In this document: piece after piece, positions 1 through 39,635 of the stretch | Layout of the letters: each line of letters opens with the position of its first letter | How positions within the stretch are numbered: the first letter of the stretch is position 1 | Source of the DNA: a virus | DNA: 39,635 bases | IMG/VR virus record: IMGVR_UViG_2799112921_000001 | Coordinates: 1 to 39,635 of that record | Strand: one strand, 5' to 3' | Notes under the pieces: generated by a model | What the model saw: the letters and a program-made list of their open reading frames with translations, nothing else | Databases searched by the model: none | What the model was told of the DNA's origin: nothing | Program-made: the position numbers and the translations under genes

Positions 1-171
1 TCAAGCCCCACTACTATTATTTGGTATTATAACCACTTCTACATCTTCTGTTGTATCATCAGCATAAGTGATAGTAAAAGTCGCAGTAGATGTATTTTCT
101 TTATTCAATGTTTCAGATTCATCAAGAACCGTCAATTGTTCAGTATCTTGTTTAATTATTAATTTACTCAT
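1..171 (-). CDS. Small hypothetical protein (56 aa, MSKLIIKQDTEQ...PNNSSGA)
   Basis: Manual translation: ATG at 171, 3 nt after the upstream stop; TGA at 1-3. Below the ORF-track cutoff. Confidence 0.7.
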   Translation of the reverse strand: MSKLIIKQDTEQLTVLDESETLNKENTSTATFTITYADDTTEDVEVVIIPNNSSGA

Positions 172-174
172 TGT

Positions 175-888
175 TTAAGCACCCCTTTCAATAAATACTG
201 TATTTCCATTATTATTCCAATCACTATTCGCTTCATAAATCGCAGTAGTACCATTCGGAATCCTAACTTTTTGCCCACCCCCTATATAACTTATAGATGG
301 AATATCGTTTGCATCAGTCCAATAAACATCAATAAAACCATCATCTATTGTATACAAATAATCATCAATTTCTGATACTGTAACTGGAATATCTATGAGA
401 GTCAATTGACCCCCTATACCCATCTTAAATATTTTTGTTGCCCCAAAGGGATAGTATAGTTTTGTTATATCATAACCACAATCTTCAAAAGTGTAATCAT
501 CAAATGTAGGAATATTACAATTACTGAAATCAAATATAACTGTATGTTCGCCACTTGTTGTAAAAGAATATTCTTGTTCTAATGTATCTGTATTTGAGTA
601 AGTAACAATATTTCCATCACCCCAATCAACAGTTAAAGTTTCTCCATCGGCAAGATAAATATAATCCCCCGTTTGAGATGGATTATCTGTAATTCTTGCA
701 TAAGACCTATAAGTAGATGCACCTTCATCAAATACTAATTTTAATAATGGTGATGGGGCTTCTGTTTCTTTTAAAATATATAATCCATCATTAGTTATCT
801 CACTAATATCTTCAATAACAGTAATATCAGACTTATTTGTATTTTTAATTGCATTGGCAAAATCATCTATTATTTGTGAATCAACCAT
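175..888 (-). CDS. Putative adhesin/receptor-binding protein (PKD-like beta module plus BspA-type LRR-like C-terminus)
   Basis: TLTVDWGDG...SGEHTVIF (PKD-like); FDDYTFEDC, IDIPVTVSEIDDY and VRIPNGTTAIYEANSDW resemble BspA/LRR_5 repeats and cap; located at the distal tail end. Confidence 0.6.
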   Translation of the reverse strand: MVDSQIIDDFANAIKNTNKSDITVIEDISEITNDGLYILKETEAPSPLLKLVFDEGASTYRSYARITDNPSQTGDYIYLADGETLTVDWGDGNIVTYSNTDTLEQEYSFTTSGEHTVIFDFSNCNIPTFDDYTFEDCGYDITKLYYPFGATKIFKMGIGGQLTLIDIPVTVSEIDDYLYTIDDGFIDVYWTDANDIPSISYIGGGQKVRIPNGTTAIYEANSDWNNNGNTVFIERGA

Positions 889-931
889 AACACTTCACCC
901 CCACAGAAAAAAAATATAAGAGGATTTTATA

Positions 932-1687
932 TTAATCCTCATTTAATGCATTAGTTACAGCGATTAATACTGATTCTATTTCACTGTTTGCATCAGCAGT
1001 CCATTGTGCACTTACCTCATCTGCTAATTTTGCTTTAGTAACAGCTTTAGCATCAATTTTAGCAGTTGTCACGTTACCATCAACGATTTTTGCAGTAGTA
1101 ACACTATTAGATGCTAATTCAGTTGATGTTACTCCTCCCGCTTTAATACTGAATACACCACTTGCTGACACTGTTATTGTGGTTTCATCAGCAGTTTGTA
1201 ACCAATCACCCGTTGGTATTATTAAATTAGAGGTTCCGTCATTATCTACAGTTTGAACAACAAGTAAGATATATTGATCTCCAGTCACAAGTCCTGCTGC
1301 GGTTTCTTCAGCAGTTGGAGTTGCACCCACAGTTTCAACACTACCACTTCTTACCATTTTGTCTTTTTCAACGTTAATTTTAGCTCCTACTTGAGTTCCA
1401 TCAATAGTAAGATAGTAAGATGATGCATAACCTGCTTCAGCAGTTGCTTGTTTTACAAAATCAAATACAGGAGTGTTTTCAAGATCATCATAATCCCCAC
1501 TAGTTGCGACTGCATGTAATCCTGAAAAAAGATTACTTATAAAGCTTTTTATTGCTTGTACGGTAGCATAACTACTATTATCTTGAGTGAAATCACCAGT
1601 TATATCATTTTTCTTATTACTTAAAGCTTCAAATCTATTAACTAATGCATTTTTAAAGTTTTGTACTTCTCTCTCGTCTACAGACAT
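932..1687 (-). CDS. Tail fibre-like protein with VTTAKI repeats
   Basis: VTSTELASNSVTTAKIVDGNVTTAKIDAKAVTKAKL 10-aa repeats and VATSGDYDDL, typical of phage fibre shafts; GGTGA SD. Confidence 0.7.
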   Translation of the reverse strand: MSVDEREVQNFKNALVNRFEALSNKKNDITGDFTQDNSSYATVQAIKSFISNLFSGLHAVATSGDYDDLENTPVFDFVKQATAEAGYASSYYLTIDGTQVGAKINVEKDKMVRSGSVETVGATPTAEETAAGLVTGDQYILLVVQTVDNDGTSNLIIPTGDWLQTADETTITVSASGVFSIKAGGVTSTELASNSVTTAKIVDGNVTTAKIDAKAVTKAKLADEVSAQWTADANSEIESVLIAVTNALNED

Positions 1688-1709
1688 TTTTAATCACCTA
1701 TTTTATAAT

Positions 1710-2408
1710 TTAATTATTTAATGCCTCAGTTAAAGTACTGAGGAAACTATCAAGTTTATCATCCATATTATCATTGAAATCAATGATGTCATTTGATAAA
1801 TGTGTATGGATTTTATCTGCTTTTCCTTCTAAAGTTGTTGCAATAGAAGCAAATTTTATATCTGCCTCTGCCATCCATGCCATTACGGTCGTTTCATCAG
1901 CAAATGGAAGATTTACAATACACAATAATTCACCATCACTGTAAAAACTCAAGTTATTATCCCTAAAGTCCAATGAGTCAAAGCGTGAATGTAATTTTTC
2001 GTAGATGTCTATGAATATGTCTTTATCCTCATCACAATTACAGTCATGATTATGTTTATGATGTTTATGATGATGTGGATGATATCCTGAATCTTTGAGG
2101 TATACAATCAGAGTATTCGTTGTTAATAAGTCGCCCGCATAAACAGTTACACTAAAATAGCGACCAAACAGTGCACGACTCGGAACAGGTATAGTATAAG
2201 ATGCACCTAATTTACCTAGATATTCACGTATACTTCTACCTTGATCATCCCTGAATATAACAATTTTTTCGCTATCATTCCACAATTCATTAAAAGTGAA
2301 TGTAGCATCTACTGCATTTCTAGTTTTGCTTACTAAGATTTCATTATCTATTCTTTTTATTATTTGATTTTCAATTGAAAATTTCAGTTCCAATTTAATC
2401 ACCTCCAT
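1710..2408 (-). CDS. Baseplate upper (BppU-like)/fibre-attachment protein with His-rich tract
   Basis: N-terminal beta domain resembling BppU_N (FSIENQIIKR...ATFTFNELWN); HPHHHKHHKHNHDCNCD; HTHxxxDIxDF fibre motif. Confidence 0.55.
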   Translation of the reverse strand: MEVIKLELKFSIENQIIKRIDNEILVSKTRNAVDATFTFNELWNDSEKIVIFRDDQGRSIREYLGKLGASYTIPVPSRALFGRYFSVTVYAGDLLTTNTLIVYLKDSGYHPHHHKHHKHNHDCNCDEDKDIFIDIYEKLHSRFDSLDFRDNNLSFYSDGELLCIVNLPFADETTVMAWMAEADIKFASIATTLEGKADKIHTHLSNDIIDFNDNMDDKLDSFLSTLTEALNN

Positions 2409-4125
2409 ATTTCACGTATACTATATCAAATGTTTTATTATGTGATGTTAAATCTCCTTTTAAAATTACATGTGCAACACCATCCTGCCCATTATTCAAT
2501 CCAATGGCATCAGCATTAGGTATTCTTCCATTGCTTGTTGTTGTTACTTGTTTAACTGTAGAACCCATTATCAATGTTGCGTTTAAGTTATTAATTGGAT
2601 TTTGTCCACTTTGACTAGTAACTTGTATATTTAATTTATCCCCAACATTCACTTTCAATATTGATCCTTCGAATGTTTCCATTGTGTCTTGTGTGTATAA
2701 TGAACCATCGGCCTTAGTACGAATTAATCTAACAGAAATATCGTTTTTCACCATATATCTATCTCTAAGAAGACTTACGCTCTCGACCTCTGATTTAAAA
2801 ATATCAGTGAAATCATGTGTAGATAAACCTTTACCATTGACTTTATCTACTTTACCGGCTAATGCATTGTTTATACTACCTAACGCATTGTTTATACTAC
2901 CTAACGCATTGTTGATTTTATCATTTACTGCATGTTGATTTGCATTAGCAGCAGACCCAATATTAGATAATGCTGATGCTTCAACAATCATAGTTGATGG
3001 GTGTGTAGATGGATGTGTGTATTTGTTTGCTTCTTCATCAATAGCATCAAGCTTAGCCTTCAACATATCAGTAAAATCATTACTAGACAAACTTTTACCA
3101 TTGACTTTATCTACTTTAGTACTTATCGAACCATTAATTGAATCTAAAGCTTCTTTAACTTTTTTATTCTGCACAGGATTAGTAGAATTTGAAGATAAAG
3201 CAGAATCAACAACTAATTTATCTTCAGTAGTAATCTTTCCATTACTGTCAGTTACAACATTCTTTGATTTTTGATTACTGATAACACCATCTTTGTTAAT
3301 ATAACCATGACTATGATCCACATCTGCTTTACTGGCAAAATCAACCTCTATATCTCCTTCAATATTTGCAATTTGTTGATCAACATAAGCTGTTTTTGCA
3401 TAGTCTGCTAAACTTTGATGGCTTGTTAAATAGCCTTTATCATTTGTAAATGCAGAAACTTTCGTTGGAAAGTCCGTAATATCATTTTTATTGTGTTTAT
3501 GACCCTCATCTGATTTACCATCAATTAATTCTTTTAAAACTGTACCTTGTGCAGCAGCTAACGCTATAGCATCAGTACTAGTTGTTGTTAAGTTATTCGC
3601 AACTTTTAAATGACCAAAAACACCACTAGTCCCTTTCCCATATGTAGCTGCATTGACAGCATGATTTTTAATAGCATAACCATTCTGAATTTCGGTTTTA
3701 GTATAATAATTTTCTAAATGTTTAACAGCAATATAATGACCAATTTCCATTTCATAATGATTGTCTCCCTCAGGATCAGCAATATACAAATATAATGTAC
3801 CTTCATCCTCCCCAGGTGTTTCAACATGCCGGAACAATGGAGGATGATCCTCATCATTATAATAACAGTAAAGTTTACCATCCTCATCATTACCCCACAA
3901 TGTAAAGAAACCTGGAGGAGGTACTTGTATGGCCTCACAATCTTTATCAACAATCATACTATACAATTCATTAATAGCTTCAGCTACAGTATCTGCCCTT
4001 GTGTCTAATTGCATTTCATTAACGAAATCTTCTAATGATTTTACATGTGTTCCTAATTTAGTAACACGCAAGTTTCCACATGTATTATCAAGTTTATCTT
4101 TTTCTGCATTTGTTAATTTACTCAT
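2395..4125 (-). CDS. Tail fibre protein
   Basis: HKHNKNDITDFP, GHLKVANNLT...ALAAAQG and twice KVDKVNGKxLSxxDFTD are common fibre modules. Confidence 0.75.
   Translation of the reverse strand: MSKLTNAEKDKLDNTCGNLRVTKLGTHVKSLEDFVNEMQLDTRADTVAEAINELYSMIVDKDCEAIQVPPPGFFTLWGNDEDGKLYCYYNDEDHPPLFRHVETPGEDEGTLYLYIADPEGDNHYEMEIGHYIAVKHLENYYTKTEIQNGYAIKNHAVNAATYGKGTSGVFGHLKVANNLTTTSTDAIALAAAQGTVLKELIDGKSDEGHKHNKNDITDFPTKVSAFTNDKGYLTSHQSLADYAKTAYVDQQIANIEGDIEVDFASKADVDHSHGYINKDGVISNQKSKNVVTDSNGKITTEDKLVVDSALSSNSTNPVQNKKVKEALDSINGSISTKVDKVNGKSLSSNDFTDMLKAKLDAIDEEANKYTHPSTHPSTMIVEASALSNIGSAANANQHAVNDKINNALGSINNALGSINNALAGKVDKVNGKGLSTHDFTDIFKSEVESVSLLRDRYMVKNDISVRLIRTKADGSLYTQDTMETFEGSILKVNVGDKLNIQVTSQSGQNPINNLNATLIMGSTVKQVTTTSNGRIPNADAIGLNNGQDGVAHVILKGDLTSHNKTFDIVYVKYGGD
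2830..3118. repeat. 25-bp exact direct repeat within the fibre gene
   Basis: tttaccattgactttatctacttta at 2830-2854 and 3094-3118 (KVDKVNGK), 264 bp apart and in frame. Confidence 0.9.
2864..2913. repeat. 21-bp tandem repeat (2.4 copies) encoding NNALGSI
   Basis: gcattgtttatactacctaac at 2864-2884 and 2885-2905, plus partial gcattgtt at 2906-2913. Confidence 0.95.
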
Positions 4126-6653
4126 GCTACACTCTCCCTTGAGACATTTCCAATCTTCAACTTGGAATCTGATTTGATTTTTGGATCATATTTTTTCTCA
4201 ACAATCTGTGCCTTAAAAACACTAGTATCTGGCAATTTTATATAAACAAAATCCCCAGCATTAAAATCTAATTTTTCTTCAGTTAAATCAACATTAATAT
4301 CTTCCGATTTATCTAACCATTGAGTATTATCACCAGAACCATTTAATTTCTTCCAACAACCAATAAGAACCTCTTCAACGCTTTGTTCAGATGTTTCAAA
4401 AGGTTCTAATTTTGGATTGTTATTTGTCATGTAAGTATAATTAAAATCAGCAGAGGTTATTGGAGCATAAATAAACATTTCTCCTTTTTGTTTCACATAA
4501 GGAAATGGAGATAATTCATATAATTTAGTGGAATCACATTTTAAACTTTTTAATGTTGCACCATCTATTTTAATACTAACATCCCCATATAAACTATCTA
4601 ATAGTGAACCCTCTGTTAAAATATCATTTAATCGTATTTTAGTTTCATCCTCGCCACCAATGTTTTCATCACTTGCAATTACTTCTTTATATTCTTGATG
4701 TACTTCTTGAATCGTCTCTTTTCTTGTTGTTTCTGTAGTTGCTTCAGCAGGTGTTAATTTTCTCCATTCACATCTGCCACCGCCCCATTTGTCACCACCA
4801 CAGTAACCACAGTAATCTGCATCGCAACCGCCTTTGCTCATACTACAAGTGATTTCTCCTTCATATACACCTTTGGGATTATCTGTGAGCGTGCCTGATT
4901 TTCCACATGCTGGACAGTAATTTTGCCATGTTTTGGTGAAACGTTTATATGGTGTTTTTGGATACCCACAACAGCCACAGGAAGGCATCATATTAACTGT
5001 TATAACATCAGTATTAGCTACTGACTCTGTAACTTCAATTTCTTTTTCTTCAATTGTTTCAAAGAATTTCATGAATTTAATTTCTTTTTTATTGAAATCA
5101 ATTTCAATATCCGTATTATCCTGTATTAGATTCACATCCCTGAATCCTATTACAAAAGATTCTGGGGTGTTTTGACTAATATTTTGTTTAGATATGGTTA
5201 TAGTGATGTTTTCTACACCAGATGTTTTTGTAACCACCATTACAGGGTATGATTCACTAATATAATTATCTAAATCATACATGTTTTTATCAGGCAAAGG
5301 ATTCATTGGCGTTTTATACGGAAGATTATTGGATTCGCTTGTATTTTGAGTATACATGAAGGGCATGTACTCATAATCTTCAGCATCTACAATATATTTT
5401 ACATTATATTCTACAGTAGAAGGTAAAATCTTATTTAAATTAGGATACTCATTAGATTTACATACTACTTTCTTTTTAGTAGTTAAATACTCTGCAAAGA
5501 TATATATCAACCATTGAAAATTGACTTTTCCATGATTAGTAATAATACCAGCAGGCACAGTGCCTGCTTTTTTAATATACTCCTGACAACGCATAGCTAA
5601 ATCAAAAATCTCCTCAATACTAAAAGCACAATCAAGATTATTACCATCACTCACCAATGGCGGTTCAATAATAATCAACTTAATAATCTCACTACCAGTA
5701 TTAAGAATATATTTAGTAGCCATATCAACAAATTGACTCATACCAATATTCAATGAAGTTTCTTCATTGAAAAAACGCATATTAATTGTATCTGGAATAT
5801 AACCAAAAGTAGTGATTTTTTCATGTAAATTTTTTGCAGCAACAAGTATATCACTAGTTAACGCACCATAATTCGCATAATAAGGCATTACTTTTTCATT
5901 ATTAATATCCAAATTATAAAATTGCTTTAAAATTTTCGTGTAATCTACATTACTATTATTCTCTGATTTAACAATAGGCATTATACCTAATGCATTTTTA
6001 GTTTCATCACTACTATACTCCAACTTATCAGTATTTTCACCAACAGTAACCCTTTCAAGAAGTTTATTATGTGTAACACCAAAATTTTCCGGTTTTAATA
6101 AACTAACATGCTTAACAATCTTATTATCCACTAAACTATAACTGTATTTAAACATTAAACCAGTAGTTTCTTCAATCTCTTTCAATAATGCATACTTTGA
6201 AATAGTACCATTAACATTAATCATTTTCAAAGAAGTATCTATACCAGGCAAATCAGTATTATCAACAATATAAAAACCTTCAAAAAGAAGATTTAAAAAT
6301 GTTTTATCTAACATAATAGTACTGCCTGAAACATGCCTGCGATAAAGAGGATCATTAATATAAAATGGGGCGCAATTATTTAACTCACAAACAATCTCTT
6401 CAGCTTCTAAACTTATTAAATTATCAACATAATCAACTTCAACTTCAGTATTGATTACAAACAAAACATTCTCTAAAAATATTTTATTACCTTGACAATA
6501 AAGATTTTGATCATGTTTCACATTAGTTAATTCACAATCAAAATCTAATGTTTTATAACCACCATAAGTGTCAGTGATTTCAACAGCAGCATCTGCATCA
6601 TCTATCCATTCCAGAATTTTTTCATCATGATCTAATATTATAATCATTCTCAT
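4122..6653 (-). CDS. Tal/tail-spike-like baseplate hub protein with pseudomurein-binding-like repeats and a Cys-rich insert
   Basis: N-terminus resembles prophage tail (Tal) proteins; PMBR-like segments at about 5480-5850; 10 Cys at about 4765-4990; lies downstream of the Dit-like gene. Confidence 0.65.
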   Translation of the reverse strand: MRMIIILDHDEKILEWIDDADAAVEITDTYGGYKTLDFDCELTNVKHDQNLYCQGNKIFLENVLFVINTEVEVDYVDNLISLEAEEIVCELNNCAPFYINDPLYRRHVSGSTIMLDKTFLNLLFEGFYIVDNTDLPGIDTSLKMINVNGTISKYALLKEIEETTGLMFKYSYSLVDNKIVKHVSLLKPENFGVTHNKLLERVTVGENTDKLEYSSDETKNALGIMPIVKSENNSNVDYTKILKQFYNLDINNEKVMPYYANYGALTSDILVAAKNLHEKITTFGYIPDTINMRFFNEETSLNIGMSQFVDMATKYILNTGSEIIKLIIIEPPLVSDGNNLDCAFSIEEIFDLAMRCQEYIKKAGTVPAGIITNHGKVNFQWLIYIFAEYLTTKKKVVCKSNEYPNLNKILPSTVEYNVKYIVDAEDYEYMPFMYTQNTSESNNLPYKTPMNPLPDKNMYDLDNYISESYPVMVVTKTSGVENITITISKQNISQNTPESFVIGFRDVNLIQDNTDIEIDFNKKEIKFMKFFETIEEKEIEVTESVANTDVITVNMMPSCGCCGYPKTPYKRFTKTWQNYCPACGKSGTLTDNPKGVYEGEITCSMSKGGCDADYCGYCGGDKWGGGRCEWRKLTPAEATTETTRKETIQEVHQEYKEVIASDENIGGEDETKIRLNDILTEGSLLDSLYGDVSIKIDGATLKSLKCDSTKLYELSPFPYVKQKGEMFIYAPITSADFNYTYMTNNNPKLEPFETSEQSVEEVLIGCWKKLNGSGDNTQWLDKSEDINVDLTEEKLDFNAGDFVYIKLPDTSVFKAQIVEKKYDPKIKSDSKLKIGNVSRESVA

Positions 6654-9491
6654 TCACCCTTTTAACTCATAATATTTTATTTCTGAAACTCGACAATTAA
6701 CACAATTACTGAAATCAAAACTACCTGCGAGAGTGAAGAAAGTACTATCTAGACTAATACAATTAGGGTCAATCTTAAACCATTCACCATAAGCTTCATA
6801 GTATAATTTACGGTTCTTACAATCCAATTTCAACATAGTGTTTACTGGTAAATTATCAATGAATCCACCAGTTAACGTACATTTTTGACCTGTTTCCTGT
6901 TCTAAAAGGATGATTTCACCTTCATGAGATAATATATTAAAGTATATTGTAGGTTTTACTTTTCCCATATGTCCAGTATGTCCCATGTTTGCTGATTCAG
7001 TTTCTTTTAGATTACGTGCTAATCCAGATGGAACAATTAATTCAGCTTCACATTCATAAGCACCATCCACAGGCTCTGCATCCATAGTATCTTCAATATA
7101 ATAATCATAACCGACGTCAGGAGCATAAAAAAAACTAATAGTTTTCAATATAGGATTATCCAAGCTATCTCTTTCAGGATATAACCATTCTACAACAGCT
7201 TCTAAAAGTATTGTTAAATCCTCTATGGTTCCACATTCACAAGTATCAAATTTCAATTTGATTTTGTTCTCTTCAAGGTTAATTCTGTTTGGATATTCAC
7301 CATCAGCACCATCAACCTGAAACTTATTAACATCATAATTTGCTCCACGTGGAATTTCTCCATCAGCTCTTAAATCAAGTAAAAAATGCTTGCTTGACAC
7401 ACCATTCACAAAAAACTCCCAACAATCATTATTTATACTATAATATAATGTAACTCGGACGTTTTTCATTTGTACATTGACTGGTGTTTGATTATCAAAA
7501 CTATCATCAATTTGCATGAAAAATACCATATCTTTTAATAGACTAGTAATATCTGGGAAATTTAAGCCTAATGTCTTGAATTTACCCCCAAATTTAAAAT
7601 TACGTGTATTTTCATTAATATTTAGGCTTTCTTTATGGTAGTCTAATTCATCTATGCCTGTATGACCAAAGCCCATTAATAAATTTACGCTTTCTTCAGC
7701 TGAAATATCTCCTGTAACTTCTAAGCCATGAGGTATGATAAATTCATTATCTTCTAGACCGTTCCAGTTAATTAAATCAAAATAATGTCTGCTTGAAGGG
7801 TTCTTTTCCGGAGGTTCTAATAAAAGATTGGTGTATTCATCATTAGTGATGAGTTTGTTTAAGTCATCAAATGCTAGTGCAGGATATTCATAACCTAGAT
7901 AATGGTCTGCATGAATCACGAATAGGTTACCGAACTCTATTTTACCAGCATCTGCTTCAATATAATTACCATAAAATCTGAAAGAGAGTTTTTTAGATTC
8001 ATCATACGTGAATTTAACCGTTAATAATTGCCAATTCCCAATTTGAGATACTTTGGGAGTAAATTTTTCTCCATTATTGATTACAGATGCACGTACATTT
8101 TTCATACCTTTAATAATAGTAGTTGTACCGGTTATTCTGCAAAGGCAGCCAAAGACATATTGTTCACCAGTTGTGTGATACATGTTTTCTAATGTGAATA
8201 ATGGAGCATCTAATTCAGTATAGAACTCTTCATAGTCAAACTCTTCATTCACATTGACTTTTATTTTAGTTACACCTGTCCAGGCATTACTATAACAGAT
8301 AATTTGAGCATCTTCAAGAGAGGTAGCATATAATTGTAATTGCATATCAAACAAGTTATTAGCATCCCAATTCGTAATTGTTAAAATTTTAGTAGTACTA
8401 TCATAACCCGCAGGCAGATTACCATTTACTTTTAATTTATCGAAGTCCAAATATACTTGTAAAGGAGTTCTAGCATCATTTTGAACTGTTAAAGTGAATA
8501 AAGTATAATGCCTACTATTTACACTTTGTTTAATAGCGTTTTCAGAAACACTACATTCAAGAAGATATGCTTTTCCCGGGACAATATAAATTGACTCAAC
8601 AGATGAATTATATCTGCTTTCTTCAGAGACATAAACATAAGCATTTACATTATTATAACCAGAAATAGAAGGGCTTGCTGGAGTTACACGGAAAGTTAAC
8701 CTTGCCCTACCATTTTGCAATCTTGCAATCCATTTTTGCTGACTAGGAGTATATGTTCCTTGAGCATCAATACTTCCAGGAACAATACTTAATCCCTGAG
8801 TAATTACCACCGATACATCAACATTACCTGAAGATATAGCATTATTTGTGTCAACTACATCAATTGTGACAAGAGAATCCTGACCATACTCTAAAGGTTG
8901 TCTTTGAAAACTAACTGAAGGAATAGGATTCGGTAATACATATTCAATATTCAAACGCAAATATTTCATTTTTATATATGCTGGATTATTACCTGTATTA
9001 GCAGGTACATCAAAAGTAACAGTAGCATCAAATAAATCGGATCCACGAAGTTTAAGATTATACCATCCCACATTATAACCAGTAACTACATCTTTTGGTG
9101 GAGCATTACCCGGAGCAGATAAACCTAATGAAGGTATACTAATAACAGGCTGACCAAAACTACCATGACCCATATTAGGATAACTGAATTTAGCATATGC
9201 ATACTCAACAGTAATTCCTATAACTTTAGCATTAGCAGGGAGCTGATTTATAATATCTTGAAAATTACTTCCTTTTATTTGAGATGGTTTGAATTTACCA
9301 CCATTAACACTTGCTACAGCATTAATATAATTAGCCCCAGGGTCAGAATTACCCCAATGACCAAAAGTATCAGAATTATTCGTAATATGCTCTATCTCTT
9401 CCATTCCACGATAGATTCCAGTATTACCATTGACATTTGTTACATTATATGGATATGAAATTATTCTAGCCATTTTTAACAAAACCTCCAT
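6654..9491 (-). CDS. Large ('evolved') distal tail protein (Dit-like) with Ig/DUF11-like domain; likely start ATG 9473
   Basis: C-terminal KPTIY...LKLDCKNRKLY...FFTL is Dit-like; VVITQGLSIVPGS...GTYTPSQQKWIARLQNG.ARLTFRV is DUF11-like; lies between TMP and Tal. Confidence 0.6.
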   Translation of the reverse strand: MEVLLKMARIISYPYNVTNVNGNTGIYRGMEEIEHITNNSDTFGHWGNSDPGANYINAVASVNGGKFKPSQIKGSNFQDIINQLPANAKVIGITVEYAYAKFSYPNMGHGSFGQPVISIPSLGLSAPGNAPPKDVVTGYNVGWYNLKLRGSDLFDATVTFDVPANTGNNPAYIKMKYLRLNIEYVLPNPIPSVSFQRQPLEYGQDSLVTIDVVDTNNAISSGNVDVSVVITQGLSIVPGSIDAQGTYTPSQQKWIARLQNGRARLTFRVTPASPSISGYNNVNAYVYVSEESRYNSSVESIYIVPGKAYLLECSVSENAIKQSVNSRHYTLFTLTVQNDARTPLQVYLDFDKLKVNGNLPAGYDSTTKILTITNWDANNLFDMQLQLYATSLEDAQIICYSNAWTGVTKIKVNVNEEFDYEEFYTELDAPLFTLENMYHTTGEQYVFGCLCRITGTTTIIKGMKNVRASVINNGEKFTPKVSQIGNWQLLTVKFTYDESKKLSFRFYGNYIEADAGKIEFGNLFVIHADHYLGYEYPALAFDDLNKLITNDEYTNLLLEPPEKNPSSRHYFDLINWNGLEDNEFIIPHGLEVTGDISAEESVNLLMGFGHTGIDELDYHKESLNINENTRNFKFGGKFKTLGLNFPDITSLLKDMVFFMQIDDSFDNQTPVNVQMKNVRVTLYYSINNDCWEFFVNGVSSKHFLLDLRADGEIPRGANYDVNKFQVDGADGEYPNRINLEENKIKLKFDTCECGTIEDLTILLEAVVEWLYPERDSLDNPILKTISFFYAPDVGYDYYIEDTMDAEPVDGAYECEAELIVPSGLARNLKETESANMGHTGHMGKVKPTIYFNILSHEGEIILLEQETGQKCTLTGGFIDNLPVNTMLKLDCKNRKLYYEAYGEWFKIDPNCISLDSTFFTLAGSFDFSNCVNCRVSEIKYYELKG

Positions 9492-10245
9492 AGGTTTGGT
9501 TGAATAATAAAGTGTTTAATTCCATACTGAAGTAATCATTACGTAATTCACCAGCATTATTAGTATATCTACCTACCCCATTAGGGAATGAGAATTCAAC
9601 ACTAACATATTTAGCGTTTGATGGAATATTTGTTGATTGAACATTGCATCGTCCTCTGTTTCCTGTTCCAAGGTTTGAAATATCAGCAATTTCTTGACTA
9701 CTAATATAATTATGATTAGCATCAAAATAGACAAAACCAACCATAATACTGGAGATATGTGGTGATGCTTCATAAGTAGTACTAAAGAGTATACGGTTAG
9801 TTCCATTAGGTATTGCTACACCAGTACCGTTTTGATGGATTAACATGTAAAATGGGGCTGTATTATCAACTCCATTTACTAGATAAGAATCTTTAATCCT
9901 TATTTTGTACCCATTCGTGAAAGGTTGTATTGTAGCAATAGATTCTATTGGATCAAAAGTATTTTCAAAATGCTCACAAACATACAGAAAACTACCAATA
10001 GCATCCACTGTTGTCGGTTTACAATAAGCAATATTATCATTAAATCTATTAATTAGATTAGCATTCTTTTTTAATGTAAAAGAATATACATCAAATTCAT
10101 CATAAGCCTTCATTTCAGTTGGATTTAATGAAACTTCAGATTTATGAGATTGAAAACCATTCATTGTTTCAAGATAACCATATTTGTAACCTATAATATT
10201 CCCGAATACACGGCATCTATCAGGGTTAACACTAACTTTATCCAT
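9466..10245 (-). CDS. Hypothetical tail/baseplate protein
   Basis: 259-aa ORF abutting the TMP stop and overlapping the next gene; beta-rich C-terminus. Confidence 0.75.
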   Translation of the reverse strand: MDKVSVNPDRCRVFGNIIGYKYGYLETMNGFQSHKSEVSLNPTEMKAYDEFDVYSFTLKKNANLINRFNDNIAYCKPTTVDAIGSFLYVCEHFENTFDPIESIATIQPFTNGYKIRIKDSYLVNGVDNTAPFYMLIHQNGTGVAIPNGTNRILFSTTYEASPHISSIMVGFVYFDANHNYISSQEIADISNLGTGNRGRCNVQSTNIPSNAKYVSVEFSFPNGVGRYTNNAGELRNDYFSMELNTLLFNQTYGGFVKNG

Positions 10246-13200
10246 CTATACTCCTCCCATACGGGCAATTCTTTTATCTCTTTTTATTAAAGCATCAGCA
10301 ATCTTATTTATCACGTTTTTATCACTGATTTTTTCAGTTAACATTTTAATAAGAGAATCTGTATCAACATCTTCGGTTTTACCGTCAACATTGACATTGA
10401 CATTATGCTCCAATATTAATTTAACCTCTTCTACATTACTTGCATCATCTTTATTATTATCAAATAAGCTTTCTAATGGATTGGTGTTTCGTCTAGGATT
10501 AATTCCACCACGATTTGGGATTTTGATATTGATTCCGCCAGCACTTGGGGCTGGATGACTATAATTACATGGTCCAGCTGTCCAACCTCCACGCTGTTTT
10601 AAAGCAGTAGTATCAAAGGTATAACCATTAATTATTGCACAACAATGACCATCAGAACCCCAATTCAATCCACAATTTACATAACCACTATAACCACAGG
10701 CATTAGCTAAAGCAACCATTGCAGATGCACCATCGAAACAATTCCAAGCACCATGAGCAATAGCATTCTGCCAGGAACCATATTTATCACTGTTGTAATA
10801 ATAATCATAAGGAATAGCACTTGCTATAGCAGTAGCAATACGGACAAATGAACCCCAACTAATATGAGGAGTTCCAGATTCAAAATCAGAAACTTTAAAG
10901 GATAATCCTGTATCAATATCGCCTACACCAGTATGTATGGCAGGTCCTCTCATTTGCCATTCACGAGCAGTATTTTTGATGTGTGTTACGTTTGGATCTA
11001 CAACACCATCCCAACTACCAGCAACACAATTAGGACAAATTCCACTTTGCAACAAATCAAGCACATTCAAACGGCTAGATGATGTTTTATTCATATATTC
11101 AAGAGTTAATGGGTCAATTATCCCATTTTGTTGAGCTTTAGTTGCAGTAATAGTATAAGGTAATTGATTATCACGCCTTATAGTGTTAGCTACTCCACGT
11201 GTTAAACGATGCATTACAGCAGGGTCACGTCCTGTGTGTCTTACAGTAGATGGTGTTCCATTACTTCCACCACCTGCCCATTGACTTGGATTTTGCAATT
11301 TACGATAGAAAGTACCAATAGTACTGCTTAATTGGTCAAAATAAGCAGCAGCTTCATTACGTATACGTGCAGCAGCACTTATTATACTATCTGCCATTAC
11401 AGCCCATGCAGACCTCATTTCACCAGTAACTTTCATAGTTTCAGATAACATCTGAGCTAATTGTTGACGTGTAGTATTTGTAGCATTATTCATAGCAGCA
11501 CGGTGAGTCATTAACATGTTGTTTAATTGAGTACGCAAATTAGTGCTCATAGAAAGCAAGTTTAAGTTTAAACCTGTACTAATATTTTGGAAAGTACTTA
11601 AATCATTAGTTTGTATAGCCCCATAAGCTAATTGGTCTTGTAAAACCATATTGTTTAGTGTGGTCATCATCATTGTGGCTAAGGCATTGTAAGATTCACC
11701 AATCATGGTATTAGTATCATCAGTCATTCCCATTGCAGAGTCTAAACCACCACTAATACTTGACAAATCAATATCTGCCATATCAACATTTTCTAATGGA
11801 TTAGCATCTAAGTCTTGATATGGCATTAAATCTTCTGTATCCATACTTAATTTAGGCTCACCGAACTTATCAACGATAGCCTCACCAACTTGACGTGCAT
11901 ACTCACCAGCAGGTTTAATAGTATCCTTAATCTTAGTAACAACACCTTTAAACTCCTCACCAATACTATTCTGAGCAATACCTGGACTGTGAATACCCAT
12001 GGCATCAAGTACACCATTAATAATATCTTTACCAAAATTAAGAGCAGCCGCTATTGCCTGAGGTATAGCTTCACGTATACGATCAGGGACCTTGATAAAT
12101 TCATCATAAATCTTACCCGGTAATTCCTGAACAGTAGTTGCTGCACCATTAACCATTTCACCAGCTTTCTGACGTGCATTATCTACCCATTGACCACCAG
12201 CAGAAATAATATTGCTTGTGGTTTGAACTAGAAAATCCCAAACACGTCCCGGAAGTTGGGAAATGTAATTAACCACCCCATTTAAGAAATTAGTACCTGC
12301 ACTAACAGCATAATTCCATACTTGACCTGCAAAATTCAAAATCGCATTAGCAATAACCATCATAATTTGAATCCACATTTGAGAGAGTAATCCCCAAATA
12401 CCTAATAACAATGCAGGTAAATCTATTTGACCTGTTTTGAATTGGTCAAAAACACCTATTATACCAACCATAGTAGTCCAGACAATAGTTAAAACTTGAA
12501 CTATAACATCCCATATTGGAGCAAATACACTCATAAGGAATTCACCTAGAGGTTGTAATGTTTGCCATAACCATTCAAAAGCAGGAACCAAACTCCCCAT
12601 TAACCATTCACCAACACTAGCCAAAGCAGCAAATAATCCATCAATCGCAGCACGTACAGTATCATTAGTATTATACAAGTAAATTAACGCAGCAACAAGC
12701 GCCATTATTGCAATAACTATAATCATTACAGGGTTTGCATCTAGCAATGCATTCCAAACAGCAGTAGCTGCATTAACTAACCATTGATACGCTGCATAAA
12801 GCTTTGCCTTTATTCCTGCTAGACTAATTCCATCAGCTAATGATCTGAATTTATCTGCAAGAGTAGCTATTTTTTCAGCTGCAATCTCTCTGATTTTGCT
12901 AAGTAAATCAATCAATTTATCTTTAGCAAGTAAAATTTTATCTTTTAATTCAGAAAATTTAGTTTTTAATATTTCAAGTTTATCTGCTGCATTTTCACGC
13001 ATTTTACTAAGGAAATCAACAAGATTTCCTTTTGCATCAACAATTTTGTCTTTAATCTCTTGGAATTTTTGTTTGATAGTATTTAGTTTTCCTTCATTCC
13101 AACTAGTCGATAATTTATCTTTTAATTCTTGAAGTTTTTCTTTTGCAGAATTCACCTTTTCTTTAAATGAATCCCATTTACCTTGCATATTTTGGATAGT

Positions 13201-14573
13201 TTCCTCAAGATTTGATAATTTATCTTTTACCCATGCTGCACTATTCCATAATTGTCCTAAAACTTGTAATACTGGGCTGATTGATGGAGCCATTGTAGCG
13301 AATGCACTTGCAGCAGTCATAGCTCCAGCAGCATATTTCATCCAATTTTTAGCACCCTCATCAACTTTACCATCATTATTTGCATCAACAAATTTAAGAA
13401 CAGAATCAAGTGCATCGTCAACCATTGGTTTAAATTCATCACCTAGGCTTCTTGCTGACACACTCCACATTTTCTTTAATCGAGTAATTTTACCATGTGT
13501 AGTGTCCATCATACTACTGACGTCACCACTTTGTTTTAAACAATCTTCTAAAGCTTTAGTATAACCATCAATATCATCAGCACTACCACTCCATCCGGCA
13601 TTTTCAAGTTTTTCTTTTGTGATACCAAAGTTTTCTTTGAGCATTTCAAATTCGCCGTTGAGACCTTTACCTGCTGCTTGCATAAGTCCCATGGCTTCAT
13701 CCCCAGATTTACCCATAAGAATGGCTCTTTGACCAATATCTAACAAAATACTTTCAAATGAATTTAACTGGTCTCCAGTAGCTCCAGTCATTTGTTTTAC
13801 CACCGACAATGATTGTGCTAGTTGGTCAAGAGAAACAAGAGACTTATTTGTATCATCATCCATTTTATTCCATAGTTGATTGAACTTTTCTGTGGATTGC
13901 CCCGCACCTAAAAGAGCAGAACTTAAATGTTGGATTCTCTCCCGAGATATGGACGCACCTATTGTCATATCGGACATTGCTGCCAAACCAATTCCACCAA
14001 ATACTGATGAAATTATTCCACCAACACCACTAAAAGCATCACCCAAACTTTGAATTTTAGTTTTCACTGTAGATAATGCATTTGTTAAAGTGGATTTAAT
14101 ATGTGATGCTACATTAGAAACTTTTCCTTTTATAGTATCCCATTTTGTACCAACATAAGTTGTAATAGCAGATCCAACAACCTGGAGTTTGCCTTTCAAT
14201 GTATCTGTGCTAGTACCCAGCATGTTTAATTTGTTTTTGGCATAATCAAGACTACCTTTCCAAGTATTAGTTTCAACAGTTAACTCATTAAATCTATTAA
14301 TAAGTGCTGTTGTTTCATAGGTTAAATTCCCACCGAAACCTCTCCCCAATTCTCTAATAGCCATTAAAGTAGTTTGAGCTTCGTCATCTAATTTGTGGAA
14401 TTGCACTACAGCTTGCTGTTGGGATTGTGAAAGCTTGTTAAAACTATCTTTTCCTTTATTACCTACTTCAATATATTGCCGAATTTTTTAATCATTTGGT
14501 CGGCTTTTTGAGCTACACTAGTGGCTTGGTCTTCCATTTTCAGTATAATATTAATTATATTCTGAGAAACCAT
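10246..14573 (-). CDS. Tape measure protein with C-terminal transglutaminase-like Cys-His-Asp domain; frameshifted near the 5' end
   Basis: Tape-measure-like domain, W/F-spaced helical repeats, position after the chaperone. ATG 14573 with GGTGG SD stops at TAG 14463-14465; the -1 frame is open from 14487 to 10246. Confidence 0.85.
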
Positions 14574-14590
14574 CTAGCCACACCACCAAT

Positions 14591-14755
14591 TTATTTTTTA
14601 TCGACTTTATTCATCTCTTTATGTAACTCAGCACGACCTTTAACAATAAAATAAGATTGAACAACGGTTAAATCACTGCTACGCTCACATAAATGGTATC
14701 CACAGTAATCCAACCATATAATATTTTGACCTTCAGTCGTCTTCAGGAAATTTGT
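14591..14755 (-). CDS. gpT-like frameshift extension of the tail assembly chaperone (+1 frame)
   Basis: Open frame TNFLKTTEGQNIIWLDYCGYHL...VDKK* between TAG 14756-14758 and TAA 14591-14593; no usable ATG; fills the gap between chaperone and TMP. Confidence 0.7.
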   Translation of the reverse strand, partial: TNFLKTTEGQNIIWLDYCGYHLCERSSDLTVVQSYFIVKGRAELHKEMNKVDKK

Positions 14756-15164
14756 CTATATCTCCTTCAGTAACACCAACACCAGATAATGCATCTATTT
14801 TTTCGATAAGTTCCTCAATTGCATCACGTTTTAATTGATTAATATCCTCTTCAGTCCAAGGATCATCCTGATTTTTAGGATTATCAAGACTCATTTCTAT
14901 TTTACGAGTTCTTGCTTTTGCACTGTTTACAGTAGCTTTGTAAACGTTGATTTCACCATTTGCAACAGTTTCGCCTTGCACTTTTCCACGTGATTTACTG
15001 GTTGTTTTATAAGATTCCATTCCTTTAGATTCTATCTTATCAATTTCATCTAATTCTGAATTAGATAATGGTCTTAACCATAATTCACCATCTAATGCGT
15101 TGATTGTTATTTTTTCAGGGTCGTTTATTCCTTTTAAAATATCAGATTTTTTTAATAATGCCAT
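14733..15164 (-). CDS. Tail assembly chaperone (gpG-like)
   Basis: 143-aa acidic ORF between tail tube and TMP; LWLRPLS motif; GGAGG SD. Confidence 0.8.
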   Translation of the reverse strand: MALLKKSDILKGINDPEKITINALDGELWLRPLSNSELDEIDKIESKGMESYKTTSKSRGKVQGETVANGEINVYKATVNSAKARTRKIEMSLDNPKNQDDPWTEEDINQLKRDAIEELIEKIDALSGVGVTEGDIDKFPEDD

Positions 15165-15197
15165 TTTATTAGCCTCCTAACTAAATAAATAGAGTTG

Positions 15198-15458
15198 TTA
15201 TATTTCTTCTAAAATAATTTCTAAGGTTTCAGTTTCGGAAGTAATGTTTACTTCTTGAGTATAATTTTCATAACCTTCTTTAGTTGCTGTTATTGTAACA
15301 GTTCCTACAGGCACGTTTCTTAGTGTACATCCACCAGCATTTCCTGTAGTGCTTGTAATATCACCAATAGCAACTTCAACTTGACTTACTGGATTTTCTC
15401 CATCCGTCACATGAACTTGAATATTTACTGTTTCAGGATTCACCTCAGATGCTGGGAG
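15198..15458 (-). CDS. Ig-like (carboxypeptidase-regulatory/PEGA-like) domain, probably a +1 frameshift extension of the tail tube protein
   Basis: VHVTDGENPVSQVEV...TGNAGGCTLRNVPVGTVTITATKEGY; frame opens after TAG 15459-15461 and overlaps the last tube codons; the GTG at 15443 lacks an upstream SD. Confidence 0.75.
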   Translation of the reverse strand, partial: LPASEVNPETVNIQVHVTDGENPVSQVEVAIGDITSTTGNAGGCTLRNVPVGTVTITATKEGYENYTQEVNITSETETLEIILEEI

Positions 15459-16479
15459 CTATCTCAGGCATGTTATTGACGAGTTTCACATACATATCTG
15501 TTGTAACTTCACTACCATCCATTAATGTAACTTTATCTGAACCTAATGTAGCCATATTTAATGTAGCTTCAACATCATCAACACCTGATGAATCAAATTC
15601 AGCAAGTAATGTGCATTTAGGGAAGAAAATAGTTAAACCTAAATCAGGATATTCACATAATTCAACATTAACTTTGAATGGAACTTGTAAAATCTTACAT
15701 TTAGTAGGTCTTACAGCCCCTACATCACCATATCTTGCGTCAAGAATGGAATCAACAGTTTCTCCTGTTAATGTAGTTACAACACTGATGTTATTTTCTC
15801 TTTTATTTGCTTTTGCTTGACCTTGAGGATGTCTAGCACCAAAACCAATAGTTTTATCTACATCATGATTATTTCCAGATTCAATTGTGAGACTTGTTTG
15901 TATTCCATCAGGATCTTTACCATTCAATTCCAATGTAATATCATAAAACATGATGAATAAATCATTTTTTAATTCTTCAGTAACTCTTTCATATTCCGCT
16001 CCGTTTTTTAATTTGTCGGAAAACTCTGTTTTGTAAATGAAATCAGCACCGAGAGTCATGTCTTCACTTGAACATTCTAATTTCATAGAATCAACAAGTA
16101 ATCCTATCAAGTATAATACAAATTCATCTTCTACTGATACTCCTCTGAAACTTTTTAATAATTTGCTTTCACTACCCCAAAATTCGTGGATGTTTTCATC
16201 ACCATTTCCAGCAGTGAACTTATATTGATCTAATAACGCCCATAAATAATGTCCAATTATTTGAAGGTTTGCTGAAGTTTCAATTGATCCGGTTGGTTTC
16301 ATTACTCCAGCTCTTGATTTTTGATTCATACGAGAACCAAAAGATTTTGTTACCGGTTCGTCATTAAGTTTGAAATCCATTGAATCAACATCATGGTCGA
16401 AGTCCAAATTAAATTGTTCTTTGGTTTTTTCCTCACCATATGCATATTCTGGTTCAAGTCCAAAAACTCTACAAGTCAT
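15445..16479 (-). CDS. Major tail tube protein
   Basis: 344 aa, RVFGLEPEYAYG N-terminus, beta-rich; lies between tail terminator and chaperone. Confidence 0.8.
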   Translation of the reverse strand: MTCRVFGLEPEYAYGEEKTKEQFNLDFDHDVDSMDFKLNDEPVTKSFGSRMNQKSRAGVMKPTGSIETSANLQIIGHYLWALLDQYKFTAGNGDENIHEFWGSESKLLKSFRGVSVEDEFVLYLIGLLVDSMKLECSSEDMTLGADFIYKTEFSDKLKNGAEYERVTEELKNDLFIMFYDITLELNGKDPDGIQTSLTIESGNNHDVDKTIGFGARHPQGQAKANKRENNISVVTTLTGETVDSILDARYGDVGAVRPTKCKILQVPFKVNVELCEYPDLGLTIFFPKCTLLAEFDSSGVDDVEATLNMATLGSDKVTLMDGSEVTTDMYVKLVNNMPEIAPSI

Positions 16480-16481
16480 TT

Positions 16482-17018
16482 TTAATCACCATTATTCTCA
16501 TTTTCTTCTTTTATCATTCTTTTACAGCAATTTAACCAGTCTATACGATGTAAAACATTTAATGTGATGCTCGTAGCAGGTACGTTTTCTGATTTACCTA
16601 GAATCTGAACATCCCCTGCAGGATAAAACATGAAAAATTGAAGGTCATGAATCACTCTTTCACCATATCCCAGTTCTTTTTGAATTCGCAGATAATTTTT
16701 AAGGATTGCAAGCACTACACGGCTTGCAAGGTTTTGACCTTTTCTTTCACTGATTTCAGCATCTGGATCATATACAATGCAGACAAATTCAAAAGGAGTG
16801 AGTAATGTAATATCATTTGACAAAGTGGTTTTGCTATTAGGAGCTACAATTGTTGGATGTTGATTAATCCATATGCAAGGTTCATTAACCCCATTTTCGT
16901 TATTATTTGTTGTTATGATTTGTTCAACATCATGCAGTATTCCATCAGGATTATTTTCTGTTAGTATGCATTCGTGCATTATTTCCGGTACTGCTTCCAA
17001 TCCCGTTAAAATATTCAT
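16482..17018 (-). CDS. Putative tail terminator/completion protein
   Basis: Synteny immediately before the tube gene; PCIWI motif similar to tail terminators. Confidence 0.55.
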   Translation of the reverse strand: MNILTGLEAVPEIMHECILTENNPDGILHDVEQIITTNNNENGVNEPCIWINQHPTIVAPNSKTTLSNDITLLTPFEFVCIVYDPDAEISERKGQNLASRVVLAILKNYLRIQKELGYGERVIHDLQFFMFYPAGDVQILGKSENVPATSITLNVLHRIDWLNCCKRMIKEENENNGD

Positions 17019-17021
17019 ATT

Positions 17022-17489
17022 CTAGGATACCTCGTTTATTACTTTGATGAATATGTCTTCTAGTTTAGCCTGTGTTTGTTTCATTGATTTTTCAACAAAG
17101 TGTTGACCTTTTTGACCTTTACTAGATTTAAGATATACATATCCGTCTTTACTTACCGGACCTTTCCATTTAGGACCCGGCTTAAATGCTAATACTTTAC
17201 CAGATTTCGGTTTAATAACACTGCCTCTAGGACCATATACACCTGTACCATCGTTTGGAAAGATTGCATATTGTGCTGGAGTGCGTATTTCTATTTCTTC
17301 TGGTGTGGTATTTGCAAAAAACCATTGGCGGAGTAATCCATGGTCAACAGGACTATTTAATGATAAATTTCTTAGCATTTCTTGTCCTGATAATTGTAAT
17401 CCTCTGCGTTTGATTTGAGGTAGACGTTCACTTACACTCTTATAAGCCGAATCATCTACGTTTATGATTACTTTCACCATGAATATCAC
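17022..17489 (-). CDS. HK97 gp10-like neck/tail completion protein (likely start ATG 17480)
   Basis: SPVDHGLLRQ, YAIFPNDGTG and KGQKGQHFVEKS motifs typical of the HK97-gp10 family. Confidence 0.75.
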   Translation of the reverse strand: MIFMVKVIINVDDSAYKSVSERLPQIKRRGLQLSGQEMLRNLSLNSPVDHGLLRQWFFANTTPEEIEIRTPAQYAIFPNDGTGVYGPRGSVIKPKSGKVLAFKPGPKWKGPVSKDGYVYLKSSKGQKGQHFVEKSMKQTQAKLEDIFIKVINEVS

Positions 17490-17877
17490 TGCCAGTTATT
17501 GCGAAAAATTCTATTTTATCGCTAGTATGGGATATGTCTATTTTGAATGGTTCAAGGTCTTCTTTCAGGTCATTTGTGAAAATTCGACTTCCCACAGTGG
17601 AAATGTTCCAATCGTTAACTTTGGTTATAGGTGTGTCTCTTCTTGCGATTGCTTGTGTTACCATGTTTGCTGTTAGTCGTAAGCAGACATTTTTCACTGC
17701 TAATGGTACCTCTTTTTTGAAGTCATTGTTACAATATGATTTAATTAAATCCTCGCTTTGTTTAGTCCATGCTTCTATTATGACATATAACTTTCCGTCA
17801 TCATTGGACTGTAATTTTAGCATTGATGGTTTTAATCCTGTGAATTCTATAACTTCATCTGCATCAACCCAAGTCAT
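17452..17877 (-). CDS. Head-tail connector/adaptor (SPP1 gp15/HK97 gp6-like)
   Basis: LIKSYCNNDF...VPLAVKNVCLRL pattern; position after the capsid gene. Confidence 0.7.
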   Translation of the reverse strand: MTWVDADEVIEFTGLKPSMLKLQSNDDGKLYVIIEAWTKQSEDLIKSYCNNDFKKEVPLAVKNVCLRLTANMVTQAIARRDTPITKVNDWNISTVGSRIFTNDLKEDLEPFKIDISHTSDKIEFFAITGSDIHGESNHKRR

Positions 17878-17898
17878 TTTTCACACACCCTTATGTCT

Positions 17899-18081
17899 TC
17901 AACCATCATCACCATCATTACCTGCATTATCATCTTCAGGCTCAGGCTGCAATTCAGGAGTAGAATCAGTATTTTCTGACTCCATTACTGGAAGTTCACC
18001 AGTCCTCATATATTCATATAATAAGCCCCTGCTCCTGCGAACACGAACAGGCAACTTATGCCAAGCCAATAAGTCAGTCAT
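17899..18081 (-). CDS. Small hypothetical protein with acidic tail
   Basis: 60 aa with GGTGA SD; lies between capsid and connector genes. Confidence 0.7.
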   Translation of the reverse strand: MTDLLAWHKLPVRVRRSRGLLYEYMRTGELPVMESENTDSTPELQPEPEDDNAGNDGDDG

Positions 18082-18096
18082 GAAAAATCACCTTAA

Positions 18097-19176
18097 TTAT
18101 ACTTTAGCTTCATCTTGAATAACAGCTAATTCATCTAAAGTTAATTTAGCAGAGTTAATAACACTGAACACCTCTTTTCCAGCACAACCTTTCATCCTAT
18201 ACCAGAAATTAGTTCTTTCTTGTCCAGCCTTTCTTTCTAATTCCATGCTAATATCTTTATAAACTCCCCAAGTGATTGTATCAGGGAATGCACCCATACA
18301 GGTAGCTGTATTATCTAATGCTTTACAGTCTGGACTGTCTAATACTGGAGCATATTTAATTTGATAACGTTTGTACATTAATGGAGCATTACCTGTTTGC
18401 ATATCATCCCCGAGTTTAGTGTTACGTGATTTTAACAAGTTGCGGTAAGCATCTTCGACTTCATAGGGGACATAAATCACATAGTTATTCATTAATTGGG
18501 ATTGTCTAATACGTGGAGGTACAGCTGCAATAAGTGCATCAAATAATGCTTCAATAGTATCTTCATGAACATTGAAAGCTTTTTCAGCATTAGTAGAACC
18601 GTATTCACTGGATTTGAGAATATTACTCATTTTCACCCATCCATCGAAAGTGTGGAATAAAGGTTCATCATTGTATCCTAAATCAGTATCCCCGAATACT
18701 GCAATAGCTTCTAAATCCTCACCCATACGCTGACCCATCATAGATTGAAGAGTAGATTCAAATTGAGTACCTTCTATGTTATCATCAAGATCATCATCAA
18801 GAAGATGTGTTTTTGCTTTTAATTTTCTAGCATGTAATTTAGAATGTTCAAAGTCTAATTCTGCTTCTTTTAAATCTTCTTTAGTTTGTCTACCATTATT
18901 AGTACCATCATCTTCCATGTAACCGTCTTGTAATACCCTACCTTCAATTTTTGAACCAGAAAGAACTTCCTCTTCACGAGTCATTCTTTTAAATGCTGCA
19001 TCTGCAAGAATAGTAGTATTAAGTTGCATTTCAAGAACAAATTTATTATATTGTTTACGGTCAAGTATACCGGCATTGGCTTTCATTTTATCATACATGG
19101 TGTCTTCTTTAGTTGCACCATTAGCAAGTCCTGCTGCCTCGACTATATGATTTAAAACTGCATTCATATTTACCAT
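18097..19176 (-). CDS. Major capsid protein (HK97 fold)
   Basis: 359 aa after the protease; GILDRKQYNKF, DDLDDNIEG..FESTL, GDTD motifs of P2/XkdG-like capsids. Confidence 0.85.
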   Translation of the reverse strand: MVNMNAVLNHIVEAAGLANGATKEDTMYDKMKANAGILDRKQYNKFVLEMQLNTTILADAAFKRMTREEEVLSGSKIEGRVLQDGYMEDDGTNNGRQTKEDLKEAELDFEHSKLHARKLKAKTHLLDDDLDDNIEGTQFESTLQSMMGQRMGEDLEAIAVFGDTDLGYNDEPLFHTFDGWVKMSNILKSSEYGSTNAEKAFNVHEDTIEALFDALIAAVPPRIRQSQLMNNYVIYVPYEVEDAYRNLLKSRNTKLGDDMQTGNAPLMYKRYQIKYAPVLDSPDCKALDNTATCMGAFPDTITWGVYKDISMELERKAGQERTNFWYRMKGCAGKEVFSVINSAKLTLDELAVIQDEAKV

Positions 19177-19187
19177 AAATAATCACC

Positions 19188-20165
19188 TTATTTTCTTTTT
19201 ACAGTTCCATTAGGATTTCTTCCAAGGAATGCGTAAGTATCTAATTCAGGGTCGTAATTTTCTTTAGTTGCACCACCATTGTGGATTGAACCTTGTTTAG
19301 AACCACCTTTTTTAGTTTTCTTATTTTTTTTCTTTTTATCATCATCTTCAGGTTCAGGTTCAGGAGTAGTTTCATCATCTTCTTCAGGATCATCTTCAAG
19401 ATCATCTTCAGGTTTACCTGATTTAATAGCACCCAACTCACCCAAAGCCTTAACAATACTTTCATTAACCTTCTCACCAATATCCTCAGATAATGATTTC
19501 ATTGCAGCATTATTCTCTTCTCTAAGTTTTTCAGCTAATGCATCAACATCCTCTTTAGTAGCAAACTTAGGTTCACCTGAGCCACCACCCAAAAGTTCTC
19601 TGATTTTATCAAGTGTCTTTCTATCATCACTCATATAATCACTTCCAATTTTACACTGTTTAGACCCAGACTGACAAGGCTTACGAACAATACTAACCGT
19701 AATAGTATTAGGATTCGGAATATTATGTATTAATTCACCCTGACTAGCTTTAATAGCCATGGCTTTCTTAATTAATTTCCCAATCTCCTCACGCTGAACG
19801 CTTGGACTATAACCGTCAAGTATACCATCTTCTATTTCCTTTTGTGCAGTGGGATCAGTAACATTAGTAGTTAACATCCAAGTACCCGGAGGATACGTTT
19901 CAGTACCTCCTTTAACAAGCTGGTAAGTAGTATTTTTTTTTAATAAAAAACTATCTACAGGCTCGCCAATAGATTTAGCACTTCCTAAATCGTAAAATAC
20001 TTGATGATTTTTATCAATAATCTGATAATCTTCAAAAGATTCTTTGAAAAATTTTATTTCTTCAGCTGTGAATGGTTTTTCTCCTCTATGATAATCACAA
20101 TCGGGTTTATCCGGTATCATTACCGGAGCAGTGAATAATACTCCATTATCACTTTTCACAGCCAT
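19188..20165 (-). CDS. Prohead protease (XkdF-like) with C-terminal scaffold region
   Basis: PVMIPD.PD, IDKNH, PPGTWML, GILDGYS motifs; acidic then Lys-rich coiled C-terminus; immediately before the MCP gene. Confidence 0.8.
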   Translation of the reverse strand: MAVKSDNGVLFTAPVMIPDKPDCDYHRGEKPFTAEEIKFFKESFEDYQIIDKNHQVFYDLGSAKSIGEPVDSFLLKKNTTYQLVKGGTETYPPGTWMLTTNVTDPTAQKEIEDGILDGYSPSVQREEIGKLIKKAMAIKASQGELIHNIPNPNTITVSIVRKPCQSGSKQCKIGSDYMSDDRKTLDKIRELLGGGSGEPKFATKEDVDALAEKLREENNAAMKSLSEDIGEKVNESIVKALGELGAIKSGKPEDDLEDDPEEDDETTPEPEPEDDDKKKKNKKTKKGGSKQGSIHNGGATKENYDPELDTYAFLGRNPNGTVKRK

Positions 20166-20241
20166 TTTTTCTATGCTAATAGTTAATACCCCCCATCCAA
20201 ATGTGGGTTTTTTTCTGGATTTAAAGAAAAATTAGTCTTTT

Positions 20242-20370
20242 AAAAAAAGGAAAAAAAATGTTTAAAAAGAAAAAAGAATATTTGATTAAAACAGTTTTTT
20301 TTACGTACCATACCTTTTTTTTATTCCTGTTTAAAATTATTCTTTTTCTTTTAGATTTTTCCCTTTTTTT
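20242..20370. repeat. Long imperfect inverted repeat of A/T tracts in the protease leader
   Basis: aaaaaaaggaaaaa (20242-55) with tttttcccttttttt (20356-70); aaaaagaaaaaagaata (20264-80) with tattctttttctttt (20338-52); aaacag (20289-94) with ctgttt (20327-32). Confidence 0.65.
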
Positions 20371-20461
20371 GATAGTGAAATTTGACAGAACAATTACTAT
20401 GTTTTTTTGAGACAATCTCTATTTTTGTTTGAAGAAAAAAAAATCATATTTTTTTATTGTT

Positions 20462-20482
20462 TCTTCACTATATACTCTCATA
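20462..20482 (-). promoter_or_regulatory. Candidate late promoter, copy 1 (TATGAGAGTATATAGTGAAGA)
   Basis: Exact 21-bp match to 30844-30864; intergenic, upstream of the head-tail operon; TATA-like core. Confidence 0.6.
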
Positions 20483-20645
20483 AATTAGAAACTTGTTTTT
20501 TGAACAAATTTTTTGAACAGAATAAGAATGTTTTAAAATTTTATTGAACACGAAAATTAGAAATGCGGTGTTTTTTATGATGGTGGTTGAACAGTTAAGT
20601 AGTTTTTAATGGTGAAAATTAAACAATATAAAAAAAATAGTGTGA

Positions 20646-20717
20646 TAGTCCTATCAGGAGTCGAACCTGAGTCAGCGGGACCAAAACCCACCATGATTGC
20701 CATTACACCATAGGACT
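20646..20717 (-). tRNA. tRNA-Gln(UUG), 72 nt, archaeal type, CCA not encoded
   Basis: Acceptor AGTCCTA/TAGGACT+A (A1:U72); D-stem GTGT/TCAT; anticodon stem GTGGG/CCCGC with loop TT-TTG-GT; T-arm TCAGG-TTCGACT-CCTGA. Confidence 0.95.
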
Positions 20718-20739
20718 AAAAAAAAATGAGTAAAAAAAT

Positions 20740-20833
20740 GGGAGGTACCCGGACTTGCACCAGCGGACTTATCTAAGCTACTTATCTAGCATCATTTTCA
20801 CTTAGTTGTTTTACTCGTTAAACTACACCCTCC
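20740..20833 (-). ncRNA. Aberrant tRNA-like element (possible intron-containing or degenerate tRNA)
   Basis: GGAGG(G)TG/TACCTCC acceptor with bulge; D-arm GTTT-AACGAGTA-AAAC; stem CTAAG/CTTAG closing a 23-nt loop; T-arm CTGG-TGCAAGT-CCGG. Confidence 0.55.
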
Positions 20834-20844
20834 ACAAAGAATAA

Positions 20845-21162
20845 TTAAGCTCTAACAGATACATTTCCAAATTCATCAAAAGAATAACCAGTAAACCTAC
20901 CAGAATCAAGCTTCTCACTAAAAGAAACATGCTCCAAATTACAATCCGGAGCAATCAATACAGTACAATTATTCCCAGCAAATATATAACATTCAAAAAG
21001 GTCATAATCAACAAAACCTTTATTGTAGTTATTGAACCTTAATACCACTCCTTTTTTTCTAAATGAAGTATATTCACCAGGTATTTTAAGGTCTAAAACT
21101 TCAGGTTTTAAGTCAAGTTGTAAGTTAAATTGATTTAATAAATCACCTACAGTTTGAGTCAT
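20845..21162 (-). CDS. Hypothetical protein (candidate immunity protein 3)
   Basis: 105-aa ORF with ATGA overlap to the upstream gene; last of three small genes after MuF. Confidence 0.75.
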   Translation of the reverse strand: MTQTVGDLLNQFNLQLDLKPEVLDLKIPGEYTSFRKKGVVLRFNNYNKGFVDYDLFECYIFAGNNCTVLIAPDCNLEHVSFSEKLDSGRFTGYSFDEFGNVSVRA

Positions 21163-21476
21163 TGTTCCACCTCTTTAAAAATAGGTAACCCTGTTTCGTC
21201 CAATAATGCTTTAGCTAACTCATATTGCCACTTATGAAAATCATTACTGCCGTCATCCATCATTGCTTGATGACCAAAACCTCTACCATGAATTTGATTT
21301 ATAACTCTACAAACCTCTTTAGACATACCCCAAAAAGACATGTGGAGCTCACTATATACCTGACCCAGCATTACCGGAGGCAATTCATTGTAGTTAATTA
21401 ATGCTTGAGTTAATGGACTATCCATCTTATTTTGAGTTTTAATATACTCCTCATTCAAAATGTATCTCATTTGCAT
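21159..21476 (-). CDS. Hypothetical protein (candidate immunity protein 2)
   Basis: 105-aa ORF with GGAG SD, downstream of MuF. Confidence 0.75.
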   Translation of the reverse strand: MQMRYILNEEYIKTQNKMDSPLTQALINYNELPPVMLGQVYSELHMSFWGMSKEVCRVINQIHGRGFGHQAMMDDGSNDFHKWQYELAKALLDETGLPIFKEVEQ

Positions 21477-21488
21477 TATCTCCTTGTT

Positions 21489-21737
21489 TTAGTATATCAT
21501 GTCTAAGACCCTGACTGCTTGATGTTTTAACCCATCATCCGTAAATTGGTTACTATGATATTTAGGATTATCATAATCATAACATGCATTAGCATATTCG
21601 CCTTCAATCATACCTTCTTCTTCTTTTAAAAATTTTTTTATGTCTTCTAATTCTTGATCTGATTCCGCACGTTCCATGAATAATTCACAAACACGTTTTT
21701 TAAACTCATCATAAGTCATAGGATATTCTTTTGTCAT
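21489..21737 (-). CDS. Small acidic protein (candidate immunity protein 1)
   Basis: 82 aa; ATG one base after the MuF stop (TAA-G-ATG). Confidence 0.75.
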   Translation of the reverse strand: MTKEYPMTYDEFKKRVCELFMERAESDQELEDIKKFLKEEEGMIEGEYANACYDYDNPKYHSNQFTDDGLKHQAVRVLDMIY

Positions 21738-21738
21738 C

Positions 21739-24700
21739 TTATTTCAACTCCAAGTCTTTTTTTATACTTTTATCTCTAATGCCATACGCATCCTCATACG
21801 GGTCATCAGTAGTAATTGGATCCACTTTTTTATAAAAGTCCTCTTTTTTAGCATTGTGGACTTCTTCACCAGTGTACTTAAAGAAAATAACATTTTCAGG
21901 ATTATCTCTTTCTTTTATCCATCCGGGTGGAGCATACTCTTCATTGAATTCAATGTGACTTACAGGTTCGAATCCACATCTACGGTAGACTCCATAGTTA
22001 CCATCAAAACTATCAAATCTGTCTCCACCGTTTTTTGTTGCGAATTCAAGTAAAGCTCTAGTACTATCTATAGATTTACCATTTTCTTTATATGCACATA
22101 CACTTATAATGTCCCCATCTTCCCTAATAGCTATTGTACTACCATGTTCTGTGACAAACATTCTGCAATCATCATAATTTGAAATGCTTTCAGGCAACTC
22201 AACTCTCCAAGCATATTTTGGATCTACTGAATCTTCGGCTCTGATTAAATAACCTAAAAATTCTGATGGGTCATCAACTTCCCTTACATTAATAGATTTG
22301 GTTCCATCTTTAGTAATATATTTAGTAAAACTACTATTTATTGGTTTTGTTTCATAATCAGGGATTATTCTCAATTTAGCATAATGTTTAGCTTCATCAA
22401 ATTTAATAATCTCCATTTTAGTATCTTTAGCTAAAAGAAACTCCATTTCTTGAGCAAACTTTGGATTCGTATCAAACATATGGGAAACATATGCTCCACG
22501 TGTTCCTTCTGGAGCCTCAATTTCATACATCCATTCAAAGTCACGATGACTTACTTCTGCAAAGTGTTCAGCTCCTTCACGAGTTACAGCAGTACTATTA
22601 TTTCCTTTAAATATAACAGTTTTACCTTTTGCAGGTTTTCCTCCTTCTAGTGGGAATAAATGATGTCTTTCTTCAGTACGCCAAAGAGTCATGTTTTGTT
22701 TAAGTTGGTTATTTTCAAGAATATTTTCTAATATTGGATAATCATGTTTAATACTTAGTCCAATTTCTCTGATTTCTTGTTTTGCCTTTGTTATATCTCC
22801 ATTTTTAAGATGACCTTCGACAAAATAATAATAATCATGTAATCTTTCTTTATCTAAATTAAGGACATAATCTGTGAATTTATCCAAATCGCCATCACAT
22901 TTACCAATTACATCTCTGAAATGAGCATAATCATTGCTTAACCATCTATTTAATACTTCTTTTTCTCTAGGAGTACATTTAGAAACATCAATTGTGAAAT
23001 ACTCTTCAATATCCCTATTGCCCGGCAGCACTCCGTTTTCTGTAGTGCCTTTTAATTTTATTAACTTAGTTTTATTTGTAATAGGTTCTGGTTTAATATT
23101 AAGTACATACTCTGGTAATGAATTATCTAATAAATCTGCATGAAGATTTAATTTGTATTTTAATTTAGCAAAAAGTTCTTTAAATTTAGTTTCATCACCA
23201 TAATTTAATCCCCCATCCTGTATTTTAAGTGAGTATAGCATGTTAAATTCTTGTTTAGATTGAAGGAATTCCATTCTTGATGTTTGAGTTGAAGTTAAAC
23301 TATCAGGATTAATTAATTTTTTCTTTTCTAAAGTCCATAACTCATTATTTTCTTTAGTAGTTAATTTAAAATCATTTAATAGTTCATTTTCTTTAATAAA
23401 TCTTTGTGAATATTTAAAACCTTCAGTTGAAAATTTAAGTTTTGGAGATATTTCCGGTAAATCCCATTCTTTAGCATATTTTTGATATAGCTTTATATAA
23501 TTTTTGGAATCAATTTCATCCAAACCCTCTGTAATCAATTTACTATGGAATCTATTTAAATCAACTTTTTCTTTTAACTCAAGATAATATTTTCTTTCAT
23601 TTTCTGGTAATGTGAATAGATTCTCTTTTAATTGTTTATAATTTTTCTTTTCTTCTGAAGTTAATTTGAATGCATCCTTATTTTCAAATAATCCCTTTTT
23701 GTTAATTTCAATAGGTTTTATTTCAATTTCTGTTTTTGGAACCCAATTTTTAAATTTCTTAAATAGTTTCTCATACCTGACTCCTTCTGCTCCAGATATA
23801 GCAAAGTAGTCTGTAGGGTCTCCACCTTCAAGCAATATTTTATTCCACATTTCATTGAATTCTTTTCTATCTGCTAAATCTTGATATACAATTTTATCTT
23901 TGAATTTTAATGAGTCTTTTTTAGGTTCTAGTTTAGCTAATGTTTTTTCTTCAGTTTCAGTTAATGCATACTTATTATAACCGTTGACTTTTTTAGCACG
24001 CACTATACTTTGTTCTTGTTTTATGAAGTCATTTAAATGCTTCCTACTATTTTTCACACGGATTTGAGTTTCAGACCTCCAATTAGGATTTATTTTTTCA
24101 GGATGATCTAACAAATCACTAATCACACTAAATCTGTTAGGATTGTTCTCTTTATTCTCTGCTAAAGTAGGCTCATATATTCTTCTTTTAAACCCACTAA
24201 TCCTTGTTTCATCTTTAATTTTAAATCTCTCTCCACAAACAATATGATTTTTACCTCTTCTAAGATTAGCTTCCTGAGACACCAATTCAGCAAACTCTTC
24301 CGCATCATTCGTTGTAGCATAATCTGAAATAGAATGGGCTTTAATTCCTTTTTTATTATGCAAATCAATGTCTAGTTTTGTAGCTTTGTTAATTTTTGGT
24401 TTTAATTTGCTTGCTACATTAACTGCATTTGAAAATTCATTATCTAATAAAAATGTATCTTCAAAGACATGTCCTAACTCATGATCAAGAACACTTTCAA
24501 AGGCATCATATTTGTTTTTAGTTAACCCTAAATCATATATATTTACAGTGTGGCCTGATGCATCTCCAGAATGCCCCTGCTTATTCCATCTTTTAAAGTT
24601 AATGTCATCAACACCAACTTTTAAATTGGGATGGGTTTCATCATATATTCGTAAAACTTCTTTTAAATCATATTCTCCTTTACCACTATTCGTAAAATCG

Positions 24701-25851
24701 ATAGCTCTACATTTATGGTCGCCTTCCCTAAAGAATCTTAAGTAAACATCGTTCTTTTTATCATAGAATTCAAATGTTTTACCATCAATACTTTCATAGT
24801 ATCTGCCTTTTGGGATGTATTCATATCCAAAGAAGTCAGCTATTTCTTCATTTGTTTTTAAATTAGCGAATCTTGTTTCATCAAATACATGTTCTTGTAA
24901 AGATTCCATTACTCCTGGTTTATCATAATAACCTAATGGTATTAAATCTGACTCTCGGAAATGAGACATTCCTACAGGCACCATCATACCTGGTGGACAG
25001 AACCATGGAATATTACCACACCTGCAATTAATCCATTCACTTATGGGACCATTTGTGTCTCCAGGATAACGCAAACCATTACTATAAACTCCACCGAATG
25101 GTATTATTTCACCATCTAAAGCCGAATGAGTATCACGTGTACGATTATCATGAGCAGATGCCCATTGAGTATATTCTACACCCATTTCTTCATAGGATTG
25201 CATTATTCCTTGCATGTGGCTGCCGTGTATTTCTGTTCTTGCTATTCGTCTTGCTTCCCATGTTTCTAATTGGCTGAATCTTTTTTCTATATTGGATGCT
25301 ACGTCGTTTATACCCCATCCGTCAGTGTAACCATCAGTTATGATTTTGTTAATGTCTTTGTCTACACGTGCTAAGGTGTTTTCACTTGCAACAAAGGTCT
25401 TGTCTCGCATATGCTCTGCACTATAATCACTGGTGGCGAATAATTTATCTTTCTGTATAATACTACTCATTGGTATTGTACTATCTGCTTTAACAGCACC
25501 GAAATAATTTTTACTATAAGCTTTAGCATATTGTTTAGCTCTTTTAACTAATCTACGTCCTTGCACTTGTCCTTTACGGTGTTCACGTAGCTTGTATTTC
25601 ATGATTGTATCATAGTATTTTTTATGATATTCATGTATAGGAGCTAATATTAAATCCATATGAGCATTCACCATTATGTCTGGACTGTAATACTCTTTTA
25701 GATTTTTTAATATTCCTTTTCGCATTCTATGGAATACTTTAGCGACTTGATTTTCTAGTTCGTCTTCATACATGTATTGTATAATGTTTTCCATCCTGGC
25801 AGCGAATAGATTATTATTAATGTGTTTAATTTGTTTCTGTAAAGTCGTCAT
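21739..25851 (-). CDS. MuF (SPP1 gp7-like) head protein fused to a zincin metallopeptidase, 3 helical repeats, an ADP-ribosyltransferase and a GNAT-like domain
   Basis: EARRIARTE...W...D.RTR.TH..LDG...YPGD...INCRC (MuF); HELGH at 24469-24483 plus SDYATTNDAEEFAE; ART R1058/S1086/E1135-x-E1137; C-terminal FDSFDG.YGVYRRCGF. Follows the portal gene. Confidence 0.85.
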   Translation of the reverse strand: MTTLQKQIKHINNNLFAARMENIIQYMYEDELENQVAKVFHRMRKGILKNLKEYYSPDIMVNAHMDLILAPIHEYHKKYYDTIMKYKLREHRKGQVQGRRLVKRAKQYAKAYSKNYFGAVKADSTIPMSSIIQKDKLFATSDYSAEHMRDKTFVASENTLARVDKDINKIITDGYTDGWGINDVASNIEKRFSQLETWEARRIARTEIHGSHMQGIMQSYEEMGVEYTQWASAHDNRTRDTHSALDGEIIPFGGVYSNGLRYPGDTNGPISEWINCRCGNIPWFCPPGMMVPVGMSHFRESDLIPLGYYDKPGVMESLQEHVFDETRFANLKTNEEIADFFGYEYIPKGRYYESIDGKTFEFYDKKNDVYLRFFREGDHKCRAIDFTNSGKGEYDLKEVLRIYDETHPNLKVGVDDINFKRWNKQGHSGDASGHTVNIYDLGLTKNKYDAFESVLDHELGHVFEDTFLLDNEFSNAVNVASKLKPKINKATKLDIDLHNKKGIKAHSISDYATTNDAEEFAELVSQEANLRRGKNHIVCGERFKIKDETRISGFKRRIYEPTLAENKENNPNRFSVISDLLDHPEKINPNWRSETQIRVKNSRKHLNDFIKQEQSIVRAKKVNGYNKYALTETEEKTLAKLEPKKDSLKFKDKIVYQDLADRKEFNEMWNKILLEGGDPTDYFAISGAEGVRYEKLFKKFKNWVPKTEIEIKPIEINKKGLFENKDAFKLTSEEKKNYKQLKENLFTLPENERKYYLELKEKVDLNRFHSKLITEGLDEIDSKNYIKLYQKYAKEWDLPEISPKLKFSTEGFKYSQRFIKENELLNDFKLTTKENNELWTLEKKKLINPDSLTSTQTSRMEFLQSKQEFNMLYSLKIQDGGLNYGDETKFKELFAKLKYKLNLHADLLDNSLPEYVLNIKPEPITNKTKLIKLKGTTENGVLPGNRDIEEYFTIDVSKCTPREKEVLNRWLSNDYAHFRDVIGKCDGDLDKFTDYVLNLDKERLHDYYYFVEGHLKNGDITKAKQEIREIGLSIKHDYPILENILENNQLKQNMTLWRTEERHHLFPLEGGKPAKGKTVIFKGNNSTAVTREGAEHFAEVSHRDFEWMYEIEAPEGTRGAYVSHMFDTNPKFAQEMEFLLAKDTKMEIIKFDEAKHYAKLRIIPDYETKPINSSFTKYITKDGTKSINVREVDDPSEFLGYLIRAEDSVDPKYAWRVELPESISNYDDCRMFVTEHGSTIAIREDGDIISVCAYKENGKSIDSTRALLEFATKNGGDRFDSFDGNYGVYRRCGFEPVSHIEFNEEYAPPGWIKERDNPENVIFFKYTGEEVHNAKKEDFYKKVDPITTDDPYEDAYGIRDKSIKKDLELK

Positions 25852-27451
25852 CTTCAGTTCCTAAATCATCATCAACCATATCATCGTCTTCATTCCAGAG
25901 ATTACCCTCTAAAGCTTTTAAAATACTCTTTTCTTCAAGGTAACTATTCTGTTCTGCTTGATTAAACACTTGCTCCAATGGTGTTCCATTCAAGAACCTA
26001 GCGTCCAAGTAAGGGTCATTTTCATTTTCTATGGTTAAACCAAATTCATCACCAAAATTATTCACTAAATCACGAATGGTCATAGCCGCTCTTTCAAATA
26101 AAAATCCTGCTAACTCTTGTCTGACTTTAACATCTTTTGGATCCAAATCATTAATAGTGAATTCCCAAGATGTTATTTCAAAATCGTCTTTTAATAATCT
26201 GTTAATTAAGTCCTCACCATCCGTTTTAACTGGTGCAACAGTACCATTCTTATAGTTTTTCTGAGTATACTCACCGTTAGTACCATTTAATTTTCCAGCT
26301 TCAGCTATTCCCAATCGTGCAGGGTCTACTTTATGCGCATGTATAATTTCATCTCTAATATCTTGCTTGTACATTCTGAAGTGGCCTTCCTCAGTATGTA
26401 CAGATAATGGGGTTATTTTAACTTCAACATGCCCTTCATCGGATTCTGTTGGAATAGTAATACATAAAGCACTGTGTGGATGTTTAATAATTTCTTTAAG
26501 CTGTTGACTAATTTTCCATCTTAAAGTTTGTTTTTCATCATATTTCGGATTAGGAATTAATCTACCATCATCATCTTCAATAAAAGGATCCTCATCATAA
26601 TCTATGAAATCACCAGTGACTGTAACTGCGAACTTAGGCATTCCGTTATTTTGGAAAAAACTAATATTATATTTTGTAGCAGATAAATCACCCTGAATAG
26701 ACAGCATACTACCTATAATTACTGGTCGACCATAATACTGATTACCCGGAGCATATTCCATTGTCCATAATAGTTCATTTGCCCTTTCTTTTTCAGGTAA
26801 TGTATTGTAGGGATAGAATTCACCAGTGTCTGCATGAACATCTACTAGACTTCCATCATCATCATAATTTTTACCATAAATGACATACCAGACTTTTTTT
26901 CCATTATCATCCGTGTATAATACTCTTTTACCATCAGCATCACGTGTTAATGTTTGTGCTGGAATATGTTTCACTCGATTTATAATGGAATCGCTAGTAT
27001 CCTCACGTATAATTTCTAATGCTCCATACCCAATGCTTCTACGGTCATAAAACATACGGTATAAATGTTTATTAATGGAAGGCTTACAATTGTTCAAGAA
27101 TTCAGTTGCAATTTTCTTTTCATGCTCAACTTCTGCTACTCCTTCAATAGGGTTTAATGTCCATTTTAAACCAGCTGCATCAGTAGCTACAGCATCAACA
27201 CAGGCTTCATGATAACTATTTAAATCCAATAATTTAACCAGATTATATGGATTATAAGGTGGATCCAATAAGTGAATACCTCTTTTCACCCATTCCGGAG
27301 GCGTTTGTTTACTGCCTGTAGATGGATCAACATCTGCTTTTACTGCATATTTCTCCAACTCTAATTCATTGATAAATTTATATTCACCTTTAAAATCTTC
27401 TGTTACAATAAATGTTTCACTTTTTTTAGCTTTTTTACTCATTAAAATCAC
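25826..27451 (-). CDS. Portal protein
   Basis: 541 aa after TerL; YYGRP.I, FFQNNGMP, IIHAHKVDPARLGI motifs of PBSX-type portals. Confidence 0.9.
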   Translation of the reverse strand: MILMSKKAKKSETFIVTEDFKGEYKFINELELEKYAVKADVDPSTGSKQTPPEWVKRGIHLLDPPYNPYNLVKLLDLNSYHEACVDAVATDAAGLKWTLNPIEGVAEVEHEKKIATEFLNNCKPSINKHLYRMFYDRRSIGYGALEIIREDTSDSIINRVKHIPAQTLTRDADGKRVLYTDDNGKKVWYVIYGKNYDDDGSLVDVHADTGEFYPYNTLPEKERANELLWTMEYAPGNQYYGRPVIIGSMLSIQGDLSATKYNISFFQNNGMPKFAVTVTGDFIDYDEDPFIEDDDGRLIPNPKYDEKQTLRWKISQQLKEIIKHPHSALCITIPTESDEGHVEVKITPLSVHTEEGHFRMYKQDIRDEIIHAHKVDPARLGIAEAGKLNGTNGEYTQKNYKNGTVAPVKTDGEDLINRLLKDDFEITSWEFTINDLDPKDVKVRQELAGFLFERAAMTIRDLVNNFGDEFGLTIENENDPYLDARFLNGTPLEQVFNQAEQNSYLEEKSILKALEGNLWNEDDDMVDDDLGTEDDDFTETN

Positions 27452-27458
27452 CTTTTTT

Positions 27459-29024
27459 TTATGCGTTAACTTTAGATTTAGGTTTACGCCAGAACCTCGC
27501 AGAACCTGTGCATGAATCAGCTATATCATCTTTTTTTCCTTCCTGACCAGTGAATGCTACAAGATGGTCTATGACTTTTATATTCCAGTCACCTTTTATC
27601 CAGTATATGCAACCGGCTTCGGCTAATGCTTCTAAGTCAAAACTACGTACATTCTTTTTATAGCGTACCTTGTCACCTCTGATGTTATATCCTTTAAATT
27701 TACGATTGTGACGGAATTTATTAATTAAAAGTTTACTTGATGCTCCGGGTTCCTGTTCTACACGGATTTTTACTGTTTTTCCATCTCTTTTTGCTGTTCT
27801 TTCAAAAGTTCTGAGTACTTGATTAGCTGTTAAGTTTCCTGTTACTAGGTTTAACATGTATAAGAATTCACCATCCCATCCAGTTAGCATTCCTGCTGTT
27901 GCATCTCCTTTTTTACCTGATGCACCAAAATCCCAGTACCTGAGTTTTGGTAAATCTGAAGGTATTTCTTCAGGTGTTAATTGATTATAAATAGTGTTCG
28001 TGGTTTCATCCATGAACCAATGACGTTTAAAGATATTTCCTTCACGTTCAACAGGCATGCCTTGATAAATAGCATTAAAGAGGTAGCTGCCCATTGCTCT
28101 TTTTTCAGCAGTTAACCAATCATAATCCCTTTGCTCTTCCCATAATACTTCATTTAGTTTTCTTCCCAGGATGTCTTTTTCAGGTTCAACACAGATAGCA
28201 GGAATATTTAAATCAACCCATGTATCATTAGGTATGCTGCCGCCATTACGTAGTATTTCGTAAGCAGTTATCGCATCAATAGTAGGTTCAGTAGTTTTAA
28301 TAATACCGTGCAAATCGTTTAAATGTAATCTTTGAGCAATAACTATAATAATTGGTGGTTTTTTATTAGTTCTACGTTCCAACCTAGATTTAACTACACC
28401 CTGGAACCAGTCTTGGAGTTTTTGCTGTTTGACTTCAGACTCTGCATCAGCAACATTTTTGATTGGATCATCAACTATGAATAGTCCAGCACCAAAACCC
28501 ATTATGGATCCTGCTGCACCTACTGCTAACATTTGTCCACGGTAACCATCCAGGTTAAATTTGTTTTTAGCTCTACTGTCATTGGATAATTTAACATTAT
28601 ACTTAGAGAGATAGCCATAGTGGTTTATTATGTCTTTTACTTGTCCACCAAACTCTGAAGCCAATCCCTGTGAATATGCTGATAATATTACTTTATCGTT
28701 AGGGTAATGTGCTAGAAAATAAGAAGCTAGATTCCGACTGATTAATGTTGATTTTCCATGACGACTAGGAACACTTAATAAAATACGTGAGACTTTACCC
28801 TGCAAAGCCTTTTCCAATAGTTCAATAATGACTAAATCAAAGTCACGTGGAGCCCATAAACCATTATTTACAAAAATACTCCACTCACCTAAGCTTAAAG
28901 GGCCACTATATTGAGTTGGAGTTGATGGATATAGATTTTTATTTTGATTGTATGGATTTTGACTTATCTCAGGGATTAACCCACTATTGTAAGGATTCTG
29001 ACTTAAAACCGCTGCATCAGACAT
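27459..29024 (-). CDS. terL: Terminase large subunit
   Basis: Walker A VPSRHGKS, Walker B FIVDDP, RNase H-like YWDFG and DDIADS. Confidence 0.95.
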   Translation of the reverse strand: MSDAAVLSQNPYNSGLIPEISQNPYNQNKNLYPSTPTQYSGPLSLGEWSIFVNNGLWAPRDFDLVIIELLEKALQGKVSRILLSVPSRHGKSTLISRNLASYFLAHYPNDKVILSAYSQGLASEFGGQVKDIINHYGYLSKYNVKLSNDSRAKNKFNLDGYRGQMLAVGAAGSIMGFGAGLFIVDDPIKNVADAESEVKQQKLQDWFQGVVKSRLERRTNKKPPIIIVIAQRLHLNDLHGIIKTTEPTIDAITAYEILRNGGSIPNDTWVDLNIPAICVEPEKDILGRKLNEVLWEEQRDYDWLTAEKRAMGSYLFNAIYQGMPVEREGNIFKRHWFMDETTNTIYNQLTPEEIPSDLPKLRYWDFGASGKKGDATAGMLTGWDGEFLYMLNLVTGNLTANQVLRTFERTAKRDGKTVKIRVEQEPGASSKLLINKFRHNRKFKGYNIRGDKVRYKKNVRSFDLEALAEAGCIYWIKGDWNIKVIDHLVAFTGQEGKKDDIADSCTGSARFWRKPKSKVNA

Positions 29025-29027
29025 AAT

Positions 29028-29657
29028 TTAGTCATCCCCTCTCTTATTTACTAGGCTCCAAAGCATTTCTCTTCTAGATTCTAGGAAGTCATCAGTTTCC
29101 CATACTGGATTATCATCAACAGGCACTAATTCCTGAGCTGTTTCAGCTTCATTAAGATAACCCACACGATCGTATAATCTCTGAGTAACAAGATTTTTTG
29201 TTTCTTGATTTTTATTAATTCTGTAAGTATTATCAATACCTTGCATTTTTTCTTGATTGATTAGCTTCTCATGCTTTTCATCAAAAGAATCAATTTGCTT
29301 TAAATCAGTTATTGTGTCTTTATCTACTCTTCTTTCAATACGTTCACGTGCAGTATCACGTGTAGCTTGTAATTTATCTGTTTTAAAAATGGGATATTGA
29401 GCTTCCCATTCGTATTTATCATACCATTTTGTCTTAACAGTATTATATTCAGGAGTTTTTAAAGAACCATCATTATTTTTAAATTCCCATTCAATACCTC
29501 TCGAATTTACGATTTCTGAAAAATGGTTACAAAAATAGTATAAGCTTATTTCATCGTATATATCATCAAAATGCACTTCAAACCATAATAATTTTACTGC
29601 ATGAGGAAAAGGTTTTTCATTGACTCCTTTTTTGCGTAAACGTTTATGGTAAGGCAT
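29028..29657 (-). CDS. Putative terminase small subunit
   Basis: 209 aa directly upstream of terL; helical/coiled central region. Assignment by synteny only. Confidence 0.55.
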   Translation of the reverse strand: MPYHKRLRKKGVNEKPFPHAVKLLWFEVHFDDIYDEISLYYFCNHFSEIVNSRGIEWEFKNNDGSLKTPEYNTVKTKWYDKYEWEAQYPIFKTDKLQATRDTARERIERRVDKDTITDLKQIDSFDEKHEKLINQEKMQGIDNTYRINKNQETKNLVTQRLYDRVGYLNEAETAQELVPVDDNPVWETDDFLESRREMLWSLVNKRGDD

Positions 29658-29715
29658 ATAAATTCCGCCATGTGAAAATTTTGAAAAAAAAAATAATTAA
29701 TTTTATTTTTTTTCT

Positions 29716-30072
29716 TTAATTTTGATCTTCTATTTCTTTTAGATGCTGTAGTACTAATTTTTCTGCTATTTCTTCTGCTCTTTCATCTATTGCTTTGTCG
29801 ATGAGTTCTAGTTCTTCTTTTTTCTTTTTTTCTGCCCATTTGTCTATGATTGTTACGATTATTATTGCTGTTATGACACTTATTATGCCTATTTGTAGTT
29901 CTACGTTGCTGATGCCTTTGCTTGTCATTCGGTTGCTTAGTCCTGTTATGATTAATCCTATACCACTGCTTATTAGTGTGGTGGTGGTGACTGTTTTTGC
30001 AAAGTTTTTGATCCATACTGTTTTTCGGTAGGGTATTGTTTCTGTTAGTTTAGATGTCATTGTCCCCACCAT
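29716..30072 (-). CDS. Two-TM membrane protein (holin-like candidate)
   Basis: Hydrophobic LISSGIGLIITGL and IGIISVITAIIIVTII segments, then a highly charged C-terminus. Confidence 0.6.
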   Translation of the reverse strand: MVGTMTSKLTETIPYRKTVWIKNFAKTVTTTTLISSGIGLIITGLSNRMTSKGISNVELQIGIISVITAIIIVTIIDKWAEKKKKEELELIDKAIDERAEEIAEKLVLQHLKEIEDQN

Positions 30073-30415
30073 TTAGTGTTTCTGGATTTTCATCACTTTT
30101 GCAGTCTTTGCAGTCTTCACAGTCGCAGTATACTTCTGCTGTTTGTAGGTTGAAATGTTTTATTCCATAGTTGATGTAGTCTTCGATTGTGATTTCGTTT
30201 CGTTTAAAGAATGTGTTCATGTATTTCATATCTATATACGATAGTGCAATTGCTATGATTATTCCTAGTGCTTGCATTATTTCGGTTTCTTGACCTGTTA
30301 AATCTAGACCAAAATATAATAGTAGTATTTTTATTAACCATGGAGTGGTGTATCCTGCGATTAATAAACCTATTGTTTTGAAAATACTTGACCCATTTCC
30401 TATAATATTTGACAT
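30050..30415 (-). CDS. Two-TM membrane protein (holin-like candidate)
   Basis: IGLLIAGYTTPWLIKILLLYF and ALGIIIAIALSYI segments; CDCEDCKDC near the C-terminus; GGTGA SD. Confidence 0.6.
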   Translation of the reverse strand: MSNIIGNGSSIFKTIGLLIAGYTTPWLIKILLLYFGLDLTGQETEIMQALGIIIAIALSYIDMKYMNTFFKRNEITIEDYINYGIKHFNLQTAEVYCDCEDCKDCKSDENPETLNGGDNDI

Positions 30416-30444
30416 TAGTTATCACCTTTCCATATTTTATTAAG

Positions 30445-30561
30445 TGGGGATGGGCGGATTCAAACCCCCCAGCAGAGAGAAAAGACTTAAGAACTCCACA
30501 TCAAAAAATGTAAGAAGCAACAAATCTAAAAAAAAGTGTCTTTTCTTTTAATTACACCCCC
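30445..30561 (-). ncRNA. tRNA-like RNA lacking a D-arm, with a long helix in place of the anticodon arm
   Basis: Acceptor GGGGGTG/CATCCCC+A (7 bp); T-arm GGGGG-TTTGAAT-CCGCC; 9-bp helix AGAAAAGAC/GTCTTTTCT enclosing about 51 nt. Confidence 0.55.
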
Positions 30562-30584
30562 CAAAAAAATCCTACAATTTTAGT

Positions 30585-30609
30585 AGGAAGGAGGGGGAAT
30601 CGAACCCCC
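30585..30609 (-). ncRNA. Isolated perfect tRNA T-arm plus 3' acceptor-like strand
   Basis: GGGGG-TTCGATT-CCCCC-TCCTTCC-T; no matching 5' acceptor strand found nearby. Confidence 0.4.
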
Positions 30610-30674
30610 CAAAAAATGCTCTTAAAGCCTGATGACGAAGATTTAAAAAAAAAATATAATCCACAAAATCAAAA

Positions 30675-30824
30675 TTAAAAATTCAACCAAAGATAATTTC
30701 TACGCAAAACTTTCCCACAATGCTTACAAAAAACCTCATCATGAAATTCATCATACAATGCATCGTGTTTTTTACAACCTTTGCAAAAAATTTCCAACGA
30801 TTTATAATTTTTATATTTTGACAT
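30675..30824 (-). CDS. Stand-alone TFB/TFIIB-type zinc ribbon protein (49 aa from ATG 30824)
   Basis: CKGC-x15-CKHC with LYDEFHDEVFC, matching the TFB N-terminal C-x2-C-x15-C-x2-C pattern. Confidence 0.65.
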   Translation of the reverse strand: MSKYKNYKSLEIFCKGCKKHDALYDEFHDEVFCKHCGKVLRRNYLWLNF

Positions 30825-30843
30825 GTAGAACACATTTTTTTCA

Positions 30844-30864
30844 TCTTCACTATATACTCTCATA
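30844..30864 (-). promoter_or_regulatory. Candidate late promoter, copy 2
   Basis: Exact match to 20462-20482; upstream of the ribbon/tRNA-like/holin/terminase unit. Confidence 0.6.
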
Positions 30865-31016
30865 TAATAGAAAAAAGAACATACAAAAAGTTTAACAAAA
30901 AAAATAGCTTAAAAAGTACAATCGTACCTTAGGGTCTTCTTTTCATATTTAAAGACCAGATTAAAGAAAAAATATTAATGGAGCTTGGAAAATACTCCAA
31001 TAAGACAAATTTTTTT

Positions 31017-31295
31017 TTATAATGTTTTGATGCGTAACCTTCTCATCTCCCGGATGATCAATAAATGCTCCGCATCATCATCACTATTAGTTCTATGAGG
31101 ACCTAGTTTACCTGTACCCATCCCATAGCGTCGGACACTGTTAGCTCCCCATTGGTCTTTATGCTTGTGATAATAAGTATGTGATGCATTACGCCACTGC
31201 TGACGTAACGCTTCTTTTTTACAGTCTTTACAACAGTATACCTGTCTGTTGCTAGACTTAACAAATTCTTTTCCACATGCTTTACACCTAGTCAT
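31017..31295 (-). CDS. Zinc-finger protein
   Basis: CKACGKEF...RQVYCCKDC treble-clef-like motif; basic. Confidence 0.75.
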   Translation of the reverse strand: MTRCKACGKEFVKSSNRQVYCCKDCKKEALRQQWRNASHTYYHKHKDQWGANSVRRYGMGTGKLGPHRTNSDDDAEHLLIIREMRRLRIKTL

Positions 31296-31587
31296 TATTG
31301 CCTGCCTTTACAGTATACTCTTCTAAATGCTCACATACATACTCATAAGTGATACTGGAAAAAACATCAACACTAAATTTAAACCTACTTATAGGCTCAT
31401 AAAACACATTATCTTTAGGATTATAATGCGTATCCTCTAAAAGATAAGTTATATATCTATTTAAAGCAGAAACATATAAAGTTACATATTCTTTTTCTAA
31501 TAGTTTTAATGTTTTTTCTAGTATTTTGTATCGCCACGTTTTCAACACTGTTTGCTTATCATGAAATTCCAAATCTTTAAATAACAT
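31288..31587 (-). CDS. Hypothetical protein
   Basis: 99-aa ORF overlapping both neighbours, GGGGAGG-like SD context in the operon. Confidence 0.7.
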   Translation of the reverse strand: MLFKDLEFHDKQTVLKTWRYKILEKTLKLLEKEYVTLYVSALNRYITYLLEDTHYNPKDNVFYEPISRFKFSVDVFSSITYEYVCEHLEEYTVKAGNND

Positions 31588-31828
31588 ACTGACTCTCCAT
31601 CTTCATTCCACAACGTATTTCATTACAGGCCATGACTTTACCCTGATAATATACTGATAAAGTCATATCCCCTCTTTTTTTAGCAGCATCCCTATCTTCC
31701 TCAGCATCACTTTCAACATCATGAGACAATTGCATAAACATGTTAAGAAGGTCACATGCATCTTTTAAACTTAAATGACCTCCAGTTTCTTTATTTTGAA
31801 TATAATGCTCATTTAATACCTTAAACAT
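31577..31828 (-). CDS. Hypothetical protein
   Basis: 83 aa, GGGAGGG SD. Confidence 0.75.
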   Translation of the reverse strand: MFKVLNEHYIQNKETGGHLSLKDACDLLNMFMQLSHDVESDAEEDRDAAKKRGDMTLSVYYQGKVMACNEIRCGMKMESQYVI

Positions 31829-31852
31829 TGTTTATCCCTCCCCTTCTAATTT

Positions 31853-32059
31853 TTAATACCCATGTTTTTTAGCATACTTAATAACATCCCTAGTTCTAGC
31901 ACAAGAACCCCAAGATTGAGTAGGATTATTAATCAAACCTGCTTCACGCAAAGCTTTATTATAAGAATAACCTTTATCCAAAAAAGGCTTTAATCGGTGA
32001 AAATTCTCACGTGTTTCTTGTTTTCTTTCATTTGTTGATTGTGTAATTACAGTAATCAT
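31853..32059 (-). CDS. Hypothetical small basic protein (possible HTH)
   Basis: 68 aa; FLDKGYSYNKALREAG; ATGA overlap. Confidence 0.7.
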   Translation of the reverse strand: MITVITQSTNERKQETRENFHRLKPFLDKGYSYNKALREAGLINNPTQSWGSCARTRDVIKYAKKHGY

Positions 32060-32214
32060 TGCGCTCTCTCCGTATCAACATGGATTATTGGATAACCATC
32101 AACCATACCTTTATTATTTATTTTTAAGCGAGGTCTTTTAAGATGAAACCATGCTGCATTAATATAGTAAGGGTTAGGGCAAGCCCTTAACTCCTTACGT
32201 ATTTTACACTTCAT
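32056..32214 (-). CDS. Hypothetical protein (52 aa, MKCKIRKELRACPNPYY...)
   Basis: Manual translation; GGAG SD; ATGA overlap with the next gene. Confidence 0.65.
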   Translation of the reverse strand: MKCKIRKELRACPNPYYINAAWFHLKRPRLKINNKGMVDGYPIIHVDTERAQ

Positions 32215-32215
32215 A

Positions 32216-32419
32216 CTATACTCCTACTTTTTTCACAGGACATTGCTCTTCAGGATGAAATCCTTCAAGTTTCACTCGTCCATCCTCAATTTCACAAATT
32301 AATTCATCAAGATTTTGACATCTATCTATTGCACTATTATATTGCTTGTTTTCAATGTCTGATTGTATTCTTTGCACTTCCTTGCAGAGATTACCAATAC
32401 TTAAACATAATTCAGTCAT
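32216..32419 (-). CDS. Hypothetical protein (MTELCLS...)
   Basis: ATG 32419 with GGTGA SD. Confidence 0.7.
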   Translation of the reverse strand: MTELCLSIGNLCKEVQRIQSDIENKQYNSAIDRCQNLDELICEIEDGRVKLEGFHPEEQCPVKKVGV

Positions 32420-32624
32420 CACTATCACCATTAAATTTCTCAAACTCTGAATACTCCACTAATCGTTCTAATGATTCAAATTCATTGATTAATAGTTTAA
32501 AGTCGATTTTAACTGTTTTAAGAATCCAAAGTAGGTTTCTAATGTCTTCTTTTAGTTGTGTTCCATCAATGCAAATAAGATTATCTAAATCATCTTTACT
32601 AATTAATAATTCTTCTTCAGTCAT
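32412..32624 (-). CDS. Hypothetical protein (MTEEELL...)
   Basis: 70 aa, GGTGA SD, ATGA overlap. Confidence 0.7.
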   Translation of the reverse strand: MTEEELLISKDDLDNLICIDGTQLKEDIRNLLWILKTVKIDFKLLINEFESLERLVEYSEFEKFNGDSDD

Positions 32625-32800
32625 TCCCCATCACCATAATCATAAAAGAAAATTATTTTCTTATTAATGCCATCTACAAGGAAATCAAGATTATGCTCTT
32701 CATGGTCTATCTCAACCACAATATCATAATCCTCACATGAGTATTTTAACAATTCTTTAACTTTCCTTGGTTTTTGAACTTCAGTCATTCCCCATCACCA
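32615..32800. repeat. 22-bp exact direct repeat at two gene junctions
   Basis: cttcagtcattccccatcacca at 32615-32636 and 32779-32800. Confidence 0.9.
32621..32788 (-). CDS. Hypothetical protein (55 aa, MTEVQKPRKV...YDYGDGE)
   Basis: Manual translation; GGTGA SD; ATGA overlap. Confidence 0.7.
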   Translation of the reverse strand: MTEVQKPRKVKELLKYSCEDYDIVVEIDHEEHNLDFLVDGINKKIIFFYDYGDGE

Positions 32801-32805
32801 ACTTT

Positions 32806-32994
32806 TTAGAATGGATCCTCTTCAGTATAATGTATAGTTTTTAAATCATACCCTTTTAATGTAAATTCAATCGCTTTTTTATCAGAAAGTACCATTCGCT
32901 CCATTTCTAATGCTCTTAATTTGTTCTGTATCCGTAATTCTTTTAAAATATCTATTAAGACTTTTTCAAGCCTATCAAATTCTGAATTATTCAT
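32806..32994 (-). CDS. Hypothetical protein (MNNSEFDRLEK...)
   Basis: ATG 32994 with SD-like GTGATG; coiled-coil-like. Confidence 0.65.
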   Translation of the reverse strand: MNNSEFDRLEKVLIDILKELRIQNKLRALEMERMVLSDKKAIEFTLKGYDLKTIHYTEEDPF

Positions 32995-33163
32995 CCACAT
33001 CACACCCAATATTACAATCTCCTCCTGGAACTGATGGTGCGAGATTGTGATAATGTAATGTAACCTCACAACCATCTAAAAATTTCTTTAATTCATAGGA
33101 ATCATCAATGTTATCCCATTTAAGTATTGCAAAACCTGCTTCAATTTCAATAAACTTAATCAT
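32987..33163 (-). CDS. Hypothetical protein (58 aa, MIKFIEIEAGF...)
   Basis: Manual translation; GGTGA SD; overlaps both neighbours. Confidence 0.65.
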   Translation of the reverse strand: MIKFIEIEAGFAILKWDNIDDSYELKKFLDGCEVTLHYHNLAPSVPGGDCNIGCDVDE

Positions 33164-33339
33164 TCCACATCACCTACATCTTTTTCATCGAAAGTTGCTT
33201 GAATTTTGAATATTATATTTTCAATCAATGTATATTCTGCAAAACTTATCTGCTCATTTTTGAAGAGTGTAGCATATTGTAACAATATAGGATTTGTTTT
33301 TTGATACATCTCTTCAATCGTAAATCGTTTTTCAGTCAT
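33160..33339 (-). CDS. Hypothetical protein (59 aa, MTEKRFTIEEM...)
   Basis: Manual translation; GGAGG SD; ATGA overlaps at both ends. Confidence 0.65.
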   Translation of the reverse strand: MTEKRFTIEEMYQKTNPILLQYATLFKNEQISFAEYTLIENIIFKIQATFDEKDVGDVE

Positions 33340-33692
33340 TCAAGACCTCCCTTTAAAAACGCGTACCTATCCACATGTTGAAACACATAGGTCCAAGTAA
33401 CCCAGGGTTTGCACCTGCTTGTTGTTTGTAATGCTTTTTCTTCCTTGATTTCAGTTAATTCAACATTAAATGTATCTTTGAAATCAGCGAGAATGTCCTG
33501 TATTTCATCTGGAATACGGTCATGAACATTAAGATAAAGTATCGTTTTTGTTTTCCAATCTACACATGTGCAAATATCAACTCCTTTTTCCTCCCATTTC
33601 TCGTCAAATTCATCAACTGCGTCAGATAAATCGCCATAACATTGAATTAGATTTCTTTTTGCTTTTATTGTATCCATTAGTAAATCTGTCAT
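33336..33692 (-). CDS. Hypothetical protein
   Basis: 118-aa ORF from the track, typical composition. Confidence 0.75.
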   Translation of the reverse strand: MTDLLMDTIKAKRNLIQCYGDLSDAVDEFDEKWEEKGVDICTCVDWKTKTILYLNVHDRIPDEIQDILADFKDTFNVELTEIKEEKALQTTSRCKPWVTWTYVFQHVDRYAFLKGGLE

Positions 33693-33756
33693 TTTTTAAT
33701 CAACTCTTCAATAAATATTAACATTGTTATATTTTATCATTTATTTTTAAAGGAAT

Positions 33757-33925
33757 TATAATAATATAATATAATAATATAATAATAATCGCCTCTTTAG
33801 ATGTAATACAAAAATGTATTACAAATAAACGAAGAACAATAAGAAAAATGTAATACAGTAATGCAATACAGTATTACAACATCCCCCAAGTGCCTCGCAG
33901 AAATGTATTACAAATCTGTATTACA
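33757..33925. repeat. Candidate replication origin: TGTA(A/T)TACA repeats plus an AT-only tract
   Basis: TGTAWTACA at 33802, 33815, 33849, 33904 and 33917, variants at 33862 and 33871; (taa/ata)n tract at about 33757-33789; largely non-coding. Confidence 0.6.
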
Positions 33926-34384
33926 TAATTTTTTCAAATAATCTTTCACCAACCTCAAATATTTAGATCCATCATAACCACACTCACGAGCATGACCAAA
34001 CACTGCCTTCTGAGCATAATCAGAATCAATAACCATCAAACTATCACTACCTCGAGAATTAAATAACTCCCGAGCATAATCCTTAGCAGACTCATTAATC
34101 AAACTATCCAAAGTCTCTTTATCCAACCTCCTAGGATTAATAATCCTGATACGATTATTAATAGCTAACAAATGAGCTTTCTTATCATGAATTTCTTTTT
34201 CTAAATTACCAATATCTAATTCTAATTCTCCTTTTTGATACTCTAAAAGATTGATTTCCTTATACAATTTATCACACCCAATCTCAAAGATTTCAGCATA
34301 ACTATAAGGAATCTTCTTTGCTTTACGTTTAACACTAGGATGAACACGCATAGTCAAAACTTCATCTTTAGTAAATTGACCCAT
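33908..34384 (-). CDS. Putative DNA-binding protein (RHH-like N-terminus plus coiled coil)
   Basis: VLTMRVHPSVKRKAKKIPYSYAEIFEIG resembles a ribbon-helix-helix; heptad LEYQKGELELDIGNLEKEI follows. Confidence 0.55.
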   Translation of the reverse strand: MGQFTKDEVLTMRVHPSVKRKAKKIPYSYAEIFEIGCDKLYKEINLLEYQKGELELDIGNLEKEIHDKKAHLLAINNRIRIINPRRLDKETLDSLINESAKDYARELFNSRGSDSLMVIDSDYAQKAVFGHARECGYDGSKYLRLVKDYLKKLCNTDL

Positions 34385-34386
34385 GT

Positions 34387-35007
34387 TTATTCCCCCCTTA
34401 GCTTATCTTTAACCATATTCAACTCAGTAAAATCCCCTTTACCCAGATTACACTGCGCACATAACGTTTGCAAATTATCTAAATCATTAGTTCCACCTTT
34501 ACTAACAGGCATAATATGATCAACATGCAATTTCACACCATCCTCAATGGTAGCACCACATAATTGACAAGTAGAATTATCTCTATCTAAAACCTGTACT
34601 CTGAGTCTTTTTGAAATTGGTATTCTTTGTGGCATATCATTTTTAGATTTAACTATATCTGTCCAGATTATACCTAGAGAACAATTAACGTTTGGAATAT
34701 CGATAGCCGGCATAATACCAAACCACCATGTTTTATAAGCCATAAGCTCTTTCTTTAAGGTTAAATTCACCCCATTATCGTAACTCCAGTCACCGTAAGG
34801 AGAAAACTGTAATATGGCTTCTTTAACCACATAACCATCAAAAGTACCTTCCATTTCAATAAGAGAATATACCTCCTTAACTAATCTTGAGTTTTTAATA
34901 GATTTATTAAGGTCAAGCACATATCTTCGGCTGTCTGGTTTGTCAGTTGTACCAATTATCTCTTGAAGTCCTTCAAATTGAAATCTTTCGTTTAAGTAAT
35001 CGCTCAT
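34387..35007 (-). CDS. HNH endonuclease (C-terminal HNH, unknown N-terminal domain)
   Basis: RDNSTCQLCG...LHVDHIMPVSKGGTNDLDNLQTLCAQCNLGK. Confidence 0.9.
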   Translation of the reverse strand: MSDYLNERFQFEGLQEIIGTTDKPDSRRYVLDLNKSIKNSRLVKEVYSLIEMEGTFDGYVVKEAILQFSPYGDWSYDNGVNLTLKKELMAYKTWWFGIMPAIDIPNVNCSLGIIWTDIVKSKNDMPQRIPISKRLRVQVLDRDNSTCQLCGATIEDGVKLHVDHIMPVSKGGTNDLDNLQTLCAQCNLGKGDFTELNMVKDKLRGE

Positions 35008-35257
35008 ACCTTAACCTCCCAAAAGATATGCTTTAACTCAATCATGATAGCAAATCTATCATCATCAATAAGTCCATCCATCCAAAAATCAACCTTAACA
35101 TCAATATCGTATAAGCAGCATCCTCTTCAACATAATCAACATTATTTTTAAGTTCATCGGGAAGATGATCAATAATCCGTTTCACCAGCGCATCATATGC
35201 TCCTTGAAATAGCTGAAGATGATTATAAGCATGACTTATCCTTCTTTCTATTATCAT
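35004..35257 (-). pseudogene. Small hypothetical gene apparently split by a 1-nt frameshift
   Basis: The 0 frame stops at 35042; the -1 frame (YDIDVKVDFWMDG...WEVKV*) is open from 35126 and ends in an ATGA overlap with the HNH start. Confidence 0.55.
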
Positions 35258-35481
35258 GCTGTCACCTCTTCACAGAATAAAATAGTATCCGTAATATTTT
35301 CAGATGCAGCACATACCTTCATATGCTTGCAGAACCTATGCCTATAGAAATGGTCAGCACAGGTACACATCCACCCGTCCCAATCATGAGCTACAATATG
35401 AGTTTCACCGTTGGATCCAGTGACTTCCCATAAGTCACCATCCACACCAGTGACATGTGAAATAATAGTTGGAGTGCTCAT
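35254..35481 (-). CDS. SWIM zinc-finger protein
   Basis: WMCTCADHFYRHRFCKHM (CxC...CxH). Confidence 0.85.
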   Translation of the reverse strand: MSTPTIISHVTGVDGDLWEVTGSNGETHIVAHDWDGWMCTCADHFYRHRFCKHMKVCAASENITDTILFCEEVTA

Positions 35482-35482
35482 C

Positions 35483-36151
35483 TTATGAGCCTCCTTTATC
35501 TCTTTTTTTGAAATAATCTATTATTTCTCTGCGTTCACTAACACTAAAATTCCTGCTTTTAAGAACTTGTCTTTTAATCGCTTTAAAATCTATATCTTTA
35601 TCAGATACTCCTTTTTTCTTTAATGTTTTTTCCGCTTCAACAACTAACATAGGAACATTAATATTACTACTTACTTTTTCAGCTTTCTGTTCTGGTCTAT
35701 CCGATGTTGTTTCATTGTTATCTGAGCTAGCCGTATTCGTATCAAATAAACCAGAATCAACCATATCCTTATCAGATAAGGCTGGAAATGCTAATTTTAA
35801 AAGATACCTTTGCAAGTAAGTGATATCAGCACCGACTGCTTGAATAATCTGATTATTCGGATTCTTTTCAGGAGCAATTACCTCCGGGATTTCAATCCTG
35901 TATGGAAGATATTGTTTTTCATCCTCCAAATCAACTATTTTCAAAATAGCAACACCTTCAACAAATGGAAAATCAACATCCAATCCTCTTTTATAACATT
36001 CACTAAGAACAGGTGGTAAAATATCAATTAACTCATAATATCTGAATTTTTTATGTTTGTTAAAACCAGTTTTTTTTATTTTCATTCCCATAAGCGCCTT
36101 GTTTACTTCAACTTTTCTTTGGCGAACACTACTCACAGGCATCACCCCCAT
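35483..36151 (-). CDS. ERF-family single-strand annealing protein
   Basis: IKKTGFNKHKKFRYYELIDIL and QAVGADITYLQRYLL...F motifs; true start may be 36142 or 36136. Confidence 0.75.
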   Translation of the reverse strand: MGVMPVSSVRQRKVEVNKALMGMKIKKTGFNKHKKFRYYELIDILPPVLSECYKRGLDVDFPFVEGVAILKIVDLEDEKQYLPYRIEIPEVIAPEKNPNNQIIQAVGADITYLQRYLLKLAFPALSDKDMVDSGLFDTNTASSDNNETTSDRPEQKAEKVSSNINVPMLVVEAEKTLKKKGVSDKDIDFKAIKRQVLKSRNFSVSERREIIDYFKKRDKGGS

Positions 36152-36272
36152 TTGGGCATCGACCGTAATAATACTGACAGTTTTCTACATATTTGCATGA
36201 TCCACAGGCACTATGTTCAATGTCGAAATCTAGGCTGTGGTTTGCTATGTATTCATCACGATACCAACTCAT
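36129..36272 (-). CDS. Small Cys-rich protein (47 aa)
   Basis: Manual translation MSWYRDEY...ACGSCKYVENCQYYYGRCPNGGDACE; GGTGG SD; ATGA overlap. Confidence 0.65.
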   Translation of the reverse strand: MSWYRDEYIANHSLDFDIEHSACGSCKYVENCQYYYGRCPNGGDACE

Positions 36273-36553
36273 AATAAACCACCACCATAAAATAAGATAA
36301 TCTGGTTCAGGTGCTCATACTGGTTTGCTTCAGTACTGAACATATGTATATGTCCAGTTGCTGCTGCATAGCCCATCATAAAAATTAAAATTCCACAGCA
36401 AACTGCAATAATCACTATTCCTATTGCAGTTTTATTACATACCCATAGGTCTTCAAGTTCATCAAAAATCGTCCATACCCTATGTGTAGGTTCAACTGGA
36501 GTCAATGGATATTTAGCTTGATTAACTTTTCTTTTAAAAAAAGAAGGAATCAT
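36269..36553 (-). CDS. Single-TM membrane protein
   Basis: AIGIVIIAVCCGILIFMMGYAAA hydrophobic segment; GGAGG SD. Confidence 0.7.
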   Translation of the reverse strand: MIPSFFKRKVNQAKYPLTPVEPTHRVWTIFDELEDLWVCNKTAIGIVIIAVCCGILIFMMGYAAATGHIHMFSTEANQYEHLNQIILFYGGGLL

Positions 36554-36898
36554 AATCCCCCCTCCTTCATACGATGGAACTTTTTAACCGCCTTCACTAT
36601 ATCAGATGCCTTGTAATCATAGACAAAAATAATAGCCGCTTGCATACTGCCTTCAGCTTCCACTTCAACAGATATTCTTTGACGGAATAACTGTTCAACA
36701 ATCACCCCAACATCCATTCTTGGGACGACCCAAGCATCATGTTCTTTGCGGTCACAACCTAAACGGGTAGTAGTGACAATCACATGATACCCTTTTTTGA
36801 ATAATATGCGTTCAATTTCTTTTGTTTCATCAACAGTCCAAAAAGGATGAGATGGAAGAGTTAATTTTTCTTCTCTAGTCATATACGGTCTACTCATA
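36550..36898 (-). CDS. Hypothetical protein (likely start MSRPY)
   Basis: Track ORF 36550..36945; the ATG at 36898 has a GGTGGTGA SD. Confidence 0.7.
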
Positions 36899-37340
36899 AA
36901 GGCATCACCACCTCTTCCAAGAAGTTCGGTGCATCCATAATGCAACCTATGATTTTATGAGAACTCATAGATTGATTACAATAATCTTTTACCTTAGAAT
37001 AAACTTTATCCTGCTCTTCATCAGACAATACATCCATGAAACTATAAAACTTAAAAGCAGCATAATACTGTTCTAAAGTACCATTTTCAGCTGCTTTTTT
37101 CTTCTGAATGGTCCAAAACACGTCAAAGGCTTTCTCATGCAACTCTTCTAAGAGTTGTATGTCGTGTAAGCTGCATTTTTCGATAGGTAAAACCCCATAG
37201 TTACGTGGTAGAATATCATAGTATCCTGACCTATCCATGTCAGCTGCCATTTTTTGCTGTAGGGTCTCTTTTTTGTGAGTAACACCATTGTAGATTGATT
37301 CTAGTTGTGGTATTCTCAACTTTTCAAAGGAAGTGTTCAT
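36894..37340 (-). CDS. Hypothetical protein
   Basis: 148 aa, GGAGGTG SD. Confidence 0.75.
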   Translation of the reverse strand: MNTSFEKLRIPQLESIYNGVTHKKETLQQKMAADMDRSGYYDILPRNYGVLPIEKCSLHDIQLLEELHEKAFDVFWTIQKKKAAENGTLEQYYAAFKFYSFMDVLSDEEQDKVYSKVKDYCNQSMSSHKIIGCIMDAPNFLEEVVMPL

Positions 37341-37540
37341 GAGAACACCTCCAAGTTTACAGCACCAGTTTTAGCATCAGTTACAGTGTATTGTTTGAAA
37401 AGTTCTCCAGGTTGAAGATCATCTAAAACCATGTACCCTGAAAGTTCATGTTTAATATCTTCAATATTATCTGCTGTGAAGACTACTTCACGGAGTACAC
37501 CAGGTACAACTTCTTTGCTGATTTCATAGCGTCCGTTCAT
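37337..37540 (-). CDS. Hypothetical protein
   Basis: 67 aa with ATGA overlaps. Confidence 0.7.
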   Translation of the reverse strand: MNGRYEISKEVVPGVLREVVFTADNIEDIKHELSGYMVLDDLQPGELFKQYTVTDAKTGAVNLEVFS

Positions 37541-37668
37541 TCGGAATCAACTCCTATTTTTGGGAGGTTGTCCGCAATTTCGAAGTATTTTATTACTATT
37601 CTGTCTTTTTCTTCATTTGTGAGATTATTAAGAATCTCCTCTTTTTTAGAGTCATCAAACTTAGTCAT
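37537..37668 (-). CDS. Small hypothetical protein (43 aa, MTKFDDSKKEEIL...), first gene of the early operon
   Basis: Manual translation; ATGA overlap with the next gene. Confidence 0.6.
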   Translation of the reverse strand: MTKFDDSKKEEILNNLTNEEKDRIVIKYFEIADNLPKIGVDSE

Positions 37669-37693
37669 TTTAATCTTTCCATTAGATTTTTTT

Positions 37694-37733
37694 AAGAATT
37701 AATTAAGAGCTGCCACTCTTAAAAAAAATTCTT
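37694..37733 (-). promoter_or_regulatory. Leader hairpin 1, loop UGGCAG on the minus strand
   Basis: AAGAATT..TTAAGAG-CTGCCA-CTCTTAA....AATTCTT on the + strand; just downstream of a minus-strand TTTATATA box (37760-37767). Confidence 0.6.
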
Positions 37734-37764
37734 GTTATTTATTAGTATGAATTAACTAATATAT

Positions 37765-37804
37765 AAAGGTTACTTTTTAGGTTTCTTTTAAAAAAGTAAT
37801 CTTT
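37765..37804. promoter_or_regulatory. Operator-like inverted repeat between divergent promoters
   Basis: aaaggttacttttt (37765-78), 12-bp spacer, aaaaagtaatcttt (37791-804): 13/14 match; flanked by TATA-like boxes on both strands. Confidence 0.6.
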
Positions 37805-37854
37805 ATTACTACCTTTTTATAAATATTAATATAAGTAAACATAGATAGGAGGTT

Positions 37855-38034
37855 ATGTTAATGTTTAATTATACATCGAAAATCAATTATGCGAACCCAA
37901 AAACCAACTCCCTTCGTGTGGGTTTACCTAAAGAAATTGTAAAACTTTTAAAAGTAGAAGCAGGTGACGTAATGGATTGGCAAGTGGATGTCACAGATGG
38001 TGAAATAACAGTAATAGCTAAAAAATTAGAATAA
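37855..38034 (+). CDS. AbrB/MazE/SpoVT-family DNA-binding protein (putative repressor)
   Basis: Manual translation MLMFNYTSKINYANPKTNSLRVGLPKEIVKLLKVEAGDVMDWQVDVTDGEITVIAKKLE; GGAGG SD; only convincing + strand gene. Confidence 0.85.
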   Translation: MLMFNYTSKINYANPKTNSLRVGLPKEIVKLLKVEAGDVMDWQVDVTDGEITVIAKKLE

Positions 38035-38198
38035 CCTTCTTTTATTATTTTTTTAAATTTTAAAACTCTTTTTTTGACGATAGCATTCGCTAATATATGG
38101 TATGGTACAACCTCTACCTGAGGACTATCAAAATTATTAAACAATAATTTTAAATAGTTTTTACATCTTACATTATAATAGGTTATGAATCTTTCCAT
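37887..38198 (-). CDS. Possible ORF overlapping the AbrB gene in antisense
   Basis: ATG 38198 downstream of hairpin 2; the 3' half is antisense to AbrB, so it may be spurious. Confidence 0.3.
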   Translation of the reverse strand: MERFITYYNVRCKNYLKLLFNNFDSPQVEVVPYHILANAIVKKRVLKFKKIIKEGYSNFLAITVISPSVTSTCQSITSPASTFKSFTISLGKPTRRELVFGFA

Positions 38199-38236
38199 TA
38201 GTATCTCTCTTGAGATTTCTAATTTTTTTATAACCT

Positions 38237-38271
38237 AGTGGGTGAGAAGCTGCCACTTCTACGACCCCACT
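38237..38271 (-). promoter_or_regulatory. Hairpin 2 with the same loop as hairpin 1
   Basis: AGTGGG..AGAAG-CTGCCA-CTTCT.....CCCACT on the + strand. Confidence 0.6.
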
Positions 38272-38465
38272 TTAATTATAAAAAATCAATTCTTTTTCTT
38301 ATTTATTATTTTATCTTATAAAGCATATAAATATTTCTATTCATTAAATAACCACATAAATAAGCATTTGTTTAATAAAATAAAATAAAATATGGTTAAT
38401 TGTTCACCACTAAAAAATGAAACACAATGTGTTTAGGAAATTAGTGTTCAACAAAAAACATGATT

Positions 38466-39635
38466 TTATAGTAGTTTGTTAATTTTACTAATTAACTCAT
38501 CACCCAGACCATCATAAATAATACGCTCCAAATTATCCTGCCTGGACCTAATATCATTAAGCTCACTTTTCAAAGTATCATTCTCACTTTGTAAATTTTC
38601 ATTCTCTTCAACAGCAACATCCAACTTCGTACGTACTTTATTAATATCCTCAACCACCAAATAAGGTAAACACTTAATATACTCTTCTTTTAACACTTCT
38701 GGTTTAATTCGTATATATGATTCATGTGCAACACCAGGAACTTTACGACCTTCCAACAAATTAATCTTATCTAAACCCATACCCGCTTCAGCTAATTGCG
38801 TAGCATGATAACGTCTCAACATATGAGGAGCAAAACGTGAATAAGTTCCAGCTTTACCTAAGCCTAATTGATCATTAACTTCTTTAAAAATTTTATTTAA
38901 ATACCTATCCTGAATTTTAAAAAGTTTATTATTCTTATTGAAATCATCTGTTCTACTGTATAAGTAATTATTAATAGATTCAACAGCCTCAGGACTGCAA
39001 AAAGTATAAAAATTTTGATTAGTTTTTTGTCTTTTCAAATAAAAAGTAGGTATAATATCTATTTCAGAATCATTCATCTTCTCAATAGCTGTGAAAATAT
39101 CATTACTATGGTGAAATTCTTTTGTAAATTTAAGATAATCTTTTATAGTGATTTTTAATGTATCTACTCGGCTAACTCCACTGCTTGACATGAATAATGT
39201 TATTGCTTTTAGTAAAGGATTTTTGATTTCAATAATATGTTTTAATAATTCACGATCAGGTAATTCATTAGGCAATATGGGTGTTGGTTTTTTCACATTA
39301 GCCATACTGAAATAAGGTAGTCGTGGAATATTTATTTCAAAATGACGGAAAATACTTAATACTGCTGTTAAGTATAATTCTGCTGTTTTTTTCATGTATT
39401 TTTCAAATAAGTATCTTCTGTAATCTATTAATATTGGTCTTAATGTACTATTTTTCCAGTTGATATTTTGTGTTTCTTCTGCATCAGCAATGTTTAGTAA
39501 TTCAGGTAGTGTTTTTCCAGTGTATTTTTCAAAGTGTGTTATGCCTCTTGTATAATTTGTTATTGTACTTTCACTGCTGTTTCTTTCATAAAAAAATTGG
39601 GATAGTATTTGGTCTGTGGTTTTCATGAATTTCAT
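38466..39635 (-). CDS. int: Tyrosine recombinase/integrase
   Basis: SSSGVSRVD (R), HMLRRYHAT (HxxR), LEGRK, ESYIR (Y); N-terminal SAM-like core-binding region; C-terminal coiled coil. Confidence 0.95.
   Translation of the reverse strand: MKFMKTTDQILSQFFYERNSSESTITNYTRGITHFEKYTGKTLPELLNIADAEETQNINWKNSTLRPILIDYRRYLFEKYMKKTAELYLTAVLSIFRHFEINIPRLPYFSMANVKKPTPILPNELPDRELLKHIIEIKNPLLKAITLFMSSSGVSRVDTLKITIKDYLKFTKEFHHSNDIFTAIEKMNDSEIDIIPTFYLKRQKTNQNFYTFCSPEAVESINNYLYSRTDDFNKNNKLFKIQDRYLNKIFKEVNDQLGLGKAGTYSRFAPHMLRRYHATQLAEAGMGLDKINLLEGRKVPGVAHESYIRIKPEVLKEEYIKCLPYLVVEDINKVRTKLDVAVEENENLQSENDTLKSELNDIRSRQDNLERIIYDGLGDELISKINKLL

Follow-up and report, generated by a model that had tools for sequence, protein, structure and literature searches.

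A candidate programmed +1 ribosomal frameshift at a rare proline codon in the tail tube gene of a Methanobrevibacter provirus

Introduction

How does a tail protein come by a domain whose intact coding sequence lies in another reading frame? This question is raised by the tail tube gene in the window, i.e., the whole 39,635-nt stretch of DNA analyzed here, the source of which is a provirus carried by Methanobrevibacter, a methanogen of gut and rumen. In a first-pass annotation of this DNA it was proposed that some ribosomes slip one base forward near the 3' end of the gene, from CCC to CCA, and so add the domain. To our knowledge, no case of programmed +1 frameshifting in archaea has been proven experimentally. 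The literature covered for this study holds predicted archaeal cases only, e.g., the chaperone of HSTV-2 (PMC5009743), and no report of such a frameshift in the tail of an archaeal virus was found in it (the methanogen-virus compendium of Medvedeva et al. 2023 was not part of this literature).

Frameshifts that extend structural proteins are known from several viruses. The gp17.1* protein of phage SPP1 results from a +1 shift at CCC UAA (Auzat et al. 2008, reviewed in PMC6316719), by which 87 aa are added, at a 3:1 ratio (PMC6316719). In the Listeria phages PSA, A118, and A500, the tail protein Tsh is extended by a +1 shift and the capsid protein Cps by a +1 or −1 shift (Zimmer 2003; Dorscht 2009; PMC5009743), and in A118 and A500 a −1 shift in the capsid gene is paired with a +1 shift in the tail gene (PMC5009743). 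The first-pass annotation had cited A118 for +1 extensions in general, which is right for its tail but not for its capsid, where the shift is −1 (PMC5009743). In MSTV1-like Methanobrevibacter viruses, a −1 frameshift in the major capsid gene adds an Ig-like domain, and a variant with this extension fused in frame has been described as well (PMC11375127); a tube-gene frameshift is not mentioned in the text of that paper. Here, the junction in the window was compared with that in about 100 related loci.

Results

Reading frames at the 3' end of the tube gene

The tail tube gene occupies positions 15445-16479 on the minus strand and encodes 344 aa in the 0 frame, its last codons being ATA GCT CCC AGC ATC TGA, with the stop at 15447-15445. 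A second ORF of 86 codons plus TAA (15200-15198) lies in the +1 frame on the same strand (15198-15458) and encodes a linker, ASEVNPET, followed by a CarboxypepD_reg/PEGA beta-sandwich. Upstream, this frame is closed by a TAG at 15459-15461 (minus strand), which sets the 5' limit of any shift, and the shift is thereby confined to the 14 nt that are open in both frames, CT CCC AGC ATC TGA (15445-15458, minus strand). Within them lies the proline codon CCC proposed to occupy the P site during the shift (15454-15456, minus strand), for which the corresponding +1 codon is CCA (15455-15453). A slip from CCC to CCA would retain the proline and give the predicted product ...EIAP|ASEVNPETV..., with 426 aa in total, i.e., 82 aa (about 9 kDa) more than the 344-aa tube protein. 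The coordinates, frames, TAG limit, and stop given in the first-pass annotation, as well as its proline-preserving slip, thus agree with the sequence of the minus strand. As at the CCC-type sites of phages, the downstream ORF is in +1, overlaps the 3' end of the tube gene, and has neither an SD (Shine-Dalgarno sequence) nor a conserved start of its own.

The tail tube protein and the added domain

The 344-aa protein matches phrog_35581 (E 2.7e-105), its match to Pfam Phage_tube_2 is sub-threshold (18.2 vs 27 bits), and a homologue in virus vir075 is annotated as a tail tube protein. The gene is flanked by a neck/HK97 gp10-like gene on one side and by the chaperone and tape measure genes on the other. 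There is a frame break in the tape measure gene of the same provirus that splits its N-terminus, so the provirus may be defective. For a fused homologue with 67% identity, an AF2 model was obtained (pLDDT 84.9), and in Foldseek searches this model matched the tube proteins of T5, DT57C, and P74-26 (E 2.8e-12 to 5.8e-8). According to this model, the tube protein of the window is of the double-domain type found in T5 pb6 and the P74-26 TTP. The C-terminal decoration domain of T5 pb6, which is Ig-like, is encoded in frame, as it is in the fused homologues of the window's tube protein. The duplicated tube domains of T5 pb6 (PDB 5ngj, 7qg9, 9iny) and of the P74-26 TTP (8ed0) are matched by the model of the fused homologue; these proteins differ from the case proposed for the window in that no recoding is involved, and sequence identity is only 8-16%.

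The domain in the +1 frame scores above the Pfam cut-offs for CarboxypepD_reg (PF13620; 34.9 bits, cut-off 32.3) and PEGA (PF08308; 25.2 bits, cut-off 20.8), and does not reach those of the classical Ig-like families Big_3_5 (18.9 vs 35.5) and Big_1 (14.1 vs 34.9). In the fused homologue, the modeled C-terminal domain resembles its transthyretin-like counterparts in carboxypeptidases D, N, and M (TM 0.68-0.75, normalized to these small targets). The added domain is therefore a CarboxypepD_reg/PEGA (transthyretin-like) beta-sandwich and Ig-like only in a loose sense; the earlier designation as Ig-like holds for the beta-sandwich in general and not for a classical Ig family. The domain ORF also aligns to positions 379-426 of the tube protein's own PHROG profile.

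Compared with its relatives, the domain has a dN/dS of 0.2-0.3 at dS of about 1, and, as judged from these substitutions, it is under purifying selection. The ORF is intact in all loci that bear one, and a variant with 99% identity carries an 84-nt insertion that preserves both the +1 frame and the CCC. Taken together, the intact ORFs, the low dN/dS, and the frame-preserving insertion argue that the domain is translated. Its role is probably adhesion to glycans of the host surface or of gut mucus.

Conservation of the junction in related loci

The related loci fall into three groups: nine carry an in-frame fusion to the domain, 21 encode it in +1 by an ORF that briefly overlaps the tube gene, and the others lack it; none of the approximately 100 loci has it in the −1 frame or as a spaced gene with its own SD. 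A 0-frame CCC is present inside the overlap in all 21 of the +1 loci, as CCC AGY NNN TGA or CCC TAA/TGA, and in two of them (L097 and L076) the overlap is just 8 nt, consisting of CCC plus the stop. Conversely, CCC occurs within the last seven codons in only 2 of the 70 loci without a +1 domain ORF (Fisher p ~1e-18, a value inflated by the relatedness of the loci), and loci lacking the domain terminate with CCA, CCT, or no proline codon at all. The +1 type is found on deep branches of the tube-protein tree, with tube identities as low as 42%, i.e., both the shift site and the frame relation are kept across diverged relatives.

A slip at CCC consistently yields proline, four residues, and (N/D)PET. 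With equal spacing and with the CCC codon retained, S/T-P(CCC)-I-x-E-x-(N/T)PET is read in L039, L041, and L057, where the domain is fused in frame; the predicted slip products are thus colinear with the fused homologues. Because the domain, where it is not fused, is always in +1, CCC is found in every overlap, the products are colinear, no start codon is conserved, and purifying selection is indicated, a programmed +1 ribosomal frameshift at CCC is, in our judgment, the highly probable source of a longer second tube protein that carries the domain. The first-pass annotation had suggested checking conservation of CCC-A and the overlap in homologues. This check, with CCC in 21 of 21 loci and AGY or a stop as the next codon, speaks for the CCC-to-CCA slip that it had proposed for an archaeal virus.

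Codon usage, tRNA supply, and downstream sequence

CCC is the rarest proline codon: it makes up 6% of proline codons, and per 1000 codons it occurs 1.7 times in the window and 1.9 times in the host. One tRNA-Pro gene, with anticodon UGG, was found in each of two draft Methanobrevibacter genomes, i.e., the host MAG (92% complete) and a congener (99% complete); tRNA-Pro(GGG) was not found in either, in scans that may miss intron-bearing tRNAs. The +1 codon CCA is cognate for tRNA-Pro(UGG). The P site resembles the CCC-type sites of phages, with a rare CCC from which re-pairing, here on CCA, is possible. The A-site codon of the window, AGC, is a moderately rare sense codon used 5.4 times per 1000, for which one tRNA-Ser(GCU) gene was found; other relatives have a stop in the A site (CCC TAA/TGA). 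A hungry A-site codon was considered as a trigger and not favored, as the AGT that sister lineages have in its place is the commonest serine codon; since AGC is a sense codon and its synonym AGT is common, the usual slow A site is not evident in the window. In host genes, neither CCC_A (A follows CCC in 30% of cases vs 35% overall) nor CCC-AGY (17/990 vs 1.9% expected) is avoided, and this indicates that CCC_A alone is probably not very shift-prone. Consequently, an extra stimulator has to be assumed.

A nucleotide motif that may stimulate the shift was found by aligning the junctions. This conserved sequence, GAGGTGAATCCTGAAAC (15430-15446, minus strand), begins 8 nt past the CCC and can be read as SD-like or as a small AGG...CCU hairpin. 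The third codon after the shift is a glutamate codon that is always GAG (12/12, and 3/3 in fused loci), although GAG makes up 14% of host glutamate codons, and CCT is found in the motif region in 18 of 18 cases vs 46% usage. The SD-like GAGGTGA was rejected as a start signal, as no lineage has a start codon 5-10 nt downstream of it. A conserved downstream RNA structure was not found: when the 90 nt downstream of the shift site were folded as single sequences, z-scores were close to 0 for the majority of 14 lineages, and the RNAalifold energy was −1.7 kcal/mol. The window itself can form a hairpin at 15469-15442 with the CCC in its loop (z −2.1 for a 131-nt stretch); it was rejected as a stimulator because it is not conserved and would have been melted beforehand by a ribosome positioned at CCC.

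A short linear stimulator would have a counterpart in yeast. The +1 frameshift of Ty3 takes place at GCG AGU U with the aid of a linear downstream stimulator, and is thought to proceed without re-pairing in the P site. The AGU/AGC codon in the A site and the short unstructured downstream aid offer a possible parallel, by analogy, for CCC AGC and AGG...CCUGAAAC in the window. Ty3 differs in that it is eukaryotic and in the presumed lack of P-site re-pairing, whereas CCC to CCA in the window would re-pair well.

Alternative explanations

Gene callers annotate the domain as a separate protein, and it is conceivable that an 81-aa product is initiated at GTG 15443, probably by termination-reinitiation, and binds the tail non-covalently. 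This GTG is in frame, lies 1 nt past the TGA at 15447-15445, and is kept at the same spot in the closest relatives of the window. It is also the sole canonical start in the +1 frame ahead of the domain. However, it lacks an SD, as was already stated in the first-pass annotation: no 4-nt match to the anti-SD complement is present in the 20 bases upstream. Matches of at least 5 nt were detected at 17 of the 37 long ORFs in the window, including the tube and chaperone genes. Moreover, the position of the GTG is taken by the non-start codons GGG, GGA, GCG, GCA, GTT, GTA, or GAG in other +1 lineages, and in L076 the stretch from the upstream stop to NPET is free of start codons. Separate initiation would also fail to account for the rare CCC found in every +1 locus, for the restriction to the +1 frame, for the overlaps themselves, and for the exact colinearity with in-frame fusions. 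It is hence regarded as improbable, while some termination-reinitiation at GTG 15443 is possible. In PhiF3, the tube gene is followed by a small gene of its own (ORF19); it was considered as a precedent for a free domain and discarded, its product being coiled-coil-like and not a beta-sandwich.

The frame relation might also stem from an indel, either a sequencing or assembly error in a gene that is truly fused or a frameshift mutation that has left the domain unexpressed. Related viruses do have in-frame fusions, about one base separates the fused and +1 forms at the junction, and the tape measure gene shows that frames are broken elsewhere in this provirus. Yet the window's tube protein and junction are identical on 19 contigs, the same architecture recurs in many diverged assemblies from different samples, and random indels would be expected equally in −1 and +1, without preservation of CCC; the intact ORFs and the low dN/dS also speak against decay. 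An artefact or decay is thus very unlikely. Of the findings that the first-pass annotation had named as contrary to its proposal, the assembly indel is excluded by the 19 contigs and the diverged assemblies, and the simple in-frame fusion turned out to be real in other lineages but not the true state of that of the window. Transcriptional slippage or a −2 ribosomal shift would lead to the same frame, and runs of five C in L025 and L028 could favor slippage. In most loci, however, the C run is just three long and a long homopolymer is missing, re-pairing after a −2 shift is possible at no site, and the constant spacing of proline plus four residues fits a +1 slip at CCC, which makes these routes very unlikely as well.

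Discussion

In the proposed programmed +1 frameshift, most ribosomes on the tube gene would read ...GCT CCC AGC ATC and stop at TGA, resulting in the 344-aa tube protein. In a fraction of ribosomes, the peptidyl-tRNA-Pro in the P site would move from the rare CCC (15456-15454) one base forward onto CCA, after which reading would continue as GCA TCT GAG GTG AAT CCT.... Presumably, the pairing of the lone tRNA-Pro(UGG) with CCC is weak and its pairing with CCA stronger, and the shift may be aided by the conserved AGG...CCUGAAAC motif. The 426-aa product would comprise the tube protein up to Pro342, the flexible linker ASEVNPET, and a transthyretin-like sandwich of about 75 residues. Both forms would co-assemble, with the domain exposed on the outside of the tail in only some subunits per ring, and recoding may serve to tune how many subunits are decorated.

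Judged by its sequence, the window very probably represents the mechanism of SPP1 and the Listeria phages in an archaeal virus. Common to gp17.1/gp17.1* of SPP1 and the window are a rare CCC at the 3' end of the tube gene and, as predicted for the window, a beta-sandwich of about 85 aa on a fraction of the subunits, and relatives of the window also have the shifty stop CCC-UAA/UGA. In contrast to SPP1, the window has a sense codon in the A site (CCC AGC), with the 0-frame stop two codons later, its host is an archaeon, its tube protein is of the 344-aa double-domain type (177 aa in SPP1), and its domain is CarboxypepD_reg/transthyretin-like (FN3 in SPP1); SPP1 is proven at the protein level, and the shift of the window is a predicted one. 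With the Listeria phages the window would share a +1 shift on a proline codon beside the stop in the major tail gene, and as in A118 and A500, relatives of the window virus pair a −1 site in the MCP gene with a +1 site in the tube gene. The Listeria phages differ in their bacterial hosts and in that their products have been confirmed by protein analysis; unlike in A118 and A500, the window's own capsid gene is without a −1 extension. A second frameshift at that gene was considered and rejected, since the MCP is followed by an unrelated acidic 60-aa ORF. In L097, L099, L100, and L001, the same domain family follows the MCP at the A AAG GAA site reported in PMC11375127. The MSTV1-like viruses resemble the window in host genus and in the proposed use of surface beta-sandwich domains by gut viruses, and differ in that the capsid gene is affected, in the −1 direction, and at another slippery sequence.

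A broader reading, in which the +1 shift is suited to the archaeal host, can be put forward tentatively, at somewhat less than an even chance. Weak wobble of UGG on rare CCC would be followed by a slip to a better codon (CCA in the window), stimulated by the linear AGG...CCUGAAAC 8 nt downstream, with neither a stop codon nor an RNA structure being required. In the chaperone gene of the same tail module, another conserved +1 shift (TTT C) would operate, and the family would preserve a complete evolutionary series of frameshift, in-frame fusion, and loss. If true, this would give +1 recoding on archaeal ribosomes its first tractable natural system. The locus and its approximately 20 relatives provide a sharply defined conserved site, reduced in the extreme to CCC plus the stop within 8 nt, with natural controls at hand in the in-frame fusions that keep CCC and the domain-less relatives with CCA or CCT, and the tRNA hypothesis is simple to test. 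Tails would join capsids as presumed carriers of adhesion-type domains in gut/rumen methanogen viruses. For genome annotation, it is anticipated that the small 'carboxypeptidase regulatory-like' ORFs called behind tube genes in methanogen viruses encode C-terminal extensions rather than proteins of their own.

Tail tube gene and its overlapping +1 frame

The tube ORF matches phrog_35581 over its full length (E 2.7e-105) and Pfam Phage_tube_2 weakly (18.2 bits, under the cut-off), and in Methanobrevibacter gottschalkii virus vir075 the homologue carries the annotation tail tube protein. It is flanked on one side by a head-tail adaptor, an HK97 gp10-like neck gene, and another small gene, and on the other by a tail assembly chaperone (phrog_344) followed by a 1386-aa tape measure protein. 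An AlphaFold model made for P0037, the closest in-frame fused homologue (67% identity, mean pLDDT 84.9), matches the duplicated-domain tube proteins of T5 (pb6), DT57C, and P74-26 (Foldseek E 2.8e-12 to 5.8e-8).

In the window, the 344-aa tube ORF (16479..15445, minus strand) ends with ...CCT GAG ATA GCT CCC AGC ATC TGA. An 86-codon ORF on the same strand, in the +1 frame, opens after TAG 15461-15459, its last upstream stop, and terminates at TAA 15200-15198; the two frames overlap by 14 nt only. A +1 slip of the proposed shift codon CCC (15456-15454, minus strand) to CCA would yield ...EIAP|ASEVNPETV..., a predicted product of 426 aa, i.e., 82 residues longer than the 0-frame protein. These minus-strand coordinates agree with the first-pass annotation that the +1 frame opens only after this TAG and that a slip from CCC to CCA would retain proline before entering that frame.

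Distribution of the domain among relatives

A protein search returned 606 tube homologues, most of about 345 aa and a minority of 431-445 aa with PF13620 fused in frame; among the 120 best of these 606, 34 have proline as their last residue. The loci retrieved comprised 13 genome loci (12 from Methanobrevibacter MAGs), 80 viral contigs, 3 phage records, and 4 further contigs. The domain is fused in frame at 9 loci (including vir075), is lacking at approximately 70, and lies in a separate frame overlapping the end of the tube gene at 21, including the window. The separate frame is +1 in all 21 cases, and neither a -1 frame nor a spaced domain gene was found among them. In a quick, midpoint-rooted tree of the tube domain, which does not give the direction of change, the +1 loci are spread over several deep branches and share as little as 42% identity with the window; nested between these branches are the fused clades and a single large clade that lacks the domain.

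The CCC codon and colinearity of the products

Conservation of CCC-A and of the overlap in homologues had been proposed in the first-pass annotation as a check; a 0-frame CCC lies inside the overlap at all 21 +1 loci, in the contexts CCC AGY or CCC TAA/TGA. CCC AGY NNN TGA occurs in the window, L005/L021/L023, L017-L020, L012, and L098; in L028/L007, five codons and another CCC separate CCC AGT from TGA; and a shifty stop (CCC TAA or CCC TGA) is found in L097, L004, L006, L099, L016, L025/L026, L100, and L076. As the frames overlap by just 8 nt in L097 and L076, CCC is there the sole sense codon available for a shift.

CCC is the rarest proline codon, at 1.7 per 1000 codons in the window and 1.9 per 1000 in the host (1207 long host ORFs). 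In tube genes it accounts for 63 of 35,928 codons, 25 of which fall within the last seven codons. It occurs within these last seven codons at 21/21 +1 loci versus 2/70 domain-less loci, a contrast whose p-value is inflated by relatedness but which covers at least 10 distinct junction types; domain-less genes end with CCA, CCT, or no proline. One of the two domain-less exceptions, L065, encodes a 499-aa tube protein fused to a different C-terminal domain. Its gene ends TCC CCC AGT AGT CCA TAG, and a 55-codon +1 frame at this site (L065:3966-4133) starts P|VVHSVNPT, a linker-like beginning of the usual kind (VVHSVNPT) followed by an acidic tail and no sandwich domain; judged from its sequence, it looks like a relic or variant of a CCC recoding site.

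A shift at CCC would give, in all predicted products, proline, four residues, (N/D)PET, and the first domain strand, e.g., P|ASEV-NPET (window) and P|NNQA-NPET (L076). In the in-frame fused proteins of L039, L041, and L057, the corresponding segment is S/T-P-I-x-E-x-(N/T)PET, with spacing identical to the +1 products and the proline codon still CCC, which together pin the shift to CCC. This suggests that fusions may have arisen from frameshift forms, or the reverse, via a single-base change.

Fold of the +1 domain and constraint

The +1 ORF exceeds the Pfam thresholds of CarboxypepD_reg (34.9 vs 32.3 bits) and PEGA. In the P0037 model, residues 351-366 form a disordered linker that leads into a C-terminal sandwich, which superposes on the transthyretin-like domains of carboxypeptidases D, N, and M. 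Given this transthyretin-like match, the earlier label of "Ig-like" is apt in a broad sense only; the domain stays below the Pfam thresholds of the classical Big families. The ORF also aligns to positions 379-426 of the 434-position PHROG profile that the tube protein hits, a first hint of fused forms.

All +1 domain ORFs are intact, dN/dS is 0.20-0.32 in most comparisons with the window's domain (dS near or above 1), and in a virus whose tube protein is 99% identical (junction CCC AGT AGC TGA) an 84-nt linker insertion leaves the +1 frame intact. The +1 domain is predicted to be an expressed C-terminal extension, and artefact or decay seems very improbable. An assembly indel, named earlier as a refuting possibility, is ruled out since 19 contigs encode a tube protein identical to that of the window, with the identical junction at the one location shown (L165).

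Alternatives to a frameshift

The only serious rival is that the domain is made separately, by independent initiation or termination-reinitiation at GTG 15443, the sole canonical start in the +1 frame ahead of the domain. The 20 nt upstream of this GTG contain no Shine-Dalgarno match, as had been reported, and matches of at least 5 nt precede 17 of the 37 long window ORFs, including those of the tube protein (GGTGAT) and the chaperone (AGGAGG). Moreover, this GTG is not conserved, and initiation there leaves the CCC codon, the constant +1 frame, and colinearity unexplained. Separate synthesis is thus considered unlikely, though it could coexist with shifting; transcriptional slippage or a -2 shift seems very improbable.

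The frame rule, the CCC rule, and colinearity all support a +1 slip at CCC that would add the domain to the tube protein, as first proposed. The comparative support for this putative shift is unusually clean. It would be a CCC +1 frameshift of the phage type that operates in the tail tube gene of an archaeal virus family.

Decoding of CCC and possible stimulators

ARAGORN detected one tRNA-Pro, with anticodon UGG, in the 2.28-Mb Methanobrevibacter MAG (92% complete) whose contig C86 holds the window. In a congener (G012, 99% complete), all but one of 33 Rfam tRNA hits were assigned, the remaining one being an 84-nt class II tRNA; for proline only tRNA-Pro(UGG) was detected, while tRNAs of both the GNN and the UNN kind are there for Val, Thr, Gly, and Ser. 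Searching 20 relatives by BLAST with the tRNA-Pro gene yielded no second Pro-like tRNA. In all of these tRNA searches, a tRNA-Pro(GGG) could have been missed owing to draft genomes and intron-bearing tRNAs. If tRNA-Pro(UGG) is the only one, CCC would be read through U34-C wobble, and the +1 codon in the window, CCA, would be its cognate codon; if this holds genus-wide, one tRNA reads all CCN codons. The A-site codon in the window, AGC, is moderately rare and its synonym AGT is common. Host genes show no avoidance of CCC_A or CCC_AGY.

No conserved RNA structure was found downstream of the site. A conserved nucleotide motif, SAG-GNN-AAT-CCT-GAA-AC, begins 8 nt past CCC; its Glu codon is GAG in 12/12 +1 lineages and 3/3 fusions (GAG makes up only 14% of host Glu codons), and its Pro codon is CCT in 18/18. 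The motif is Shine-Dalgarno-like (GAGGTGA in the window), with a 3-5 bp AGG/CCU hairpin possible, and it has no suitably spaced start codon downstream. Separately, a near-palindrome at 15442-15469 (minus strand), CCTGAGATAGCT CCC AGCATCTGAGG, folds as a hairpin with the shift CCC in its loop; it is partly kept in the closest relatives and absent from shifty-stop lineages.

Comparison with known systems and other recoding-like sites

In SPP1, a +1 shift at the rare CCC of CCCUAA adds 87 aa to gp17.1, giving gp17.1*, with a 3:1 ratio in tails (PMC6316719). The putative shift in the tube gene of the window would match this system in mechanism and purpose, and also the tail proteins of the Listeria phages PSA, A118, and A500 (PMC5009743). 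In MSTV1-like Methanobrevibacter viruses, the capsid protein gains an Ig-like domain through a -1 shift at A AAG GAA, and the text of that report makes no mention of a tube-gene frameshift (PMC11375127). This -1 site is present, with the domain family found in the tube, in L097, L099, L100, and L001, where the capsid gene invariantly ends CTT GCA TGG TTA AAG GAA GCA TAA and a -1 CarboxypepD_reg ORF overlaps the major capsid gene (L097:262-624, L099:316-609, L100:304-618, and L001:814-1107). The -1 site is missing from the capsid gene of the window (19176..18097); the ORF that comes next (18081..17899) encodes an acidic 60-aa product without a Pfam match.

The chaperone gene (15164..14733, minus strand) is followed by a frame of 54 codons (14591-14758, with TAG 14758-14756 as its upstream limit) that lies in +1, rather than -1, with respect to the gene. 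Four diverged relatives (L097, L098, L099, and L001) keep the +1 relation, the 0-frame TTT CCT GAA, and the peptide FLKT.EG..IIWLDYCGYHL, and the site looks like a second conserved +1 shift, putatively TTT to TTC, in the window's tail module. The tape measure gene is apparently split: a 36-aa ORF (14463-14573, minus strand; ATG 14573, stop TAG 14465-14463) is homologous to the N-terminus of the relatives' tape measure proteins (MVSQ..I.II...ED.A), and the long tape measure frame begins at 14487 in -1, directly past an A6 run (14489-14484). True -1 recoding, a sequencing error in the homopolymer, or a provirus defect could each account for the split. The C-terminus of the tape measure protein (10246-11000, minus strand) contains a Cys/His-rich stretch, WNCFDG...GHCC, whose sequence resembles transglutaminase-like or pseudomurein endoisopeptidase domains.

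Follow-up and report, generated by a model that had tools for sequence, protein, structure and literature searches.

A MuF head protein of a Methanobrevibacter provirus carries three effector-like enzymatic modules followed by three mirror-ordered candidate partner genes

The provirus IMGVR_UViG_2799112921_000001 of a gut methanogen (Methanobrevibacter), analysed over positions 1 to 39,635 of that record (the window), encodes a protein of 1370 aa (P0001) in which a MuF head-morphogenesis domain precedes a zincin metallopeptidase-like domain, an ADP-ribosyltransferase (ART) and a GNAT-fold domain. Three small genes follow, in the mirror order of the domains with which they co-occur. The best reading of this locus, which we consider moderately probable, is that of a virion-packaged stack of effectors carried by a MuF protein and accompanied by cognate neutralising (immunity-like) partners.

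Genomic context of the locus

The main genes of the window are the following:

20644..20718, minus strand: tRNA-Gln(UUG), detected by ARAGORN, at the 3′ end of the P0001-P0004 late unit
20845..21162, minus strand: P0004, ORF of 105 aa, F3 family, putatively cognate to the zincin (co-occurrence)
21159..21476, minus strand: P0003, ORF of 105 aa, artp family, putatively cognate to the ART (homology and co-occurrence)
21489..21737, minus strand: P0002, ORF of 82 aa, p82 family, putatively cognate to the GNAT-fold domain (homology and co-occurrence)
21739..25851, minus strand: P0001, MuF-effector polyprotein of 1370 aa (single ORF)
25826..27451, minus strand: portal (PHROG, E 2e-28)
27459..29024, minus strand: large terminase, TerL (PHROG, E 1.6e-70)
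38466..39635, minus strand: tyrosine integrase (Pfam Phage_integrase, E 5.8e-9, 36.4 bits, above the GA of 27.1)

The gene order is TerL-portal-MuF-...-scaffold-MCP, with P0001 located directly after the portal gene, and with a scaffold/protease-like gene and a capsid gene 3′ of P0001 and the small genes. The sequence-only reading had described one 1370-aa ORF after the portal and three tightly coupled genes of 82, 105 and 105 aa. Their coordinates match exactly and the coupling is apparent at each junction: the stop codon of MuF and the start codon of P0002 form the arrangement TAA-G-ATG, an AAGGAG is present 7 nt before P0003, and P0003 and P0004 are joined by an ATGA overlap. A shared promoter-like motif of 39 nt is located at the head of the late unit, which would extend from about 30860 to 20640, and the tRNA-Gln(UUG) gene marks the distal edge of a variable island, homology to the relatives returning near position 20737.

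P0001 has 60 homologues in Methanobrevibacter, annotated as minor capsid or head proteins, and chance ORFs can be excluded because both P0001 and all three small proteins have homologues in Methanobrevibacter proviruses. The relatives sit within Methanobrevibacter genome contigs, and the presence of the integrase gene predicts a temperate lifestyle.

The MuF carrier and its enzymatic modules

P0001 can be divided into five segments:

24892..25851, minus strand: Module A, aa 1-320, MuF / SPP1 gp7-like head-morphogenesis domain (Pfam PF04233)
23992..24891, minus strand: Module B, aa 321-620, predicted LF/M34-like zincin metallopeptidase (fold and motif)
22852..23991, minus strand: spacer "Clink", aa 621-1000, about 380 aa rich in K, L and E, between the zincin and the ART
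22357..22851, minus strand: Module ART, aa 1001-1165, R-S-ExE ADP-ribosyltransferase (Pfam PF03496)
21742..22356, minus strand: Module D, aa 1166-1370, GNAT-fold domain (predicted structure)

The four domains that had been proposed from the letters alone, i.e., a MuF core at aa ~165-280, a HELGH zincin resembling anthrax lethal factor (LF), an ART with an R-S-ExE motif set and a C-terminal GNAT-like domain, were all recovered. The MuF core corresponds to a Phage_Mu_F match (PF04233) at aa 166-278 (E 1.4e-12, 48.8 bits, above the GA of 29.6). Module A, which is found in all relatives, also matches head morphogenesis families of PHROG, with E values down to 1e-33. The Clink spacer, which accompanies the ART in the majority of relatives, has no match in Pfam, NCBIfam or PDB, and a self-BLAST detected no internal repeat.

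Module B contains the zincin motifs HELGH (457-461) and SDYATTNDAEEFAE (509-522), and residues H457, E458, H461, Y511, E518 and E522 are unchanged across 13 homologues. Y511 lies seven residues ahead of E518, as Y728 does relative to E735 in LF. The AF2 model of this module (pLDDT 85) aligns with the catalytic domain of anthrax LF (VIA-align, Z 10.1, rmsd 3.8, 178 aa), with PPEP-3 (Z 9.3) and with PPEP-2 (Z 8.3). The best seven VIA matches all correspond to LF, to PPEP or to the LF-like domains of Certhrax and EF, and the top Foldseek matches are LF. At the sequence level, there is no significant match to Pfam ATLF (PF07737), which surfaced only as an Atlas lead, and the Pfam matches are limited to weak ones to Peptidase_Mx1/Mx, below GA (Peptidase_Mx1, E 0.002). 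Judging from its model, Module B is LF-like by fold, and we do not file it as a member of ATLF. It shares with anthrax LF and the Pro-Pro endopeptidases (MEROPS M34) the fold, the HExxH motif and the downstream glutamate, but is devoid of a PA-binding domain and embedded in a phage head protein.

The ART domain, scanned alone, matches ADPrib_exo_Tox (PF03496) with an E value of 6.5e-10 (39.1 bits, above the GA of 23.4), and precomputed PF03496 matches are also present in the homologues P0007, P0013 and P0019. The motif set is composed of R1058 (LWRTEE), S1086 (NNSTAVT) and E1135/E1137 (EMEFLL); among 16 ART homologues, R1058 and E1137 are invariant and E1135 is present in at least 90%. Profile searches of PDB retrieved Certhrax (2e-7), Lmo0066 (2e-6), CdtA (5e-4) and C3 (1.6e-3), as well as Vip2, and superseded the galectin matches of a single-sequence search, which were spurious. 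Module ART has in common with the C3/Vip2/Certhrax class its ADPrib_exo_Tox membership, the conserved arginine and the ExE motif, but it is less than 20% identical to solved ARTs, and the STS-motif serine, present in P0001 (S1086-T-A), gives way to alanine in some relatives. It rides on MuF rather than depending on a capsid-targeting sequence. Phage T4 Alt is packaged and injected along with DNA (cited in PMC5512222).

For Module D, the AF2 model (pLDDT 95.9) points to a GNAT fold. The top Foldseek matches listed against PDB are all GNAT acetyltransferases (probability 1.0), and the 50 best VIA matches are all GNATs (Z 7.9-9.8), titled general or protein N-acetyltransferases (RimI, Nat, PAT); no TA-toxin name occurs among the structural neighbours listed. 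Module D of P0001 has no Pfam or NCBIfam match, the profile of its family (the D family) retrieved no PDB sequence, and 2 of 70 family members show weak Acetyltransf_7/GNAT_acetyltran matches (E ~0.007-0.01). The loop after β4 is non-canonical in the family consensus, the canonical acetyl-CoA loop being Q/R-x-x-G-x-G/A, and no such motif is recognisable in Module D of P0001. The D family, with 1475 representative clusters at E ≤ 1e-3, is a large, unannotated family present in phages.

Domain-partner pairing and cassette exchange

P0002, the first of the small genes, goes with the C-terminal GNAT domain, and P0004, the third, with the zincin, which is the first enzymatic domain of the protein. 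The mirror rule also holds for a fourth pair found in relatives, composed of a HEATH zincin-like module (X) and its partner F0. Across 64 related loci, after dereplication, F3 accompanies the zincin in 10 of 10 MuFs containing Module B vs 0 of 54 without it (Fisher 7e-12), and artp accompanies the ART in 16 of 18 cases (17 of 18 with locus L103) vs 0 of 46 without ART (Fisher 3e-13), both tests overstating independence since the loci are akin. The p82 family is present in 2 of 2 loci with Module D vs 0 of 62 without it. Two loci with Module B (L019 and L029) initially scored as devoid of F3 were found by HMM search to encode it farther downstream, with a split MuF or additional ORFs in between. 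The locus L236 has a MuF composed of A and B only, followed by F3 alone. No orphan F3 gene was detected among the placeable matches in 103 genomes of the genus, all of them adjoining MuF-type genes (flanks of 1.5 kb).

P0003 is homologous to ORFs located after ARTs of the same subtype (L170, L171 and L172; E 1e-8 to 1e-13), which bridge it to the F1 family found after the other ART subtype; the ART subtype tracks the partner subtype. Homologues of P0002, among MuF loci, follow only MuFs ending with Module D (54% identity in L002; E 1e-10 in vir075). P0002 to P0004 and several of their homologues gave nothing significant against Pfam, PHROG and NCBIfam, including no known immunity family, the only match being that of P0002 to phrog_14233 (unknown function, E 0.003). 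More generally, a small ORF follows 1 of 22 short MuFs, compared with 22 of 33 long MuFs, the long exceptions including proteins of 634-748 aa.

Among 63 unrelated viral contigs encoding a D-domain protein, fused to MuF or not, 49 yielded p82, and in nearly all of these contigs a small ORF starts at −18 to +14 nt from the stop codon of D. Stand-alone D/p82 pairs exist, e.g., just before terminase genes; one of them adjoins a gene encoding a Zeta_toxin domain. A partner is not universally required, since lytic Microbacterium phages encode a MuF-GNAT fusion with no small gene behind it and about 14 of the 63 D loci have no detectable p82.

These data also bear on the idea that the small proteins, rather than being inhibitors, serve as chaperones specific to one domain each, or as packaging or folding adaptors, which would hold the bulky domains in a soluble or unfolded state for incorporation at the portal. 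Co-occurrence, coupling and cassette data would suit any obligate binding partner, and the absence of orphan partner copies away from MuF loci (same 103 genomes and 1.5-kb flanks) agrees with such a role. However, p82 is also associated with D proteins lacking a MuF fusion, the Microbacterium phages fuse D to MuF without any partner, and IapK, a MuF toxin partner that has been characterised, inhibits by occluding the active site (PMC12226406). We regard this explanation as unlikely.

The D/p82 pairs share with the GNAT toxins of type II TA (TacT/AtaT/KacT class) the GNAT fold and the small cognate protein, but there is no sequence match, and the partner gene lies downstream and has no RHH/DUF1778 signature. 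In GNAT-RHH TA pairs, the partner gene is not known to lie downstream of the GNAT gene. The domain-partner pairs could be TA-like addiction or superinfection-exclusion modules hitch-hiking in the head operon, given that one established TA class pairs a GNAT toxin with a small antitoxin (PMC9561280) and that D/p82 pairs occur alone, including next to the Zeta_toxin gene. The in-frame fusion of the domains, in this lineage, to a structural head protein, in a late unit rather than in a locus expressed during lysogeny, and the different gene order make this very improbable.

Module A is 91-99% identical among proteins with wholly different C-termini, and the variable island (24892-20737) lies inside genomes that are otherwise 95-97% identical. 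Compared with L001, 95% nucleotide identity stops in the middle of the spacer, at position 23312, and 99% identity returns at 21176, just ahead of the start of F3; with L002, D and p82 are shared as a single block (22341-21487, 75% DNA identity). These alignments show that viruses exchange each domain as one cassette with its partner. Near-perfect co-occurrence and cassette co-transfer support the assignment of each small gene as cognate to one domain of P0001, and the earlier suggestion of one inhibitor per effector stands in the form of one cognate gene each. The architecture is highly variable in relatives, contrary to the invariance that the sequence-only reading had linked to a purely structural role.

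Such extreme cassette turnover in nearly identical genomes typifies conflict genes, not virion maturation. It argues against the enzymes acting in the producer cell or capsid, with the zincin processing the polyprotein or head proteins, the ART and GNAT modifying virion components and the small proteins serving as timing regulators. This alternative would account for the position of the zincin-like module (B or X), always directly after MuF in multi-module architectures, and autoprocessing agrees with one of the roles (polyprotein processor or effector) proposed for the zincins of polyvalent proteins (PMC5512222); the separate scaffold/protease-like gene downstream also fits. Nevertheless, many close relatives assemble with a MuF of ~300 aa and no enzymes, and MuFs composed of A and B only leave nothing to release, so that we consider it rather improbable.

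Proposed mechanism and relationship to known systems

In the effector-partner reading that we favour, a temperate tailed virus of Methanobrevibacter would load three effectors onto its portal-associated MuF head protein, of the SPP1 gp7 type: an LF/M34-like zinc protease, a C3/Vip2-class ART and a GNAT-fold transferase, probably an acyl- or acetyltransferase. Effector and small gene would have arrived jointly each time, as one cassette of two parts entering the MuF ORF at its 3′ end, and we propose that the mirror order of the partner genes results from insertion at this site. The four genes would be co-produced late in infection and would be translationally coupled. Within the producing cell, each partner would most likely neutralise its own domain by binding it, as immunity proteins do, and would then stay behind. 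The MuF polyprotein would be packaged and would reach the next host together with the DNA; there, no longer protected, the enzymes would modify host proteins. The zincin may also cleave the polyprotein, freeing the other domains.

This scheme resembles that of the MuF polymorphic toxins, including the EFV ART toxin of the Enterococcus faecalis V583 prophage, with which the P0001 locus shares a MuF carrier at the N-terminus, encoded next to the portal on its downstream side, polymorphic C-terminal enzymes, co-varying downstream small ORFs and a temperate element. In temperate phages, MuF toxins are followed by small ORFs that short MuFs lack, and their variable C-termini include ARTs (14%) and metallopeptidases (20%) (PMC5576092, Jamet et al., 2017); IapK and Aph1, encoded downstream of the MuF toxin Apk2, neutralise that toxin (PMC12226406), and Alt/VIP2 ARTs fused to MuF have been described (PMC9503650). 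That survey (PMC5576092) covers only bacteriophages and bacterial genomes, whereas the host of P0001 is an archaeon. Moreover, MuF polymorphic toxins carry one terminal toxin, whereas P0001 has three effectors per polypeptide with mirror-ordered partners, one per domain, and its partner families and GNAT-fold domain are unannotated.

P0001 also resembles the polyvalent proteins known from phages and from conjugative elements, which bear LF-like MPTase, ART and GNAT domains (PMC5512222, Iyer et al., 2017), in that a single virion-associated polypeptide combines multiple effector domains. With a zincin, an ART and a GNAT fold on MuF, it contains at least two unrelated effector domains, as polyvalent proteins do. 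In these proteins, the LF-like zincin MPTase is a hub to which ART, GNAT and MuF are among the connected domains (PMC5512222). Set against them, the ART of P0001 is of the R-S-ExE class, and the locus has a partner gene per enzymatic module, the term "immunity protein" being absent from the text of PMC5512222.

A broader proposal, quite possible in our view even if we lean slightly against it, is that MuF of Methanobrevibacter viruses is a plug-in platform receiving serial 3′ effector-immunity cassettes, so that as many as three enzymes would be stacked in frame and mirrored by an array of cognate inhibitors. The zincin in first position (B or X) would be a releasing protease restrained by the last gene, and D/p82 an unrecognised toxin-immunity pair very widespread in phages (more than 1400 protein clusters).

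Bacteriophages offer well-known cases of effectors that are injected or borne by the virion; in the literature searched, whose scope did not extend to the compendium of Medvedeva et al. (2023), we found no description of such effectors for methanogen viruses. The P0001 locus would carry the phage MuF toxin strategy across the domain boundary, to archaeal viruses, in a stacked and mirror-ordered form. Nearly identical viruses that differ only in a 4-kb effector island provide a natural experiment, and the mirror order offers a simple rule linking each small protein to its enzyme. A large GNAT-fold family that lacks annotation and three partner families, all new, become testable. Methanogens shape the methane output of guts and rumens, and the targets of ADP-ribosylation and acylation in these archaea would be of interest both for virus-host biology and for the design of tools that modulate methanogens.

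Gene layout and domains of the MuF protein

The MuF gene sits in a classical head-module layout, next to the portal and large terminase genes; the scaffold/protease-like and major capsid protein genes lie beyond a 680-nt gap containing a tRNA-Gln gene. The sequence-only reading had described one long ORF followed by three small genes of 82, 105 and 105 aa (encoding P0002, P0003 and P0004); these ORFs were recovered as described, and a position check placed every motif it cited at the residues it had given.

38466-39635, minus strand: integrase, temperate marker
35483-36151, minus strand: ERF single-strand annealing protein (ERF recombinase), early region
34387-35007, minus strand: HNH endonuclease, early region
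27459-29024, minus strand: large terminase
25826-27451, minus strand: portal
21739-25851, minus strand: MuF-effector polyprotein P0001, 1370 aa
20644-20718, minus strand: tRNA-Gln(UUG) called by ARAGORN, immediately 3' of the final partner gene and bordering the variable island

The integrase, the ERF recombinase and the HNH endonuclease show the element to be temperate and mark a complete genome. The genome that contains it comprises 2.28 Mb in 151 contigs, and the nearest related loci are all from Methanobrevibacter assemblies. A tRNA-like stretch beside the tRNA-Gln gene (20740-20833), flagged from the sequence alone, was not called by ARAGORN.

A single base separates the MuF stop codon from the start of P0002; P0003 is preceded by AAGGAG and overlaps P0004 in an ATGA. 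A 39-nt direct repeat (30835-30873 and 20453-20491), 85% identical and with an exact core of about 21 nt containing TATATA on the coding strand, is located upstream of both late gene blocks, and is likely a late promoter element common to the packaging/MuF and scaffold/capsid units. Its positions suggest a single late unit spanning the terminase, portal, MuF, three partner genes and tRNA. Downstream of the tRNA region are terminator-like T-runs.

The N-terminal module A matches Pfam Phage_Mu_F above threshold (aa 166-278). Module B (aa ~320-620) gave weak zincin matches with sequence models (Peptidase_Mx1, E 0.002) and is not a Pfam ATLF member at the sequence level; an alignment of 13 homologues shows no variation at residues H457, E458, H461, Y511, E518 and E522. 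The best match of its AF2 model (pLDDT 85) is the catalytic domain of anthrax lethal factor (LF; Z 10.1 over 178 residues), also top-ranked by Foldseek, followed by M34 Pro-Pro endopeptidases and the LF-like domains of Certhrax and EF; by fold and motif, module B is an LF/M34-like zincin. A K/L/E-rich spacer (aa 621-1000) has no relatives outside the P0001 family detectable in Pfam, NCBIfam and PDB searches. The ADP-ribosyltransferase (ART) module (aa 1001-1165), scanned alone, matches Pfam ADPrib_exo_Tox (39.1 bits, GA 23.4); a profile of 16 homologues retrieved Certhrax, Lmo0066, CdtA, C3 and Vip2 from the PDB, and R1058 and E1137 are invariant, with E1135 nearly so. Module D (aa 1166-1370) has no match in Pfam or NCBIfam and belongs to a family of 1475 representative clusters. 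Its AF2 model (pLDDT 95.9) matches exclusively GNAT acetyltransferases (Foldseek probability 1.0; the best 50 VIA matches all GNATs, Z 7.9-9.8). This evidence upholds all three earlier domain calls: the zincin by fold and motif, the ART by Pfam and PDB profile, and the GNAT by AF2 fold matches.

Modular relatives and their partner genes

Comparison of P0001 with 60 homologues (BLASTP) and of 90 fetched loci showed that module A is conserved (91-99% identity in the nearest viruses) and is followed by differing combinations of modules. The small genes, here named by family (p82 for P0002, artp for P0003, F3 for P0004, F0 for the partner of module X), follow the reverse of the domain order in every architecture, and the p82-artp-F3 triplet also occurs in two further genomes of the genus.

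Table. MuF architectures, each with its downstream small genes in order
A alone (~300 aa): seen in many loci
A-B: F3
A-spacer-ART: artp
A-B-spacer-ART: artp, F3
A-B-spacer-ART-D (window; the sole B+ART+D combination among those tabulated): p82, artp, F3
A-X-D: p82, F0
A-X-spacer-ART: artp, F0
A-B-Y: 114-aa ORF, F3

Module Y gave a weak ART match. Module X is a second HExxH module with a HEATH motif and a weak match to the DUF6782 metallopeptidase; in sister viruses (L002:6961-8295, and loci L013, L017, L021 and L092) it fills the slot of the LF-like zincin, with a conserved HEATH/HESAH motif and an F0-family gene (82-98 aa) always as the last small ORF.

Each small gene accompanies one domain.

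Table. Co-occurrence in 64 dereplicated loci (p-values are inflated by kinship among loci)
B (zincin) and F3: 10/10 with the domain, 0/54 without
ART and artp: 16/18 with the domain (17/18 including L103), 0/46 without
D (GNAT fold) and p82: 2/2 with the domain, 0/62 without

The seventeenth ART locus (L103) encodes an artp-like protein of 207 aa, and the eighteenth (L017) a divergent 138-aa ORF at the equivalent position. There are two ART subtypes: the ART of the window shares 60-65% identity with those of homologues P0016, P0013 and P0007, but only 37-42% with those of P0005 and P0008; in alignment, the partner sequence tracks the subtype. In minimal cases, F3 is the sole small gene after an A+B-only MuF (L236), as artp is after A-spacer-ART proteins (L004, L012, L170-172). 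A small ORF precedes the scaffold gene for 1 of 22 short MuFs versus 22 of 33 long ones, and the same domain-partner pairs recur on A modules just 34-48% identical.

Nucleotide comparisons located the cassette boundaries. The window is 95% identical to L001 from the terminase to position 23312, in mid-spacer, where identity is lost until 21176 (99%), immediately ahead of the start of F3. The block exchanged in between comprises the distal spacer, ART, D, p82 and artp. Identity with L002 (97%) stops where module A ends (24895) and resumes at 20737, the sole shared island in between being D plus p82 (22341-21487, 75%). These breakpoints show that each domain and its partner are inherited and exchanged as one unit, as is characteristic of the toxin-immunity cassettes of polymorphic toxin systems. 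An invariant architecture, which the sequence-only reading had taken as pointing to a purely structural role, is the opposite of what we found: modules are exchanged within a 4-kb variable island in otherwise 95-97% identical virus DNA.

Several loci depart from these arrangements. The MuF ORF is broken between spacer and ART in L019:7998-11533 (868+225 aa) and L238:3001-6620 (812+385 aa), both of which retain both partner genes; the split may be real or may reflect a frameshift or an assembly error. In L029:6898-8543, an A+B MuF and its F3 gene are separated by two ORFs (271 and 272 aa), neither matching any family, that may be unfused effector/partner modules. In other genomes of the genus (L247, L248, L251, L253, L254, L255, L258), small proteins that resemble F3 only in their first ~35-40 residues are encoded downstream of ORFs carrying a divergent B-like zincin (26-29% identity), a pattern suggesting that zincin partners combine a conserved N-terminal element with a variable remainder.

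The GNAT-fold/p82 pair in other viruses

The D/p82 pairing was independently confirmed in the Methanobrevibacter gottschalkii virus vir075 (E 1e-10). Nearly all of 63 unrelated viral contigs bearing a D protein have an ORF of 55-96 aa whose start lies between 18 nt before and 14 nt after the D stop; iterated HMM searches identified p82 homologues in 49 of the 63, leaving about a fifth of D loci without detectable p82. Neither family has a Pfam entry.

D and its 55-96-aa downstream partner form a two-gene module of many unrelated phages (L173-L235; e.g., L174:3210-4261 and L199:3237-4272), with D always at the C-terminus of proteins of 117-1136 aa; the pairs whose location was checked either directly follow a portal gene or closely precede the terminase gene. 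In a phage contig, L190:3802-4962, some 1 kb downstream of one pair, encodes a 386-aa Zeta_toxin-domain protein (E 4e-25) that may be another virion-associated effector. The minor capsid protein of Microbacterium phage UtzChips (L011; OQ190482.1, 3763-5337) ends in the same GNAT-fold domain (29% identity); no small partner gene follows, and the scaffold gene begins 163 nt further on.

Proposed mechanism and precedents

The observation holds, and the sequence-only reading of a virion-delivered payload, possibly with one inhibitor per effector, is supported. In the best-supported mechanism, effectors anchored on the MuF head protein would be carried in the virion as a stack, and cognate partners, made from the late cluster of closely coupled genes that also encodes MuF, would prevent them from acting in the cell that produces them; we infer the inhibition, the packaging and ejection, and the targets. 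Against a universal immunity role we weigh the Microbacterium phages bearing MuF-D without a partner, the D loci without p82, and the finding of no orphan partner genes in 103 genomes of the genus (F3 matches that could be placed, 1.5-kb flanks). The first module after MuF in multi-module forms is always zincin-like (B or X), a position compatible, by analogy with polyvalent proteins, with that of a releasing protease; the zincin can also stand alone, since A+B-only forms exist.

MuF polymorphic toxins and polyvalent proteins are the known kinds to which this system belongs. In bacteria, temperate phages encode MuF toxins, and a small ORF follows 89% of these (PMC5576092); the MuF toxin Apk2 is neutralised by the downstream IapK, through active-site occlusion, and by Aph1 (PMC12226406). 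MuF fusions to Alt/VIP2 ARTs have been described (PMC9503650), and polyvalent proteins combine LF-like MPTase, ART and GNAT domains (PMC5512222). Our literature search, whose reach stopped short of a 2023 compendium of methanogen viruses, found no MuF toxins linked to archaeal viruses, and the MSTV1 paper calls the gene a minor capsid protein, nothing more. What appears to be new is the archaeal-virus setting, the in-frame stacking of up to three effectors, the array of one partner per domain in mirror order, its cassette boundaries now mapped, four partner families that lack annotation, and the GNAT-fold/p82 pair, likewise unannotated, very large and reaching far beyond the viruses of methanogens.

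Follow-up and report, generated by a model that had tools for sequence, protein, structure and literature searches.

The stack of acceptor stem and T arm is the main requirement of RNase P, tRNase Z and the CCA-adding enzyme. MHV68 tRNA-miRNA units and the MALAT1 mascRNA are small RNAs released by tRNA-processing enzymes, and tRNA scaffolds have also been engineered. In Haloferax volcanii, a t-element located upstream of the 5S rRNA acts as a tRNA-like processing signal (Holzle et al. 2008, 2012, as cited in PMC4326828) and has also served as an engineered processing signal (PMC4326828). In plant mitochondria, t-elements are found at mRNA ends (PMC1920247), and the haloarchaeal virus HF2 contains a tRNA-like attP gene, HrrHF2_450 (PMC8707807). 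Almost nothing is known about the organization and processing of late transcripts in tailed archaeal viruses, and our literature search found no description of elements such as the one reported here in viruses of methanogens.

The window, i.e., the whole 39,635-nt stretch of DNA that was analysed (IMG/VR record IMGVR_UViG_2799112921_000001), corresponds to C86:12510-52144 of a 2.28-Mb archaeal genome containing GC-rich archaeal tRNAs and no tmRNA detectable by ARAGORN. The relatives retrieved via its terminase gene were Methanobrevibacter, and the window is a provirus whose host is a methanogenic archaeon of this genus from gut or rumen. Immediately before its first late gene lies a 117-nt D-armless tRNA-like element (30445..30561, minus strand), which is supported by its sequence, by the Rfam tRNA model, by a covariance model of its homologues (R1) and by covariation.

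Architecture and genomic setting of the element

Along the minus strand, the gene order runs from the integrase (38466-39635, 8 kb from the element) through an ERF recombinase, an HNH endonuclease (34387-35007, from the window ORF scan), many small ORFs and a zinc-ribbon ORF to a gap and then the late module. This gap, 259 nt between the zinc-ribbon ORF and an ORF of 121 aa, holds the element. The 121-aa ORF (30050..30415, minus strand) is the first of the late module; it contains hydrophobic stretches and is putatively holin-like. Two more ORFs (118 and 209 aa) come next, and after them TerL, portal and the remaining genes of a tailed-virus late module. Pfam and PHROG provided no function for the 121-aa, 118-aa and 209-aa ORFs. 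Between the 3′ end of the element and the ATG of the first late ORF is a spacer of 29 nt (30416..30444, minus strand), inside which a Shine-Dalgarno-like GGTGAT was found (30421-30426).

The zinc-ribbon ORF (30675..30863, minus strand, 62 aa) is TFB-like and has a C-x2-C...C-x2-C arrangement, with weak, sub-threshold Pfam matches to Zn_Ribbon_TF and S27e. Homologues sharing the pattern C-x2-C-x15-17-C-x2-C and YDxxHGExxC were present in L011, L022, L024, L026, L108, L141, L158, L160, L163 and L171. In each of the 11 loci that carry a tRNA-like element, the gene is located 114-445 nt upstream of it, and it is missing upstream of the tRNA in the three true-tRNA loci checked; gene and element may form a functional pair. 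Between them in the window is a T-arm-like GC hairpin, GGGGG TTCGATT CCCCC (30593..30609, minus strand), which matches the 3′ end of the Rfam tmRNA model at 16.7 bits against a cut-off of 47 bits. L171 (1289-1305) and G106 have the same hairpin upstream of their elements, so that it is conserved, and no 5′ acceptor partner for it (GGRRGGR required) was found upstream on the coding strand. Directly 5′ of the element, a hairpin formed by TCCTAC/GTAGGA is followed by T7 (30563..30588, minus strand). The motif ATGAGAGTATATAGTGAAGA occurs at 30844-30864, before the ribbon gene, and again at 20462-20482 (minus strand), before the protease and capsid genes. At the end of the terminase-portal-MuF block (20644-20833) are a tRNA-Gln(UUG) (20644-20718, minus strand) and, upstream of it, a second odd tRNA-like sequence (20740-20833), which has a D arm, an anticodon loop larger than normal, and TGCAAGT as its T loop.

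The element itself is composed of an acceptor stem, a linker, a long helix with an AU-rich body, a T arm and the discriminator A73. The 5′ acceptor strand GGGGGTG (30555..30561) pairs at seven of seven positions, one of them G:U, with the 3′ strand CATCCCC (30446..30452), next to which the discriminator A is found at 30445. T8 and A9 (30554-30553) are followed by an AU-rich linker in place of a D arm. The body (30478..30546) comprises a 9-bp helix, formed by AGAAAAGAC (30546-30538) with GTCTTTTCT (30486-30478), and the 51 nt that it encloses, including an inner hairpin CTTC..ACAT/ATGT GGAG (30494-30517). The T arm, GGGGG TTTGAAT CCGCC (30453..30469), is seen both in the sequence and in the Rfam alignment. 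The acceptor stem, discriminator A, U8-A9, 9-bp helix, hairpin and T arm listed in a preliminary description of this locus were all recovered at these positions on the minus strand, and its remark that G3:U70 is lacking also holds, since the pair in the window is G3:C70. It did not mention a G.G mismatch at T-stem pair 51:63 of the window copy.

Hence a 7-bp acceptor stem, a 5-bp T stem (with one G.G), a 7-nt T loop and a discriminator base are present, and neither a D arm nor an anticodon arm with its 7-nt loop could be drawn in any of six homologues. Position 56 of the T loop is U, which removes the usual G19:C56 contact; the 32 host tRNAs found all have C there. Runs of T8 and T6 occur inside the element, where archaeal transcription termination could take place. 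For the window sequence alone, minimum free energy folding favours a different inner fold, and the fold energy of the element is slightly better than that of shuffled sequences (z = -2.4).

The Rfam tRNA model RF00005 aligned end to end with exactly 30445-30561 on the minus strand, at 17.6 bits (E 0.65), which is below the gathering score of 29 bits, and ARAGORN in default mode reported no tRNA or tmRNA at the element in the window; a weak or missing match in tRNA finders had been foreseen in the preliminary description. Scanning both strands of the whole 2.28-Mb genome for a 7-bp acceptor stem paired throughout together with a T arm yielded five strong long-insert matches, consisting of the element, the intron-bearing tRNA-Trp and tRNA-Met of the host, and two artefacts from adjacent tRNAs. 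R1, from whose construction the window was left out, matches the window element at 53.3 bits (E 4e-10). The element is not a product of chance. It is single-copy in the genome and is not copied from any host tRNA, the best shared stretch being 14 nt in the T loop, and a DNA similarity search with the intergenic region against a phage collection and the genomes of 60 relatives gave only AT-rich chance matches. The host tRNA-Trp (G000:C102:20-167) carries an intron of ~75 nt with C/D-box motifs, and an intron is also present in the host tRNA-Met (G000:C127:8435-8545). A C/D-box sRNA was considered for the element and rejected, as its body has UGAUGU and no conserved D box, unlike the tRNA-Trp intron.

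Homologues, covariation and the slot before the first late gene

With TerL and the 121-aa protein serving as anchors, related proviruses were collected both within the genus and in IMG/VR. Elements of the same architecture were found in the same place in G096, G071, L108 and L171/L172, together with a shorter form in G017 (L141) and one with another body in G106. The covariance model R1 was built from G096, G071 and L108 only and used for Infernal alignment, the window being excluded because MAFFT misaligned the 5′ end when it was included. L171 was matched by R1 at 67 bits. Weak matches in the genus (23-31 bits) were mostly coding or low-complexity sequence and were discarded, and L141 (37 bits) and G106 (27 bits, partial) were kept.

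The elements of this family, hereafter family B, were present in four of 103 genus genomes (G000, G071, G096 and G017), or five counting the body-replaced G106, as well as in three IMG/VR contigs. An R1 search of 137 genomes from 26 other genera of the family gave no match. An exact-pattern scan of IMG/VR recovered one true homologue (L108) and three false matches in coding DNA, and a second pattern scan of IMG/VR added nothing new. In a metagenome scan with the downstream protein, 27 loci of a distant type (~40% identity) were obtained; none had an adjoining tRNA-like element under strict criteria or a tRNA by ARAGORN, and three of the 27 showed a T-arm-like match ~450-660 nt upstream. The isolated relative Methanobacterium virus Drs3, whose TerL is 63% identical, has no T-arm-like motif upstream of the terminase, indicating that the element is not essential to this type of virus.

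In the six-homologue alignment, 95.7% of the cells at paired positions were paired, against ~55% when the partners were slid by 1-3 columns, and eight pairs had changed on both sides, a count reached in 0 of 500 shuffles; because an alignment fitted to the model was used for a small set of related homologues, these counts overstate independence and are to be read as supportive and not as a formal test. The acceptor stem was 100% paired with three pairs changed on both sides, the T stem was 96.7% paired with two such pairs, and the inner hairpin contained another three. The preliminary description had made its case depend on conservation and covariation of the acceptor and T stems, and both properties were found in both stems across the homologues. 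The 6-bp core of the long helix, GAAGAC/GTCTTT in the homologues, is invariant in sequence and thus neither supported nor refuted by covariation. RNAalifold independently predicted the acceptor stem, the inner hairpin and the T arm, and each homologue folded singly formed the acceptor stem and T arm. Many of the pairs on the coding strand are G:U and the reverse strand folds differently, so that the functional form should be a sense RNA instead of a DNA structure.

The element is under purifying selection. Between the window and G096/G071 its identity (69-70%) equals that of the adjacent protein gene (70% at the nucleotide level), compared with 44% and 27% for the upstream 150 nt, 42% and 38% for the 3′ spacer, and 41-43% for shuffled sequences. 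In L171 versus G106, the acceptor and T arm are identical at 32 of 34 positions, with a body of 39% identity (shuffled 36 ± 3) and a neighbouring gene of 58%. Since this near-identity persists while the body is unrelated and the adjacent gene has diverged to 58%, the tRNA top half is the most strongly constrained part of the element. The body can be either conserved, as in family B, or replaced outright, as in G106. When window positions 27459-30561 were compared with L024 and L026, mosaicism was observed: identity is 70-74% in the element and the 121-aa gene and drops to 42% in TerL, which places a module boundary between them.

In related Methanobrevibacter proviruses, the same slot is filled by long-insert acceptor/T-arm elements that belong to no fewer than three unrelated families. 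Family A is represented by L011 4177-4447, L022 3564-3790 and L163 1158-1366, and family C by L011 4465-4641 and L160 about 1326-1449. Compensatory changes are found in the acceptor stems of family A (GAGTCTG/CAGACTC vs GGTTCTG/CAGAACC) and family C (GCGGGTT/AACCCGC vs GCTGGTT/TACCAGC), and in the T stems of both. In other relatives the slot is filled by a true tRNA-Trp(CCA), tRNA-Ser(GCU) or tRNA-Gln(UUG). The tRNA or tRNA-like element has its 3′ end 16-75 nt (in most cases 29-45 nt) ahead of the start codon of the first late ORF, and a Shine-Dalgarno-like GGTGAT lies in this interval at related loci. The conserved inner block of family A, AGTTAGCTCA.A.GTATA, has a GTATA(T/C)A core resembling the ATGAGAGTATATAGTGAAGA motif mentioned above. 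Provirus-borne tRNA-Trp genes without an intron were observed in L023 (2130-2203), L033 (3284-3354), L027 (5133-5208) and L159 (1018-1091). Furthermore, the IMG/VR relative L012 contains a possible mini tRNA-like hairpin of ~52 nt at ~4165-4216 (plus strand), ~440 nt upstream of the late ORF, with the sequence TTGGATT...TTAGG TTCGATT CCTGG ATTCCAA and one acceptor mismatch.

Proposed processing by host tRNA-maturation enzymes and other readings

The host encodes the archaeal RNase P RNA, RNase Z and a CCA-adding enzyme, and the element is a non-decoding tRNA-like fold whose intact acceptor/T-arm stack ends 29 nt before the first late ORF. Given the conserved and covarying top half, its exchange with true tRNAs, the near-constant distance to the late gene and the presence of the host enzymes, we consider it moderately probable that the element is a t-element-like handle on which RNase P and tRNase Z of the host would cut, releasing an RNA of ~117 nt. 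What the true tRNAs and the three unrelated families have in common is the acceptor/T-arm stack, which is the main determinant for these enzymes, so that the t-element is the reading best supported by the comparison. An RNase P/RNase Z processing signal had already been proposed in the preliminary description, and it is this part of the earlier interpretation that the comparative evidence favours, its tmRNA-like part being only topological.

We infer the following course of events. The element, probably tRNA-derived and retaining the 7 + 5 bp stack, the 7-nt T loop and A73, would be transcribed within the late transcript, embedded in a long untranslated leader that would reach from the zinc-ribbon gene to the first late gene; inspection of the homologues by eye revealed no promoter-like box at a suitable distance. 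Host RNase P would cut before the G at 30561 and host tRNase Z after the A at 30445, and the two cuts would separate the ribbon-gene mRNA from the late mRNA, leaving the latter with a defined 29-nt leader that bears the Shine-Dalgarno sequence. The ~117-nt D-armless tRNA-like RNA freed at the same time could be tailed by the CCA-adding enzyme, and the AU-rich body that replaces the anticodon arm may represent lineage-specific cargo. The G.G mismatch in the T stem of the window copy and the T8 and T6 runs inside the element speak against processing. The family-B body, which would not be needed for cutting, is as conserved as the stems, and this argues against a bare cutting signal and suggests that the released RNA may itself be active. 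It is doubtful, though conceivable, that the released RNA of 117-120 nt would be a CCA-tailed, perhaps aminoacylated riboregulator, which together with the TFB zinc-ribbon protein would switch host transcription or translation to the late genes. If true, this would be an RNA device of an archaeal virus without a described counterpart, going beyond a cutting signal. The tight synteny with the stand-alone TFB zinc-ribbon gene hints at a larger late-switch module.

The locus might alternatively encode a tRNA-scaffolded viral small RNA acting in trans, in which the top half would only release or stabilise the molecule and the body or the overall shape would be the effector, either as a decoy that engages a synthetase or a tRNA-targeting nuclease of the host or as a protein- or RNA-binding regulator. 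This tentative and rather unlikely possibility fits all the processing evidence, and it could account for the covarying inner hairpin and for a family-B body conserved at the level of a coding gene between randomised flanks. G096 (L024 2824-2942, minus strand) and G071 (L026 2826-2932, minus strand) also carry G1:C72, G2:C71, G3:U70, G4:C69 and A73, in which G3:U70 with A73 is the universal AlaRS identity set. This classical alanine set is absent in the window, L108, L171 and L141, and G3:U70 is not conserved, the pair being G:C in the window, A:U in L108 and L171, and U:A in L141. The wholly replaced body of G106, beneath a top half that is still identical at 32 of 34 positions, and the filling of the same slot by true tRNAs and unrelated bodies likewise count against this reading.

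The possibility that the region is a cis-acting leader controlling late expression, for instance via oligo-T read-through or the translation of the initial late gene, possibly in concert with the zinc-ribbon protein, is improbable. Late-leader control regions of bacterial phages occupy a similar position between regulatory and late genes, and the leader here is 250-600 nt long with several T runs of at least 6 nt and alternative inner folds. The presence of the ribbon gene upstream of all 11 tRNA-like elements and none of the three true tRNAs would also agree with such control, but these co-occurrence counts are small and come from related loci, and RNA binding by the ribbon protein is only a conjecture. 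At 31% G+C, any intergenic DNA would be expected to contain T runs, and the tRNA shape of the conserved part would be left unexplained.

That the element is a decaying, functionless viral tRNA pseudogene is decidedly improbable. Relatives do have true tRNAs in this slot, neither D arm nor anticodon is left, and the window copy has its T-stem mismatch; yet the acceptor and T stems are held paired by compensatory changes, conservation matches that of the neighbouring coding gene between random flanks, and the top half remains at 32 of 34 identical positions against a gene background of 58%. A DNA-level site is very unlikely, be it an att site for an integrase or satellite, comparable to the tRNA-like attP of HF2, or a cos or pac site upstream of the terminase. 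In line with this reading are the interpretation of haloviral tRNA-like genes as attP (PMC8707807), the position upstream of the terminase genes with an HNH endonuclease nearby (34387-35007), and the fact that the T-arm/3′ acceptor block is the best-conserved part. Nevertheless, the integrase (38466-39635) is 8 kb away in a provirus that is already integrated, no more than 14 nt are shared with any host tRNA, the two acceptor strands covary despite the distance between them, and the many G:U pairs exist on the coding strand only. A decoding tRNA with an unusual intron has next to no likelihood, for although ARAGORN also misses the long-intron host tRNA-Trp and tRNA-Met and the acceptor stem with A73 is like that of tRNA-Trp, no D arm, 7-nt anticodon loop or bulge-helix-bulge could be built in any homologue, the ARAGORN intron search was negative for the family-B loci L141, L155, L157 and L158 (the window being run in default mode only), the Rfam tRNA score of 17.6 bits falls short of the 29-bit cut-off, and host intron-bearing tRNAs retain full cloverleaf exons.

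Methanobrevibacter is the dominant methanogen of rumen and gut, and with the t-element-like handle its viruses would gain a testable candidate RNA-processing site. The tRNA genes at this position in related viruses may be explained likewise. As a natural "tRNA scaffold", the element might also serve for RNA expression in methanogens.

Comparison with known tRNA-like systems

The tmRNA-like architecture noted in the preliminary description holds as a topology: like tmRNA (Rfam RF00023), the element combines an acceptor stem with a T arm, lacks a D stem, and carries in place of an anticodon arm a large insert reached through a long helix. Identity with tmRNA does not follow from it. The window has G3:C70, with G3:U70, the pair through which tmRNA is charged with alanine, only in G096 and G071, and the length of ~117 nt compares with 374 positions in the Rfam model. 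A conserved tag frame is absent, the short frames in the body varying in phase and length among homologues; no pseudoknots were seen in the element; and SmpB (PF01668) was found neither in the host genome, which is 92% complete, nor among the window ORFs scanned. Of the tmRNA models applied to the element, ARAGORN gave no match and Rfam matched only the 17-nt upstream hairpin (16.7 against 47 bits).

D-armless mitochondrial tRNAs have the same order of acceptor stem, short linker, central helix, linker and T arm. In contrast to them, the element lacks a 7-nt anticodon loop, its helix encloses 50-60 nt, and there is no sign of decoding. The tRNA-like attP gene of HF2 is comparable as a low-scoring tRNA-like gene in an archaeal tailed virus, whereas the element is not beside the integrase, matches no host tRNA 3′ end, and has both acceptor strands kept by compensatory change. 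In the MHV68 and MALAT1 RNAs and in engineered scaffolds, a tRNA-like module is likewise a handle that releases or stabilises an attached RNA; those systems are eukaryotic or artificial, whereas here the host is archaeal and the cargo would lie inside the tRNA-like fold.

Like t-elements, the element is a tRNA-like fold that does not decode and keeps its acceptor and T arms intact, located in a longer transcript, as predicted here, next to the 5′ end of a downstream RNA. Known t-elements are recognised by host RNase P and tRNase Z, and both enzymes are encoded by the present host. The element differs in being viral, in belonging to a late-operon leader, and in having a body of 75-240 nt in place of the D and anticodon arms; moreover, the family-B body is itself conserved. 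A tRNA top half standing before the first late gene and swappable with real tRNAs suggests punctuation of viral mRNA by host tRNA-maturation enzymes, the same logic that is used in mitochondria and, for the 5S rRNA, in Haloferax.
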